DNA of 64,000 bases, from the sequence record SRR20825019_968. One strand, given 5' to 3'. The notes under the pieces were generated by a model. It was not told where the DNA came from. It did no database searches and saw only the letters and a list, made by a program, of their open reading frames with translations. Numbering within the stretch: the stretch's first letter is position 1; each line of letters opens with the position of its first letter. Positions 1 to 64,000 of this stretch are shown in pieces. A program made the position numbers and the translations under genes.

Positions 1-209
1 TGAAAAGGTGAGGTAAGAGCTCACCGGTTTGTTGGTGACAAGAAACGCAAGGTAAACCTTACGGGCTGAAAGACCATGTAAACCTAGGCTTGAGGGTTAC
101 TCGCCTGATCTAGGAGGGTAGGTCGATGGACGCTAATGGCGACGTTAGTGCTAGATAAATGATAGACATTGCATTTTATGCAACTACAGAACCCGGCTTA
201 TGGTTTGCC
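1..209 (+). ncRNA. rnpB: RNase P RNA (bacterial type A), 3' part; 5' end lies upstream of the window
   Basis: Conserved motifs GTAAGAGC..ACC, GGTAAACC (51-58), AGATAAATGAT and terminal ACAGAACCCGGCTTAT (186-201); P18-like hairpin with GCGA loop; followed by a T-run. Confidence 0.93.
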
Positions 210-706
210 TTTTTTTTCTCTTTGCTCCAATGCTTGGCCTGATCAATGAGTTGTCCAATCGATAAATAGCCCCGTTTGCGACCTATTACAATCGTTTTAC
301 GTTGAACGCCATCCAAATAAAAACGGATAATCGTGATGTTGAAAATGAATAAATGGCGCTCCTTGAATCTTTTAACGCTATTTACTGAGGTGACACACGA
401 TTTTCTAGAAAAGCAATTCTTTAGAATTAAAGTCTCTCCCTTTATGGAAGCTTTGTAAAGCGTTTTACAAGCGATCAGGCTTGGAACAATTGCTACGAAA
501 CTGGCAGAGAGAAAAAGTACGACGTTTGAAAATTCAAACTTTATTCCAATCGTAAACAGAAAAGCAATCGAAATTAATCCAAGTGGAATTAAAAGAATGG
601 TGAGTTTAAATAGCTTCACCTGACTCGCGCTTGTGAGGCATAATCTTTTACCATTGTTTAGGTTGCAGAGAAAAGCTTCTTGGAAGTTTATGTTTGATAG
701 GTTCAA
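176..706 (-). CDS. Hypothetical membrane protein (2 TM segments plus basic C-terminal domain)
   Basis: 176-aa ORF with two hydrophobic segments; TACATTTG promoter on the minus strand at 753-760; 3' end overlaps rnpB. Confidence 0.55.
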   Translation of the reverse strand: MNLSNINFQEAFLCNLNNGKRLCLTSASQVKLFKLTILLIPLGLISIAFLFTIGIKFEFSNVVLFLSASFVAIVPSLIACKTLYKASIKGETLILKNCFSRKSCVTSVNSVKRFKERHLFIFNITIIRFYLDGVQRKTIVIGRKRGYLSIGQLIDQAKHWSKEKKKANHKPGSVVA

Positions 707-796
707 AGTATTTGGTTTAGATTACTAATTTGGCAAATCACTTTTAGTAATCCAAATGTATCTCTACTCGTTTAGCAATCCGTTCATGCCATCGAT

Positions 797-1765
797 TTAA
801 TCCTTCATCTTGTCTAACATTCGCTCAATTGTGAGTTGATATTCAAGTGCTTTCTCTGGATTTAAAGGATATGCAACGAATTCTTCATTAGAATTTATCA
901 GAGAATGAAACAGAGGAACAGTTTTCAGTTTGACATTTAAATCCTCATTGTATCCAGCATTTCGGTAAAAAGAAATGAAATTTTTGGCTAAAGAAAAGTG
1001 TTCGGCTTGCTTAACAAGAGCAATGGTACGCAGGTTGAAATAACTTCCATCCTGTTTCCCTTTTGGATAATTTATGACCTTATATTTCTTCAATGAATTT
1101 GGAAATACTTTATAATCGCTATACAACGATAGAATAGGATAATTAGAAGAAATGGTATCGCGCTTAGATAAATCCGTTGTTTGTTCCAGCCATTTTTTTG
1201 TCCATGCGTAAAAATTCACACGGGTTTGTTCCTTGCGCATTGGACTCAAAAAAACAAGAAGGTCTTCCTTAGAAAGGGCATTGAAATGCTTCGTTCTTGA
1301 TAAATCTTTATAGGTGGAAATAAGCGGAAGAGTGTCCGTTGCGTAACTCAAAATAAACGGATCAAAACCAATTCCGATATAATTAAACTTTGTCGAAATG
1401 TAAGAACTGTCCACATGAAAAGAATGTTCATTTTTCCCGAGAGAATGCAGAACACCATTTTTATTTAAAACCAGGACGCTATGAACAGATTTCATCATTA
1501 CAATGTCCAACCCTGAATTGTGGTCTGCATTTCCGATGTAGCCAACAAGCTCGTCAGTCGTCATTGTGCGAATGTACACCCGACAGTTATATTTTTCTTT
1601 GAAACGCTTGAATAGGGTTGTGTCCTTCGCTACTAAGTAATCCGAGACTATGGCAAGCTCTTTATCGTCAACAGATTCAGCGGTTTCCACGAAACAGCTC
1701 GACAACGTCAACAGCAAAAGAATGACCGTAGAAACAAATCGAATAGGAGACTGCATAGAATTCAT
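797..1765 (-). CDS. ABC-type substrate-binding lipoprotein (Fe3+/thiamine/polyamine SBP-like, divergent)
   Basis: Lipobox LSSC; N-terminal pattern resembling SBP_bac_6/8 (FKRFKEKYNCRV..LDIVMM); TATCTTTG promoter at 1770-1777 (-). Confidence 0.6.
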   Translation of the reverse strand: MNSMQSPIRFVSTVILLLLTLSSCFVETAESVDDKELAIVSDYLVAKDTTLFKRFKEKYNCRVYIRTMTTDELVGYIGNADHNSGLDIVMMKSVHSVLVLNKNGVLHSLGKNEHSFHVDSSYISTKFNYIGIGFDPFILSYATDTLPLISTYKDLSRTKHFNALSKEDLLVFLSPMRKEQTRVNFYAWTKKWLEQTTDLSKRDTISSNYPILSLYSDYKVFPNSLKKYKVINYPKGKQDGSYFNLRTIALVKQAEHFSLAKNFISFYRNAGYNEDLNVKLKTVPLFHSLINSNEEFVAYPLNPEKALEYQLTIERMLDKMKD

Positions 1766-1861
1766 GTTACAAAGATATTCAAACTAGCTAGAAGATGCAT
1801 GTAGTACGATCTTTTATTGGAGAAAGAAAATATGGGCTATCTTTGCGGAAAAGAGTTAAAA

Positions 1862-2407
1862 ATGGCGAATAAACAAGAACAACAGAAGTTAGCGAAAATT
1901 ATGGATGACCTTCATTCTTCGGATAGTAAGAAGGTGGTGAAAGCGATTAAATCATTGGAAAGTAATGGAAATTCTTCCGTGATTCTTCCTTTGGCGGAGC
2001 TGTTGTTGGAAGGAACTCATTCGCATCAAGCGGAGATTTTGGAGTTGCTATGTAGTTTGAAAGACACGTCTGTAACTGCTGAGGTGATGGAAGTTATTGA
2101 GGCTGAAAAGTTTTTACCGATCCGACAGTTGATGCTCTCAGTTGTTTGGAATACTAAAGTGGATTTCAGTGATTATATAGATGATTTTGTCTTAATTGCA
2201 ACAACAGGTGATTTCATGGAAGCACTTGATTGCTTAACGATTATTGAAAACCTCGAAGGACCATTCATGGAAGAGAATATCCTTGAATCACAGTTACATC
2301 TGAAGAATTACATGGAATCGAATCCTCCAGCGGACGACCAAAAAGCACATCTTTTATCGGAAATCGCGTTGAAATTGAAAGATATTGATACGGAATTGAC
2401 GGATTGA
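1862..2407 (+). CDS. Hypothetical acidic helical (HEAT-repeat-like) protein
   Basis: ATG at 1862 follows a TATCTTTG promoter (1838-1845); amphipathic helical, acidic composition. Confidence 0.7.
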   Translation: MANKQEQQKLAKIMDDLHSSDSKKVVKAIKSLESNGNSSVILPLAELLLEGTHSHQAEILELLCSLKDTSVTAEVMEVIEAEKFLPIRQLMLSVVWNTKVDFSDYIDDFVLIATTGDFMEALDCLTIIENLEGPFMEENILESQLHLKNYMESNPPADDQKAHLLSEIALKLKDIDTELTD

Positions 2408-2412
2408 TCCTT

Positions 2413-2537
2413 GTGGGCTTCGACTTCGCTCAGCCCACGGAACTATACTTTTACAAACATTTTTTTTGAAGCGTTTTTCAACGAAGCATATTGTGGGCTG
2501 AGCGGAGTCGTGTGGGCTGAGCGGAGTCGAAGCCCAC
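2413..2537. repeat. REP-like palindromic repeat cluster (inverted pair plus a partial copy)
   Basis: GTGGGCTTCGACTTCGCTCAGCCCAC (2413-2438), its near-perfect reverse complement (2512-2537), and a partial copy (2493-2510). Confidence 0.85.
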
Positions 2538-2540
2538 TTA

Positions 2541-3800
2541 CTACATACTCCAATCAAACCTCTCCGAAAGCAATTTCTTAGAAAACTCTAAAACGGATTC
2601 GTTCTCGATTTTTTCCAATACTTCACCAATAAATGCAGAAGTCATTAATTGTCTAGCTGATTTTTCAGACAATCCACGTGCGCGCAGATAAAACACCGCT
2701 TGTTCATCTAATTGTCCTGTTGTAGATCCGTGAGAACACTTCACGTCGTCGGCATAAATTTCCAATTCTGGCTTAGAGTTGATCGTTGCGGAATCAGAAA
2801 GAAGTACATTTCCATTCGATTGAAATGCATTGATTTTCTGAGAATCCTTACGAACAAACACTTTTCCATTGAAGACCGCAGTAGACTGCTCATCCATCAC
2901 TCCCTTGTATAACTCATGCGAATCACAGTGCGCAGCTAAATGGTCAACGATTGTGTGATTATCCACGTGCTGCTTTCCTTTGAGCAAATAAGCGCTGTTC
3001 AGATACGTAGTGCAATTCTCTCCGTTGACATCGATGTTTAGGTTATTTCGAACCAAACCTCCGTTTAAGGTAATTGTGTTAATCGTAAACGTTGAATTCT
3101 TCGCCTGATTCACTTTCTCAGTTGAGATGTGAAACGTGTCTTCGGCTTCGTATTGTACTTTTTCAAGACTCAAAAATGCATTTTCTGCAACATGAATCTC
3201 GGTAATATTATTAGCAAATGATTGAGCCGCATCTTCCGCGAAAAAACCTTGAATAATCGAAGCTTTGGAAAAAGAATCCGCTTGGATAATTGTCTTAAAG
3301 TTCGAAATTATCTGTGTTCCTTTCAGAATGTGGATGATCTGAATCGGCTGTTCAATCGTCGCTTTTGCCGAAATAGAAATCAATAGTCCACCCGTCAAAT
3401 AAGCGCTATTTACAGAAGTGAAGACTTCATTTTCTACAGCTAAATTGCTTTTTGGAAGTTCTTCAACAGAACAATCAGAAAGTTGTTTCACAGTCATTCC
3501 TTCAGGAAAGGCAGTAGATGATTGTTCAACGTCAAAATGACCGTTTACAAACACCAAAATAGGTGCAGTTGAGTCAATTTTGTACTTTCCTAAATCCGCA
3601 ATTTTCTCGGGATTATTCTGAAAGTTGATTTTACCAATTTTTGCTACACGTGTGTATTTCCAAGCTTCTACGCGTGTGGTTGGAAGCGTGGCTGTCGCCA
3701 ATGTTTCCTGTGCTTGTTCGATAATTGTTCGTTCAACGGGAAGCGTTGTTGGCGTTAATCCCGAAGCGAAAGTGATGTTGTTTTCTGCAACAATGCTCAT
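2541..3800 (-). CDS. sufD: Fe-S cluster assembly protein SufD
   Basis: EAWKYT, FNGKVFV, SKPELEIYADDVKCSHG and FYLRARG motifs; follows sufC. Confidence 0.96.
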   Translation of the reverse strand: MSIVAENNITFASGLTPTTLPVERTIIEQAQETLATATLPTTRVEAWKYTRVAKIGKINFQNNPEKIADLGKYKIDSTAPILVFVNGHFDVEQSSTAFPEGMTVKQLSDCSVEELPKSNLAVENEVFTSVNSAYLTGGLLISISAKATIEQPIQIIHILKGTQIISNFKTIIQADSFSKASIIQGFFAEDAAQSFANNITEIHVAENAFLSLEKVQYEAEDTFHISTEKVNQAKNSTFTINTITLNGGLVRNNLNIDVNGENCTTYLNSAYLLKGKQHVDNHTIVDHLAAHCDSHELYKGVMDEQSTAVFNGKVFVRKDSQKINAFQSNGNVLLSDSATINSKPELEIYADDVKCSHGSTTGQLDEQAVFYLRARGLSEKSARQLMTSAFIGEVLEKIENESVLEFSKKLLSERFDWSM

Positions 3801-3814
3801 AATTTTCTGAGATT

Positions 3815-4567
3815 TTAGTGTGCCAATTCTTCTTTAATCCAATCGTATCCTTTTTCTTCCAATTCTAAAGCAAGTTCCTTTGGACCTGTCTTCACAATTT
3901 TTCCATCGTACAATACGTGAACAAAATCAGGAATGATATAATCGAGTAAACGTTGATAGTGAGTAATCACGATCGTTGCGTTTTTGTCGCTTTTTAACGT
4001 GTTCACTCCGTTTGCTACAATTCTCAATGCGTCGATGTCTAATCCAGAATCCGTTTCATCCAAAATAGAAAGCTTTGGTTCAAGCATCGCCATTTGGAAA
4101 ATTTCGTTTCGCTTCTTTTCACCTCCAGAAAAACCTTCATTCACACTTCGAGAAGCTAACTTAGCATCTAATTCAACCAAGGCAGATTTTTCACGTACCA
4201 TCGCCATGAATTCTTTCGCAGAAATAGGATCTTCTTTTCTGTACTCACGAATTTCATTCAGCGCAGTTCTTAAGAAGTTGATATTCGATACTCCAGGAAT
4301 CTCAACAGGATATTGAAATGCTAGGAACAATCCTTCTCTTGCACGATCTTCAGTGTCCATTTCTAATAAATCTTCACCATCGAAATCTACAGAACCTTCA
4401 GTGATTTCATATTCCTCACGTCCAGCTAAAACAGAAGCTAAGGTACTTTTTCCAGCACCATTTGGTCCCATTATTGCGTGGATCTCACCAGCGTTAACCG
4501 TAAGATTTAATCCTTTTAAAATTTCTTTGCCGTCGATGTTGGCGTGTAGATTCTTAATTGTAATCAT
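3815..4567 (-). CDS. sufC: Fe-S cluster assembly ATPase SufC
   Basis: Walker [39 protein letters not shown]. Confidence 0.97.
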
Positions 4568-4687
4568 TTTTTGTTCTTTATGTCTTTTTTTCGGCTCACC
4601 TCGATGGCCTTTAAACTTACTTTATCGAGTTCGCTGTCTCGTTTTTGTTTTGCTCAACGTTCTTTTTAATAATCTCGACCAGAATTC

Positions 4688-4715
4688 GGGACATCAAGCG
4701 GAGTCGAAATGCCCC
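4688..4715. repeat. REP-like hairpin in the sufB-sufC spacer
   Basis: GGGACAT-CAAGCGGAGTCGAA-ATGCCCC; shares the AGCGGAGTCGAA core with the repeats at 2413-2537. Confidence 0.6.
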
Positions 4716-4738
4716 TCTAAATGACCGCCAAGTCAAAG

Positions 4739-6187
4739 TTACCCGACGCTTCCCTCTAAACTAATCGTCAATAATTTTTGAGCTTCAACTGCAAATTCCA
4801 TCGGTAATTGGTTCAATACTTCTTTACAGTAACCGTTTACGATTAATCCAATTGCTTTTTCCTCACTAATTCCGCGTTGAAGGCAATAGAAAATTTGATC
4901 TTCTCCAATTTTTGAAGTCGTTGCTTCGTGCTCAATTTTTGCAGAGCTATTTTTACATTCGATGTATGGGAACGTATGCGCGCCACACTCATCAGTCATC
5001 AATAATGAATCACACTGAGAGAAATTGCGGGCATTATCGGCATTTTTATGAATCTGAACCAATCCACGGTAAGAGTTCTGACTTTTTCCTGCCGAAATTC
5101 CTTTCGAAATAATCGTGCTTTTTGTATTTTTTCCGATGTGAACCATTTTAGTTCCGGTATCTGCTTGTTGGAAGTTATTGGTCACTGCCACCGAGTAAAA
5201 TTCTCCGATAGAGTTGTCTCCTTTCAAAATGCATGAAGGATATTTCCAAGTGACTGCTGAACCAGTTTCAACTTGTGTCCATGAAATTTTTGCGTTCGTG
5301 TCGCAGATTCCACGTTTTGTAACGAAGTTGAAAATTCCACCTTTACCGTTCTTATCTCCTGGATACCAGTTCTGAACAGTTGAGTATTTAATCTCGGCGT
5401 CTTTTTTTGCAACTAATTCTACAACCGCAGCATGCAATTGATTTTCATCTCTTTGCGGTGCTGTACATCCTTCAAGATAAGAAACGTAAGCTCCTTCGTC
5501 TGCAACCACAAGTGTTCTTTCGAATTGTCCAGTTCCAGATTCGTTAATTCTGAAATATGTTGAAAGTTCCATTGGGCAACGAACGCCTTTTGGAATGTAG
5601 CAGAAAGAACCATCTGTAAATACAGCAGAGTTCAACGCTGCGTAAAAATTATCTTGCATCGGAACAACTGTTCCCATGTGCTCACGAACCAAGTCTGGAT
5701 AGTCTTGAACGGCCTCTGAAAATGAACAGAAGATGATTCCTAATTCTTTCAATTTTGCCTTAAAAGAAGTCGCAACTGAAACGGAATCCATAACGAAGTC
5801 AACAGCTACACCCGTTAGGCGTTTTTGTTCTTCCATGGAAATCCCGAGTTTTTTCATTGTTTCCTTCATCTCTGGGTCAACATCATCCCAACTCTCGTAT
5901 TTCTTACTTTGCTTTGGAGCGGAATAATAAGTGATGTCCTGAAAATCAGGTTTTGTATAATGTACATGCGCCCATTCTGGTTCCGTCATTTCTTTCCACG
6001 CTTTAAACGCAGATAAACGGTTTTCCAACATCCACTCTGGTTCGTTTTTTTTCGCTGAAATAAAACGGATAATATCTTCTGAAAGCCCTTTTGGAGCTTT
6101 ATCTGAATCAATATTGGTTGTAAAACCAAATTTGTATTCCTGATTCTTGAGGTCTTCTGCTAATTCGTTTTCTGTGTAATTTGACAT
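4739..6187 (-). CDS. sufB: Fe-S cluster assembly protein SufB
   Basis: [32 protein letters not shown] and PMEFAVEA motifs. Confidence 0.98.
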
Positions 6188-6196
6188 CTACCTGTA

Positions 6197-6520
6197 TTAA
6201 ATTGAGAATGATTCACCACAACCGCACGTTCTGTCTGCATTTGGGTTTTTGAAAACAAAGCCCTTTCCGTTGAGTCCGCCTGAAAAATCAAGAGTAGTAC
6301 CAATGAGGTACAAGTAACTCTTTTTATCAACGACTACCTTCATTCCGTTGTCTTCAAATGTTTTATCGCCTTCTTTCTCGGAATTATCAAAGTCAAGTTG
6401 GTACATCAACCCTGAACATCCTCCTCCTTCTACACCTACGCGGATAAAAAAGCCATCTTTCCCATCGTCTGCCATTAAACGAATGGCCTGGTTTTTTGCT
6501 GAATCTGTGATAGTTATCAT
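6197..6520 (-). CDS. sufA: HesB/IscA/SufA family Fe-S carrier
   Basis: GGGCSG and C-terminal TCGCGESF. Confidence 0.93.
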   Translation of the reverse strand: MITITDSAKNQAIRLMADDGKDGFFIRVGVEGGGCSGLMYQLDFDNSEKEGDKTFEDNGMKVVVDKKSYLYLIGTTLDFSGGLNGKGFVFKNPNADRTCGCGESFSI

Positions 6521-6530
6521 AATCGTCTTT

Positions 6531-6549
6531 ATTTAGACTTATTTTAAAT
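6531..6549. promoter_or_regulatory. Putative Fur-type operator of the suf operon
   Basis: Imperfect palindrome ATTTAGACTTATTTTAAAT between the promoter (TATTTTTG, 6567-6574, -) and the sufA start. Confidence 0.65.
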
Positions 6550-6623
6550 AGACTAATATCTTTCCGCAAAAATACCTAATTTGTGGTATTGTTGCAAGGA
6601 ATAGAAAGATGTATTTAGCACTC

Positions 6624-6857
6624 ATGAAAAATATTGTAGTTATTATTCTGCTTTTCACCGCGTTGAGCAGTTGTTCAAAGTCGAATTTAGAAGGAGAGAT
6701 GGACGCCTATTGTGAGTGCATGGAGACGGTTGAAACCACCGATGGACTTAATGGTTGCATTGAAAAACTTGATTCACTCACACAGCATTATGAGTATGAC
6801 CCAGAGGCGATAGAATATATTTCTTCACGAATTAAGAGTTGCCCAGTGAGTCGATGA
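6624..6857 (+). CDS. Small hypothetical lipoprotein (Cys-rich)
   Basis: Signal peptide with lipobox LSSC; YCECM motif. Confidence 0.65.
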   Translation: MKNIVVIILLFTALSSCSKSNLEGEMDAYCECMETVETTDGLNGCIEKLDSLTQHYEYDPEAIEYISSRIKSCPVSR

Positions 6858-6893
6858 ACGCAGTTTTATTACATTTGCAGGAAAGGTGCATGA

Positions 6894-7835
6894 ATGAACA
6901 TTTTTCAGGGATTTGATCAACTCGGGAATATTCCTAATCCAGTTTTAACAATCGGAACGTTTGATGGTGTGCACGTTGGGCATCAAAAGATTATTCAGAA
7001 ATTAAACGAAGAAGCCGAGAAAATTGGAGGAGAATCTGTTCTTTTCACATTTTATCCGCATCCGAGAATGGTGCTTTATCCAAACAGTCACGGACTCAAA
7101 TTAATTCAAACACAGGCCGAAAAAATCGATAAATTGCGTCGAATGGGACTCAAGAACATTATTGTTCACCCGTTTACAATGGATTTTTCGCGATTAACAG
7201 CTGTTGAGTTTGTCCGTGATTATCTCGTGAATCGTTTGCATGTCAAAAAACTAGTGATAGGATACGATCATCAGTTTGGAAAGAATCGAGAGGGCTCTAT
7301 TGATTTTCTTCGAGAAGTGAGTGACTTATATGGTTATGAAGTGCAGGAAATTAGTGCGCAAGAAATTGACGAAGTAAATGTTAGTTCAACGAAGATTCGA
7401 AAAGCAATTCTAAACGGCGATATGGATCGAGCGAGTGCTTTTTTGGGGGAGCCTTATGTTTTAAACGGCAAAGTGGTGAAGGGAAAAGCTTTGGGAAGAT
7501 CAATTGGTTTTCCAACAGCAAATTTGGATCTTGAAAGTGATACTAAATTGATTCCTCAACTCGGTGTCTACGCTGTAAATGTTATCTTGGCTAATGGTGA
7601 TGTTGAACTCGGAATGATGAATATTGGACGTCGACCTACAGTAGACACACAGGACGCCATTTCGATTGAAGTCAACTTGTTTGATTTTAATGAAGATTTA
7701 TACGGACAATATATAACGGTACAATTATTGTCGCGCTTTCGTGATGAAATGAAGTTCAACTCAGTGAATGAACTAACGGCACAATTAGGAGAAGATGAAA
7801 AGACTATTCGCAATTATTTTACTTCTTTGGTCTAG
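6894..7835 (+). CDS. ribF: Bifunctional riboflavin kinase/FAD synthetase
   Basis: TIGTFDGVHVGH, SSTKIR, GFPTAN and NIGRRPT motifs. Confidence 0.97.
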   Translation: MNIFQGFDQLGNIPNPVLTIGTFDGVHVGHQKIIQKLNEEAEKIGGESVLFTFYPHPRMVLYPNSHGLKLIQTQAEKIDKLRRMGLKNIIVHPFTMDFSRLTAVEFVRDYLVNRLHVKKLVIGYDHQFGKNREGSIDFLREVSDLYGYEVQEISAQEIDEVNVSSTKIRKAILNGDMDRASAFLGEPYVLNGKVVKGKALGRSIGFPTANLDLESDTKLIPQLGVYAVNVILANGDVELGMMNIGRRPTVDTQDAISIEVNLFDFNEDLYGQYITVQLLSRFRDEMKFNSVNELTAQLGEDEKTIRNYFTSLV

Positions 7836-8364
7836 CACAACGTATGCTAACTACGATTTTCCTATTTATAAATGGGAGGAAGTAAAGAATGCCTCACCAG
7901 ATACTATTTACGGAATTTCATTCGAAAAAATGAAACTTGAGAAATTACCCGAAGACTTGGCTCAATTTACGGAGTTACGTGTTTTGCATGCTGGAAAAAA
8001 TAAACTTACAACCTTACCCGAATTTATTACAGCTTTTGTCAAATTGGAAGAGTTAAACTTGGAGAAAAACGACTTTAGTATTTTCCCTATTCAAATCTGT
8101 AAACTAAAATCGCTTCGAATTTTAATTCTGAATAGAAACGAGCTCGCTGGAATGTCCAGTTGCGTGGGTTCACTCACGGAATTGGAAGTTCTCAGTTTGT
8201 ACGACAATCCCTTAGCGTCTCTACCCGAGTCTCTTGTTCGTTTGGAGCGCCTCAAAGAGGTCGATTTATCAGGGATTCGATTCAAACCAGCTTTCCAAGA
8301 GAAGTGGAGAAATTTAATGCCAGATGTGGACTTCGATTTTGATCCACCGTGCGATTGTATGTAG
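7795..8364 (+). CDS. Secreted leucine-rich repeat protein
   Basis: Signal peptide; repeated LxxLxLxxN units; overlaps the ribF end by 41 nt. Confidence 0.85.
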   Translation: MKRLFAIILLLWSSTTYANYDFPIYKWEEVKNASPDTIYGISFEKMKLEKLPEDLAQFTELRVLHAGKNKLTTLPEFITAFVKLEELNLEKNDFSIFPIQICKLKSLRILILNRNELAGMSSCVGSLTELEVLSLYDNPLASLPESLVRLERLKEVDLSGIRFKPAFQEKWRNLMPDVDFDFDPPCDCM

Positions 8365-8521
8365 GTTTTTCAACCATTTCTATATTATTCTCGTCTAAAC
8401 AATTGGTGCTTAGATTGGTTTGACAGTCCAAACATCGGAAAAGTTCATTAAATTTACAGTTCAACCCAGGACCTAAACGTGGTGTTGATGAACACTTTGC
8501 TTAATTGTGAAAACTTGAAAA

Positions 8522-9505
8522 ATGATGCAAAAGCTAGTCTTTTTTACGGCTTTATTGTTGTGTTCTGTTGCCTATGGGCAGCAAGTTCCCCAGTATAGTC
8601 AATACAATAGAAATCAATATATGGTAAATCCTGCTGCTGCCGGAGTTTACGATTTTGTAGATATAACCATTGGTGGAAGGATGCAATGGCTCGGTTTCGA
8701 GAATGCACCAAAAACATCATATCTGTATGTTACAACGCCGATTGGTCGACCGAAAGTTAGATACAATCCTGGTATTAGAACAAGCGCAGGTCCAGTTAGA
8801 AATCCAGAAATTAAAACAGGAAAATTGAAACATGCCATTGGTGGTGCAGTAATTGCAGATCAATATGGCGCATTTAGAACACTAAGTGCTCAAGCAACGT
8901 ATGCTCTTCATCTTCCAGTTGCAAAAAATTACAATCTTTCTTTTGGAATCAATGCTGGTTTATCAAATAGAGCTTTTTTAAGTGAAAACGCTCAAGTTTT
9001 GTCTGCAATGAATGGATCGGGTGTTGTAGATCAAACGTATAACAATTTTGTTTCAAACCAAGGAGCACAGAATACATTGGACATTGGAGCTGGATTGTAC
9101 TTTTATTCAAACAACCTTTTTATTGGAGTTTCTTCAAATCAATTAACAAGAGATTTAGTTCAATTTGGAAACGTACAAACAAATTTTGATCCGTTGATCC
9201 ATTTTCAAGGAACAGCAGGGTACAAATTCGCTATTTCGGATAACTTAACATTAATGCCTTCGGTGTTAGTTAAATACTTAAATCCAGCACCTTTTTCTAT
9301 TGACGGAACGCTTCAGTTGGAGTACAAAGAATGGCTTTGGTTTGGCGTTTCATACAGAAATACAGATGCCCTTGTTGGAATGGCGGGACTAAATATTAGT
9401 GATCGTTTTAAATTAGGATATTCTTATGATTTCAACGTGTCTCGACTGAATAATTACAGCAGTGGAGGACATGAGTTGGTTTTGGGTTTAATGCTAGGAA
9501 GATAA
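8522..9505 (+). CDS. T9SS membrane protein, PorP/SprF family
   Basis: QQVPQYSQY..NPAAAG, RMQWLGFENAP, C-terminal GYSYD..SGGHE. Confidence 0.92.
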   Translation: MMQKLVFFTALLLCSVAYGQQVPQYSQYNRNQYMVNPAAAGVYDFVDITIGGRMQWLGFENAPKTSYLYVTTPIGRPKVRYNPGIRTSAGPVRNPEIKTGKLKHAIGGAVIADQYGAFRTLSAQATYALHLPVAKNYNLSFGINAGLSNRAFLSENAQVLSAMNGSGVVDQTYNNFVSNQGAQNTLDIGAGLYFYSNNLFIGVSSNQLTRDLVQFGNVQTNFDPLIHFQGTAGYKFAISDNLTLMPSVLVKYLNPAPFSIDGTLQLEYKEWLWFGVSYRNTDALVGMAGLNISDRFKLGYSYDFNVSRLNNYSSGGHELVLGLMLGR

Positions 9506-9511
9506 AAATAA

Positions 9512-11017
9512 ATGAAGAATTGGATTGTATTGAGTGCGTGGCTTTCACTTGGATTTGTTGGGAATTCACAAGTATGGCTAATTGATGAAGTGGAAAAGTT
9601 ACCTGAAACGGTAAATCAACTTAGTTCGGAAGAAAGCTCTCCAATTTTTTCCGCAGATGGAAAAAGGCTCTACTTCGTTCGTTCATTCAATGATCAGAAC
9701 AAAGGAGGCGCAAGCGATCAAGATGTTTGGTACAGCGATATAACTGGTTCGAACTACTCAGAGGCACAATTGGTAAAAGAATTCAATAATAAATTCAATA
9801 ACTCGGTTGTTGGATTTAATAAATCTGGAGATGCTGTCTATCTTTTGAATACCTATGATGGAAAAACAGATTTAGAAAAAGGGATCTCTAAGTCAACATT
9901 AAATGGAACGTCTTGGTCGAAGCCAGAAAAAATTGAAATTCCAACCTTGGATATCGAAGGTGATTTTTACGGGTTTTTCGTCTCGGAAGATGAATCTGCG
10001 ATGATTATTTCTTATGCTGGACCAAATTCTCTCGGTGAAGAGGATTTATACGTGAGTCTGAATGAAGGAGGATCGTGGTCAAAACCGCAACACCTAGGTT
10101 CAAAGGTGAACTCTGCAGGATTTGAAATTTCACCATTTTTATCACCATCAAAAGACACATTGTTCTTTTCAAGCAATGGACATGGTGGACAAGGTGACGC
10201 TGATATTTTTTACAGTGTACGAAATGGTTCTTGGACAAATTGGTCGACGCCAACCAACCTTGGTTCCAAAATTAACTCTCCAAAGTTCGATGCTTACTTT
10301 ATTAAAAGAGCAGACAGAATTTATTGGTCAAGTAACCGCGCAAGTGAAAAAAGTGATATTTATTCAACTGCCATCTTACCTCCACCACCAATTAAGGCGA
10401 TTTGTCAAAAAATGGATGTTACGGAGTATGGGAAAAAAGATGGAGCCATTGACTTAAAGATTGAAGGAGGAGTAGCACCGTTTACCTATGCATGGTCTAA
10501 TGGGCAAACGAAAGAAGATCTTAGTCAACTTTCTCCCGGAACTTATACCGTTCAGATTAAAGATGCTGTGGGACAAATTGCGACAACTTCTGCGGAAATT
10601 GTTCAACCCGATTTAATCCTACCTCCAGTTGTAGCGATCGATTACAACAGATTGGTTTTTGTTCATTATTTTGGATACAATCAAAACAAATTAAAAGTAG
10701 ATCGCGGAGATTTGCGTGATTTCGTAAAAGATGCTGAAAAGCAACTGAAAGAAGGTCGAGAAAAAATGACCATGGTAATTGTAGCTTCGGCTTCTAATGT
10801 ACCAACGAATTCTTTTGAGACAAACCAGAAATTGGCAGAGGCACGTGCGAACAACTTAAAGTACGATTTGATCCAATATTTCACGAGAAAGAAACTCGTA
10901 GATAGAATTACAGTAGTTGTTAAAGAGGCGCAAGTTCAAGGTCCTGAATACGCCGATGACGCGAAGGAAAAAGGGAAATATGAGCCCTTCCAGTTTGTGG
11001 AAATGGTCACGGAGTAA
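9512..11017 (+). CDS. PorE-like protein: PD40 propeller, SprB-like repeat and divergent OmpA-like C-terminal domain
   Basis: PD40 repeats (ESSPIFSADGKRLYF, SPFLSPSKDTLFFSSN); GGVAPFTYAWSNG; NQKLAEARA. Confidence 0.75.
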   Translation: MKNWIVLSAWLSLGFVGNSQVWLIDEVEKLPETVNQLSSEESSPIFSADGKRLYFVRSFNDQNKGGASDQDVWYSDITGSNYSEAQLVKEFNNKFNNSVVGFNKSGDAVYLLNTYDGKTDLEKGISKSTLNGTSWSKPEKIEIPTLDIEGDFYGFFVSEDESAMIISYAGPNSLGEEDLYVSLNEGGSWSKPQHLGSKVNSAGFEISPFLSPSKDTLFFSSNGHGGQGDADIFYSVRNGSWTNWSTPTNLGSKINSPKFDAYFIKRADRIYWSSNRASEKSDIYSTAILPPPPIKAICQKMDVTEYGKKDGAIDLKIEGGVAPFTYAWSNGQTKEDLSQLSPGTYTVQIKDAVGQIATTSAEIVQPDLILPPVVAIDYNRLVFVHYFGYNQNKLKVDRGDLRDFVKDAEKQLKEGREKMTMVIVASASNVPTNSFETNQKLAEARANNLKYDLIQYFTRKKLVDRITVVVKEAQVQGPEYADDAKEKGKYEPFQFVEMVTE

Positions 11018-11215
11018 ACCAAAGTTTCGACTTTTTATTGGAATGTGTTGACACAGAGAGTGTTCTGTGAGAGTTTGACCTAGTTGGATTTAGTTCAACT
11101 TATTTTACGATCAAAATTCTAAGTCAACCCAACGTTTCGTTTAAAAAAATCGTTTGTAATAGGCATGCTAAAGATTGGACGTTATGTTCAAATCTTGATT
11201 AAATTTACAGACGAT

Positions 11216-12205
11216 ATGGTCAAACACCTCTTAATCCTTGTCCTCCTCTGTAATCAATGCTTTGGTCAGCAAAACCCTCAGTATAGCCAGTATACAAGGA
11301 ATCAAATCATGATGAATCCAGGCGCTACGGGAGTCTACGATTTTGTAGATGTCACCTTAGGAGGAAGAATGCAATGGCTTGGTTTTGATAATGCCCCTAA
11401 GACTTCATATCTCTATTTTGCCGCTCCAGTATCAGTATTAAAGAGCGCAAAAATGAAGCGCACATACGGTGTTATTCGAAGAGGAAATAAATCAGTAAAA
11501 CATCCTGAATTGAAATTGGGTAAAGGTGGACACGCCGTTGGAGGCTATCTGATGGTGGATCAATACGGACCATTTCAACAGTTTAAAGGAATGGGAAGTT
11601 ACGCCTATCATTTACGAATGAATAGAAAATATAACCTATCATTTGGTTTGAGTGCTGGAATCTCAAACCGTTCGTTTATTCCTGGGAAGGCACAAGTATT
11701 GAGTGCTTTAACGAATACGGGCGTTGTCGACGGGACGTATAATGCCTATGCCGCAAATCAAGGAAGCCAGAATACGATGGATTTGGAGTCTGGAATTTAC
11801 TTCTACGGAAAAGAGCTCTTCGTGGGCGTTTCGGCAAATCAACTTACCAACGATTTAGTCGCTTTTGGGAATCAGAATTTCAATTTTGATCCACGGAGAC
11901 ATTTTTATATTACGGCAGGATATAAATTCCAAGCAAATCGCGAATGGACAATTACTCCGTCATTTTTAGTGAAGTACGTGAAGCCTGCTCCTGTTTCATT
12001 CGAAGTTTCGGGAGTTTTTGATTACCAAGAACGATTCTGGTTTGGACTTTCTTACCGTCATCAGGATGCAGTGATTGGAATGCTTGGAGCTACGATCTCC
12101 GACAGATTTAAATGTGGCTATTCGTTTGATTTCAATATTAATCGCTTTAACTCTTATAGCGCAGGAGGGCATGAACTCGTTCTCGGATTTATGCTTGGAA
12201 GATAA
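11216..12205 (+). CDS. T9SS membrane protein, PorP/SprF family (paralog of 8522-9505)
   Basis: QQNPQYSQY..NPGATG, RMQWLGFDNAP, GYSFD..GGHELVLG. Confidence 0.92.
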   Translation: MVKHLLILVLLCNQCFGQQNPQYSQYTRNQIMMNPGATGVYDFVDVTLGGRMQWLGFDNAPKTSYLYFAAPVSVLKSAKMKRTYGVIRRGNKSVKHPELKLGKGGHAVGGYLMVDQYGPFQQFKGMGSYAYHLRMNRKYNLSFGLSAGISNRSFIPGKAQVLSALTNTGVVDGTYNAYAANQGSQNTMDLESGIYFYGKELFVGVSANQLTNDLVAFGNQNFNFDPRRHFYITAGYKFQANREWTITPSFLVKYVKPAPVSFEVSGVFDYQERFWFGLSYRHQDAVIGMLGATISDRFKCGYSFDFNINRFNSYSAGGHELVLGFMLGR

Positions 12206-12214
12206 CGGACATAG

Positions 12215-12845
12215 ATGTTTAAGCTATTTAGTAAAACACCAAAAAGTAAGAAGCGTTCAGAAAAAATCCTCTCAGAATTGGGGATTGTGTTCAATAAAAA
12301 CCTTCCTTTCTTAGATAAAAGAGATAGAAATACATCAAGAACTTCAAAAGAGATAGCTAAACGAATAATCGCTTTATGGGAAGTTGTAAATAATGCGGTA
12401 AATGGCAGCTCAGAAACAAAAGCGGAATCGGTAGCTTTAGAGTGAAAAGCGATTTTTTGAAAATAAATCCTTAGATAAGCAAAGTGTCATCGATCTTACT
12501 TGGCGAAGTGAAGCATTGAAAGTTTTATACTGGAGTATTGGTGAGATAGATCTGTTAGATAAACCTACTGAAGAGAAGAACCTTTTGAAGGTAAATGAAT
12601 CAGTTCTGATAAAATATCCTACCATCGAGTCATTTATAGAAGGAGCTAGGTTAAGAAGAAGTCCGGAAATTTATGACGAAGCAGATTTTATATATAGGCT
12701 TCATTGGTGTTCAAGAAGTCACAGGAGGGAAGAATGTTTCGTTCCAAAAGATTATGAGTATAGCGTAATTTATGAACGTGATTTCACTTTGAGATGGTTA
12801 ACTCAAGTCGGAACTTCGTGGGATGATATTACCTGTGATACGTAG
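12215..12845 (+). pseudogene. DUF4272-like protein, frameshifted
   Basis: N-terminal half (EIAKRIIALW) ends at TGA 12443-12445; a second frame open from 12441 gives SEKRFFEN..WRSEALKVLYW..YRLHW..WDDITCDT. Confidence 0.7.
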
Positions 12846-12880
12846 GATTAACTTTAAATGGAAGATAATCTATCAACCTC

Positions 12881-14578
12881 CTACTGAAACTTAATTGCTT
12901 TTACGGGGGAAATTCGGGTGATGACCACACTTGGAATAATCAACGCTGAAATACAAACGACCAATGTTCCGAGATTCAGCAACAACCAATGCCAAACATT
13001 CAATTCAATTGGAACCTCGGTGAGGTAATACACCTCTGGATTTAACGAAATGAAACCCGTGTATTTTTGAAGCAAGCACAGTCCCAATCCGATTACGTTA
13101 CCGAAAAGCATTCCGCGACCAATTAAAAACCCTGCTTGGATCAAGAAAATCTTGCGAATACTCCAGTTATTTGCCCCCATCGCTTTCATCATTCCGATAA
13201 AATTGGAACGAATCAAAATAAGGACGAGCAGCGCAGATCCCATATTAATGATTCCGATGAGTACCATTAACACGAGAATGATGACCACATTTATATCGAG
13301 AAATCCGAGCCAAACGAAAATATCGCGTTGATTTTGAATGATGCTTGAAGTCATGAGAATTTCATCAAATGGTGTTGGTTTTAAATCCACTAGCGAGCTA
13401 ACGTGTGCGAGAGCTGGTTCTAATTCCTCCCAGTTTTTCACCATTAATTCGAAGCCTCCAACGTAATTCTCCGAACTTCCTTTCCCTGGTGTGATCTTTA
13501 TTTCGAGCGTCTTGGTTGGTGAACGAAGTTCAAAGTGGTTTGGGTCGTTACCAATATAGTGACGATCTAATTCACTTACTTCGTTGAGTTGAAAATCGCA
13601 GTATCCACCCAGATCTTTTTTAACTTTGATCGAAATGTATGCTGTGTCTGGAATCGTGGATTCCTCAACTGGCGCGCGCATATTTGCCCAATAATCGGTA
13701 GCAATAAGTCGAAATGTTGTGTCGCGAAGTGGACAAAGAATTTTTCCAACGTAACCGTCAAATCCATCTCCCCAGTCGTAGCGATAATTCCCATTTCCTC
13801 CAGAAACATCTGCGCTCACGATAATATTTCCGTTCGGAACGGAGTCCATGATTTCAATAGAAGTATGAATTCCCCAATCGTTCAATTCTTGAACTGTGCT
13901 GAGTTTTCCAAGTGCAATTTGTTTGTCGAACTCCTCTAATCCAGTCTCGTAAATTCCCGCGATGAAAAAGTTTAGTTTGACGGATTGGTTCTTTACGAAA
14001 AATGCCCCAACTTCTTGTCCAACGGTAAACTTCAAATCATTCGCAAGCTTCTTTGAAATCAACAAATGGTGCGAAGTAGAATCTTTACTGAAATCAGGAA
14101 TAATACCTTGAATCAAATGCTTCTTAAAAAAAGACCAATCGTAATCGCCTGAAATTCCCTTGATAACTGCTCCGTGAACTTGGTATTGAACTTCGGTGGT
14201 ATCTTTCCCGTTCGAGAGTTTGTAGGTCAATTCTTGTTTTCCAGATTGAAACAAAACAGGTTTGTAGGCAATTGGATTTATAGATTGGATTCGTGGATCA
14301 TTTTTTAAGTCGTCTAGAAAAAGCTGTTGCGTACGAATCGCTTCGCTTTCATAAACACTGTTATCGCCTGCGGAAAGAATTAAAATGTGAGAGCCGAATC
14401 CCGTTACTTTTTGGCGCACTTCTTGTTGAAAGCCAGTAACAACGGCAAGCGTAATGAGGTTGACAATAATTGCAAGAGCAATACTGATCACCGAAATGCG
14501 TACAATAGGTTTCGAAACTTTCTTACCTTGCACGACACTTTTAAGCGTTTTTCGAGATATGAAATATTCAAATGCCAA
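12881..14578 (-). CDS. LolC/E (FtsX/MacB-type) ABC transporter permease with a large periplasmic insertion
   Basis: AVVTGFQQEVRQKV, GIYETGLEEFD, IGMMKAMGA, ISLNPEVYY and ISPVKAIKF; TTG start. Confidence 0.9.
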   Translation of the reverse strand: MAFEYFISRKTLKSVVQGKKVSKPIVRISVISIALAIIVNLITLAVVTGFQQEVRQKVTGFGSHILILSAGDNSVYESEAIRTQQLFLDDLKNDPRIQSINPIAYKPVLFQSGKQELTYKLSNGKDTTEVQYQVHGAVIKGISGDYDWSFFKKHLIQGIIPDFSKDSTSHHLLISKKLANDLKFTVGQEVGAFFVKNQSVKLNFFIAGIYETGLEEFDKQIALGKLSTVQELNDWGIHTSIEIMDSVPNGNIIVSADVSGGNGNYRYDWGDGFDGYVGKILCPLRDTTFRLIATDYWANMRAPVEESTIPDTAYISIKVKKDLGGYCDFQLNEVSELDRHYIGNDPNHFELRSPTKTLEIKITPGKGSSENYVGGFELMVKNWEELEPALAHVSSLVDLKPTPFDEILMTSSIIQNQRDIFVWLGFLDINVVIILVLMVLIGIINMGSALLVLILIRSNFIGMMKAMGANNWSIRKIFLIQAGFLIGRGMLFGNVIGLGLCLLQKYTGFISLNPEVYYLTEVPIELNVWHWLLLNLGTLVVCISALIIPSVVITRISPVKAIKFQ

Positions 14579-14588
14579 CTTGCGCGAA

Positions 14589-15839
14589 ATGTTTCGGCTA
14601 AATTACACAAAGGTTTTGTGCCTAAAAAGCATTTTCGTGCTTTTGATTTCGAGTTGTAGCTATGGAAATCCAATTCAGCATTATAGCGATACGGATGTTC
14701 AAGAATTACTGACACCTGGTGAGGAGAAAATTGGCTTGGCTCAGATAAAAGTGGGAGCTGAACAAACAGAGGCTTATTTCTCTACATTGAAAGGTAAACG
14801 AGTTGCTGTCATTGGAAATCAATCGTCGCTTATTGGAACAACGCATTTAGTGGATTCGCTCATTTCAGCGGGAATAAATGTGAAAAAAGTGTTCTCGCCG
14901 GAGCATGGTTTCAGGGGAGATGCTGACGCTGGAGAACATGTGAAAAGCGGAATCGATTCTAAAACAGGATTGACAGTTGTTTCGCTCTACGGAAGCAATA
15001 AAAAACCAACGCAAGATCAGCTGAAAGGAATCGATATTGTTGTTTTTGATATTCAGGATGTTGGAGTTCGATTTTACACTTATATCTCCACGCTTCATTA
15101 TGTTATGGAGGCGTGCGCTGAAGCAAAAATTCCTGTTATTATTCTCGATAGACCTAATCCGAATGGACATTACGTTGATGGTCCAGTCTTGGATATGAAG
15201 TTCACGTCTTTCGTAGGAATGCATCCAGTGCCGATTGTATATGGAATGACCATCGGAGAGTATGGCAAAATGATCAATGGCGAGAAGTGGTTGGAAAAAG
15301 GCTTGGAATGTGAATTGAGCGTGGTTCCATGTGAGAATTATTTTCACAATCGTCCGTATTCTTTACCAGTCGCACCTTCACCGAATTTACGATCGGATGT
15401 TTCCATTCAGTTGTATCCCAGTTTATGCCTGTTGGAAGGTACCACGGTTACCGTAGGTAGAGGAACAGATGGACCGTTTGAACTATACGGGCATCCTGAT
15501 TTTCCGAAAGAGAAGACAACATTTTCTTTTACACCAACGCCTGGCTATGGATCGAAAGACCCAAAGCACGAAGGAAAAGTGTGTTATGGATTCAATTTGA
15601 ATGACTCGGCACACGCTCGACTTTATCAATTGGATCTAAGTTTTCTAATTACGGCGAATGAATTATTGAACGGCAAAGCGTTTGTTGACAGAGCTAAGTT
15701 TTTCAACTTGTTAGCAGGAAATGATGTTTTAATTGAGCAATTGTCGTCCAAAAAAAGTGAAGAAGAAATTAGATTGTCGTGGAAGAACGAGTTGGATCAA
15801 TTTAAAATCGTGAGAGAAAAATACCTGCTCTACAGGTAA
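14589..15839 (+). CDS. namZ: DUF1343 exo-beta-N-acetylmuramidase NamZ family lipoprotein
   Basis: FSPEHGFRG, SLYG, FDIQDVGVRFYTY, LDRPNP and PSPNL motifs. Confidence 0.9.
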   Translation: MFRLNYTKVLCLKSIFVLLISSCSYGNPIQHYSDTDVQELLTPGEEKIGLAQIKVGAEQTEAYFSTLKGKRVAVIGNQSSLIGTTHLVDSLISAGINVKKVFSPEHGFRGDADAGEHVKSGIDSKTGLTVVSLYGSNKKPTQDQLKGIDIVVFDIQDVGVRFYTYISTLHYVMEACAEAKIPVIILDRPNPNGHYVDGPVLDMKFTSFVGMHPVPIVYGMTIGEYGKMINGEKWLEKGLECELSVVPCENYFHNRPYSLPVAPSPNLRSDVSIQLYPSLCLLEGTTVTVGRGTDGPFELYGHPDFPKEKTTFSFTPTPGYGSKDPKHEGKVCYGFNLNDSAHARLYQLDLSFLITANELLNGKAFVDRAKFFNLLAGNDVLIEQLSSKKSEEEIRLSWKNELDQFKIVREKYLLYR

Positions 15840-15926
15840 TTTCAGAGATTCCACTAATTTATTTTTCAGGGATTTCCCTGTTATTGTGAGAAATGATCAT
15901 AAGTAGTTTTGAGAAAACAAACGATC

Positions 15927-16541
15927 ATGAAAAAATACTTCTACTTAATACCAATCTCTTTTTTGTTGTCTTGCGGAAATTCTGAGTCTACCACGATGAA
16001 TTCTGAAGGGACGGAGACCGATACCGCATTTAGTTCTGCGGTAATGAATCCAAATCAAAAGGATTATTTTTCCTTCGATATTGAACTTCCTGATGGAACA
16101 GTACTGACCAAAGTGAAAGAGTTTGAAAGCGATCGCTCTGTGGCCTGTTTCAATCGTTTGAACGATGATAAAGATCCATGCATTCTTGTGGGGTTTCCTT
16201 ATGCTCAGAACAATTTCACACTTTCATTAACGGCTTCCAAACCTGGAACGTATGACTTACCAAAAAATGAAATCTGTAAATCCGAACTGGTGATTCAACA
16301 TTTTGGTACTTCCAATGGCAAATCGGAAGTAAAGGAATTTCGCGCCAAAGATTTGAAGGTGGAAATTGAAACAATAAAGAATCGAGATGTGGAAGGAGCA
16401 AAATCCTTGATTGGACAAACGGGTGATGGTTATTCAAGTATTGAAGGGACTTTTTCAGGAAAAATGACCTATACGTTGAACGGAACTGAAATGGAAGATT
16501 GTATCATTTCCGGAAAATTCAGATCTTTTGACGAAAAGTAA
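15927..16541 (+). CDS. Hypothetical lipoprotein
   Basis: Lipobox LLSC; TAGTTTTG promoter at 15904-15911. Confidence 0.75.
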   Translation: MKKYFYLIPISFLLSCGNSESTTMNSEGTETDTAFSSAVMNPNQKDYFSFDIELPDGTVLTKVKEFESDRSVACFNRLNDDKDPCILVGFPYAQNNFTLSLTASKPGTYDLPKNEICKSELVIQHFGTSNGKSEVKEFRAKDLKVEIETIKNRDVEGAKSLIGQTGDGYSSIEGTFSGKMTYTLNGTEMEDCIISGKFRSFDEK

Positions 16542-16548
16542 AGTTGAA

Positions 16549-17532
16549 TTAAGCCTTTTCTGCGGGTTTGTTCCATTCATTCAACTTCCACGCTTTTTGT
16601 TCTTCATCCGAAAGAAAAGTCCATGCAACAACACGACTGGTTTTATTTCCTTGTCCCATTGGGATTATCACCACTTGATTAGATCGAAGTCGTTTTAGCG
16701 TCTCTTCAATGTATTTTAAATTCGATTGTTTAGAAACAAGCGTCGTAAACCAAAAACAATGTTTTGCAAAGCGTTGACTTTCGCGAATTAAACTGTCAAT
16801 AAAACCTCGTTCACCACCTTCACACCAAAGTTCATTTCCTTGTCCACCAAAATTAAGCACCGCTTTTTGGGCTTTTTTTCCTTCCAGATTGCTGATTTTT
16901 CGCATGGTTCCTTCCCTTGCTTCTTCTAATGAAGCATGAAACGGAGGATTACAAATAGTGAGGTCGAAACGTTCGCTCGGTTGAATTACTCCCTTCAGAA
17001 TGTGTTGCTTGGCTGATTGCTCTCGAATACTAATCAATTCAGACAATGACGGATTCTCTGCTACGATTCTTTTCGCAGAAGCAATTGCTGTTGAATCGAT
17101 CTCGCTACCAACAAAAGACCAGCCATATTCACTTGCACCAATGATTGGATAAATACAATTTGCTCCAGTTCCAATATCTAGACAACGAATATCTTTGCCC
17201 ATTGGCGTTTTTCCGAAGTTGTTATTTTTAAGAAGGTCGGCAACATGATGAATGTAATCTGCGCGGCCTGGAATAGGTGGACAAAGGTAATTCTCAGGAA
17301 TCTCCCAGTAGGTTAAATCGTAATGACTCAATAACAACGCTTTGTTTAATGCACGAACCGCGACAGCATTAGCGAAATCAATCGTGTCTTCGTCGCGTAC
17401 ATTTTTTTGAACGAATTCAGCGAGTTCTGGAAGTGTTTTTACCAGTAAACCGAAGTCATATCTTCCCTGATGTTTGTTTCGAGGATGAAGTTTCGGCGCT
17501 GACTTTGAATCGTTCTTATGTTTTTTCGACAT
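16549..17532 (-). CDS. rlmF: 23S rRNA m6A1618 methyltransferase
   Basis: LHPRNKH, LCPPIPGRADY, LDIGTGANCIYP, CNPPFH and WFTTLVSK. Confidence 0.96.
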   Translation of the reverse strand: MSKKHKNDSKSAPKLHPRNKHQGRYDFGLLVKTLPELAEFVQKNVRDEDTIDFANAVAVRALNKALLLSHYDLTYWEIPENYLCPPIPGRADYIHHVADLLKNNNFGKTPMGKDIRCLDIGTGANCIYPIIGASEYGWSFVGSEIDSTAIASAKRIVAENPSLSELISIREQSAKQHILKGVIQPSERFDLTICNPPFHASLEEAREGTMRKISNLEGKKAQKAVLNFGGQGNELWCEGGERGFIDSLIRESQRFAKHCFWFTTLVSKQSNLKYIEETLKRLRSNQVVIIPMGQGNKTSRVVAWTFLSDEEQKAWKLNEWNKPAEKA

Positions 17533-17536
17533 TAAT

Positions 17537-18139
17537 TTAGTGTTGTTGGATTTTTTCTTGAAGATTGGATTTTACACCTCCGAACCATTCGGACTTCAAG
17601 ATACTCAAAACAATGCTGTTTCTTCTTTCGGATATGCCTTGACAGTTACTGCGTAGGATTCCTTCTTCAATGCAACCAATTCCTTTCATTGCCGCAATAC
17701 TTCTCGCATTGTTGGCATCTGCGCGAAACTCGACCCGTTCTAGGTTCAATTGTTCAAACGCAAATTCAAGAAGTAAGAATTTGCAGTTTTTATTCAATCC
17801 AGTTCCTTGAAAGTCCTTTCCGTACCAAGTATAACCCAACTGTGTTGTTTCGTGTGTCGATTGGAAATCATAGAAACGCGTACTTCCAGCATATCTTTGA
17901 GAACGCTTGTCCCAAACAATAAATGGGTATGAGTTGCCTTTCTTTCGGTCTTCGAGAGCGAGGTCTATGTATTTCGTGAGATTTTCGATTCCACCACCTT
18001 GCAACAAAGAGTATTTCCAAATCTCGGGCTCGTTCAAAGAAAATTCACTGAGTTCAGCAATGTGTTCTTTTTTCAATGGATAGAGCGCCACAACGTCGTT
18101 TTCCAAGGTGTAATCCTGATCAAAATGAAATTTTTCCAT
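17537..18139 (-). CDS. GNAT acetyltransferase (RimJ/RimL type)
   Basis: GSTRFY, LGYTW, FAFEQL..RVEFRADANN, EEGILR. Confidence 0.88.
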   Translation of the reverse strand: MEKFHFDQDYTLENDVVALYPLKKEHIAELSEFSLNEPEIWKYSLLQGGGIENLTKYIDLALEDRKKGNSYPFIVWDKRSQRYAGSTRFYDFQSTHETTQLGYTWYGKDFQGTGLNKNCKFLLLEFAFEQLNLERVEFRADANNARSIAAMKGIGCIEEGILRSNCQGISERRNSIVLSILKSEWFGGVKSNLQEKIQQH

Positions 18140-18162
18140 GAGCGTTGAACGAAACGATGTGA

Positions 18163-18660
18163 TTATTTAGCAACGGTTTTCGCTCCTTCAATCACCTTTT
18201 CTTTCAATTCAGCCATATAATCAATCAAGCGATCAAGCACTTCTGGGTTAGAAGCTCCAATGATTTTAGCAGCAAGGATTCCGGCGTTTTTCGCTCCGTT
18301 TAAAGCAACAGTCGCTACAGGAATTCCGCCAGGCATTTGTAAAATGGAAAGAATACTGTCCCAACCATCAATTGAATTACTTGATTTAACAGGAACACCA
18401 ATCACAGGAAGTGGAGTGAGAGAAGCTGTCATTCCAGGAAGGTGAGCTGCGCCTCCAGCACCCGCAATGATTACTTTCAATCCTCTTTTATGCGCGTTTT
18501 GAGCATAATCAAACATTTTCTCAGGAGTACGATGAGCAGAAACAATGTCTAACTCATAAGAAATTCCAAGATAATCTAAAATATCTGCTGCTTCTTGCAT
18601 GATCGGTAAATCCGATGTGCTGCCCATGATTATTCCAACTTCTGCCATTTTATTCGCCAT
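18163..18660 (-). CDS. purE: N5-CAIR mutase
   Basis: [23 protein letters not shown] and [10 protein letters not shown]; start may be 18648. Confidence 0.97.
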
Positions 18661-18694
18661 TATCAACTAATTTCTGCAAAGATAACGAATGCGA

Positions 18695-19660
18695 TTAGAT
18701 TCTAATCCCGCTTAATTCCGTTAAAACGGCTTCGGATAGGATGGTTTCGTCTCCCCAGTTTTCTAATTCATCTTCAGACCATAATTCTGGGAAGAAAATA
18801 CGTCGTTGATATTTTGGGTGCATGTATTTTTGCCACTCACTTCCTCCAGTTGCTTCAACGCTAGTTTCTCCACTGTTCAAATATTTACGGGCAGCGTTAA
18901 GATGATGCATAACCCAAGAAACATTTACTGTGTGGTCGTAGTGACGCATGGCATTTACCAAAGGAATGTCATTACGTTCAGCTTCTGGAAGTGTTTTGAA
19001 TTTGGTCCACAAGTTCGTGGTATTGTATTTCTGCATGAATCCAATAAACTCTTCTTTGTATTTATCTTCGAAGTTGGACATCAATTTTGTTTTCTTTCCC
19101 GTAGCATGATCGATTCCTGCAACTTGCCAATAGAGATTGTCAAATGCGTGCGAATACGGTGTGTTTCTATCGATCGTTTTTCTAAATCTAAAATCGATGA
19201 GGTTGATTAGCTCCGTAGATGCGAATTCAATTTTGCGGTATTGAGCACTTTGAAAACCGCTTGCAGGAGTTAATGTATCTCTAAATTTCATGTATTGATC
19301 CACATCCATTCCATCTCCCATAATGGTGAATGAATTGGAAAGCATATCGAAGTAACGACTAATTCTATATAAATGCTTTGCAAATTTTTGAGTGGAAATG
19401 GTTTCATCTTCTGAAATTTGTTCCATTTCCCACAAAATCATTTTAAACAAAAGTTCATTGATTTGATGATACATGATAAACACCATTTCATCTTTCAACG
19501 TAGTTTTTTGGGCTTGTAACCCGAGAAGTGCTTCTACCTGAATGTAGTCCCAATATTTGGTTGGCTCTGCATATAAAAGCCCTGAGAGATGCGTGTCTGG
19601 GTTTTGTCCCATGTTTTCATATTTCTCAACAATAGCGTTAATTAGTTCCTCTCGTGTCAT
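18695..19660 (-). CDS. kynA: Tryptophan 2,3-dioxygenase
   Basis: YWDYIQ, DEMVFIMYHQINEL, PASGFQSAQYR, ATGGS and FFPELW. Confidence 0.9.
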   Translation of the reverse strand: MTREELINAIVEKYENMGQNPDTHLSGLLYAEPTKYWDYIQVEALLGLQAQKTTLKDEMVFIMYHQINELLFKMILWEMEQISEDETISTQKFAKHLYRISRYFDMLSNSFTIMGDGMDVDQYMKFRDTLTPASGFQSAQYRKIEFASTELINLIDFRFRKTIDRNTPYSHAFDNLYWQVAGIDHATGKKTKLMSNFEDKYKEEFIGFMQKYNTTNLWTKFKTLPEAERNDIPLVNAMRHYDHTVNVSWVMHHLNAARKYLNSGETSVEATGGSEWQKYMHPKYQRRIFFPELWSEDELENWGDETILSEAVLTELSGIRI

Positions 19661-19726
19661 TAGTCCTCGTTTAATTAAGCCAAATGTAATGATTTCAGCA
19701 AGGATCGAAAATGAGAAATGTCAGTT

Positions 19727-20458
19727 TTATACTCCAAGCAAGTTTTTAAGCGGTGTATATGCTGATCTACTAATCGGAATGCGTTGTTTATCAGTAAGCA
19801 CCGCTCGGTAGGAATTTTTCTCGAAAGGTTCAATTCCAGTTAGTGCGTTGATATTTAAGATGTAAGAGCGATGAACGCGAATGAATTCGGAGGGATTCAG
19901 CGATTTTTCAAAGTAGGAAAGGGTTTTCTTCTTTAAATATTTATGACCGTCCGCATAAATTTTTACGTAGTCTCCATACGCTTCAATACAGGTAATTCCT
20001 GAAGTGGGAACAATTTTTATCGTTGCCCCGTCTTTAATTACAATGCGCTGATGTTCATCGGGTTGCTTGTTGATTGTCTCATTCAGCAAAGTTCCCTTTT
20101 CTTGTTTTTCTTTAGGGGTCCAGCGTTCAATTGCTTGACGAAATCGATCTTTTGAAAATGGTTTAAGTAAATAGTCGACAGCAGCAGTTTCAAACGCTTT
20201 TAATGCGTATTCGTCAAAAGCTGTGGTAAATATCACAGACGGTGGAATCTCCAACAATTCAAGCATTTCAAAGCCATTTATTTTCGGCATTTGAATATCC
20301 AAAAAGATCAAATCTGGTGCGTGCTGTTCGATCGATTTTACACCTTCGAAACCGTTTTCACATTGAGCGACAATTTCGAACTCAGGATAATCTTTCAAAT
20401 AATTCTCAACGACAGAGCGCGCGAGTGGTTCATCATCAATAATGATTACTTTTTTCAT
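19727..20458 (-). CDS. LytTR family response regulator
   Basis: REC domain (DDEPLAR, FLDIQMP, DYLLKP) plus LytTR domain (FIRVHRSYILN). Confidence 0.95.
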   Translation of the reverse strand: MKKVIIIDDEPLARSVVENYLKDYPEFEIVAQCENGFEGVKSIEQHAPDLIFLDIQMPKINGFEMLELLEIPPSVIFTTAFDEYALKAFETAAVDYLLKPFSKDRFRQAIERWTPKEKQEKGTLLNETINKQPDEHQRIVIKDGATIKIVPTSGITCIEAYGDYVKIYADGHKYLKKKTLSYFEKSLNPSEFIRVHRSYILNINALTGIEPFEKNSYRAVLTDKQRIPISRSAYTPLKNLLGV

Positions 20459-21501
20459 ACTTGAGGGATTTTGAGCGTGATGGTAAATTGATCTTCATTG
20501 ATCGATTTCTCTAACAAATAGGAGCGACCGTAAATGAGTTGTAGCTTTTTTTCTACAGAAGCCAATCCATAACCAGTTCCGCGGGAAGACGATTGACTTT
20601 CTGAATCAAACGGATTTGTTACACGAATGATTAATTGTTTGTTTTCTGTGCGAGCGACCAATTCGATTTTTACTTCACCAATTGTTCCGTACAAGCCGTA
20701 TTTAATGGCATTTTCGATAATGGGCTGAAGAATCAACGACGGCACAAGGGCAATTTCTTCTTCTGGAGCAATGGTGTATTCAACATTGAGTCTATTTCCG
20801 AAGCGAATTTTTTCGATCGCTGTATACTTGGTGATGTATTCAATTTCGTCTCGTAAAGGAACGAGTTCGTTGTTTGAAATATTGACCGTTTTCCGAAGGT
20901 ATTCAGAGAGAAGAAGAATCATTTCTCTTGCTTCGTCTGGGCTCGTGAGGCACAAGGCACTAATTGAGTTTAGACTGTTGAAGAGGAAATGAGGTTTGAA
21001 TTGTTCTTGAATACTTTTGAGTTCTATTTGATTCGCAAATCGTTCTTTTTCAATGGCGAATTCACGAATTTTTTCTTCTCGCGCAGTTTGTCGATCTCCC
21101 CAGAAGGATAAAAGCATCAAACTATTTAGCAGAACAAGAATGAAAGAGAGCACCCAAATGGAATGATAGAGCAGTTCTAGTCCATTTTCTTCTTTATAGA
21201 ACAACCATTTTGTGAGGTTGTAAAAAGTAACAGCAGTGAGGAATGAAAAAAGGAGGATGGAAGAGATATTGGGAGCTGAGAAGGGTGCTTTGGAATGATA
21301 GTGCCGTTGCGAGATCGAAATCAGGAAAAGCGCTATCACGTTAAGAACGAGTAAAATGAGTGTGGTGTAAAAAGACGCGGTAAACGAGATCTCGTGAGAA
21401 AAAATAAAAACAAAGAAAAGAACATGTACAAATGCCAAAAGAGCGCCGCGTCGGGCAGCTCTCATGGACAAAGAGGATAAAAAACCTAAATTATTGGTCA
21501 T
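20455..21501 (-). CDS. LytS/YehU-type sensor histidine kinase
   Basis: Four TM segments; QFKPHFLFNSLNSI, LQPIIENAIKYG and GTGYGL. Confidence 0.92.
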   Translation of the reverse strand: MTNNLGFLSSLSMRAARRGALLAFVHVLFFVFIFSHEISFTASFYTTLILLVLNVIALFLISISQRHYHSKAPFSAPNISSILLFSFLTAVTFYNLTKWLFYKEENGLELLYHSIWVLSFILVLLNSLMLLSFWGDRQTAREEKIREFAIEKERFANQIELKSIQEQFKPHFLFNSLNSISALCLTSPDEAREMILLLSEYLRKTVNISNNELVPLRDEIEYITKYTAIEKIRFGNRLNVEYTIAPEEEIALVPSLILQPIIENAIKYGLYGTIGEVKIELVARTENKQLIIRVTNPFDSESQSSSRGTGYGLASVEKKLQLIYGRSYLLEKSINEDQFTITLKIPQV

Positions 21502-21504
21502 TCC

Positions 21505-22245
21505 TTAAATATAGCTTTGAATTTCAATACCTCCAAAGAAACAGTTTCCTTTCAAGATGAGTGTTTTTTTTGGATCAGGTTCTCCGGAGTGAACGACTTT
21601 TCGATTATCATCAATGCCTCCGAATACGGCCATGACTTCCGATTTTACCGTCCAATCGGATGGAACGATTAATGTTGTTCCGCCAAAAACAGTATTTGTT
21701 TGAATCACGGCAGGTTCTTGAATGTCGGATTTTGTCAGATTCAAATCTACACCACCAAAAACAGACGTTACTTTTGCTCCTCGAAAGTTTTTGCTCACGA
21801 TGGTTTTATTGATTCCTCCAAAAATGGCAGTCGCATCTACGTAATCATCTGGATCTACTTCTGTTGAAGATGTGAAAGTACTTGTGCTAAAAGGATCTTG
21901 TTTTCGTCCAAAAATATTGAGTGATTTTGAAAGAATGGAAATCCCCACAATGATAATTATACAAGGAAAGATTAATTTTCCGTCAATCGCGTTATCCCAA
22001 AAGTCGTTTATTAAGAAAACTGTTCCAACGCCAATCATTATGTAGCCCGGTAAATGTCTAAAATGGTTTTTGTATAAAGAGATAAGTCCAATGGCGATGA
22101 TGACTACTTTCCATGAAAAAATCCAGTTCGGAATGTTCATCCCAATGCGATCAAATAAGAACAATATACCAAAGGAGAGGATGAGAATTCCACTGATCAA
22201 TTTTGCTTTTCTACTTCTTACTGCCGAGTCGTTGTTAATTTCCAT
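21505..22245 (-). CDS. LiaF-like membrane protein (TM domain plus DUF2154-like beta domain)
   Basis: N-terminal TM helices; repeated (A/V)(I/V)FGG motifs; first gene before lytS/lytR. Confidence 0.82.
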   Translation of the reverse strand: MEINNDSAVRSRKAKLISGILILSFGILFLFDRIGMNIPNWIFSWKVVIIAIGLISLYKNHFRHLPGYIMIGVGTVFLINDFWDNAIDGKLIFPCIIIIVGISILSKSLNIFGRKQDPFSTSTFTSSTEVDPDDYVDATAIFGGINKTIVSKNFRGAKVTSVFGGVDLNLTKSDIQEPAVIQTNTVFGGTTLIVPSDWTVKSEVMAVFGGIDDNRKVVHSGEPDPKKTLILKGNCFFGGIEIQSYI

Positions 22246-22268
22246 GTCGTTGTTTTTTTAAGTTTAAG

Positions 22269-22339
22269 CAAATGTATGGAACAAGGGTGCCTTCCAAAAG
22301 GAGAAAAAGATGAACTGTGGTTGAGTGTCGGTGAATGGT
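22269..22339 (-). promoter_or_regulatory. Promoter plus LytTR-type direct repeats for the liaF-lytS-lytR operon
   Basis: TACATTTG at 22269-22276; ACCATTCACC (22339-22330) and ACAGTTCATC (22318-22309) at 21-bp period. Confidence 0.65.
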
Positions 22340-22396
22340 GGAATCTCGAAAATTAATTGAGTGTTTCTTTTCGAAAGACGGGAGTATACGCGCAAG

Positions 22397-22431
22397 AAAA
22401 AAGCACTCCCGAATTTCTTCGAAAGTGCTTT
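22397..22431 (-). terminator. Intrinsic terminator after hppD
   Basis: AAAGCACT..AGTGCTTT stem with an A-run on + (U-tract on -). Confidence 0.7.
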
Positions 22432-22452
22432 CATAAAACTATTTAAAAGGAA

Positions 22453-23616
22453 TTATAGTGTTCCTCTGTGTTCTTGTTCGCGCTCAATCGCTTCGAAAAG
22501 TGCTTTAAAGTTTCCTTTTCCAAAGGATTGTGCTCCTTTTCGTTGAATAACTTCGAAGAACATTGTTGGGCGATCAACAACTGGTTTTGTAAACAATTGA
22601 AGTAAGTATCCTTCTTCATCACGGTCAATCAAAATTCCATGTTGTTTCAAAACTTCAACGTCTTCATCGATTTCACCAACGCGCTCAAGCAAATCTTCAT
22701 AATATGTTTCTGGAACATATAAAAATTCAACACCACGTTTGCGCATTTCGTCAACCGTTGCAACGATATCATTCGTAGCTACAGCGATGTGTTGAACACC
22801 AGCTCCGTTGTAGAAATCTAGATATTCTTCAATTTGCGATTTTTTCTTTCCTTCTGCCGGTTCGTTGATAGGGAACTTAATTCGCCCGTTTCCGTTCGAC
22901 ATTACTTTACTCATCAAAGCAGTAAAGTCCGTTGAAATATCTTTGTCGTCGAAAGAAATGATTTGAGCAAATCCCATCACCTTCGCGTAGAATTCACACC
23001 ATTGGTTCATTTCGTCCCAGCCAACATTTCCAACCATGTGGTCGATAAATTTCAATCCAACTGGCTCAGGATTGTAGTGAGATTCCCATTTTTTGTATCC
23101 TGGAAGGAAAACTCCGTTGTAGTTGCTGCGCTCCACAAATATGTGAACAGTTTCACCATACGTGTAAATCCCAGATCGAACTACGTATCCATTTTCGTCT
23201 TCTTCGCGAGTAGGCTCCATAAATGGTCTTGCTCCGCGTTTTACCGTTTCTTCATAAGCAGATGTCGCGTCCTCAACCCACAAAGCAACAACTTTAACAC
23301 CATCTCCGTGTTTGTTGATGTGCTCATTGATTACACCATCTTGCTCTAAAGAAGTGGTAAGAACCAAACGAATTTTGTCTTGCTTCAATACATAAGAAAC
23401 ACGGTCTTTCATTCCTGTTTCTAATCCTGCATAAGCTTCAGATTGAAAACCGAATGCCGTTTTGTAGAAATGAGCCGATTGCTTCGCATTTCCTACATAC
23501 AATTCTACGTAGTCCGTTCCTAAAAGTGGAAGAAAGTCCTCCGCTTCAGCGAACAATTTTCGCAATTCGTATTCTGTATTTTGTAAATTCTTGAGACTTT
23601 TTATTTCTGCTCCCAT
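22453..23616 (-). CDS. hppD: 4-hydroxyphenylpyruvate dioxygenase
   Basis: IDHMVGNV, KFPINEP, GVQHIA, YLLQLFT and FGKGNFKALFEAIE. Confidence 0.97.
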   Translation of the reverse strand: MGAEIKSLKNLQNTEYELRKLFAEAEDFLPLLGTDYVELYVGNAKQSAHFYKTAFGFQSEAYAGLETGMKDRVSYVLKQDKIRLVLTTSLEQDGVINEHINKHGDGVKVVALWVEDATSAYEETVKRGARPFMEPTREEDENGYVVRSGIYTYGETVHIFVERSNYNGVFLPGYKKWESHYNPEPVGLKFIDHMVGNVGWDEMNQWCEFYAKVMGFAQIISFDDKDISTDFTALMSKVMSNGNGRIKFPINEPAEGKKKSQIEEYLDFYNGAGVQHIAVATNDIVATVDEMRKRGVEFLYVPETYYEDLLERVGEIDEDVEVLKQHGILIDRDEEGYLLQLFTKPVVDRPTMFFEVIQRKGAQSFGKGNFKALFEAIEREQEHRGTL

Positions 23617-23641
23617 GTTTTGTCTTTTTTATTGATTGCGA

Positions 23642-24799
23642 TTAATGCAACCATGATTTGTAATAACCTTTAAATTCAACTTCCAAGGCTTGCTTGGTTA
23701 ATTTTAGTGGCTTAAATGTGTCTACCATTACCGCCAATTCGTGTGTTTCTTTTTTTCCGATGCTGCGCTCATACGCCCCAGGATGAGGTCCGTGTGGAAT
23801 TCCTCCAGGATGCAGCGTTATTTGACCGCGTTCAATATTATTTCGACTCATGAAGTCACCATCTACGTAATACAACACTTCGTCCGAATCAATATTGCTA
23901 TGATTGTATGGAGAAGGAATCGAATCCGGATGATAATCGTACAAGCGTGGAACAAACGAGCAGATCACAAACGCTGGTGTTTCAAACGTTTGATGTACTG
24001 GAGGTGGTTGATGCACTCGTCCAGTAATTGGCTCAAAGTTATGAATTGAAAACGCGTAAGGAAAATTGTATCCGTCCCAACCTGCGACATCAAAAGGATG
24101 TGAAGCGTAAGTATATGAATAGAGGATCCCTTCCTTTTTTATTTTTACTAAAAACTCTCCTTGCTCATCGTGTGTTTCGAGAACTTGAGGTGTTTTTATA
24201 TCGCGCTCGCAAAATGGAGAATGCTCTAATAATTGCCCAAACCAGTTGCGGTAGCGTTTTGGTGTGTAAATAGGATGAAATGATTCAACGATAAACAAAC
24301 GATTGTCTTCTGTGTTAAATTCAATCTGGTAAATAATTCCTCTTGGTACAACGAGGTAATCACCATATTCAAACGGAATATTTCCCAATTGCGTTCTGAG
24401 CGTTCCAGAACCTTCATGAATAAAAATCACTTCGTCGCAATCTGCGTTCTTGTAGAAATATTCGGTCAGCGATTTTTTCGGAGCAGCTAAAACAATGTGA
24501 CAATCACTATTAATGAGCATTGGAACACGACTTTCAAGGTAATCGTCCTTGGGAGCAACGTTATATCCGATCAAACTGCGCATTTGCATTTGTTTGTCAA
24601 AAGCAACTTCAGGGTTTAAATCAACCTGTCCTTTAAAATCTGTAACGATTGTTGGTGGATGCAGATGATAAAGCAATGATGACATCCCGTCAAATCCGAT
24701 TGTTCCAAAAAGTTGTTCATGGTGCAATTCCCCATTCTCTTTTCGAAAAACGGTATGTCGCTTCTGCGGAATTTTTCCAAGTTTATGATAAAATGGCAT
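23642..24799 (-). CDS. hmgA: Homogentisate 1,2-dioxygenase
   Basis: HPFDVAGWDG, HQPPPVH, PYNHSNIDSDE, HPGGIPHGP and AVMVDTF. Confidence 0.95.
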   Translation of the reverse strand: MPFYHKLGKIPQKRHTVFRKENGELHHEQLFGTIGFDGMSSLLYHLHPPTIVTDFKGQVDLNPEVAFDKQMQMRSLIGYNVAPKDDYLESRVPMLINSDCHIVLAAPKKSLTEYFYKNADCDEVIFIHEGSGTLRTQLGNIPFEYGDYLVVPRGIIYQIEFNTEDNRLFIVESFHPIYTPKRYRNWFGQLLEHSPFCERDIKTPQVLETHDEQGEFLVKIKKEGILYSYTYASHPFDVAGWDGYNFPYAFSIHNFEPITGRVHQPPPVHQTFETPAFVICSFVPRLYDYHPDSIPSPYNHSNIDSDEVLYYVDGDFMSRNNIERGQITLHPGGIPHGPHPGAYERSIGKKETHELAVMVDTFKPLKLTKQALEVEFKGYYKSWLH

Positions 24800-24870
24800 T
24801 ATGTAAATGTTTTAATGAGTAAATTCTTGCCAAGTCAGACCCCAACAGAGTCAAACAGTTGAGAGGAGGA

Positions 24871-24927
24871 TCATTCCGGATTCCTCTTGATCAGAAAAAG
24901 AAGCAATAATTTAAGTGCAATCCACAT
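24871..24927 (-). CDS. Candidate leader peptide of the hmgA-hppD operon, MWIALKLLLLFLIKRNPE
   Basis: ATG 24927 to TGA 24873-24871, 17 nt after a consensus TATATTTG box; 71 nt before the hmgA start. Confidence 0.55.
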   Translation of the reverse strand: MWIALKLLLLFLIKRNPE

Positions 24928-24944
24928 AATAGAATGGTAAGTTA

Positions 24945-24952
24945 CAAATATA
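24945..24952 (-). promoter_or_regulatory. Bacteroidota -7 promoter element for the leader-hmgA-hppD transcript
   Basis: TATATTTG matches TAnnTTTG. Confidence 0.65.
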
Positions 24953-25074
24953 GTGAAAGCCTTTGCTAAAGAAAAATGACTTTGGTCACTATTTCTCTTT
25001 GAAGCAAAAAAGTCCCTCCTAAGCTAGGAAAATCGTTAAAAAATACCTCTATTTGCGCATACAAATACGTCGAA

Positions 25075-26025
25075 ATGAGAAAGGTTTTAGTCATTGGAGC
25101 GGGTGGTCAGATAGGCACGGAACTCGTAATTGAATTAAGAAGAAAGTTGGGTGATGAAAACGTAATCGCTGCAGATTTAAAAGATTCTTGCCCTAAGGCG
25201 CTCTCAGGTGGACCTTATGCACAAATGGACATTCTGAAAAGAGAGGAAGTGCGTAACTACATCATTTCGAACAAAGTTACTGAGGTCTATTTATTGGCTG
25301 CTTTATTGTCTGCAACGGCAGAGAAGAACCCGATGTTCGCATGGGAGTTAAATATGGAAGGGCTTTTTACGATCCTAGATCTTGCCAAAGAAGGACATTT
25401 AACTAAGGTGTTTTGGCCGAGTTCAATTGCTGTATTTGGACCAACAACTCCGCGAGAGAATACTCCACAAACAACTATTATGGAGCCAAGTACGGTTTAC
25501 GGAATTTCCAAACAAGCTGGTGAACGTTGGTGCGAATATTACGCAAAAAACTATGGTGTAGATGTTCGAAGTATTCGTTACCCAGGTTTAATTTCCTATA
25601 CAAGTCTTCCAGGTGGTGGAACAACAGATTATGCGGTAGATATTTTTTATCAAGCAAAAATGGAAAATCCATACACGTGTTTTTTAAAGGCGGATAGTAG
25701 ATTGCCAATGATGTTCATGGAAGACGCGATTCGAGCGACAATTGAATTGATGGAAAGCGCAAATGAGAATGTCAAAATTCGATCGTCATATAATTTATCA
25801 GGGTGTAGCTTTACTCCCGAAGAAATAGCTGAAGAAATTCAAAAGCATGTTCCTGATTTCCAAATTAATTACGAGCCGGATTTCCGCCAGAAAATTGCTG
25901 ATTCATGGCCTGGGTCTATAGATGATTCTAATGCCAGAAGTGATTGGGGATGGAAAGAAAAGTATGATTTAAAGGGGCTTGTAGAGGTAATGCTGAACAA
26001 TGTAGACGTAACATTAGTGTCTTAA
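25075..26025 (+). CDS. NAD-dependent epimerase/dehydratase, L-threonine 3-dehydrogenase-like
   Basis: GAGGQIG, LAALLSA, SSIAVFG, YGISK and PGGGTTDY. Confidence 0.88.
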   Translation: MRKVLVIGAGGQIGTELVIELRRKLGDENVIAADLKDSCPKALSGGPYAQMDILKREEVRNYIISNKVTEVYLLAALLSATAEKNPMFAWELNMEGLFTILDLAKEGHLTKVFWPSSIAVFGPTTPRENTPQTTIMEPSTVYGISKQAGERWCEYYAKNYGVDVRSIRYPGLISYTSLPGGGTTDYAVDIFYQAKMENPYTCFLKADSRLPMMFMEDAIRATIELMESANENVKIRSSYNLSGCSFTPEEIAEEIQKHVPDFQINYEPDFRQKIADSWPGSIDDSNARSDWGWKEKYDLKGLVEVMLNNVDVTLVS

Positions 26026-26197
26026 AAAGTGAAATAAATTGAATGGAGATTTTGTTACTTGCGTTAAACGGTTAATCGATGAAAATATTAGGTTGGGCGA
26101 AAACAGGTCAGTTTTCTTTGTAAATGCATTTGCTCTTCGTATTTTCGCTAGACTAAACTAGAGCATTAAATCTCCATAACGAAAACTACAAATAAGC

Positions 26198-27064
26198 ATG
26201 GCATTAAAAGCTTTTTTCTTGTTGTTCCTATCGTTGGTTCTGAATGTGCCTGTGTTGCTGGCGTCTGCAGATCAGGGTGGTTTAAATGAGACAGATCCTC
26301 AGGGAAGGAAACAAGGTAAGTGGGTCTTTCTTGGTAAAGATCGACCAACATTGGGATATCCTGAAAATGGTAAAATCGAAGAAGGGTCTTACATCGATAA
26401 TCGAAAAGAAGGTGTTTGGATTAAATATCACAATGACGGTGTTACTCCAAAGTTAAAAGGGGAGTATAAAAATAATCGTCCAAGTGGTTCTTATACGAAG
26501 CTTTATCCAGATGGAACAGTTCAAGAAACTGGTACGTTTACAAGAAACAAATACGTTGATTCATTAAAGAGATTTCATCCGAATGGAATCCTAGAATACG
26601 AAAGCAATTACAACGAAGAAGGTAAAGAACAAGGTGTTGTTAAGTACTTCTACGCTAACGGTCAAGAAGAATTTGTTTATCAAGCTCAAGATGGAATTCC
26701 AACAGGGAAAGCAACAAGATATTACGAGAATGGTGACGTGAAAGAAGTGATTTATTACGGTGCAGATGGTATGATTACCAAGTCTGAACCTGTTGAAAGA
26801 GTAAACCCTCCAACAAATACGGTTCCGGACCTTACTCCAAAAGAATTAGCACCAAGTGTTGGTACGCCTAGAACAAAAGGAGTGCGTTTCCAACCAAATG
26901 GATATAATAAATTGTACAACGAAAATGATGAAATTTGGCAAGACGGTGAGTTTAGAAACAGTCGTCTGTGGGATGGAAAAGTATACGAGTACGATTCGGA
27001 TGGAATTCTCTTGAAAGTGAAAGTTTACAAGAAAGGTAATTACCACTCTGACGGACAACTTTAA
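26198..27064 (+). CDS. Secreted MORN-variant repeat protein (YwqK-like)
   Basis: Signal peptide; repeated (Y/F)(Y/H)xNG..G.Y units. Confidence 0.8.
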   Translation: MALKAFFLLFLSLVLNVPVLLASADQGGLNETDPQGRKQGKWVFLGKDRPTLGYPENGKIEEGSYIDNRKEGVWIKYHNDGVTPKLKGEYKNNRPSGSYTKLYPDGTVQETGTFTRNKYVDSLKRFHPNGILEYESNYNEEGKEQGVVKYFYANGQEEFVYQAQDGIPTGKATRYYENGDVKEVIYYGADGMITKSEPVERVNPPTNTVPDLTPKELAPSVGTPRTKGVRFQPNGYNKLYNENDEIWQDGEFRNSRLWDGKVYEYDSDGILLKVKVYKKGNYHSDGQL

Positions 27065-27086
27065 ATCAAGCTAGAACATGATTTCT

Positions 27087-27112
27087 AAGGGCTCACTTGT
27101 GAGTCCTTTTTT
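27087..27112 (+). terminator. Intrinsic terminator
   Basis: AAGGGCTCAC-TT-GTGAGTCCTT followed by a T-run. Confidence 0.8.
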
Positions 27113-27168
27113 GTTATTGGCTTCTCCCCACTATCTTTTTATATTTGTATTCAACAAACGATCAACCT

Positions 27169-28095
27169 ATGGCGAAAGCGAATTCAAAAAGCACGCTTGT
27201 TATTCCCGACTTTAAACAGAGTCCATCTGTGGACAAAGTTGGCGTGGAAGAACGCGTTGCACGATTTCAAACAAGAAGCATCAAAAACGAAGCGAAGTTG
27301 CAAGGACTAAAAATGGTGCTCAGCATGATTGATCTCACAACTCTGGAAGGAAAAGATACACCAGGCAAGGTGAAACAGATGTGTTACAAAGCAAGACATT
27401 TGCATGATTATCATCCTGGCCTGCCAACAGTTGCTGCAGTGTGCGTTTATCCTTCAATGGCTGGAATTGCAGCAAAAGAAGTGATGGGAAGTGGAGTCAA
27501 AGTAGCATCTGTTTCTACGGCATTCCCAAGCGGACAAGCTCCAATGAGTATTAAGTTGGAAGATACCAAGTTTGCAGTAGATCAAGGCGCAGATGAAATA
27601 GATATGGTGATTTCTCGTGGGAAGTTTCTTTCTGGAGAATACAATTTTGTTTTTGATGAAATTGCTGCAATCAAAGAGGCGTGTGGAAAAGCACGTTTAA
27701 AAGTGATTTTGGAAACAGGAGAACTCGTAACACTTGACAATGTTCGAAGAGCAAGTGATATTGCGATGTATGCAGGTGCAGATTTTATTAAGACATCAAC
27801 GGGGAAAATACAACCCGCAGCAACAATGCAAGTTACATACACCATGTTGGAAGCCATTCGTGATTTTTATACGAATACAGGAATAATGATTGGAATGAAA
27901 CCTGCTGGTGGAATTTCAACCTCAAAACTGGCGTTGCACAACTTGGTAATGGTAAAAGAAACATTGGGGAATGACTGGCTTGACAATCATTGGTTTCGAT
28001 TTGGAGCGAGTAGTCTAGCGAATGACGTGCTCATGCAAATTATGAAAGCAGAAACAGGCGTTTATCAGTCTTCGGACTATTTTGCAATTGATTAA
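27169..28095 (+). CDS. deoC: Deoxyribose-phosphate aldolase (long, DERA-like form)
   Basis: IDLTTLEG, GADEIDMV, KVILET, DFIKTSTGK and KPAGGI; TATATTTG promoter at 27140-27147. Confidence 0.95.
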   Translation: MAKANSKSTLVIPDFKQSPSVDKVGVEERVARFQTRSIKNEAKLQGLKMVLSMIDLTTLEGKDTPGKVKQMCYKARHLHDYHPGLPTVAAVCVYPSMAGIAAKEVMGSGVKVASVSTAFPSGQAPMSIKLEDTKFAVDQGADEIDMVISRGKFLSGEYNFVFDEIAAIKEACGKARLKVILETGELVTLDNVRRASDIAMYAGADFIKTSTGKIQPAATMQVTYTMLEAIRDFYTNTGIMIGMKPAGGISTSKLALHNLVMVKETLGNDWLDNHWFRFGASSLANDVLMQIMKAETGVYQSSDYFAID

Positions 28096-28121
28096 TCTAC
28101 GACTAACGTAAGAACAATATT

Positions 28122-29558
28122 ATGGAATGGAATTATTCACCGTCACCAGAAAGCACAGGTCATATCGCTTTAAAAGAGAGTTATGATTTATACATTGACG
28201 GAAAATGGACGAAACCCGGCTCGAAGAAGTATTTCGAAACTGTAAACCCAGCCAATCAAAAAGTATTGGCAAAGGTGGCGCACGCAAACGAAGCCGATGT
28301 CGACAAAGCTGTTAAGGCGGCAAGGAAAGCATACACGGAAGTTTGGTCAAAAATGAAGCCAAGCGAACGAGCGAAATATATTTATCGCATTGCCCGATTG
28401 ATGCAGGAACGCGCGCGTGAATTCGCTGTCATTGAATCTTTAGACTCTGGTAAAACCATTCGTGAGTCTCGAGATGTGGATGTGCCTTTGGCATGCAATC
28501 ATTTCTTTTATTACGCCGGTTGGGCGGATAAATTGGAGTACGCATTTCCAAATAGAAAAGTAGAATCGTTGGGAGTTGCTGGACAGATTATTCCTTGGAA
28601 CTTCCCGTTGTTGATGGCCGCATGGAAAATTGCTCCAGCGTTAGCGACAGGAAACACAGTAGTGCTAAAACCTGCGGAAACAACACCGCTTACGGCGCTT
28701 AAATTAGCTGAAATCATTCACGATTCAGGATTACCTCCAGGGGTGGTGAATATTGTAACTGGATATGGAGATACGGGTGCAGCAATTGTAAATCATGCTG
28801 ACGTGGATAAAATTGCGTTTACAGGATCAACGAATGTTGGAAAGATCATTCAAAAAGCAATTTCCGGGACAAACAAAAGGGTAACGCTAGAACTAGGAGG
28901 AAAGTCTGCGAACATTATAATGGATGACGCTCCGTTGGATCAAGCGGTGGAAGGAATCATTAATGGGATCTTTTTCAATCAAGGTCATGTTTGCTGTGCG
29001 GGATCTAGGCTCTTTGTTCAGGAAGGTGTTGCCGATACCGTAATTGCGAAACTAAAACACCGTATGAATTCACTTATTGTTGGAGATCCAATGGATAAGA
29101 ACACGGATATTGGTGCAATTAATTCTAAAGAACAATTAGACACCATTAATAAGTACATAAAGATAGGGAAGGATGAAGGTGCTGAAATGTATCAACCGAA
29201 GTGCTCAATACCCAAAGGTGGATTCTACTGCGCGCCAACACTTTTCATCAATGTAGCACAATCAAACAGAATTGTACAAGAGGAAATTTTCGGACCTGTG
29301 TTGACGATTCAAACGTTCAGGACGGTGGATGAAGTAATTCAAAAAGCAAACAATACACCTTATGGATTAGCTGCGGGTGTTTGGACAGATAAAGGATCGC
29401 GCATTTTTAATCTTACAACCAAGTTAAGAGCGGGCGTTGTTTGGGCAAATAGCTATAATAAGTTTGATCCAACTTCTCCATTTGGAGGATATAAAGAAAG
29501 TGGTTTCGGACGTGAAGGTGGACTTCATGGTTTGGAGGCGTATGTTAAATTGAAATAA
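28122..29558 (+). CDS. Aldehyde dehydrogenase (full length)
   Basis: IIPWNFP, FTGST, LELGGKS, catalytic GHVCCAG and EEIFGPV. Confidence 0.95.
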   Translation: MEWNYSPSPESTGHIALKESYDLYIDGKWTKPGSKKYFETVNPANQKVLAKVAHANEADVDKAVKAARKAYTEVWSKMKPSERAKYIYRIARLMQERAREFAVIESLDSGKTIRESRDVDVPLACNHFFYYAGWADKLEYAFPNRKVESLGVAGQIIPWNFPLLMAAWKIAPALATGNTVVLKPAETTPLTALKLAEIIHDSGLPPGVVNIVTGYGDTGAAIVNHADVDKIAFTGSTNVGKIIQKAISGTNKRVTLELGGKSANIIMDDAPLDQAVEGIINGIFFNQGHVCCAGSRLFVQEGVADTVIAKLKHRMNSLIVGDPMDKNTDIGAINSKEQLDTINKYIKIGKDEGAEMYQPKCSIPKGGFYCAPTLFINVAQSNRIVQEEIFGPVLTIQTFRTVDEVIQKANNTPYGLAAGVWTDKGSRIFNLTTKLRAGVVWANSYNKFDPTSPFGGYKESGFGREGGLHGLEAYVKLK

Positions 29559-29561
29559 GTT

Positions 29562-30443
29562 ATGGAACGTTTGGAAGTCTTGAAGACATATAAAATTTAC
29601 ATTGGAGGTCAATTTCCACGCACAGAATCTGGAAGATATTACATTCCGATGAATTCAAAAGGTCAGCAGCTCGGAAATATCTGTTTGTCGTCGCGAAAGG
29701 ATATTAGAAACGCAGTGGTCGCGGCAAGAAAGGCGTTTGGAGGATGGTCTGAACGACCAGCTTTTAATAGAGCACAGATTCTGTATCGAATTGCAGAAAT
29801 GCTTGAAGGAAGAAAATCTCAGTTTATTGAGGAGTTAATTTTACAGGGATCTACAAAAGCGCAAGCACAGAAGGAAGTTGAGCTCTCGATCGATCGATTG
29901 ATTTATTATGCGGGTTGGTGCGACAAGTACACACAAGTATTGAGCTCAGTAAATCCTGTTGCTTCAAGTCATTTTAATTTCTCAGTTCACGAGCCAACAG
30001 GAGTTGTTGGTGTTCTTGCTGATCAGGAGAGTTCATTGATTGGATTGGTTTCATTGATCGCTCCGATAATTGCTGGCGGAAATACAGTGATTGTTATCGC
30101 GTCAGAAGCATTGCCTTTATGCGCAGTAACCTTAGCTGAAGTAATTCATTCATCGGACGTTCCAGGTGGCGTTGTGAATATTCTGACTGGTTCGCAGGAA
30201 GAAATGGCGAAACCGCTTTGCGAGCACATGGATGTAAACGCGATTTTCTACGCAGGAACTGATTTAGGACGAATTACGCAGCTTAAAGAAAGTACAGCGC
30301 TAAACATGAAGCGAATCAGGATTTATGATCGTGATTGGATGAAGGAAGACGCGCAAGATTTATACTTGATTTCCGATAGTCAGGAACTAAAAACGACTTG
30401 GCATCCGATAGAGAATATTGGCGGAGCGACATCTTCTTATTAG
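29562..30443 (+). CDS. Short aldehyde dehydrogenase-family protein lacking the catalytic domain
   Basis: ALDH N-domain (KTYKIYIGGQFPRTESGR, GVVNILTG); no ELGGK and no catalytic Cys motif. Confidence 0.85.
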   Translation: MERLEVLKTYKIYIGGQFPRTESGRYYIPMNSKGQQLGNICLSSRKDIRNAVVAARKAFGGWSERPAFNRAQILYRIAEMLEGRKSQFIEELILQGSTKAQAQKEVELSIDRLIYYAGWCDKYTQVLSSVNPVASSHFNFSVHEPTGVVGVLADQESSLIGLVSLIAPIIAGGNTVIVIASEALPLCAVTLAEVIHSSDVPGGVVNILTGSQEEMAKPLCEHMDVNAIFYAGTDLGRITQLKESTALNMKRIRIYDRDWMKEDAQDLYLISDSQELKTTWHPIENIGGATSSY

Positions 30444-30458
30444 AAAAAGACATTAAAC

Positions 30459-30487
30459 AAAAAAGGCTGCAATTCGCAGCCTTTTTT
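30459..30487. terminator. Bidirectional intrinsic terminator
   Basis: AAAAAAGGCTGC-AATTC-GCAGCCTTTTTT between convergent genes. Confidence 0.88.
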
Positions 30488-30488
30488 G

Positions 30489-31100
30489 TTATTGATAAAT
30501 GATTCCTGAACCTCGGTTTCCCACATTGTAGAGAATTCCTTTGGTTCCATATTTTTTCTTTTTTCGTTTCAATCGTCTTGCAAGCTTTTCAATGTCCTCA
30601 TCAATAGAAGAATCAATTACACCATAAGTTGACCCAGCGACTACAGAGCCAGAGCGAGCTCTTTTACTATTTACCATGTCGTATGAATTAACAGGCTCAC
30701 AGAAAGCATAGAGGTCCATTCCATACATTTGCTTTACTTCGGCCATTCCACGGTTTTCTTCTCCCGTATAGGCAATTCCAACAGCACCTTTACCTCCAGA
30801 GTATATAATGGCGTCTACATGAACGCTGTCCTTTTCTGCTTGACGCAAAATCTGGTTTACATACTTGTTTACTTTATCTGCGGCTGTTTCACGAATGACT
30901 CCGCCAGTTGCAATGGTGGAGACATTAATGTTTGCCAAACTAAATGTATTCATTCGAACAACGATTTCGTATTTCGCCATAGGTGTGTTCATTACATAGA
31001 CATCGAGTCCTTGGAAATTTTCAACGCGTGCTTGACTACGTTGAGCGTTTAGCGCAGACAGGCTGCAAAGAAAGACAAAAAGGGTAATGATTTTTTTCAT
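30489..31100 (-). CDS. Secreted hypothetical protein with an internal two-fold repeat
   Basis: Signal peptide ending ALNAQ; two similar ~90-aa halves. Confidence 0.75.
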   Translation of the reverse strand: MKKIITLFVFLCSLSALNAQRSQARVENFQGLDVYVMNTPMAKYEIVVRMNTFSLANINVSTIATGGVIRETAADKVNKYVNQILRQAEKDSVHVDAIIYSGGKGAVGIAYTGEENRGMAEVKQMYGMDLYAFCEPVNSYDMVNSKRARSGSVVAGSTYGVIDSSIDEDIEKLARRLKRKKKKYGTKGILYNVGNRGSGIIYQ

Positions 31101-31134
31101 ATTAAATGGGTTTGAGATTACAAAGTGTATTGAA

Positions 31135-31150
31135 CTAAAAATCGTGCCAA
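31135..31150 (-). promoter_or_regulatory. Possible sigma54 (-24/-12) promoter
   Basis: TTGGCACGATTTTTAG; perfect -24 element, degenerate -12. Confidence 0.45.
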
Positions 31151-31169
31151 ATGATCAGTAATCAAGGAC

Positions 31170-31201
31170 AAAAAAAAAGCCTGATTAAATAATCAGGCTT
31201 T
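31170..31201 (-). terminator. Intrinsic terminator after tonB
   Basis: A-run then AAAGCCTGATTA-AA-TAATCAGGCTTT. Confidence 0.85.
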
Positions 31202-31222
31202 CAAATATTGTATGGATTCAGA

Positions 31223-31888
31223 TTAATCTAATACGAATCGAATAGGTAAACTACATCTCGTTTTTACAGCTTTCCCTTGGTTCTCCGCTGGAGTCCAGTT
31301 AGGCATTTTACGAATTACTCGTTTTGCTTCTTTATCCAAGTCTTCACTTACTCCACGAGAAATTTTAATGTCGCTAATTGATCCATCTCCTTCAACAATA
31401 AAGGAAACATAAACCAATCCTTGATCACCCATTTCACGAGCTACTTGAGGATATTCTACATTTTTGGAAATCCATAATTGCATTGCTGCTGCTCCTCCTG
31501 GGAAAAGTGCATCTTTATCAGGGAACTCAACGAATTCAACTGGGACAATTACGTTTTCTTTCTTAGACGGAGGTAATGGTGGTGGTGGAGCTGGAATTTC
31601 TACAATTGGCTCTTTTTCCTCATTCTTCTTTTCAATGATTTCATCATCGATAGGCGGCTCTGCATCTACAGCTGGAGGAGGAGTGTCTGCAGGAGGCGGA
31701 GCAACTACTTCTTCCTCAAATTTAATTTGAGAAGTTACTTTCGTCTTATCTTCCGTTTCGTTATCCCCTTCAGTTGTGGTGTACGAAAAGGATGCAAGTA
31801 CAAGACCACCTACAAAAAGGAGACCCATTAGCGTAATTGGAATACGCAGCTTTTCAATGTTTGCGTCGTTGCTTTTCTTCAATTCCAT
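31223..31888 (-). CDS. tonB: Energy transducer TonB
   Basis: N-terminal TM, Pro-rich linker, FPGG..YP..A..G.V.VSFIV and WTPA TonB_C domain. Confidence 0.9.
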   Translation of the reverse strand: MELKKSNDANIEKLRIPITLMGLLFVGGLVLASFSYTTTEGDNETEDKTKVTSQIKFEEEVVAPPPADTPPPAVDAEPPIDDEIIEKKNEEKEPIVEIPAPPPPLPPSKKENVIVPVEFVEFPDKDALFPGGAAAMQLWISKNVEYPQVAREMGDQGLVYVSFIVEGDGSISDIKISRGVSEDLDKEAKRVIRKMPNWTPAENQGKAVKTRCSLPIRFVLD

Positions 31889-31949
31889 GTCGTATGCATT
31901 TAAGATGTAAATATATTAAAAAAAATGTCAAAACAATTATACCAAAGAG

Positions 31950-32327
31950 TCAATAACAACTACGGTATACTAGTTTGAATGTTAGAATACCAAATCCCAT
32001 GCCAATTAAGTTGAAAAAGATGCTCCAAAAGCAAATTGTTCGTTGGAATCCAGCATAATATAATCCTAATTCTGCAAAAACTGCCAAAAGCGTAGTACTT
32101 GCAACTATTATGGTAAATGCGTTACGTTTTACAAAGTCACGCTTTATTTCCTTTTTGCAAGCTCCTAACCAGATGTGAGTAAATCCCCAAAAGAGAAATA
32201 CATTGATCAATGACCTTAAAGGGATTGTGTCCAGAATTAATAACTCAAACTCATGTCTACGAGAAGTGAATATTAAGCACATCATGGCTGTCCAGATGAT
32301 CCCGGGAATAAAGTGTCGAAACCGCAC
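31950..32327 (-). CDS. VanZ-like membrane protein (divergent)
   Basis: Four hydrophobic segments; position between gcvH and tonB; NLIG motif. Confidence 0.55.
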   Translation of the reverse strand: MRFRHFIPGIIWTAMMCLIFTSRRHEFELLILDTIPLRSLINVFLFWGFTHIWLGACKKEIKRDFVKRNAFTIIVASTTLLAVFAELGLYYAGFQRTICFWSIFFNLIGMGFGILTFKLVYRSCY

Positions 32328-32335
32328 TTGAAGAA

Positions 32336-32713
32336 TTACCCGATTAATTCGGCGTATGCCGCAGAGTCAAGTAATGCGTCTAATTCACTTACATCACTCA
32401 TTTTGATTTTGATCATCCAACCTTCACCAAATGGATCAGAATTCACAGTTTCAGGAGAAGTTTCTAATGCACTATTGAAAGAAATGATCTCCCCAGAAAG
32501 CGGCATAAATAAGTCAGAAACAGTTTTTACCGCTTCAACAGAACCGAAAACTTCTTCATTATTTAATGTTTCACCTTCAGTTTCAATTTCTACATAAACG
32601 ATGTCTCCCAACTCACTTTGAGCAAATTCAGTGATTCCTACCGTAGCAACGTCACCTTCAACGCTTACCCATTCGTGATCTTTCGTGTATTTTAAATTTT
32701 CAGGAATATTCAT
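32336..32713 (-). CDS. gcvH: Glycine cleavage system H protein
   Basis: YTKDHEW, lipoyl motif VEAVKTVSD and DPFGEGW. Confidence 0.97.
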
Positions 32714-32822
32714 TTCTTGTTTAGTTTTGGGCAAATTTAAAATATTTCCGTGGGTTGTACGACCTGATCGGCAATAATAATTGTAAACAATTCTCTTATC
32801 TTTTTAACTAATTTTGTGTGGT

Positions 32823-33908
32823 ATGATAAATCAAGATCAGCTTAAGGAACTTCGAGAACGAATTGATAAAATCAGTCTTTACCTAAAGATTGATGAAAAA
32901 AGAATGGAACTCAACGAAGAAGAGTTGAAAACACAAGATCCAGATTTTTGGAACGATTCGAAGAAAGCGGAGGCTCAGATGAAGGAAATCAGAGGGTTAA
33001 AGTTTTGGATTGATTCATACGAACAGTTGAATACGCTTTTTGGTGATGTAGAAGTAATGCTTGAATTTGTAAAGGAAGGCGAAGCTGATGAAGCCGAACT
33101 AGATGAACAAGCTACTGAACTTGCACAAAAGGTGGAAGAGTTAGAATTGAAAAACATGCTTTCTGGTGAGGAAGACGGTCTTTCTGCAGTTCTTCAAATT
33201 ACGGCAGGTGCAGGAGGAACGGAAAGTTGTGATTGGGCCGCAATGCTCATGAGGATGTATACCATGTGGGGACAAAAAAGCGGTTACAAAATTCGAGAGC
33301 TGAATTATCAAGATGGTGATGTTGCCGGTGTGAAAACGGTTACCATAGAATTTGAAGGTGATTTTGCATTTGGTTACCTGAAAGGGGAGAACGGAGTGCA
33401 TCGATTGGTGAGAATTTCTCCATTTGATTCAAATGCGAAGCGTCATACGTCTTTTGCTTCAGTATATGTTTATCCGTTGGTTGACGACTCAATTGAAATA
33501 AATATTAATCCTGCTGACATCTCTTGGGAAACATTCCGGGCTGGAGGGAAAGGTGGACAGAACGTCAACAAGGTTGAAACGGCTGTTCGTTTGAGACACG
33601 AGCCTTCTGGCATCATTATTGAAAACTCCGAAGGAAGATCTCAATTGGGAAACAAGGAAAAGGCGCTTCAGTTACTGCGATCACAGCTTTATGAGTTAGA
33701 ATATCGTGCTAAAATGGAAAAAAGAGCAGAAATAGAAGCGGATAAGAAAAAGATCGAATGGGGATCTCAAATTCGTAACTATGTAATGCATCCATATAAA
33801 TTGATCAAGGATGTTCGAACGGGGCACGAAACTGGAAACGTGGATGCTGTGATGGATGGTGGGCTGAATGAGTTTTTGAAAGCGTATTTAATGACCTATG
33901 GTAACTAA
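32823..33908 (+). CDS. prfB: Peptide chain release factor 2 (continuous ORF)
   Basis: SPF tripeptide, GGQ motif and WGSQIRNY; no internal stop. Confidence 0.97.
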
Positions 33909-34085
33909 ACTATAGATGTAACGTTATCAGGGAACAGTGGATTTATTTGGCTGAATTCGGTGCGGAAAATACTAGTTTTTCATTGAAAATGATCTTACAT
34001 ATCTCCGATTAGCGGGATTTGGTTATATTTGCACCCGCTTTTACGCATTTTGATTGCGTTTTATAGGCGAAAACACAACAAAAGA

Positions 34086-34478
34086 ATGAAATTGCAATCC
34101 ATTTATTTAAGAACTGAATCTCCCTTCTCTAATTATATAAAGGAATGGGCTTCTCAAGCGGGTATTGAGACGCTTTCTTATGATTTTAAGCCAGGTGAAG
34201 ACCAAGCACCAGACGGTTTGCTCTTGATTAACGAAAATCAAGATATTAGAAGAGATATTGATGAAATTCATTCGTATTTTGATAAGAAACATATCCCAAC
34301 GCAAAAAATTGACGTTAATGGAACGCTTCAAGTAGCAATAAATAGCTTCAAGATGTGGTCAAACGCCAATAAGTGTACGCGAATTTTGTTTCTCGGTTCT
34401 GACGATGTTATCAAGAACGATAACTTACCAAAGTTTTTGTCGAGCGTAGCTGGACCTTCTATCTCATCGGCATTTTAG
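34086..34478 (+). CDS. Hypothetical cytoplasmic alpha/beta protein
   Basis: ATG at 34086 after a TATATTTG promoter (34024-34031); protein-like composition. Confidence 0.65.
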   Translation: MKLQSIYLRTESPFSNYIKEWASQAGIETLSYDFKPGEDQAPDGLLLINENQDIRRDIDEIHSYFDKKHIPTQKIDVNGTLQVAINSFKMWSNANKCTRILFLGSDDVIKNDNLPKFLSSVAGPSISSAF

Positions 34479-34875
34479 AATCCTCACTGGTTTCGAATTC
34501 TTTGTCAACGGGTTCCCAAAGTTCTATTCTATTTCCTTCGGGATCTTCAATGTGAAGAAACTTTCCGTAACTATACTCTTCGATTTCGTCTACGATTTTA
34601 ACGGAATTGTTTTCTAGTGCGACTTTAAACTCCACAAGATTTTCTACGCGAAAATTGAGCATTGCGCTTTGGGAATCACTCCCGAAGTAATCCGTTGTTG
34701 ATTCAAATGTTCCAAGTTGTAAGTATCCTTTGGTGGAAGATGTGTCGCCATTAAACTCAAATAACACGCCATAATCATTGGTTTGCATTCCAAGAACGCT
34801 CGAGTACCAATCGCGCATGGCTGTTGGATCGTTAAACTTTAAGAAAACACCGCCTAGTCCAATTATTCCTGCCAT
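34459..34875 (-). CDS. VOC/glyoxalase family protein
   Basis: GLGGVFLK, LNFRVEN and DPEGNRIELWEP. Confidence 0.9.
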   Translation of the reverse strand: MAGIIGLGGVFLKFNDPTAMRDWYSSVLGMQTNDYGVLFEFNGDTSSTKGYLQLGTFESTTDYFGSDSQSAMLNFRVENLVEFKVALENNSVKIVDEIEEYSYGKFLHIEDPEGNRIELWEPVDKEFETSEDSKMPMR

Positions 34876-34905
34876 TGTTCGTTTTTTTTGAGGCAAGATA
34901 CTATT

Positions 34906-36159
34906 TTATTTTACTGACTGCTCAACTTCTGCAAGCTCTTCTTCTTGAATCATCAGGTGTTCTAACTCAACTTCATTCATGTAGAGATCTTCGATTTTTT
35001 CTCTCTTTCTGATCAAATAGTCTTTTCCTCCTTGAATGAGGACTTCGGCAGGTCTGAGTCGTGCGTTGTATTGATTACTCATCGAGAAGCCGTAAGCACC
35101 TGCATTTGAAATCGCGAGTAAATCTCCTTCTCTCACTTCACTCAGCATTCTATCGTAGCCAAATGTGTCGCTTTCGCAAATGTTTCCGACAATTGAATAC
35201 AGCTTTTTCTCACCGTCGGGATTTGAAATATTTGTGATTTCATGATAGGCGTTGTAAAACATTGGGCGAAGTAAATGATTCTGTCCGCTATTCACTCCTA
35301 CAAATACCGTTGAAGTGGTCTGCTTCACAACATTCACCGAAACGATCAATTTTCCAGCTTCGCTAACAATGTATTTTCCTGGTTCGAACCAAAGTTCTAG
35401 GTCACGACCGTAAGTGGTACAGAAATCTTGGAATGAAGCAGTGATTTTCTTTCCAATTCTGTTAATGTCGGTAAACATGTCACCGTCCTTGTACGCAATT
35501 TTAAATCCACTTCCGAAGTCGAGAAATTTCAGTTCTTTAAAATGTTCTGCTGCCTGATAAAGTAGTTCTGCACCTCTTAAAAATACGTCAGCATCAATAA
35601 TATCGCTTCCCGTGTGCATGTGAAGCCCAATAATATGCATCCCATAGTTTTCCGCAATTCTGCAAACATGACGCAATTGATGAATCGAGATCCCAAATTT
35701 TGAATCGATGTGCCCAACTGAAATGTTCGAATTTCCGCCCGCCATAATGTGTGGGTTGATTCGAACGCAGCACGGAACTGAATCACCGTATTGATTTCCT
35801 AACTTTTCGAGCATTGTCAAGTTATCAATGTTAATGTGAACACCTAGTTCTATGGCTGCCTGAATCTCGTCAAAAGCAACACAGTTAGGAGTGTACATGA
35901 TTTTATCAGGAGTGAAACCGGCGCGCAATCCTAGGTGGATTTCTTCTAGTGAAACAGCATCGAGACCAGCGCCTTCGTTTTTTAACAATCGCAGAACGTT
36001 AATGTTATTCAGCGCCTTTAACGCGTAATGCAGTTTAACATCCAACGGAGAAAATGCTTTGTGGAGTTTTCTATATTGGCTTACAATCGTTTCCGCATTG
36101 TAAACGTAAGTTGGTGTTGAATGATTCTCGGCAATTGTTATCAGCTGTTGGGGCGTCAT
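34906..36159 (-). CDS. lysA: Diaminopimelate decarboxylase
   Basis: TPTYVY, PLP lysine YALKA, SKFG, HMHTGS, EPGKY, GNICESD and GAYG. Confidence 0.95.
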   Translation of the reverse strand: MTPQQLITIAENHSTPTYVYNAETIVSQYRKLHKAFSPLDVKLHYALKALNNINVLRLLKNEGAGLDAVSLEEIHLGLRAGFTPDKIMYTPNCVAFDEIQAAIELGVHINIDNLTMLEKLGNQYGDSVPCCVRINPHIMAGGNSNISVGHIDSKFGISIHQLRHVCRIAENYGMHIIGLHMHTGSDIIDADVFLRGAELLYQAAEHFKELKFLDFGSGFKIAYKDGDMFTDINRIGKKITASFQDFCTTYGRDLELWFEPGKYIVSEAGKLIVSVNVVKQTTSTVFVGVNSGQNHLLRPMFYNAYHEITNISNPDGEKKLYSIVGNICESDTFGYDRMLSEVREGDLLAISNAGAYGFSMSNQYNARLRPAEVLIQGGKDYLIRKREKIEDLYMNEVELEHLMIQEEELAEVEQSVK

Positions 36160-36334
36160 CTTAAAAAGTTTTGGACAAAGGTCGGGTTAGTTTATTAAAA
36201 CACAAAATGTTTATTAATAAATAATATGTGAAATAAATAACAATCAGCTTAATTCAGACCACGATTGTCCTCTCAAAACCATCATTTCTATGAAATGGCA
36301 ATTTTCTTAATATCTTTACGTTCTATCAGGCAGA

Positions 36335-37156
36335 ATGAAGACCATGCGCATTTTTTTATTACTTGTTATTATTGCTTTGCCCCAGTTCGGATTTTCTCAG
36401 AGGCAGACGAATAGATCACGCTCTGAGCTCGGGTTTATGGTGGGTGGCTCTTATTATTTGGGTGACTTAAATCAATACATGCAGTTCCGAAATACGCATT
36501 TGGCTGGTGGATTGATCTATCGGTACAATGTTCATTCGCGTTTGGCTATTCGTACAACGTTCAATTACGGAGTGGTTGAAGGCGATGATGCTGACGCTCA
36601 ATTGAGTCAAAATAAGCAACGAAATCTGAATTTCACTTCTACTATTTGGGAATTGGCTTCGGGGACAGAGTTTAATTATTCGCCTTTTCAAATCGGGCAC
36701 AAACGATATAAAGGAACAGCCTATATTTTCACGCAACTTGCTTTGTTCAGAATGAATCCGAAAACCGATTTTAACGGTGACGAGGTTGAGTTGAGAGATT
36801 TGGGAACGGAAGGACAAGGTACTTCTATCACATCAAAGCGCAAATACGGACAGTATCAACTAGCGATTCCTTTGGGAATTGGAGCACGCGTAAGCATCGG
36901 AAAAAGAGCTTCATTTGGTGGTGAAATTGGAATTCGCAAAACATTCACAGATTATTTAGATGACGTAGGTTCGGATTATTACGCCGATTACGATCGTCTT
37001 CTAGCTGAAAGCGGCCCAATAGCGGCTGATCTTTCCAATCGTTCAGGATCACGCTTCGGCAGACGTGGTGATTCGGGAACAAAAGATTGGTATGTGTTTT
37101 CTGGGATTTCCCTAACATTTCGTTTAGGACAGCCAGATAAGTGCCCGTATCGCTAA
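36335..37156 (+). CDS. DUF6089 family outer-membrane beta-barrel protein
   Basis: GGSYYLGDLN, RNLNFTS, TEGQG, TFTDYLDDV and DWYVFSG. Confidence 0.8.
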   Translation: MKTMRIFLLLVIIALPQFGFSQRQTNRSRSELGFMVGGSYYLGDLNQYMQFRNTHLAGGLIYRYNVHSRLAIRTTFNYGVVEGDDADAQLSQNKQRNLNFTSTIWELASGTEFNYSPFQIGHKRYKGTAYIFTQLALFRMNPKTDFNGDEVELRDLGTEGQGTSITSKRKYGQYQLAIPLGIGARVSIGKRASFGGEIGIRKTFTDYLDDVGSDYYADYDRLLAESGPIAADLSNRSGSRFGRRGDSGTKDWYVFSGISLTFRLGQPDKCPYR

Positions 37157-37166
37157 GTCGCAAATT

Positions 37167-37934
37167 ATGAATAATTTCTTGAAAGTAACTTTATTGGGGT
37201 TTATCGTCTCCACAGTTCTCGTTGGATGTAACTCTGAGAATAAGACTCAAATTACAGAACAGAATGAAATCCAACTTGTCGATGAAGAAGTCGCGCCTGT
37301 GGTGTATGATTCAACCATGTTTATTGGGTCTGTTAAAGTGGGATTTACTTCTTTGCCTGTGCCGATTTATTATGGCTATGATACCACATATCACCATGTG
37401 GATTATGAAAAGAAGATGCTCAAAAAGTTTCCAGATTTAAGAAGAGAGGGTTTAAATCTCATTTTTCAGTCAAAGACTGGGATTCGAAAGGTGTTCAAAG
37501 ACTATCCTTATAACGAAGAGCAAACGAATTACGATCCAATCATTGAGTCCGTCGAGTATATTTTTAATGGAGAAGTGCAGAATTCTAATTGGTATCAAAT
37601 TAACGCATTCTGCTATGAGTATTGGTATGCTTTCGTTCTGAATAAAGCGAGTGGAGATACATTGAGGTTAATTGGTGATGCTTCGTTCTCGTCGCATGGA
37701 ACTTGGATGTTATCCTATAATTTTGATTTGGGAGCTGAATACACTCCAAATGGCGTTGAACTATTTCAGAAGGAGGGAAGCCGCTATCAGAAAATTGGAA
37801 TGAAATTGCTCGAGAGATGGGGTGTAACCGATGCAAAATGGATCAATGATTCGGTTGTTCGATTGCGAAAAGCGAGCTATGATAAGGATTGGAATCAAAG
37901 GTTTACGTACGTGAACATGACGATAATCGAGTAG
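37167..37934 (+). CDS. Hypothetical lipoprotein
   Basis: Lipobox LVGC; 255-aa ORF downstream of the DUF6089 gene. Confidence 0.75.
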   Translation: MNNFLKVTLLGFIVSTVLVGCNSENKTQITEQNEIQLVDEEVAPVVYDSTMFIGSVKVGFTSLPVPIYYGYDTTYHHVDYEKKMLKKFPDLRREGLNLIFQSKTGIRKVFKDYPYNEEQTNYDPIIESVEYIFNGEVQNSNWYQINAFCYEYWYAFVLNKASGDTLRLIGDASFSSHGTWMLSYNFDLGAEYTPNGVELFQKEGSRYQKIGMKLLERWGVTDAKWINDSVVRLRKASYDKDWNQRFTYVNMTIIE

Positions 37935-38055
37935 GTGTGATGAGGGAAAGGTATCTCTTGTAATGTTTTCGGTGGATACATTTGGCAGTAAGAATTGAAT
38001 TAAAGAAATCAGCTAGTTGGTCGTAAGTAAAGAGTTTCATTTGCGGGGATGGCAC

Positions 38056-38088
38056 AAAAAAAACCGACTTCATCGAAGCCGGTTTTTT
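38056..38088. terminator. Bidirectional intrinsic terminator
   Basis: A8-CCGACTTC-ATC-GAAGCCGG-T6. Confidence 0.8.
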
Positions 38089-38103
38089 AATAGTCTTTAT
38101 TTC

Positions 38104-39249
38104 TTAATGATTGTGACCGTCATGATCTCCATGATCGTGTCCATCGTGATCTCCGTGTGGAGCAGGAGCCGATAAGTCCATCATTTCAATATCAAATACT
38201 AAATCTGAATAAGGAGGAATACTTCCTGGTCTCCCTTGTGCACCATAAGCTGCGTAGTAAGGGATAATTAATTTTGCCTTTCCAGTTTTACCAATCATAG
38301 CAATTCCTTCTTCAAACCCAGGAATCATTCGTTGCTCTAGGTATTTAAAGTCCATTGGTGCTCCGCGATTGTAAGAGGCATCAAACTCATTGCCACCTGC
38401 TCTGAATGTTCCTCTATAGTGTAAAGAAATTTTCGAGCCAGATACAGGCTTCGTAGCTTCACCTTCTTTTTCTATGATGTAAACCAATCCAGATTCAGTT
38501 TGTTGAGCCGTTGGATATTTTTCTTTCACTTCGTTAAACATGAATACTTTATATTCTTCAGGAGACATGGTTGCACATTTTTCAATACGCTTTTCTTCCA
38601 TTACTTCTTTTTCTTTTTGAACAGAATATACTTTCGCAAATTCTTCTGTCGCATTCCATTTCTTCGCCTCTTTTCCTTTGCGAATAATTTTTAGACTGAT
38701 GATTTTGTCTCCTTGCTCAATTGCATTTACAACGTCTTGTCCAGCAATAACATGTCCGAAAACGCTGTGTTTGTTGTCCAACCATGGAGTTTCTTTATGT
38801 GTAATAAAGAATTGACTTCCATTCGTTGCTACACCTGAATTCGCCATTGAGAGGATTCCAGGGCCATTGTGTTTCAAATCTGGATGAAACTCATCGTAAA
38901 ATCGATGACTTGGTCCACCGCTTCCATTTCCATCAGGATCTCCACCTTGAACCATGAAGTCTTTAATTACTCTATGGAACGCAAGTCCGTCGTAAAAAGG
39001 TTTTTTATACTCGATAGTATCAACTTTAAAATCTCCTTCTGCTAAACCAACAAAGTTTGCTACTGTCATTGGAGCTTTTTGAAATTCGAGCTGAATGAGA
39101 ACCACACCTTTTGAGGTCGTGAATTCTGCATACATTCCTTTTTCTAATTTTGGTTTCTTTGGTTTCGCTGATTTATCCTTCCCGTTAACATTTGCAAAAG
39201 CAGACGTTAGAACAAGGAGTGATAGAAATGTGAAAAGTATCTTTTTCAT
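38104..39249 (-). CDS. Dual cyclophilin-FKBP peptidyl-prolyl isomerase with a His-rich tail
   Basis: Cyclophilin FHRVIKDFMVQGGDP and TNGSQFFIT; FKBP IPGFEEG, AYG and IPPYSDLVF. Confidence 0.93.
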   Translation of the reverse strand: MKKILFTFLSLLVLTSAFANVNGKDKSAKPKKPKLEKGMYAEFTTSKGVVLIQLEFQKAPMTVANFVGLAEGDFKVDTIEYKKPFYDGLAFHRVIKDFMVQGGDPDGNGSGGPSHRFYDEFHPDLKHNGPGILSMANSGVATNGSQFFITHKETPWLDNKHSVFGHVIAGQDVVNAIEQGDKIISLKIIRKGKEAKKWNATEEFAKVYSVQKEKEVMEEKRIEKCATMSPEEYKVFMFNEVKEKYPTAQQTESGLVYIIEKEGEATKPVSGSKISLHYRGTFRAGGNEFDASYNRGAPMDFKYLEQRMIPGFEEGIAMIGKTGKAKLIIPYYAAYGAQGRPGSIPPYSDLVFDIEMMDLSAPAPHGDHDGHDHGDHDGHNH

Positions 39250-39322
39250 ATGTTTTTAAATTATTGCTGATAAAAATAAGGTTTTTATTGTGAATAAGGA
39301 GAAGCAAAAGTCTTGCCGAACG

Positions 39323-40204
39323 TTAGGCATTTCGTTGATCCATTCCCCAATGCATTTTATTTCGAATCGTATCGAGAAAATTATTGTCTTCAAATTTGAT
39401 CACATTGATCATGAAATCGGCTTTATGAACGGTCACTTTTTCTTCTTGACGAATACTATGTGAATTCCCATCAATACTGAGTAAATATCTTCGACTCCTT
39501 CCTTCTAAACTGAGTTCAATGGGCATGTGATCGGGAACAACCATCGGTCGAACATTTAAATTGTGCGGTGCAATGGGAGTTAATATATGTACTTGACAAC
39601 CTGGTGTAACAATTGGTCCTCCACAACTTAAACTATATGCCGTTGAACCAGAAGGTGTTGAGACAATTAATCCGTCGGCCCAATATGAATTAAGGTACTT
39701 TCCTTCCAAAGAGGCGTGTACGGTAATCATAGAAGACGTGTCCTTTTTCTGAAGGGTGATCTCATTCATGGCAATATCTTCTTCGCCTAATAACTGCGAT
39801 GAAGTATCTACGCGAAGCATTGAGCGTTTTTGAAGCATGAATTGCTTGCGGTTTACCAAATCCATCGCCTGTTGAATGTGCTCTTTACCAATGTTTGCTA
39901 GAAAGCCCAAACGTCCCATATTGATTCCTAAAACAGGAACCCCAGAATCACGTACATATTTAACATTTTGAATAAAAGTTCCATCTCCCCCAAGGCTAAA
40001 ACTAAGGTCAATTCCCGTTTTAAGATCGGCGTGTGAAGAGAATTGTTCCGTGGAAGGATCCAATCCAATTTTTTTAACCAACATGTCTTTGAGTTCATGG
40101 TGAAGCACTGGTGTCCATCCAAAATCTTTCAAAACACCCAAAAACTCCTTGAAGTAATCTGCATTTTGTCGATTTACTCGTTTGCCGTAGACTGCTATAT
40201 TCAT
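39323..40204 (-). CDS. nadK: NAD kinase
   Basis: GGDGT, GRLGFL, NE and DGLIVSTPSGSTAYSLSCGG. Confidence 0.96.
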   Translation of the reverse strand: MNIAVYGKRVNRQNADYFKEFLGVLKDFGWTPVLHHELKDMLVKKIGLDPSTEQFSSHADLKTGIDLSFSLGGDGTFIQNVKYVRDSGVPVLGINMGRLGFLANIGKEHIQQAMDLVNRKQFMLQKRSMLRVDTSSQLLGEEDIAMNEITLQKKDTSSMITVHASLEGKYLNSYWADGLIVSTPSGSTAYSLSCGGPIVTPGCQVHILTPIAPHNLNVRPMVVPDHMPIELSLEGRSRRYLLSIDGNSHSIRQEEKVTVHKADFMINVIKFEDNNFLDTIRNKMHWGMDQRNA

Positions 40205-40206
40205 GA

Positions 40207-40869
40207 CTAAAACTTCAGGTAATTCATTAGTGCATCATATCGGAATTTTAGATCCTCGTCAGCATTGCTCTTTTGAAAAGAGGCTTTGATGACATAATCG
40301 TAGCGTTCAAAAGTTCGCATGATTCGATCCAATTCAATCGTGTTGATTTTCAAAGTCACTTCCAAATTGGTTGAGTCCATGGATGACATGATATAGGAAC
40401 TCAATATTCGTGCATCATTGCTTTCCACAATTTGCGCGATTTGTGCCATTGAATAATCAGTTTGCGCCATTTCTAGTACAATGATTCCTCCATTTTCCTT
40501 GATGCTTCCTGTATTGGCGATCAACGTCAATAAATGATGAACACTTACACAACCGAGGTAAGCTTCTTTCATGTCAAGAATAGGTATCAGGCTGAGTTTA
40601 TACTCGGCTATTCGCGCCAAAACTTGATAAATATGATCTCCAGCTAACGCAAAAGGACGCGGTAAATGTTGAAACAATTTATCGAGTGATTGTTCTAAAC
40701 TTGTCTGATCTAGTAAATCAGATTCTGAAATAATTCCTACGAAATTTCCAGATTTTAGCACAGGAAGATGAGAAACTTTAAATTCCTCCATCCAACTTAG
40801 CGCCTTCTCTCCACTATCGGAATGCAAAAGTGGCGGTATCTCTTCTGTTATCAGATCTTCTGCTCTCAT
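40207..40869 (-). CDS. CBS domain protein (AcuB-like)
   Basis: Tandem CBS (SHLPV..GIISESDL) plus ACT-like C-terminus. Confidence 0.88.
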   Translation of the reverse strand: MRAEDLITEEIPPLLHSDSGEKALSWMEEFKVSHLPVLKSGNFVGIISESDLLDQTSLEQSLDKLFQHLPRPFALAGDHIYQVLARIAEYKLSLIPILDMKEAYLGCVSVHHLLTLIANTGSIKENGGIIVLEMAQTDYSMAQIAQIVESNDARILSSYIMSSMDSTNLEVTLKINTIELDRIMRTFERYDYVIKASFQKSNADEDLKFRYDALMNYLKF

Positions 40870-40934
40870 TATGTCTGCTAAGGTAGCATAATACTCAGAT
40901 AGTTCTTACGTTTGTAGGTACAAAAATCATCGGT

Positions 40935-41660
40935 ATGAAGACAAAATTGAGTGTAAATGTGAATAAAATTGCAACGTTGCGAAATGCACGCGGCGGGAAT
41001 ACTCCAAATGTAGTTCAGGTGGCATTAGATTGTGAACGTTTTGGTGCAGACGGAATTACGGTGCATCCACGACCTGATGAGAGGCACATTACACGACAAG
41101 ATGTTTTTGATCTAGCGGAAAAGGTTTCTACCGAGTTTAATATTGAAGGATATCCAGATAAACGTTATTTGGATCTGGTTTTTGAGATAAATCCAGCGCA
41201 AGCAACGTTAGTTCCAGATCCTCCTGGTGTGTTGACGTCGAATGCCGGTTGGGAAACTAAAAAGAACCTCGGATTGCTAACTGAATTGGCTAATGAATTC
41301 AAAACGAAGGGAATTCGATCGTCGGTTTTTGTTGATACAAAGCTTGAGAATATTGAATATGCTGCGAAATCTGGAATCGATAGAATTGAGTTGTATACGG
41401 GACCGTATGCCGAAGATTTCACGAATGATCCAGTGAAAGCAATTAAAGATTACGTGGCGGCAGCAAACCTTGCGAAGGAGCTTGGACTCGGAATTAACGC
41501 TGGTCATGATCTCAGTTTGGATAATTTGAAGTATTTCGATGAACACATTGATGGTTTAATGGAGGTGTCCATTGGTCATGCGCTTGTTTCAGATGCGCTA
41601 TACTTTGGATTGGAAAATACAATTCAAATGTATCAGCGTCTATTGCTTGTTAAGACGTAA
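40935..41660 (+). CDS. pdxJ: Pyridoxine 5'-phosphate synthase
   Basis: [33 protein letters not shown] and EVSIGHA. Confidence 0.97.
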
Positions 41661-41890
41661 ATCCCGCATTTTTTTAGACGATTCTTTCGGCTTTTTTATT
41701 TTAAGAGCGGATGAAGTTGTTTCCTTGTCAATAGAAATTGATTGCTTCGTTTGAGGAATTTGATTTATCGGAGTGCTCTTTTTTGTCTTGGGAATCAGTG
41801 TTTTTTTGATTGCGCACACGCAACACTTCAATCACATATTAAGTGATGGGTAGAGTTTTAAGGAATTCGAGAGAGGAGGGAAGCCTCGGC

Positions 41891-43663
41891 TTACTTCGAC
41901 TGTTTGACCGTTTTCTTTACGGTTTTTTGACCATGATCATTAATGATTACATAGTATGTTCCATCAGGCTCATTTGCTAAGTTGAAGTGGTAATTTTCTT
42001 CAAAAAAGTAACCTTCTGCAGAGTCAATAACTCGTCCATCTGAAGTTACGATGGAAATAGAGATGTCTTTATTGTTCGTCGCTAAAGTTGCCCAATTTGA
42101 CATTGGATTAGGGTACAAAGCATAATCATTTGAAGGTGACTGATCTACTTTTCTAACTTTAGAATAGGAGAATTGACCGTCAAAATCGACTTGTTTTAAG
42201 CGATAGTATGTCAAACTCTGTAGCGAGTTCTCATCAATCATTTCATAAGTGAGAATCTCATTGCTCGTCCCAGCTCCATTCATTATTCCGGTTTCTTCAA
42301 ATGTGATTCCGTCCAATGAGCGTTCTACAATAAAATGGGAGTTGTTATGTTCAGAAGCGGTAATCCAGTTGCACTTAACATGTCTATCATCCGTTCTTGT
42401 TGCATAGAAATCAATTAGCTCAACAGGAAGTACACTTGTCGTATAGATCGTAGTTCGCATGTGATCTACTTGTGCTGTTCCATTTACAATGTTCACTTTA
42501 AGAAGACTTGCGAATTGAGTATTGTTGATGTCTAAATAATTCCATGATTCGCCCCACAAATCACCAGGTCCGCCGTAGCTAGCGTATGTATCTACTAGAG
42601 GCCAAGCTGTCGTTGTTTGAGCATAATTATTTCCAACAGTCACCCCATTTTTTTGAAGCGTAACCTCGGTATCAAATACGGATATTTTTCGGAGTCCAAT
42701 TCCAATCATTAATCTTCGGTTAGGAATCCCATTAAAAGTAAAGGTAGGGTTTTCCGTTCCTGTTACTGATGGTATTTTGTATGCTGTTTGCATGCACCCA
42801 CCAGTTGTCGGTGCATAAACCGTGTTTGCTCTGTACACATCCGTTCCCTCGGTAAATCCACTATTGATGGTGAATGTGTTTGTTCCACCGTTGCTCACAG
42901 GAGGTGCTGTAAAGTTTCCACAGAAGATTCCTGTTACGTACATTCCGCCAACGGTAGCTGAGATTGGATTTGAAAGTTGAGAGGTTGGTCCGCCACCGTT
43001 AATTCCTCTTTGTTCAAAAGATAAGAAAGGTGAGCTTTGATCTACATTATTAAATACGGCAGCTGATATAATGTCAAAGAATTCGTCTCTAGAAACCGGC
43101 GCGTAATTAACTTGTACCGTGTGGTTTCCAGGAGCTAGAAGAGAAAGGGAAGACTCTGGTAGGTACCAACATTCTAAACGTGCCCAAAATGATGTGTAAT
43201 ATGAGAAGCCTGTCGCTCTGATCATAGGCATTCCACCGTAAGTAACATTTGAGACAACTGGTTCGTTACCATTTTCTGTTCCAACAAACACGAGCATCAT
43301 TCTGTTGTTTCCTGTAGGAAGAGTGTAGTTATTGATTCTCGACAATTCACCGTCTCTCCATGGTCCAATCAGTGATACGTCTGCTCCAAGGTCTGCCTTG
43401 CGCTCAATATCTAATTGAATTCCAGTGACGATATCCGTGTTTGTCAATGCAAAACCATAGCCTCTAGCACGTAACGTTCTCGACGGTCCAGAAGTTGAAA
43501 CGGACGTGTATGAGTTGTCAGACGCGAATGTACCTGCTGCTCCGCTCCAGTTGTTCCCTGGGGAAATGGTGCCTTGATTAGACGGATTGTTTGGTCCGAA
43601 AACCTGACTAAAAAGATTTAAACTAAAAGCAAATGTCAAAAGTATAAGCGCAACAAATTTCAT
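41891..43663 (-). CDS. Secreted T9SS cargo protein (type A C-terminal sorting domain)
   Basis: Signal peptide; LPVELIDF..W.TASE.NN..F.VERS..YYRLKQVDFDG; YPNP CTD ending KKTVKQSK. Confidence 0.88.
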   Translation of the reverse strand: MKFVALILLTFAFSLNLFSQVFGPNNPSNQGTISPGNNWSGAAGTFASDNSYTSVSTSGPSRTLRARGYGFALTNTDIVTGIQLDIERKADLGADVSLIGPWRDGELSRINNYTLPTGNNRMMLVFVGTENGNEPVVSNVTYGGMPMIRATGFSYYTSFWARLECWYLPESSLSLLAPGNHTVQVNYAPVSRDEFFDIISAAVFNNVDQSSPFLSFEQRGINGGGPTSQLSNPISATVGGMYVTGIFCGNFTAPPVSNGGTNTFTINSGFTEGTDVYRANTVYAPTTGGCMQTAYKIPSVTGTENPTFTFNGIPNRRLMIGIGLRKISVFDTEVTLQKNGVTVGNNYAQTTTAWPLVDTYASYGGPGDLWGESWNYLDINNTQFASLLKVNIVNGTAQVDHMRTTIYTTSVLPVELIDFYATRTDDRHVKCNWITASEHNNSHFIVERSLDGITFEETGIMNGAGTSNEILTYEMIDENSLQSLTYYRLKQVDFDGQFSYSKVRKVDQSPSNDYALYPNPMSNWATLATNNKDISISIVTSDGRVIDSAEGYFFEENYHFNLANEPDGTYYVIINDHGQKTVKKTVKQSK

Positions 43664-44476
43664 TACAAGGTTATTAGGGATAATAATGGATACAAAGTAC
43701 CGACAAATAAAGGAGAGTGTAATGGTGGTTTCTACGCAGTTTTTTAACAAGAAGCAAAAAAGGGAATCCAACCATTGTTATTCTTTTTAATTGATTATTA
43801 TGTCTATCTAGCTGACTGTTCGGTGGTTTTTTGAATGTTAACTGGGAGTGAATAATTGTTTTTGGTTATCAACAATTCAAGAGTAGCGAAAATTTGGCCT
43901 CAATTTAGGGTGTTAAATTAAAGTTGATCTTGTTAGAATAACCGTTCATCGATGTAATGTGTTGATTGGTGGAGTAATTGAGGTCTTGATTTTGATCAAA
44001 AACATGAATTGTGGATGTAAATTGTTTCGCTGCGTGTAATTCCTCTTTTTTTGCCTGATTTAATCGTTGAGATGAAAGAAAGGAATATGGTCTGTTAACG
44101 TAAAATATTACTCGGAATTGATGCGTTATTTCTTCGTTGTTCCTTGTTAAATCAGTGATTTCGATCTTAATTTCGATTTTTCTTCTTTCATAAGATCGCA
44201 TAGATACTTTAAGTTTTTACTGGTCTTAAAGAGGTAGGTTTATTCCTGATCAGCGTTGATTTTAATATAACTTGTACAGGTTTCAACTTTTTGTTTCATC
44301 GTTTTACTCTTCTATGTGGAGTGAAAAGAGGTCTTTTTGATCTATTTCATCGAAAGAATAAGTTGGATTAATCACTATAAATATTAGATGAATAGCAATT
44401 GTTTATCGTTAAACGGGTTATTTGTCACGATGATGATTTTTCCGTTGATTTCTTTTAACGAAAACAGGATGACAAC

Positions 44477-44509
44477 AAAAAAAAGGAAGCAACAACGTCG
44501 CTTCCTTTT
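44477..44509 (-). terminator. Intrinsic terminator after the OmpA-family gene
   Basis: A8-GGAAGC..GCTTCCTTTT hairpin. Confidence 0.78.
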
Positions 44510-44533
44510 CGGATGAATAATTTGAATTCAAAT

Positions 44534-46873
44534 CTATTTTTCTTGAACTCCAATCTCTACACGACGATTGAACTTTTTAGCTTCGTCATTCGTGTTTGAT
44601 TTCAATGGTCGCCATTCTCCATAGTAGAACACTTCAATTGAGTCATAATCAACACCAGCGCCTTCCAACTTTCTACGAACGGTTTCTGCTCGTTTCTTTG
44701 AAAGAATCAAGTTGTAATTGTCATTACCATCATTGTCTGTATGCCCGATAACAACTAACATGTATTTTCCTTTCTCTGAGAAGTCATACGATTTAGCGAG
44801 TTCGCGAATTTTCTCGTCGTATTCGGATTTCACTGTTGCGTCATCTGTGTTAAAATAGATGTTGAGCGTCTCCAAACGTCTTCCACTTGGAAGCTTCGTG
44901 ATTTGAACACCGTCTTGAGTTGACTCTTTCGGGTTCTGTTCTTTGATTTCTTCAATTTTCTGCCCCGTGTTATTTGGGTCTTTTTCTTTTTTCTTGTCTT
45001 TAAGATTGATCGTATTGATGTTCATTGAATCAATAGGACATCCCTCATTGTATACCGAACCTGCAACGTCTGGACATTTATCTACATTGTTCGAAACGCC
45101 GTCACCATCGTTATCCATACAGCACCCAGGGTTTTCGAATGGACATCCGTTGTTTAGTTCAATCCCCGGAACGTCAGGACATCTGTCAGCAGCATCAATT
45201 ACACCGTCCATATCTCTGTCTGGACAACCATAATGAACTGCGAGTCCTTTTTCGTTTGGACATTGATCATCCAAGTCGATAATTCCATCGCCGTCTGTAT
45301 CTGGACAACCGTTTGTGTTTATCGGTCCTGGTGAATAAATACAATAATCGCGTTTGTCTGGGATTCCATCACCATCAGTGTCAGGACAACCTTTGAATTT
45401 CTCTAGCCCTGGATCGTAGATACATTCGTCTTTTTCATCAGAGATTTTATCTCCATCAATGTCCGATGGAACTGAGTAAGGCAATCCGTACGATAATCCT
45501 CCGAAGAAATTGGCGCTGTACTTTGCACGCTTACCAAAAACACCCATAATGTTATTGCCGCCCATGAAGATGGAAAAATTAGTTTTTTTGAATGCGAATC
45601 TTCCTGCTGCACCGATGTCTATTTGCCCATTTCGTTGAAAAGAAATAGGGAGCATGGCACTCCAATTCGCAACTTCATAACGTGCCGTAAATGTGTGAAT
45701 CGATTTAAAATGCGATTTCGACGGGTCGCTTCTCAATTTTATAGGAATCAATCCGCCGTAGCTTCCATAGAAGTTTTTCCAAATATTATAGTCGAATTGA
45801 AGATTTAAACTAGTTGGGAGATTCATTTTGAATGTCTCATCCTGGTCGTCGTTTTTCGTAGAACTTTGCGCGATTGTATTGAAGTTCTTAAAATAAGTGA
45901 ATCCATTTCCGGAGAAATCACCGTAATTGATATTGGAGAGATTAGCCAGGTTCACTTGGTTGTTTCCAGGTGTAAAATTGAACGAGTTTGTATCTTTTGT
46001 AAACTTAACGCGACCAATGTCCGTAATCGATGCGCCAATCTTAAAAAGATATTTGTTTTTATCGTAGCGCTCTATGTCTTTCTCACCATCCATATCGTAT
46101 TTGAACTTGTCAAAATCAGGACGGTATTCATATACTACGCCAAGATCGAGTCCCAAAGCTAGATTACGCGACGTAAAGCTGTTTTTTTTCTCGGCTTTTC
46201 CATACTCAAACGACGTTTCTTTAAATAAAACACTCCCTGAGTTTTTATCTTGGAACTCAAAACTTCCCTCGTCTGCATAAAGGTACACAGCGTCGTGACC
46301 GTTAATAATCTTAGCTGCAACTCCTGCTTTAATAAAGTGTTCGTTGTCTTCTTTCAGTACACGCGCGAAATTAAATCGATGCTCACTGTAAATAAATTGC
46401 TGTAAACCGAACTTTTCAAAGCTAATTGACTTGTTCAGCGGTTTTGTTGAATCGAAGCCATTGAAATCTGCAGCAGTCCATTCAGAAGGCAGTCCATCGA
46501 GGTTTCCAAATTGACGAATTCGGAAGCTATAACCGATGGAATTTTTATGATTGATTTCATAGTAACCACTTAAAAGATCGATTGAAAAATTATTCATCTG
46601 ATATCCTTTGAATCCTGGCTCACGATAGCGATTTCGCTGATTGCCTAGAAGCACACTGATCATACTTGAATTATTTCCAGAGTAATTATTCGCGGATAGG
46701 TTAACGAACGAAGAGGTAAATGAATACTTATGCAACGAGTTCGTGATTGAAGCGGGTTGAGTATAAGAGCCAGTGTATCCAGAATAATTGTCGGATGCAT
46801 AACCTGTATAATGTTGTTGGGACAAAACAGAAAATGAACTCCCGATTAAAAGGAGGAATAATATTTTTTTCAT
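44534..46873 (-). CDS. OmpA family protein: DUF5723-like barrel, thrombospondin type-3 repeats and OmpA C-domain
   Basis: DxDGDGxxDxxDxCP repeats; GHTDNDG..NLILSKKRA..NRRVE. Confidence 0.9.
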   Translation of the reverse strand: MKKILFLLLIGSSFSVLSQQHYTGYASDNYSGYTGSYTQPASITNSLHKYSFTSSFVNLSANNYSGNNSSMISVLLGNQRNRYREPGFKGYQMNNFSIDLLSGYYEINHKNSIGYSFRIRQFGNLDGLPSEWTAADFNGFDSTKPLNKSISFEKFGLQQFIYSEHRFNFARVLKEDNEHFIKAGVAAKIINGHDAVYLYADEGSFEFQDKNSGSVLFKETSFEYGKAEKKNSFTSRNLALGLDLGVVYEYRPDFDKFKYDMDGEKDIERYDKNKYLFKIGASITDIGRVKFTKDTNSFNFTPGNNQVNLANLSNINYGDFSGNGFTYFKNFNTIAQSSTKNDDQDETFKMNLPTSLNLQFDYNIWKNFYGSYGGLIPIKLRSDPSKSHFKSIHTFTARYEVANWSAMLPISFQRNGQIDIGAAGRFAFKKTNFSIFMGGNNIMGVFGKRAKYSANFFGGLSYGLPYSVPSDIDGDKISDEKDECIYDPGLEKFKGCPDTDGDGIPDKRDYCIYSPGPINTNGCPDTDGDGIIDLDDQCPNEKGLAVHYGCPDRDMDGVIDAADRCPDVPGIELNNGCPFENPGCCMDNDGDGVSNNVDKCPDVAGSVYNEGCPIDSMNINTINLKDKKKEKDPNNTGQKIEEIKEQNPKESTQDGVQITKLPSGRRLETLNIYFNTDDATVKSEYDEKIRELAKSYDFSEKGKYMLVVIGHTDNDGNDNYNLILSKKRAETVRRKLEGAGVDYDSIEVFYYGEWRPLKSNTNDEAKKFNRRVEIGVQEK

Positions 46874-46975
46874 AAAATGATGATAATCACTACTTCAGCA
46901 GCGTAATTTTGCGCGAAGGTAGGGCTTCTTGGAGTAAAATTAAAATTGAGAATCAGTTTTGACGATAATTTTAAC

Positions 46976-48982
46976 TTATCGAATCACCGTTCGACCAAGT
47001 TTTTCGGAAATTGCACATTTTACTTGTTCCAAAAGAACTTGTTCCGAAAGCATGTCCATCAGCTGCTCATGAGGCAAATCAGCGCCTTTTTCGGTCATAA
47101 TCTGTTGAATTTCGCGAATTCTTCGTTCTACTTTGGAAGTTTTAAAGGCATAAAGTGATCCTAGAACGGCTTGATGCAGATTGTCCTGCTCCGTATGCGT
47201 GTCGATATTGTGCTTGATTTTCCAGTTGTGACTTATTTCGTGCTGTGCCAATTCAATTTCTGTAATAAACTTCACGATTTCCTGGTCTTCTGAACGTTTA
47301 AAATAGCTCGATTTAAGAAGCGAATTTTCCGCAAGTGCCTCTGAAATAATTTGATGCATTTTAGCGAAAATTGGGTGCTCAAAGACCAATTCATCTACGT
47401 TTAGTTCGTGACAAATAAATTCAGAAATACTGATTTCTATTTCTTCTTCCTGACCTTGTTCGTTGAGTTGCTTGAGTTTCATGCCCAATGGACCATAAAG
47501 AGTAAGAATGCGCATTAAATCCAGTTCATTATGATCTATTTCCGAACTTTTTTCAGGAGTCTTCTGTTCTGGACTGCTGAGTTCAAAGGGATTCGGCTCG
47601 TGGGCATAAGGATCGCTCGATTGTTCTGGAGCGTTTGCCTTTCTTTCAGCCGCTTGATAATCTTTGGATGCTTGATCTTGTCGGAGTTTTAGCAATTCTC
47701 CCGTGAGCACCTGCTCATTCATTTCAAAGCGCTCTGAAATCGATCGCATGTACACGTTTCGAGTAATTTGATCTGGAATTAACGAAACAGAATGAACAAT
47801 ATCCTTGATTAAACCTGCGCGCTTAATTGGGTCGTTTTCACCGTCAGAAAGAAGTAAGTCCGCTTTAAAAGAAATGAAATCTTGTCCATGTTCTTTCAAG
47901 TAGTCCTCTAACTCTGATGAACTCACCGATTTCGCATAGGAATCGGGATCTTCACCTTCTGGGAAAAGAACCACTTTAACATTTAAGCCTTCTTGAAGAA
48001 TTAAATCGATTCCTCTAAATGATGCTTTGATTCCCGCAGCATCGCCGTCATAAAGAATGGTGATGTTTTGCGTGTACCGTTTTACAAGACGAATTTGTTC
48101 CTTCGTTAATGACGTTCCAGAAGAAGAAACGACATTTTGAATTCCCGCCTGATACATGCTAATAACATCCGTATATCCTTCGCAGAGGTAACAGAGGTCA
48201 TATTTAATAATGTCTCCTTTGGAAAAATGAAGACCGTATAAAATTTCGCTTTTGTTGTAGATAATACTTTCAGGAGAGTTGAAGTATTTTGCGATTTTCT
48301 TGTCGGTAAATAATGTTCTTCCTCCAAATCCTAGAACTCTACCAGAAACGCTGTGGATAGGGAACATTACTCTCCCTCTAAAGAAATCGAAACTTCGATC
48401 ATCTTTAGATTTGGTAAGTCCAACTTTCTCGAGGTATTCTTGTTTGTATCCTTTTTTGAGTGCGGCAGACGTGAAGTCATCGCTGACATTCATCGAATAA
48501 CCTAGCTGAAATTTCTCAATAATTTCTGGGCGAAACCCACGTTCAACAAAGTAGGAGAGACCGATTTTTTTTCCTTCAGGACTGTCGTGAAGGTTGTGAA
48601 CAAAATGATCTTTCGCAAATTCATTAATGATGTGCAGACTTTCGCGTTCGGAAATGGCATCCAACTCTTCTTGCGTAGCAGGTTTTTCCTCAGGAAGTTG
48701 AATTCCGTATTTATCTGCAAGCCAACGAAGAGCTTCGGGATAGGAAAAATGTTCCTTTTCCATGAGGAAGGTAACAACTGTTCCACCTTTCCCTGTGGAG
48801 AAGCATTTGAAAATTTGTTTGGCAGGCGAGACAACGAAAGATGCTGTTTTTTCATCCGTAAATGGACTCAAGCCTTTTAAGTTTGATCCTGCTCGTTTTA
48901 AACTTACGAATTCCCCAATAACCTCTTCGATACGCGAGGTTTGCATAATATCTTCGATAATATGTGGGGGAATCATTGCCAT
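46976..48982 (-). CDS. dnaG: DNA primase
   Basis: GLSPFTDEKTASF, FKCF, RVMFPIH, KYFNSPE, CEGYTDV and YDGDAAG. Confidence 0.97.
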   Translation of the reverse strand: MAMIPPHIIEDIMQTSRIEEVIGEFVSLKRAGSNLKGLSPFTDEKTASFVVSPAKQIFKCFSTGKGGTVVTFLMEKEHFSYPEALRWLADKYGIQLPEEKPATQEELDAISERESLHIINEFAKDHFVHNLHDSPEGKKIGLSYFVERGFRPEIIEKFQLGYSMNVSDDFTSAALKKGYKQEYLEKVGLTKSKDDRSFDFFRGRVMFPIHSVSGRVLGFGGRTLFTDKKIAKYFNSPESIIYNKSEILYGLHFSKGDIIKYDLCYLCEGYTDVISMYQAGIQNVVSSSGTSLTKEQIRLVKRYTQNITILYDGDAAGIKASFRGIDLILQEGLNVKVVLFPEGEDPDSYAKSVSSSELEDYLKEHGQDFISFKADLLLSDGENDPIKRAGLIKDIVHSVSLIPDQITRNVYMRSISERFEMNEQVLTGELLKLRQDQASKDYQAAERKANAPEQSSDPYAHEPNPFELSSPEQKTPEKSSEIDHNELDLMRILTLYGPLGMKLKQLNEQGQEEEIEISISEFICHELNVDELVFEHPIFAKMHQIISEALAENSLLKSSYFKRSEDQEIVKFITEIELAQHEISHNWKIKHNIDTHTEQDNLHQAVLGSLYAFKTSKVERRIREIQQIMTEKGADLPHEQLMDMLSEQVLLEQVKCAISEKLGRTVIR

Positions 48983-48985
48983 TTT

Positions 48986-49399
48986 CTATTGACCGTAGTC
49001 TTTTTCAGTTACTAATTTCCCTGTTTCATCGTAGGTCTTCCAAATACCTACTTCCACGTCTTCAAGGTATTCTCCAGTATAGTGGAGCGCGCCATTTGGA
49101 TGTTTTACTACCGTTAAACCATTGCGTTTTCCGTGATTGTAATCAGTCATGGACAACTCGAGTCCAGTTTCGGAATAGTAGTACCAAACTCCGTGGCGTC
49201 GACCTTCGCTATCTTGAGGCCCTTGAAATTTGAGTTGTTTCATCCCTTCATAATATTGGGAATATACTCCGTCCTTAATAACGATTAAGTCTTCCGGTTT
49301 TGATTCTGTCCGATTTTTCTTAGTCGGCAGTTCGTCGTCTGTTGTGCATGCAACGGCAACTAGGGAAATTCCCAAAAGCAAGGCAAATTTCGTTTTCAT
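48986..49399 (-). CDS. MORN-variant repeat lipoprotein
   Basis: Lipobox AVAC; G.W..Y...G repeats. Confidence 0.75.
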   Translation of the reverse strand: MKTKFALLLGISLVAVACTTDDELPTKKNRTESKPEDLIVIKDGVYSQYYEGMKQLKFQGPQDSEGRRHGVWYYYSETGLELSMTDYNHGKRNGLTVVKHPNGALHYTGEYLEDVEVGIWKTYDETGKLVTEKDYGQ

Positions 49400-50370
49400 T
49401 ACTTCGTTCTATTTGTTGTGTAGTCTACTAATCCTAAGATAGCTGTTTTTGCTGGAGACTCTTCAATCCCAACCAATAATTGGATCGCGTTTTCTTTGTA
49501 TTCCAGCATTTTTTTGTGCGCATAGTCGATTCCGCCATGCTCGATCACTAATTGAACCGCACGCTTTACTTTCTTTGGGTTTTCGTTGTGATTTTTAACA
49601 ATATTGATAAGCTCTTTTCTGACTTCTGGCGTCGAATTGTTCAATACATAAATCAGTGGAAGCGTCATTTTTCGTTCACGAATATCCAGTCCAGTAGGTT
49701 TACCAATATTTCCAGGTTCACCGTAATCGAAAATATCATCTTTTAGTTGAAAAGCAATCCCAACCTGCTCGCCAAACTTGCGCATATTTTCCACTTGGTC
49801 TTGACGATCAACGCTAATTGCACCAGATTCACAACAGGTGGAAATCAGCGAGGCCGTTTTTTGTCTAATTACTTCGTAATAAACTTCTTCGGTGATGTCT
49901 AGCTTACGCGCTTTTTCGATTTGAAGCAATTCACCCTCAGACATTTCCCTCACCGCACGTGCTACTGCTTCGAGCATTTTTGGGTGATTGTTTTCAATGG
50001 AAAGAAGGAGAACTTTAGAAAGCATGTAGTCGCCAACTAAAACGGCGATTTTATTCTTCCAAAGTGCATTTACAGAAAAGAAACCTCGACGTTCATTCGC
50101 ATCATCAACGACGTCGTCGTGAACGAGCGTTGCAGTGTGCAATAACTCTACAAGCGTTGCGGCGTCGTACGTTTTATCATTTATCTTCCCAAGCATTTTC
50201 GCTGTGAGAAAAATAAACATTGGACGCATTTGCTTCCCTTTTCGCTTAATAATATAGTGTGTGACTTTGTCGAGAAGGGGCACTTTCGACTTCATGCTTG
50301 CTCGAAAACGCTCTTCGAACTCACTCATTTCCTCCTCAACGGGAGCCATTATTTCCTTAACGGACATCAT
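49399..50370 (-). CDS. ispB: Polyprenyl diphosphate synthase
   Basis: GKQMRP, LVHDDVVD..RRG, FQLKDD and GKPTG. Confidence 0.9.
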   Translation of the reverse strand: MMSVKEIMAPVEEEMSEFEERFRASMKSKVPLLDKVTHYIIKRKGKQMRPMFIFLTAKMLGKINDKTYDAATLVELLHTATLVHDDVVDDANERRGFFSVNALWKNKIAVLVGDYMLSKVLLLSIENNHPKMLEAVARAVREMSEGELLQIEKARKLDITEEVYYEVIRQKTASLISTCCESGAISVDRQDQVENMRKFGEQVGIAFQLKDDIFDYGEPGNIGKPTGLDIRERKMTLPLIYVLNNSTPEVRKELINIVKNHNENPKKVKRAVQLVIEHGGIDYAHKKMLEYKENAIQLLVGIEESPAKTAILGLVDYTTNRTK

Positions 50371-50585
50371 TCAAGCAAATATAAGGTTTAATGCGCACGA
50401 AAGTTCCCCGAACACTAAACAAAAGGTAGGGTTGGGTATGAATTTTTGGCTGAATGAGATTTGCGATGAAGGAAAATAAAATCGTTTGTGGGAAAGATCT
50501 CTACAATAATTATAATATGTTTCCAAAATTCATAAACAAGTAGTAAAATGTTTCTAATTTTTGGATTTAATTAATTTGTACGATC

Positions 50586-51122
50586 ATGACTAGTAAGAAA
50601 AAGAAAAGTGGATTTGATGAATTTGAATATGGCGTAGATTCGAGATATTTATCTGCGGAGGAGCGTGAACTAGACGGAGCATTATTAATGGAGGCGCGCT
50701 TAAAGCGAATGAAGAATTTATCTAAGGATCAAATAATTCAGGCCAAGCTACTGCAGTTAAAACTGAGAATGGAAGAGTATGTGAAAGAACCAATATACGA
50801 CGACCGAAATTATTTTTCTGAGTTTTTACAATCATACGTAGATATCATTTATAGCAAGAGAAGTAGCTTCGCAAGAGATATTGATATAACTCCCGTTCGA
50901 TTAAGTCAAGTGATTAATAATCATAGAGACCCAAAAGATGAGTTGATTATGAGGCTAATGATTCATTCCGAAAAAGTGTATAAGAACATTTGTGATTTTC
51001 AAAAGAAAACGTGGTATCAGGTGTATTTTCATGAGAAAATTTGTGATACAATGTCAAATCAAGATAAATGGAGGCCTGAAATAGAGAGACACGTTAAATT
51101 CAGCGAGTCTTTTAAAAAATAG
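50586..51122 (+). CDS. HTH protein, HigA/VapI antitoxin-like (no adjacent toxin)
   Basis: HTH-like FARDIDITPVRLSQVINNHRDP; AT-rich; opposite strand to its neighbours. Confidence 0.6.
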   Translation: MTSKKKKSGFDEFEYGVDSRYLSAEERELDGALLMEARLKRMKNLSKDQIIQAKLLQLKLRMEEYVKEPIYDDRNYFSEFLQSYVDIIYSKRSSFARDIDITPVRLSQVINNHRDPKDELIMRLMIHSEKVYKNICDFQKKTWYQVYFHEKICDTMSNQDKWRPEIERHVKFSESFKK

Positions 51123-51161
51123 GCGATTGAAAAAGACTTCTCAAAGTGTAGAAACGAGGTT

Positions 51162-52238
51162 TTAAGCCTTCAATGCGCGCTCACTAACGGGAATAGCGGC
51201 ATTTTTGTTCGCCAATTGTCCGCATGCTGCATCGATATCTTTTCCTCTACTACGTCGTACGTTTACAATTAAGCTTTTGGACTCCAAATAGGCCGCGAAT
51301 GCATCTACTTTTGCACTATCTGCCTGCTGAAATTCTCCATCATCAATTGGATTGTATTCGATGATGTTGATTTTACATGGAACGCATCTCGCAAACTGAA
51401 CTAGTTCAATGGCGTCATCAATTGAATCATTGAAATCTTTGAAAATAATGTACTCAAAGGTCACCCGAGTTCCTGTTCTTTCATGGAAATAAACAAGCGC
51501 TTCGGAAAGTGCAGCTAAGTTGTTTGATTCATTGATCTCCATGATCTTCGTTCTCTTCTCATCATTGGCAGCGTGCAACGAAAGCGCAAGGTTGAACTTT
51601 ACTTCATCGTCGCCCAATTTTTTGATCATTTTGGCAATTCCCGCAGTGGAAATAGTAATTCGCTTTGGGGACATTCCAAGTCCTTCCGGAGAACAGATTA
51701 ATTCGGTTGATCTGAGTACTTGCTTGTAATTGAGAAGCGGTTCGCCCATTCCCATATACACGATGTTGGTTAACGGAGTATTGTAACGCGATTCCGCCTG
51801 ATTCCGTAAGTAAACGACTTGATCTACAATTTCTCCTGCGGTCAAATTTCGCATTAGCTTCAGTTTTCCCGTAGCACAAAATTTACACGCTAAACTGCAC
51901 CCAACTTGCGAAGAAATACATGCCGTTGTACGAGAAGTGGTTGGAATTAAAACTCCTTCAACTACTTTTCCTTCCTCAATACTGAAAGCACATTTTATGG
52001 TACGATCGACACTGATTTGTTGATCTGTAACTTGAATATGATCGATGAAAAAATGTTCGTCGAGCTTCTCCCGAAGTGGAAGTGAGAGATTGGTCATTTC
52101 TGAAAAGTTCGCAGCGTCCTTTTGCCAAAGCCATTCGTAAATTTGCTTTGCACGAAAAGACTTTTCACCCATTTCACTGAGTGCGCTTTTTATTTCTTCA
52201 TGAGAAAGTTCTCTGATATTTATTCGCTTTTCCGACAT
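51162..52238 (-). CDS. rlmN: 23S rRNA m2A2503 methyltransferase (radical SAM)
   Basis: CISSQVGCSLACKFCAT, MGMGEP, SLHA and DIDAACGQL. Confidence 0.97.
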   Translation of the reverse strand: MSEKRINIRELSHEEIKSALSEMGEKSFRAKQIYEWLWQKDAANFSEMTNLSLPLREKLDEHFFIDHIQVTDQQISVDRTIKCAFSIEEGKVVEGVLIPTTSRTTACISSQVGCSLACKFCATGKLKLMRNLTAGEIVDQVVYLRNQAESRYNTPLTNIVYMGMGEPLLNYKQVLRSTELICSPEGLGMSPKRITISTAGIAKMIKKLGDDEVKFNLALSLHAANDEKRTKIMEINESNNLAALSEALVYFHERTGTRVTFEYIIFKDFNDSIDDAIELVQFARCVPCKINIIEYNPIDDGEFQQADSAKVDAFAAYLESKSLIVNVRRSRGKDIDAACGQLANKNAAIPVSERALKA

Positions 52239-52285
52239 TCTGGTGCAAAGATACGTGAAATAGGATGGTTTATCCCAGTCCTAGA

Positions 52286-53020
52286 CTAGATCAATTCGAA
52301 ATCTGTTTTTTTAACGAGGTACAATTTTCCATCATACGCTTTTACACGAACCAATTTTTCAGTTACGTTTTCAGTTATTTCTAACCGCATTCCTTCACTG
52401 AGTTTTATTGGAGTTTCTTCCTGACTCTCTAGGTAAGTGGGAATTGATTCTCGGGTGATAATTCCAACATTGGTTGCAGAAGAATATCTTGAAGAACCCG
52501 ACGCAATTGAAATGGAAATGACGAGTAATGCGATTCCCGAACCGCTTAAAACAAACATTAATTTTTTGAAAGAAGCTTGTGTTGATCGTGCATACAGAAC
52601 GATGAAAAAACCAACGACACAGCTCAAAATAATGGAAATAATGGACCAAGTTTGACTTCTAAAACTGTATAGGGCAGAAGTGAAACGGTTCAATTGAGGT
52701 TCCCAAGCAACAGGCTTTTTCAGTTGGGTGTAAGAAATTTCGATCTTTTCTCTGGCATCAGCGTCGTTCGGAGAGTATTTGAGTACTTTTTCGAAAGCCC
52801 AAATTGCTTTTCCAGAGCGTTTTAGTTCATGGTAAGCCAGCCCTAAATTGTAATACGCAGAAATGTCGGTAGAATCTTTTCTTAGATGTGTTTCGAATTT
52901 TTGTGCGGCCAAAGCATACTTTTCTTTGTGGTAGGCTTTTATTCCTTCATCAAAATCTGACGCCGCATAAGCGCACCATGGAAGCAGTCCCAAAACAAGT
53001 TGCATGAGGTACCGATTCAT
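52286..53020 (-). CDS. batE: BatE (TPR plus SH3-like)
   Basis: TPR YYNLGLAY, two TM segments, last gene of the Bat operon. Confidence 0.8.
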   Translation of the reverse strand: MNRYLMQLVLGLLPWCAYAASDFDEGIKAYHKEKYALAAQKFETHLRKDSTDISAYYNLGLAYHELKRSGKAIWAFEKVLKYSPNDADAREKIEISYTQLKKPVAWEPQLNRFTSALYSFRSQTWSIISIILSCVVGFFIVLYARSTQASFKKLMFVLSGSGIALLVISISIASGSSRYSSATNVGIITRESIPTYLESQEETPIKLSEGMRLEITENVTEKLVRVKAYDGKLYLVKKTDFELI

Positions 53021-54735
53021 AATTTCAGACGATTAAAAACGGAGTTTAATAAATCAAATGTTTGCTGCTTAGATTCGTTGGTAGCCGTTAATCCGAATCT
53101 AGAACTTTCGCACGCTGAGAAAATGTGTCTAACGTCCTCTAATAATTGTGTGTCATTATTGGCGCTGAGGAAATCATAGATTTCGTTCTTATTTAAAATA
53201 CGCTCTTCTTGAAGATTCATTCGTCCTTCAAATGCTTTCTTAAGGGCAATTTCTACACTTGAGAAGAAGGCATCATTCGATGAGTCTGAACTATTCAAGA
53301 GTGATTTAGAAAGCGCCAATTCTTGTTGCGATTCTAGCACTTTTCGTTTCACTTTTTGTTTCGCCTCGATTTCTTCTGAATCTTGTTCCTTTTTTCGCTT
53401 TAATAGAAGGAAGAATAATCCTCCGAACATTGGAAGTCCGACACCTGACCAAAAACCGAGCGTTCCATAAATTGTGGAGATCGAGGACGGTTTTTGCTGC
53501 ATTCTCAATGATACTTGTCGTTCGTTAAGCTCTTCCGTATTTTGGGTAGACTCTGCATTTTCTGCAACGATGTAATTGGCATCTTTTTCGATGATCATGA
53601 GTTGATTGCTCGTTTTGACTTGAACATACTTTTCTTCGGAAAGGTCGAAGTAAGAGAACGTAGTTCCCGGCAAAGTAATGTCACCGTGGCGTGTAACTTG
53701 AACGTTATATTCGTATACAATGCTTCCTTGTGCTCCGCGCGAAGAATATGAGATGTTTTCTGTAATTTGAGGGTCGCCGTAAACAATGAACCCTTTTGGG
53801 AGATTCAAAATTGGCTTCACCGTATTCTGAATATTGCCCGAACCATTTACAGTGATCGAAAGTTTGAAAACGTCACCTTGTTTTAGTCTGTTTGTATCAA
53901 CGTCCCGCGAAATAGAAAAATCTCCCACTGCTCCAATAAAGTCTGCTGGTGCGTTACTAGGAAGAGGTTTGATGTTTACTATTGCGGCAGAAGAAGTAAT
54001 CGGGAAGCCTTGAAATCCCTGTAAGAGATTCATGCGGAAAGGGTCTATTTGAAAACTTCCAGTTCCACTCGGGAAAATGAGTTGTTTGTCGTAGTCGAAG
54101 CTAAAATATTGGTTTCCTTTAAATCGCTCTCGGACAACGGCAATGCTCTTGTTACCTTGCAATGAATGCGTTTCTAACGCTCCTTTTATGGAAAATGATC
54201 GATAATCGCTGATGTTTGTTGGTTCGTATTTAGCGTACACTTTCGCTTCAGCTAAAATGGGTTCACCTTCGTAGATGGTTGTTTTACTTACCTGAATAAT
54301 TCCTAAGGCAGGATCTTTGAGTTGTTGAGCACTTACTGTTCCCACGCTCATTGGAATTTGTTGTCCAATGTTAACGGTAACCTTTCCTGAACTATAGGTC
54401 TTACTTCCGCTCTTAATGAATGCTGGTCCGATAGTGTATTTTCCAGGCTTGGAGATTGCGCCCGTTTGAGACATGTAATAATACGTGGTTACGACGCCAG
54501 TATTATGGTCCATTGCCTGTTCCATACCATTTTGGACAGCATATCCATGTACAAATGAACTTGGAAGATTGTCAATCTCAACTTCTCCACGAACGCTCGT
54601 TTTTATGGTAATGGTGATCGTTTCACCTACTTCGGCATCCGTTGGAGAAATAGTCAACGTCACCTTGGGATTCTGCCCGAAAGTTATAGGAGAAAGAGAG
54701 AGAATGAACAGTATTAAGGCACTATTTCGCATCAT
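53017..54735 (-). CDS. batD: BatD family protein
   Basis: Ig-like repeats, KPLP..F.GAVG.F and C-terminal TM. Confidence 0.88.
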   Translation of the reverse strand: MMRNSALILFILSLSPITFGQNPKVTLTISPTDAEVGETITITIKTSVRGEVEIDNLPSSFVHGYAVQNGMEQAMDHNTGVVTTYYYMSQTGAISKPGKYTIGPAFIKSGSKTYSSGKVTVNIGQQIPMSVGTVSAQQLKDPALGIIQVSKTTIYEGEPILAEAKVYAKYEPTNISDYRSFSIKGALETHSLQGNKSIAVVRERFKGNQYFSFDYDKQLIFPSGTGSFQIDPFRMNLLQGFQGFPITSSAAIVNIKPLPSNAPADFIGAVGDFSISRDVDTNRLKQGDVFKLSITVNGSGNIQNTVKPILNLPKGFIVYGDPQITENISYSSRGAQGSIVYEYNVQVTRHGDITLPGTTFSYFDLSEEKYVQVKTSNQLMIIEKDANYIVAENAESTQNTEELNERQVSLRMQQKPSSISTIYGTLGFWSGVGLPMFGGLFFLLLKRKKEQDSEEIEAKQKVKRKVLESQQELALSKSLLNSSDSSNDAFFSSVEIALKKAFEGRMNLQEERILNKNEIYDFLSANNDTQLLEDVRHIFSACESSRFGLTATNESKQQTFDLLNSVFNRLKL

Positions 54736-55472
54736 TACCAATCCTTTCCTGATTTAGAAGATTTACCAGATCCATTTCCACCGCCCATGCGTCGTTTCGT
54801 TTCTGCTTCTTTCACTGCGAGTTTATCTAGTTCACGCTCTACCATTTTGTTTGGAAGTTGTCCTGAACCTTTCTGAGGTTGTCCGTCACCATCCTTGTTT
54901 TGTTGGTTTTGCCCTTGCTGACTTTGCTGCTGCTGGTTACCTTGATTGTTCTGGTTCTGGTTCTGGTTTTGATTCTGGTTTTGCTGATTCTGTTGATCCT
55001 GATTTTGTTCGTTCTGAGGTGGTGGTGGATTTTTCTTTTGTTGATCCTTCAATTTTCGGATTGCTTCAGACAGATTATAACGCGTTTTTTCGTCGTTAGG
55101 CATTTGGCGAAGCGCGTCTTTATATGCATCAATTGCGCCTTGGTAATTTTCTTGCTTCATGCGCGTATTCCCAAGGTTGTGCATTCGACTTGATTTTTTT
55201 TCTGGTGTTTTGGCAGAACTTGCGCTTTGTTGATATAGTTTTTCAGCACGTTCAAATTCTCTCGCTTTGTAGGCCGTTTGACCCATTTCGTCCGAAAGAT
55301 CTATGTTGTCTGGAATCGTTTTTTGCGCAGATTCATAATGTCTCAATGCCTTCGAGTAATCACCTTGCTTATAGGCATCACGAGCAGATGACACATCATC
55401 GCGCCACGTTTTCGTTTGTCCAAAACTAATTGAACAAGCCATTACAAATACTATGAAAACAAACTGTTTCAT
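54735..55472 (-). CDS. batC: BatC (TPR with Q/N-rich linker)
   Basis: HNLGN..Y..AI.AYK.ALR..P.DE.TRYNL; QN-rich linker; C-terminal KDW. Confidence 0.88.
   Translation of the reverse strand: MKQFVFIVFVMACSISFGQTKTWRDDVSSARDAYKQGDYSKALRHYESAQKTIPDNIDLSDEMGQTAYKAREFERAEKLYQQSASSAKTPEKKSSRMHNLGNTRMKQENYQGAIDAYKDALRQMPNDEKTRYNLSEAIRKLKDQQKKNPPPPQNEQNQDQQNQQNQNQNQNQNQNNQGNQQQQSQQGQNQQNKDGDGQPQKGSGQLPNKMVERELDKLAVKEAETKRRMGGGNGSGKSSKSGKDW
54895..55015 (-). repeat. Low-complexity CAG/AAC (QN) repeat inside batC
   Basis: Imperfect TTCTGG hexamer array on +. Confidence 0.7.
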
Positions 55473-56629
55473 TTTACTGTAGTTCTTTTTAGAAAGCCAT
55501 TATATTGTCTTGACCATAATAAGTATGCCAGCCAAAACACAATCGAGATCAACAAAGGCACTTGGTAGCGCTCTTGTTTGATATCGAATTCGAAATTATC
55601 AATTTTTGTTCGCTTCATCTGACTTATTTGTGTTAATAAAGCTGAAAGATTTGGAAATTCATCGTCGCTAATTGTCGCAGTTCCACCACCTTTTTGAGCT
55701 ATACGCTTAATAAACGATCGATCGAGCCTTGATAAAACGGTTTTGCCAGTTGCATCAGTTTTGTATCCCAATTCGGGTCTTTTAGGATTTTTCGGAACCA
55801 ATCCACCCTTTTCGGTGCCAATTCCAAGAACGCATAATTGAATGTCTTCTTTACTGATTTTGGCGAGAGCATCGTTCGGATTTTCTTCATGATTCTCGCC
55901 GTCTGTGATTAAAATAATAGCCTTCGTTGTCTTATCCTTTGAAAACATACTTTCCGAAACTTCTACGGCAGCACGAATGTTTGTTCCCTGACTGCTTATC
56001 ATATTGCTTTCAATGTCTTGAATGAAAAGTTTCGCAGCTCCATAATCTCCTGTAATGGGCAACTGGATAAATGCACTGTTGGCGAATAAACAAATTCCGA
56101 TTTTTTCTCCTCCGAGACTATTGATTAACTGAACCAAGGCTCTTTTAGAAATGTCCAACCGAGAAATTTCATCCGAAATATCGCGTGTATTCATTGAGTT
56201 TGAGATATCAAGCGCAATGACCAATTCCAAAGATTGAGCGGTTCCAGAAACTTTTTTGCTGCCAAATACGGGCTGTGCCATCGCAATTACTAACAATACA
56301 AAAGCATTTCTAAACAGAAGATACTTAACGAATGCACTCAACGAAGATACAGGTCGCAAGAACGATTGTGCAGTCTTGGATTTTGCGCTTCCGGCAATTT
56401 TATTGTTTTGAAATATATTGTACAGGAAGATTCCTACAATTGGAATGAGCAATCCTAGCGAATAAATCACTTCAGGATGCTTATAGAGAAGTTTGTCTCC
56501 GTAATCACTTCGACTGAAAAGTCCGAGTGCCGCCAAGAGGACATAATAAAGTACCCAGAAAATGACCTCCCAAATGATAATTCCAGAGACAATCCAACGA
56601 ATTTTATAAGAATGAGAAGGATTATTCAT
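55469..56629 (-). CDS. batB: BatB (VWA domain)
   Basis: MIDAS DISNSM, LPITGD and ITDGENHE. Confidence 0.88.
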   Translation of the reverse strand: MNNPSHSYKIRWIVSGIIIWEVIFWVLYYVLLAALGLFSRSDYGDKLLYKHPEVIYSLGLLIPIVGIFLYNIFQNNKIAGSAKSKTAQSFLRPVSSLSAFVKYLLFRNAFVLLVIAMAQPVFGSKKVSGTAQSLELVIALDISNSMNTRDISDEISRLDISKRALVQLINSLGGEKIGICLFANSAFIQLPITGDYGAAKLFIQDIESNMISSQGTNIRAAVEVSESMFSKDKTTKAIILITDGENHEENPNDALAKISKEDIQLCVLGIGTEKGGLVPKNPKRPELGYKTDATGKTVLSRLDRSFIKRIAQKGGGTATISDDEFPNLSALLTQISQMKRTKIDNFEFDIKQERYQVPLLISIVFWLAYLLWSRQYNGFLKRTTVK

Positions 56630-57653
56630 GATGCTTAAAAAGTAGATAGTTAGATGACCATGACAGGAGCACAAGAATAAACGCCCAATTCAAAAAAGCC
56701 TGTGGATAGGAAGGAGGATCGGATTTAAAGTGCTGATCTTCCATTTTTCGTTTCTCGAGTTTGTCTATTTGTTTATAGATTTCCTTCATGCTTTTTTCAT
56801 CGGTGGCTCGGAAATATTCACCTCCTGTAGTCACAGCGATATCCATTAATGTTTTTTCATCAATTTCAACAGGTTGATTTTCATAATGAACCCCAAAAGG
56901 AGTGATAACGGGTGTGGGTGCAGTTCCCATACTTCCAACTCCAATGGTGTAAACCCGAATGTTTTTTGCTTTGGCTAAATCTGCGGCCATTTGTGGTGTG
57001 ATTTCTGCGCCTCCGTCAATTCCGTCTGTGAGCAAAATAATCACTTTCGACGCGATGCTGTCATTTCGAAGTCGTGTAACGGCAGTTCCGAGACCGATCC
57101 CAATGGCAGTTCCTCCCTCAATGTTGTCTCCGTTTATCGCGCTGATTTGTTCTTTGAGTACTTTGTAATCCAATGTTGGTGGACAAGCGGTATACGCCTC
57201 GCCAGCATAAGCTACTAATCCAATTCGATCCCCCTTTCTTCCATCAATAAACTCTTTCGCTACTTCCTTTGCCGCTTCTAAACGATTTGGTTTGAAATCT
57301 TGTGCGAGCATGGAACCCGAAACGTCCATTGCAATTACAATGTCTATTCCGTCTTTAAAATCGTTGTCATTATTCTCGTAATGCGCCCAATGGAAAGGTT
57401 TAGCCATCGCGAAAATGAGCAAAGCGGCGATCAATCCGTAAACGAGAATATTAATTTCGCGGACTCTAAGAATCCATTTGGTTCCCATGCTGCGCTGATC
57501 GGAAGATGAACGAGAATATTTCCATTCACCTTTTTTGGTGCGCTCTAGTCTAAACATGACAGCCAGCACAAATGGGATAATGCAGAGTAACCAGAGCCAG
57601 CCTGACTCGAAGAAGTCGTATTCCCAAAAACGTATGTTCCAATCAGTCAGCAT
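56622..57653 (-). CDS. batA: BatA (VWA domain)
   Basis: DVSGSMLAQDFKPNRLEAAK, GTAIG and LLTDG. Confidence 0.92.
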   Translation of the reverse strand: MLTDWNIRFWEYDFFESGWLWLLCIIPFVLAVMFRLERTKKGEWKYSRSSSDQRSMGTKWILRVREINILVYGLIAALLIFAMAKPFHWAHYENNDNDFKDGIDIVIAMDVSGSMLAQDFKPNRLEAAKEVAKEFIDGRKGDRIGLVAYAGEAYTACPPTLDYKVLKEQISAINGDNIEGGTAIGIGLGTAVTRLRNDSIASKVIILLTDGIDGGAEITPQMAADLAKAKNIRVYTIGVGSMGTAPTPVITPFGVHYENQPVEIDEKTLMDIAVTTGGEYFRATDEKSMKEIYKQIDKLEKRKMEDQHFKSDPPSYPQAFLNWAFILVLLSWSSNYLLFKHHE

Positions 57654-58623
57654 TGTCAAAGTCTAATGGGCTGGTTTCGGCAACTATTTGCTTTACGAGT
57701 GTTGATTGCCTTAAAATAGCAATCACATCTGGTTCGGATTGAGCGAATTTCACCATGTCCGATTGGGATAAAATCCGTGCGATACTATCAACTGTTTCGT
57801 CGTTCAATCCTTTTCGGGTTAAGAAAAATTTGGTTTCAAAAGTCGTTTTTTCAAGGAGGTTAACATCATATCTTGCGGATAAATAGGAACGCAAAATGTA
57901 CGATAATTCAACGAAATGTTCTTTGAGTTTTCCTTGTTCCCACAATTTTGCATTTTCCAAGACATCTATGGCGATGAGTGTTCGCTGTTTTAAAGAAGAG
58001 GTGTTTTCAACTTCGTGTTCTTCTTCATCACGGTTTTTACGAATAAAATAAACGATTCCAGAGATAATGCCGATTAAAACGAGCGTTAACCACCACCAAT
58101 GTTTGGAGATGTAAGCGGAAAGGGAAAATGGCTCATCGGGAATTTCAACAAAGCTTTCTTCTATGCCGAATAAATCATCGCTAGATGCGTTGAGTTTTAC
58201 GCTATCCCCAGGATCAACAAGCGAGCACTCGATTTTTACATCATCGAAGCGAAAAGTGGAATCGTCAATAATCACGGTTGGACCAGGAATCACGTAGACG
58301 CCGTTTTCCCACGATGTGATGGTGTATTTACCTTGCCAAGTTTTGGTTTTATTTTTTTTAGTCGTTTTTTCTGTGAACGATTCAATGATTTCGAAATTTG
58401 TTCCTTTTGAGGTTAAACCACTTCCTTCTGTCGTTTCACGAGCACTTATTTCACCTTGCTCATTTCGAAAGAGGATGGAATCCTTCGTGTTGGTTTGAAT
58501 CGTATATGTGAGAACAACATGCTCTCCAATTAAAATACTCGTTGGTGAAACTTTTGACGTCAACTTTTGACCAAAGCTCGAAAAGCAAAATAAGATGAAT
58601 AGATATGTTAGTCCGATTCTCAC
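57643..58623 (-). CDS. Bat-operon hypothetical membrane-anchored protein
   Basis: Signal peptide, Ig-like domain, TM and SDMVKFA motif; GTG start. Confidence 0.8.
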   Translation of the reverse strand: MRIGLTYLFILFCFSSFGQKLTSKVSPTSILIGEHVVLTYTIQTNTKDSILFRNEQGEISARETTEGSGLTSKGTNFEIIESFTEKTTKKNKTKTWQGKYTITSWENGVYVIPGPTVIIDDSTFRFDDVKIECSLVDPGDSVKLNASSDDLFGIEESFVEIPDEPFSLSAYISKHWWWLTLVLIGIISGIVYFIRKNRDEEEHEVENTSSLKQRTLIAIDVLENAKLWEQGKLKEHFVELSYILRSYLSARYDVNLLEKTTFETKFFLTRKGLNDETVDSIARILSQSDMVKFAQSEPDVIAILRQSTLVKQIVAETSPLDFDNAD

Positions 58624-59489
58624 TTTCGATTTTGAAATAAATGAACGAGTGGTTTTATATAATCTTCTTCTGTAGCGATGGATGAATAATCGATTCCTGC
58701 TTTCTTGAAATCGTTAAATAATTCTTCCTCAAGTCTATTAAAATTATCGCTATGGATCTTTTGTGCTTGTGGACTATTAGAGTTTACCCATGTTGTTTCA
58801 CCCGTTTCGGCATTGAAGAGTTGAATGATTCCCATTTTAGGAAGTTCTTTTTCCGCTTGGTCGTACAGCCGAATAGCAACCATGTCGTGCTTTTTTCGAG
58901 ATACTTTTAACCCTTCAAGGAAGTCATTGTCGTCAATAAAGTCACTGATTACAAATCCGATGCTTCTTTTTTTCTGCGTATCTCTGAAGAACTTAAGTCC
59001 CTCGCTGAGGTTTGTTCCCGTCCCTTTTGGATTTAATTCAATTAGCTCTCGAAGTATGATTAACGCATGCTTTTTCCCTTTTTTTGGAGCGATATAGCGT
59101 TCAACCCGGTCGGAAACGAAAATGGCTCCCACTTTATCGTTGTTGCTCATCGCCGAAAAAGATAGAATCGCGGCAATTTCAAGTGCCAAATCTTTCTTGG
59201 TTTTTTCTTCTGTTCCAAAATCTTCCGATCCAGAAACATCAATGATCAACATCACCGTTAATTCCCTTTCTTCGTCGAATACTTTTATGTACGGCTCATT
59301 AAAACGCGCGGTAACATTCCAGTCTATTGTTCGAACTTCATCTCCAAACGTATAATTGCGAACCTCACTGAACGTCATACCGCGACCTTTAAACGCAGAA
59401 TGATACTCACCTGAAAAGATGTGCTTCGTGAGTCCCTTGGTTTTAATCTCCAGGCGACGAATTTTTTTGAGAAGTTCTTTCGTGTCCAT
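58620..59489 (-). CDS. DUF58 (VWA-like) protein
   Basis: GEYHSAFKGRG.TFSEVR.Y..GD.VR.IDWNV and EERE. Confidence 0.93.
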   Translation of the reverse strand: MDTKELLKKIRRLEIKTKGLTKHIFSGEYHSAFKGRGMTFSEVRNYTFGDEVRTIDWNVTARFNEPYIKVFDEERELTVMLIIDVSGSEDFGTEEKTKKDLALEIAAILSFSAMSNNDKVGAIFVSDRVERYIAPKKGKKHALIILRELIELNPKGTGTNLSEGLKFFRDTQKKRSIGFVISDFIDDNDFLEGLKVSRKKHDMVAIRLYDQAEKELPKMGIIQLFNAETGETTWVNSNSPQAQKIHSDNFNRLEEELFNDFKKAGIDYSSIATEEDYIKPLVHLFQNRK

Positions 59490-60511
59490 TAAGGGACTTC
59501 AACTTTATTGATGATTTTCAATACGATATCTCCAGCGGTAATATTTTCAGCTTCTGCTTCGTATGTTAACCCCAATCTGTGTCGCATCACGTCTGGAGCG
59601 ATTGCGCGCACGTCTTCTGGAATTACGAATGCTCTGCCTTGCAAGAATGCAAATGCCTTTGAAGCGAGAGCCAAGTTAATGCTTGCTCTTGGTGAACATC
59701 CAACGCTAATCAGCGCGTCCAATTGTGGAAGTCCATATTGTTCAGGAGTTCGAGTAGCATAAACTATGTCTACGATATATTGTTCGATTTTTTCATCGAG
59801 ATAAACTTGTTTTACGAGTTCCTTGCATCGTTCAATGTCCGCAACAGAAACCACTTGCTTTGCTTTCTGGATTCCTCCTTCACGCACATGCCCGCGAATA
59901 ATTTGTCGCTCTTCTTCTTTTGAAGGGTAATCAAGGAATACTTTGAGCATGAAACGGTCTACTTGCGCTTCAGGGAGAGGATAAGTTCCTTCCTGCTCGA
60001 TTGGGTTTTGTGTTGCCAATACGAGAAACGGCTTCGGTAAAACGAATGTTTCATCACCAATGGTTACCTGTCGCTCTTGCATCGCTTCGAGTAAAGCACT
60101 CTGCACTTTTGCTGGAGCACGGTTAATCTCATCCGCAAGAATGAAATTGGAGAATATTGGTCCCTTCTTCACCGTGAATGATTCGCTTTTTTGATTGTAT
60201 ATCAACGTTCCAGTGACATCTGCGGGTAACAAATCCGGTGTGAATTGGATTCGACTAAAACCAACGTCAATTGCATCCGAAAGTGTTTTGATTGCGAGTG
60301 TTTTTGCAAGACCAGGAACCCCCTCCAAGAGGATGTGTCCATCTGCCAAAAGACCAATGAGCAATCGATCCATCATGTAATTTTGCCCAACAATTACTTT
60401 AGAGACTTCCTCCCGAAGTAACTGAATGACGGCATTCTCTAATTTGATTTTTTCACTTACAATCCGAAGTGCTTCGGCTGGATTCATTGGGTTATTTGAG
60501 TTTTCAATCAT
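59489..60511 (-). CDS. moxR: MoxR family AAA+ ATPase
   Basis: GHILLEGVPGLAKT, RIQFTPDLLP, DEINRA and ATQNPIEQEGTYPLPEAQ. Confidence 0.95.
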   Translation of the reverse strand: MIENSNNPMNPAEALRIVSEKIKLENAVIQLLREEVSKVIVGQNYMMDRLLIGLLADGHILLEGVPGLAKTLAIKTLSDAIDVGFSRIQFTPDLLPADVTGTLIYNQKSESFTVKKGPIFSNFILADEINRAPAKVQSALLEAMQERQVTIGDETFVLPKPFLVLATQNPIEQEGTYPLPEAQVDRFMLKVFLDYPSKEEERQIIRGHVREGGIQKAKQVVSVADIERCKELVKQVYLDEKIEQYIVDIVYATRTPEQYGLPQLDALISVGCSPRASINLALASKAFAFLQGRAFVIPEDVRAIAPDVMRHRLGLTYEAEAENITAGDIVLKIINKVEVP

Positions 60512-60615
60512 CTGTACAAGGTCAACTAACAAAGTTGTAAAGATAAGACTTGGAGGGCTTGATTTTGCTGTTAATTAATGTTAACATTGTCTAGTAAACC
60601 TAAGCATACAAATCG

Positions 60616-60978
60616 ATGGAAAATAGAACGTGTAATGAGTGTGGACAAAAATTACTGGGTCGAGTGGATCAAAAGTTCTGTTCCGATTATTGTAGAAACA
60701 CGTTTAACAATCGCCAGAATCAAGATGCAACGAAATACGTTCGAAGGATTAACGGAATCCTTCGGAAAAACAGAAGAATTCTAGAGCAATTAAATCCAAA
60801 TGGAAAGCACACTGTAGATGGACTTCGATTGGCAGAAGAAGGGTTCAATTTTCATTACTACACGAACGTTTATGAAACGAAGAAAGGTGCGAAGTATGTT
60901 TTTTGCTACGATCAAGGTTATCTTAAATTAGACGGAGATCAGTATATGCTGGTGGTGAAACAAGATTATGTCCGATAG
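60616..60978 (+). CDS. DUF2116-like Zn-ribbon protein
   Basis: CNECG..GRVDQKFCSDYCR. Confidence 0.8.
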   Translation: MENRTCNECGQKLLGRVDQKFCSDYCRNTFNNRQNQDATKYVRRINGILRKNRRILEQLNPNGKHTVDGLRLAEEGFNFHYYTNVYETKKGAKYVFCYDQGYLKLDGDQYMLVVKQDYVR

Positions 60979-61560
60979 ATGAAAGAATCACATATTTCTT
61001 TGCTTCAAAATGCATTTCTTCCGGTTGAATTAACGGTGGAACGTCATCCTGAATTTTTTAAAATCTGGGAAGAAGTCTCTTTTGGACGAAATGAAATTAT
61101 CACGGATCACGGAAAAGCAGAACCTTATTTTTACGTCGTTGAAAGTGGAACTCAAATGATTTACCTAATGGATAAAAATGGAGATCAACACGTAATTGGG
61201 TTTTCGTTCGATGGAAGTTTTTCGGGAGTGTATGATGCCTTTCTATCTGGAACTCCAGCATTATACGCGCTGCAAACAATCAGCAAGAGTAAGTTGCTAC
61301 GAACAAGTCGTGATAATTTCCTGAGCTTATTTGATCTTTATCCTGAATTTGAGCGATGGGGAAGGATTGTTCACATGAATTTATTGACAGGTAGAGTGAA
61401 TCGAGAAGTTGAGTTGATTACGCTTTCGGCTGCGGAGCGATTTGCGTCGTTTCAAAAAAGGTGTCCTGAACCGTTGATGAAAATTCCACAGAAATACATA
61501 GCTTCTTACCTTAATATGACACCAGAAACGTACAGTAGACTCCGAAAATTGGGAGTTTAG
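60979..61560 (+). CDS. Crp/Fnr family transcriptional regulator
   Basis: cNMP-binding region plus C-terminal IPQKYIASYLNMTPETYSRLR HTH. Confidence 0.92.
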   Translation: MKESHISLLQNAFLPVELTVERHPEFFKIWEEVSFGRNEIITDHGKAEPYFYVVESGTQMIYLMDKNGDQHVIGFSFDGSFSGVYDAFLSGTPALYALQTISKSKLLRTSRDNFLSLFDLYPEFERWGRIVHMNLLTGRVNREVELITLSAAERFASFQKRCPEPLMKIPQKYIASYLNMTPETYSRLRKLGV

Positions 61561-61567
61561 TGCATTT

Positions 61568-61583
61568 CTTGATTTGGATCAAG
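61568..61583. promoter_or_regulatory. Crp/Fnr-type operator
   Basis: CTTGAT-TTGG-ATCAAG; perfect TTGAT-N4-ATCAA. Confidence 0.75.
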
Positions 61584-61629
61584 TTATTTTGACTGAAACA
61601 AAGGTTCCTTTGTTAAAAAAAAGAAGCAA

Positions 61630-62211
61630 ATGGCACGAATTCAGATTTCAAGAGAAAACCAATTAGAGCGGATTCAATTAATGGAAAATAAGATGCGTGA
61701 TTTTCAAAAAAAGGATGTCCAAACGTTGCATGCGAAACCAGATTTAAAAAGTTGGAATGTTCTTGAGGTGATTGAACACATATCAACCGCGCATGATCCA
61801 TATATTTCAAAAATGGATGACGCATTAGAAAAATTGGAGCAGATGTCACCAAAAAAATGGAAAAGCACTGAAATGAGGAGTATGGCTTCTTATGTTTGTA
61901 ATCGAATGCTCCCGAAAGAAGAAGTGATAAAATTCAAAATGAAGACTTCGAAGAAATTCCAACCAATTTTACCTGATAATCGACTCACAGAGGCGCAAAT
62001 GACTGAAGTTTTTAGTCGGTTTTATCGCTCTTTGGAGCATCTTAAATCAACAATTGGTAAGTATGGCGATTTAGCAGTTGAGCGGGTAAGGTTTAATTCA
62101 GCAATCGGACCTGTTGTTCGATTTAATGTAGCGGAGGCTGTAGAGTTTATTATTTCTCACAATGAAAGACATCTCGTCCAAATAGCGAATACATTGAAAA
62201 AAATCAAGTAA
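61630..62211 (+). CDS. DinB family protein
   Basis: KP..KSWNVLEVIEH and C-terminal HNERHLVQI. Confidence 0.88.
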   Translation: MARIQISRENQLERIQLMENKMRDFQKKDVQTLHAKPDLKSWNVLEVIEHISTAHDPYISKMDDALEKLEQMSPKKWKSTEMRSMASYVCNRMLPKEEVIKFKMKTSKKFQPILPDNRLTEAQMTEVFSRFYRSLEHLKSTIGKYGDLAVERVRFNSAIGPVVRFNVAEAVEFIISHNERHLVQIANTLKKIK

Positions 62212-62429
62212 CATTCCAATAGTAAAGGGCTCAACTGAAGCTTTAACAAAGCGTTGGCGACGAGAATGTTGAGATCAACCCGCAGTTTTGATCAAATAAA
62301 TCAGTGTTTCTAGTCGTCTTTTACACTTTAGGATTTCTCTCTAAGCAAAAAAAATCAACAAATAAGTGTACGAATTAGTGAGTTACGCCGTCTTGAAGTA
62401 GTATCTTGTAGAACTGTTAAAACTATTTT

Positions 62430-64000
62430 ATGAAACTATTTGGCTCAACTCTGGCTCTCCTTTTGCTTCTATTTCTTCCAACTTGTGGCTTTGCACAAAG
62501 AACTACACTGAAATTGAAGTCTGGAAATTATGACCTCAAAACCATTACTGAAAGTAGATCATTCGATCCAACGGAATTAGCACAGAACGCGCAGTATCGA
62601 ATAATTCAATTTAATGTGATTCCATCGTTAGAGGAAAAGAGTAGATTGAAAAGTGAAGGAATTGAACTACTTGAATACCTTCCTGATAATTCATTTTTTG
62701 CTCGAGTGAATGCTCAAAGTAATTTTGGAGTTTTAGGAACAAATGATCGTGTCGTTCGCATTGAGTCTGTATATAAATTATCAACAAACTTAGCAGAGAA
62801 AAATTATCCTCATTGGACACTCTTTGGTTCGGACAAAATAGAGTTGAGTGCTTTCTATTTTGAAGGAATTGATGCAAGTACGCTACTTTCTGAACTAAAA
62901 GCATTTAATGCTGAGGTGGTTTCATTTGTCCCAGAAAGAAAAACAGTTCAATTGAGAATTCCACTTGATAGACTAGATCAACTATATACATCGAATTATT
63001 TCCATTATTTCGAAGAGTTAGCCGCTCCTGAGGTTCCTGAGAATGAGCCAGGGAGACTTTTGCATCGCAGTAACTCACTTTGGACAGAGTATCAAGGAGG
63101 AAACCAGTATAATGGTGAAGGCGTAACCGTAATGGTGCAAGACGACGGAATTGTTGGCCCACATATCGATTATACAGGACGAGTTGATCAATCTAATTGT
63201 GGAGGATGCAGTACAAATCCAGGAAATGATCACGGAGATCACGTAGTAGGAATTTTAGGAGGAGCTGGGAATCTAAATCCAGATAACCGCGGAATGGCTC
63301 ACGGAGCAGAAATTCTAATTTTTAGCAGTTCAAATGCCAATTATTATAGCGTTCCAGCTTTAAATGCAAGTTCTGATCTTGTAATCACATCGAAAAGTTA
63401 CGGCGATGGTTGCAATTCTGGTTACAGTTCACTTACGAGAGATCTTGATCAACAAGTAAGACAAATACCAGAGGTAATTCATGTCTTCTCTTGCGGTAAT
63501 TCAGGGACACAAAACTGCGGTTATGGTGCTGGTTCTGGCTGGGGGAATATCACTGGTGGTCACAAAAGCGGAAAAAACGTAATAGCAGTTGGTAACTTAA
63601 CTGGACTCGATAATATTTCTTCAAGTAGTAGTCGTGGACCTGCAACAGATGGTAGAATAAAGCCAGATGTTTGTGCAGTAGGATCAAGTGTCACTTCAAC
63701 GACTCCAGAAAATACTTACGGGGTTAAATCAGGAACATCAATGGCTTGTCCTGGTGTTGCTGGAACGATTACCCAATTATACGAAGCATACAAAGATTTG
63801 AATGGTGGCGTGAATCCGAATTCAGGATTGATAAAAGCAAGCGTACTGAATACGGCTGAAGATCTTGGGAATGACGGTCCTGACTTCACTTATGGATGGG
63901 GAAGAATCAACGCACGAAGAGCCTTAGATTTATTAAGCAATAATCAATATTATACAGGATCGATCACGCAAGGCGCAGCTCAGTCAAATACAATTGCGGT
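62430..64000 (+). CDS. Secreted S8 (subtilisin-like) serine peptidase, truncated by the window end
   Basis: Hand translation from ATG 62430: signal peptide, VMVQDDG (Asp 63141), DHGDHVVG (His 63231) and SGTSMACP (Ser 63738), all in one frame. Confidence 0.93.
   Translation, partial: MKLFGSTLALLLLLFLPTCGFAQRTTLKLKSGNYDLKTITESRSFDPTELAQNAQYRIIQFNVIPSLEEKSRLKSEGIELLEYLPDNSFFARVNAQSNFGVLGTNDRVVRIESVYKLSTNLAEKNYPHWTLFGSDKIELSAFYFEGIDASTLLSELKAFNAEVVSFVPERKTVQLRIPLDRLDQLYTSNYFHYFEELAAPEVPENEPGRLLHRSNSLWTEYQGGNQYNGEGVTVMVQDDGIVGPHIDYTGRVDQSNCGGCSTNPGNDHGDHVVGILGGAGNLNPDNRGMAHGAEILIFSSSNANYYSVPALNASSDLVITSKSYGDGCNSGYSSLTRDLDQQVRQIPEVIHVFSCGNSGTQNCGYGAGSGWGNITGGHKSGKNVIAVGNLTGLDNISSSSSRGPATDGRIKPDVCAVGSSVTSTTPENTYGVKSGTSMACPGVAGTITQLYEAYKDLNGGVNPNSGLIKASVLNTAEDLGNDGPDFTYGWGRINARRALDLLSNNQYYTGSITQGAAQSNTIA

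Follow-up and report, generated by a model that had tools for sequence, protein, structure and literature searches.

Leader peptides upstream of catabolic operons and the hmgA-hppD locus

To our knowledge, few nascent peptides turn the ribosome into a sensor of small molecules, such as TnaC, SpeFL and the drug-sensing Erm leaders, and we know of no metabolite-sensing arrest peptide in Bacteroidota, whose translation initiation and promoters are unlike those of the model organisms. The leader peptide of speF, SpeFL, responds to ornithine; its metabolite-dependent arrest takes place at the stop codon and, through Rho, induces a catabolic/decarboxylase operon, and this peptide was reportedly recognised from the conservation of an unannotated short ORF. 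The stop codon UGA is decoded by RF2 alone. TnaC is the closest described parallel to the element presented here: free tryptophan is bound jointly by the ribosome and the conserved Trp12, Asp16, Ile19 and Pro24; RF2, although it recognises UGA, fails to free the chain; and a rut site is covered by the stalled ribosome, which thus blocks Rho (accessible text of PMC8429421).

The locus studied here is the intergenic region upstream of hmgA in a window of 64,000 nucleotides, by which we mean the whole stretch of DNA that was analysed. A first-pass annotation had placed a candidate leader ORF in this region, and upon re-reading the minus strand all its coordinates and spacings at the hmgA leader were found to be correct. 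The elements of the locus are:

22453..23616, minus strand: hppD, 4-hydroxyphenylpyruvate dioxygenase, 387 aa (Pfam Glyoxalase and HPPD N-terminal domains)
23642..24799, minus strand: hmgA, homogentisate 1,2-dioxygenase, 385 aa, the first gene under the putative regulation (Pfam HgmA_N)
24800..24870, minus strand: G-poor spacer of 71 nt from the leader stop to the hmgA ATG, beginning TCCTCCTCTCAAC (from the sequence)
24838-24852, minus strand: local hairpin GACTCT-GTT-GGGGTC within the spacer (from the sequence)
24873-24871, minus strand: TGA stop of the leader ORF (from the sequence)
24871..24888, minus strand: core K-R-N-P-E codons with the TGA stop (from pattern searches)
24871..24927, minus strand: leader ORF of 18 codons plus TGA, MWIALKLLLLFLIKRNPE (from the sequence and homologous short ORFs before hmgA)
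24945..24952, minus strand: predicted -7 box TATATTTG, promoter of the leader-hmgA-hppD transcript (from the sequence and a spacing shared with relatives)
24977..24988, minus strand: palindrome-like operator TGACCAAAGTCA (TGAY-N4-RTCA), a candidate activator site outside the leader peptide (from the sequence and relatives)
25075-26025, plus strand: divergent NAD-epimerase-like gene, bounding the 275-nt gap upstream of hmgA

The hppD gene begins 25 nt 3' of hmgA on the same strand, and hppD is directly 3' of hmgA in 12 of 12 named leader-bearing loci.

The family to which this ORF belongs resembles TnaC in being a short leader ORF (18-21 codons, as against 24 in TnaC) before an amino-acid catabolic operon, in the spread of its putative functional residues from a distal aromatic position to the C-terminus with a Pro at or next to the last position, in its RF2-read UGA stop, and in the absence of both a regulatory codon run and a classical attenuator in the spacer. 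In contrast, there is no sequence similarity, the motif being [W/F](-17)...K(-9)...K-R-N-P-E; the Pro is penultimate as opposed to Pro24, which is the last residue of TnaC; the spacer, with a median of 55 nt, falls well short of that in TnaC; and the element belongs to Flavobacteriales and a Tyr/Phe pathway. A profile of 93 distinct leaders, with its aromatic residue at -17, Leu at -14, Lys at -9 and K-R-N/D-P-E, showed no homology to TnaC. Because the motif differs, the Pro is penultimate, and neither similarity nor a family match was found, we classify the hmgA leaders on these sequence criteria as TnaC-like and not as homologues or members of TnaC. With SpeFL, as that system is generally described, they would share arrest at the stop codon of a leader ORF, stalling being putative in the hmgA leader, and discovery by conservation, whereas the sequences are unrelated and SpeFL is a longer peptide of Gammaproteobacteria. 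The attenuator leaders trpL and pheL likewise are short translated ORFs between promoter and operon; unlike them, the hmgA leader has no codon runs and no conserved terminator/anti-terminator pair, its operon is catabolic, and the peptide sequence itself is conserved. Finally, the RAPP/RGPP peptides ApdA and ApdP, as presented in the accessible portions of PMC10951233, PMC7897499, PMC10987492 and PMC12992588, have a comparable Arg-x-Pro core, short upstream ORF and patchy phylogeny. However, they arrest elongation in longer ORFs, monitor Sec/YidC and precede protein-localisation genes, while the hmgA leader presents R-N/D-P-E followed by a stop that is preferentially UGA, and its downstream gene is hmgA in 105 of 105 cases, which sets it apart from that class.

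Searches of existing family collections were in agreement with this separateness: Rfam 15 gave just three chance-level matches in 24300-25500 (E 2.3-9.8, far under the gathering scores), and four leaders, 20-24 aa long, matched no Pfam or NCBIfam family even with E allowed up to 10. Further, none of five leader peptides other than the 18-aa peptide of the window was found by exact look-up among 15 billion proteins, indicating that gene callers do not predict them. No description of an hmgA leader peptide was found in the full-text literature, an earlier mention in subscription journals or supplements, which lay beyond reach, being possible; the accessible parts of PMC8601186 and PMC9063278 concern matters unrelated to such an element. 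The first-pass annotation, which knew of no description of such a system, thus holds on this point, with neither an Rfam, Pfam or NCBIfam family nor a paper having been found. In sum, the kind of element, a regulatory leader or arrest peptide, is known, while the family, the motif, the pathway and the phylum are new.

The -7 consensus of Bacteroidota promoters is TAnnTTTG, and TATATTTG at 24952-24945, which we take to be a box of this type, is the sole exact match on the minus strand of the 275-nt intergenic region. As a class, exact TAnnTTTG boxes are not rarer than chance across the window (62 as against 64.7 expected). Nevertheless, where one lies within 250 nt upstream of a long ORF of the window, it ends 4-23 nt before the ATG in 11 of 16 cases; since the box is 17 nt from the ATG of the short ORF and 145 nt from that of hmgA, the former sits at the distance expected of a gene start and the latter does not. 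In most of the related leaders the box ends 4-31 nt before the ATG of the short ORF, mostly at 4-8 nt, which is a leaderless-like arrangement, or at 16-26 nt; about 28 leaders have it just 5-8 nt upstream. In the window, the operator TGACCAAAGTCA is 24 nt upstream of the -7 box, and the TGAY-N4-RTCA palindrome recurs in 43 of the 107 leaders, of which 26 have 22-24 nt between its end and the box. The operator motif and its spacing to the box are identical in relatives with and without the short ORF, and where the ORF is lacking this unit lies about 27 nt from the hmgA ATG. On account of this shared spacing, the short ORF and its spacer look like a module inserted between a common promoter and hmgA. 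A scan of the leader region for sigma-70 promoters and terminators returned hits at chance level and no terminator-like site. No RNA run spanning the locus turned up, and contigs from four presumed RNA runs cover just portions of hmgA itself.

Conservation and phyletic spread of the leader

We collected 81 hmgA loci of about 7 kb each, 80 from species-representative genomes plus the window, and searched both strands. The best matches of the window's hmgA were from Crocinitomix sp. (84% and 83% amino-acid identity), which points to a Crocinitomix-like member of Flavobacteriales as the source of the window. Short TGA-closed ORFs with a common ending precede hmgA in several of these loci, namely MIGVFETLLIHLKFLVKRNPE, MLWIDLKLSIKQILKRNPE, MCLEFEQLLILLKALIKRDPE, MLRKRFVDLKCVHKRNPE and MWIELALLLKYMNKRNPE. 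A search pattern comprising the codons for K-R-N/D-P-E plus a stop, with the reversed pattern as control, had 12 matches in the 81 loci, all 12 of them on the hmgA strand and 50-104 nt before its ATG. When five whole genomes were searched, each yielded exactly one match, which was the hmgA leader.

We then extended the search to an order-level sample of 401 genomes, called 'Flavobacteriales' on the strength of the named loci and of the order to which its central Crocinitomix genome belongs. The TGA version of the pattern had 110 matches in 107 genomes, as opposed to about 8 for the reversed control; 105 of these lie 42-146 nt (median 55) upstream of hmgA, in 104 genomes, and the remaining 5 represent background. 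Elsewhere in the 401 genomes the motif does not rise above background. A lack of ORF conservation in orthologous leaders had been set beforehand as an outcome that would refute the idea of a leader peptide; with the ending LIKR-N/D-PE-stop before hmgA in 104 of 401 genomes, the idea strongly withstands this test, and the short ORF, being conserved upstream of hmgA in more than 100 genomes, is not a chance ORF. With hmgA itself present in 391 of the 401, the strict motif precedes about 27% of hmgA genes, a prevalence that is a lower bound, as variants escape the strict pattern (2 of the 14 leaders in the hmgA-anchored samples).

The spread of the element is nonetheless restricted. Samples of 151 genomes each from two other Bacteroidota orders, centred on a Lacihabitans genome and a Saprospiraceae MAG, yielded 4 and 6 matches, where the control found 8 and 3, and none of the 10 pattern matches was before hmgA. 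The named leader-bearing loci are from Crocinitomicaceae, Flavobacteriaceae (Flavobacterium, Sinomicrobium) or are unclassified, and the leader was absent from the named hmgA loci of Saprospiraceae, Lewinella, Cyclobacteriaceae, Leadbetterellaceae, Sphingobacteriaceae and Chitinophaga. Consequently, the initial attribution of the element to Bacteroidota at large has to be narrowed to the Flavobacteriales samples, both other orders lacking it. Even there, the strict motif is absent from 73% of the hmgA-bearing genomes, and no such ORF is present in the nearest hmgA relatives that the order sample offers (85% and 83% identity); the device is therefore dispensable. A quick hmgA tree placed 13 of 13 leader rows on one side of a well-supported split and required 9 gains or losses for the distribution of the leader, 3 of which are forced by supported branches. 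Decayed copies of the ORF were seen in one Fluviicola MAG and possibly in L196. The leader is old within a part of Flavobacteriales and has been lost often.

Selection on the peptide and its stop codon

The pattern of variation points to selection on the encoded peptide. Across the core in the 107 distinct leaders, wobble positions carry 0.06-0.2 bit as against 2 bits at codon positions 1 and 2, and the 15 nt past the stop have almost no information. While the last five residues are fixed by the search pattern, such that their invariance within the 107 leaders arises by construction, their codons are free to vary: Arg is encoded by both AGR (39) and CGN (68), and Pro and Glu use every synonymous codon. 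Outside the pattern, Lys occupies -9 in 80 of 92 distinct peptides, with both A and G used at the wobble position; Trp, Phe or Tyr is found at -17 in 55 of 86 peptides, as against 10.6% aromatic residues at other positions; Leu is at -14 in 45 of 92 distinct peptides; and -6, -7 and -10 hold a hydrophobic residue. In 11 gap-free close pairs of leaders, the non-pattern codons differ by 0.069, 0.069 and 0.201 per site at positions 1, 2 and 3, respectively, and the spacers of the same pairs by 0.165 per site. Given the free wobble positions and the use of both Arg codon families, an RNA motif is excluded, and the leader is under purifying selection as a peptide, with an almost invariant C-terminal K-R-N/D-P-E; the synonymous-biased variation that had been anticipated for such an ORF is thus seen.

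The lengths of the leaders cluster at 18-21 codons. Towards the N-terminus they differ widely, some being hydrophobic (MWLGLLSYL...) and others strongly basic (MNVFGRVKSKRKALL...); the peptide of the window is hydrophobic. As had been remarked for the window peptide, Tyr or Phe codons do not occur in runs, and this extends to the family. Inspection anchored on hmgA and independent of the pattern revealed two single-residue variants among 14 leaders, KRSPE-TGA in Sinomicrobium and IRNPE-TGA, with the last-position Glu invariant in these hmgA-anchored samples too; the 20 hmgA loci picked as pattern-negative are not an unbiased sample.

The stop codon is equally distinctive. Among 110 leaders it is TGA in 105, TAA in 3 and TAG in 2, and a TAA/TAG version of the pattern in the same 401 genomes had 52 matches as against about 40 for its control, just 5 of which precede hmgA. 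UGA is hence not obligatory, 5 of the 110 leaders having TAA or TAG. Yet TGA is the rarest stop codon in this setting, closing 6 of the 49 long ORFs in the window and 3 of 54 in leader-bearing loci. In all 110 leaders the ORF ends exactly one codon past the Pro. As GAR-TGA necessarily includes an ATG or GTG, a second cistron starting across the stop was considered; however, the overlapping ORF is no longer than control frames and has no fixed end, and it therefore fails to explain the preference for TGA.

A predicted stall at termination and its alternatives

We propose, with a probability of about 0.6, that the nascent peptide of the short ORF stalls the ribosome at the stop codon and thereby regulates in cis the hmgA-hppD operon of tyrosine/phenylalanine catabolism. 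The 18-codon ORF would be translated as the cis-acting leader peptide of this operon, and its nascent C-terminus, held in the peptidyl-transferase centre and the exit tunnel, would hinder RF2-mediated release at the UGA. The stall is probably triggered by a small molecule of the pathway, be it free Tyr/Phe, 4-hydroxyphenylpyruvate or homogentisate, and the parked ribosome would raise hmgA-hppD expression. By analogy with the known systems, several features may be taken as hallmarks of arrest at termination: the C-terminal conservation, the rare stop codon, the position as first cistron, the linkage to one operon, the unconstrained spacer and the conserved -9 and -17 positions, which span the length of the exit tunnel. 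It is conservation that argues for translation and stalling; the ligand and the read-out, whether Rho or another, are putative. A pathway metabolite as ligand makes up about half of the case for a stop-codon stall. A more specific version can be offered tentatively, namely an independent 'TnaC for tyrosine' in which K-R-N-P-E, Lys -9 and the aromatic -17 position would join the ribosome in forming a tunnel pocket for free Tyr/Phe, or else homogentisate or 4-HPP, whereupon RF2 would be blocked and hmgA-hppD switched on. Its origin would be independent of TnaC and SpeFL, with repeated loss within Flavobacteriales.

The spacer bears on how such a stall might be read out. Neither its sequence nor its structure is conserved across the leaders: the spacers are 42-146 nt long, A/U-rich rather than C-rich, and weakly structured, with the first 50 nt past the stop folding slightly more strongly than shuffled sequences (mean z -0.48; 14% below -2). 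They are G-poor (G 9.8%, C 16.7%), with C exceeding G in 83%. Although this bias remains, the C-rich tract noted after the stop in the window does not extend to the family as a conserved feature. Such G-poor spacers are compatible with Rho loading, their short length calling for caution. With a median of 55 nt, the spacer is short for Rho loading.

Three mechanisms acting through the RNA were tried and set aside. First, refolding through pairing of the end of the ORF with the tract past the stop, which the first-pass annotation had suggested as a ribosome-dependent switch, is no better than in composition-preserving shuffles (p = 0.36, 107 leaders); the AGAGGA/TCCTCT pairing of the window does exist, yet its value is below the shuffle mean. 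Second, erm-like unmasking of the hmgA start finds little room, as a ribosome parked at the stop shifts the predicted accessibility by more than 0.15 in just 4% of leaders. Third, as for a conserved intrinsic terminator in the spacer, T-tailed hairpins occur in 12 of 107 leaders as against 3.6 in shuffles, and none is present in the window. With the pairing, accessibility and terminator tests all weak or null, RNA refolding and intrinsic attenuation are not supported as the general mechanism. As there is no conserved terminator/anti-terminator and the predicted accessibility of the start is unchanged, the most likely read-out would instead be that the parked ribosome shields the leader RNA, which is G-poor and unstructured, either from decay or, in the manner of tnaC, from Rho.

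Several alternatives to a stall at the stop codon have to be weighed. The best surviving of these, which we still regard as unlikely, is an arrest of elongation in the manner of RAPP/RGPP, in which the P site contains Pro while Glu-tRNA occupies the A site (R-x-P / E), the stop codon merely bounding the ORF. Relative to such an arrest point R falls at -2 and P at 0, as in the Arg-Ala-Pro-Pro motif given in the accessible parts of PMC10951233 and PMC12992588, and five leaders manage without UGA. However, the ORF ends one codon past the Pro in 110 of 110 leaders, the terminal Glu is invariant in the hmgA-anchored samples too, and 105 of 110 leaders have the rare TGA, for which such an arrest has no need. 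Considered by itself, R-N-P-E could equally stall elongation at Pro-Glu instead of termination.

Distinctly unlikely, in our view, is a constitutive loading or protective upstream ORF, with neither ligand nor programmed stall, in which a near-leaderless ORF shields the 5' region from Rho and RNases or hands ribosomes on to hmgA in a host group that is poor in Shine-Dalgarno sequences. The roughly 28 leaders with the box 5-8 nt from the ATG of the short ORF, which suggest leaderless mRNAs, would suit this reading, as would the short (median 55 nt), G-poor and unstructured spacer. It gives no reason, though, for the conservation of the C-terminal five residues, of Lys -9, of the aromatic -17 position and of the rare UGA amid drift in the remainder of the peptide and in the spacer; the RTG-started ORF overlapping the stop is no longer than control frames and has no fixed end; and relatives have hmgA behind the same promoter without the short ORF.

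Selection at the level of the peptide and the hydrophobic copy in the window could also be accommodated if the ORF encoded a micro-protein acting in trans, such as a small membrane peptide, whose only tie to hmgA is a common transcript. We consider this quite improbable: the N-terminal two-thirds vary from hydrophobic to strongly basic, conservation is focused on the very end of the peptide and on its stop codon, no more than 18-21 residues make up the peptide, and in every case it forms the first cistron and lies 42-146 nt ahead of hmgA, with no other copy in five whole genomes. Least probable is a classical attenuator, in which the speed of translation through Tyr/Phe codons picks a hairpin, or a riboswitch-like RNA element in place of a peptide, for although T-tailed terminator-like hairpins exceed their shuffled number (12 of 107 spacers against 3.6) and post-stop folding is slightly above shuffles (mean z -0.48), Tyr/Phe codon runs are absent, the logic of starvation is ill-suited to a catabolic operon, 95 of 107 leaders including that of the window have no terminator-like site, pairing of the ORF end equals that of shuffles (p = 0.36), just 4% of leaders show a predicted accessibility change above 0.15 at the hmgA start once a ribosome is parked, wobble positions are free with both Arg codon families in use, and there is no Rfam match.

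None of these alternatives accounts for the whole pattern as well as a stall at the stop codon does. Of the original conception, a TnaC/SpeFL-like arrest peptide as opposed to starvation attenuation, the part that stands is that favoured by the conservation of the peptide, the bias towards TGA and the lack of Tyr/Phe runs, whereas the refolding, the C-tract and the Bacteroidota-wide range have fallen away.

If the proposal is true, this metabolite-sensing arrest peptide may be the first in Bacteroidota. With more than 100 natural variants, a sharp motif (aromatic -17, Lys -9, K-R-N-P-E and UGA), one pathway and few candidate ligands, it is directly testable; even if the stall were independent of a ligand, it would still constitute a new intrinsic termination-arrest sequence. 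We know of no described regulator of tyrosine breakdown or pyomelanin formation in Flavobacteriales, and the leader would explain the control of both in many members of this order.

A candidate operator upstream of the leader promoter and the genes beyond hppD

Upstream of the promoter predicted for the leader, hmgA and hppD lies a palindrome of the form TGAY-N4-RTCA, a candidate binding site for a transcription factor acting on hmgA:

24977-24988, minus strand: palindrome TGACCAAAGTCA, 24 nt before the -7 box

This element is present in 43 of the 107 distinct hmgA leaders ending in K-R-N/D-P-E-stop, and in 26 it ends 22-24 nt ahead of the -7 box; relatives with the leader and relatives devoid of it both have the palindrome, at equal spacing to the box. 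Its centre would fall near -41/-42 of the predicted start, a position comparable to that of class II activators of the CRP/FNR type. Downstream of hppD are three genes with a separate box of their own:

22269-22276, minus strand: TACATTTG box of the three genes
21505-22245, minus strand: LiaF-like membrane protein
20455-21501, minus strand: LytS-type histidine kinase
19727-20458, minus strand: LytTR response regulator

Variant arrangements of the leader

In approximately 28 leaders, among them those of the hmgA loci L085, L090, L098, L118, L146-L149, L155, L156, L176 and L179-L194, the gap between the end of the -7 box and the ATG of the short ORF is just 4-8 nt, which would make the mRNA that encodes their peptide leaderless or nearly so. 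In 12 of the 107 leaders, such as L152-L154, L168, L171 and L194, the stop is followed after 25-45 nt by a terminator-like hairpin that has a T tail; in some lineages this leader peptide may thereby have been supplemented with an intrinsic attenuator.

Other copies are more unusual. L169 and L170 keep the KRNPE-TGA ending with no in-frame ATG and have unusually long spacers to the hmgA ATG (146 and 144 nt, respectively); they may use an alternative start codon or be non-functional. The identical leader-hmgA copies L187 and L188, on two contigs of one genome (G102), represent either a duplication or assembly redundancy. The contig of L033, titled uncultured Comamonadaceae, has a KRNPE-TGA leader and a Bacteroidota-type hmgA, which is 73% identical to that of the window and placed among Flavobacteriales in the hmgA tree. 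The contig was probably mis-binned into a proteobacterial MAG.

Apparently decayed leaders

Two loci have what look, from their sequences, like decayed leaders. In L069, from a Fluviicola MAG, the region at ~2894-2960 reads MWLELTAKLM-stop and then MLIQKTE-TAG; the matching stretch in relatives is MWLELT..KYMIKRNPE-TGA. L196, in genome G292, retains a TTG-TGG-TTG-GAC remnant downstream of the same operator and box. Read as such remnants, the two would jointly show stages in the loss of the leader element.
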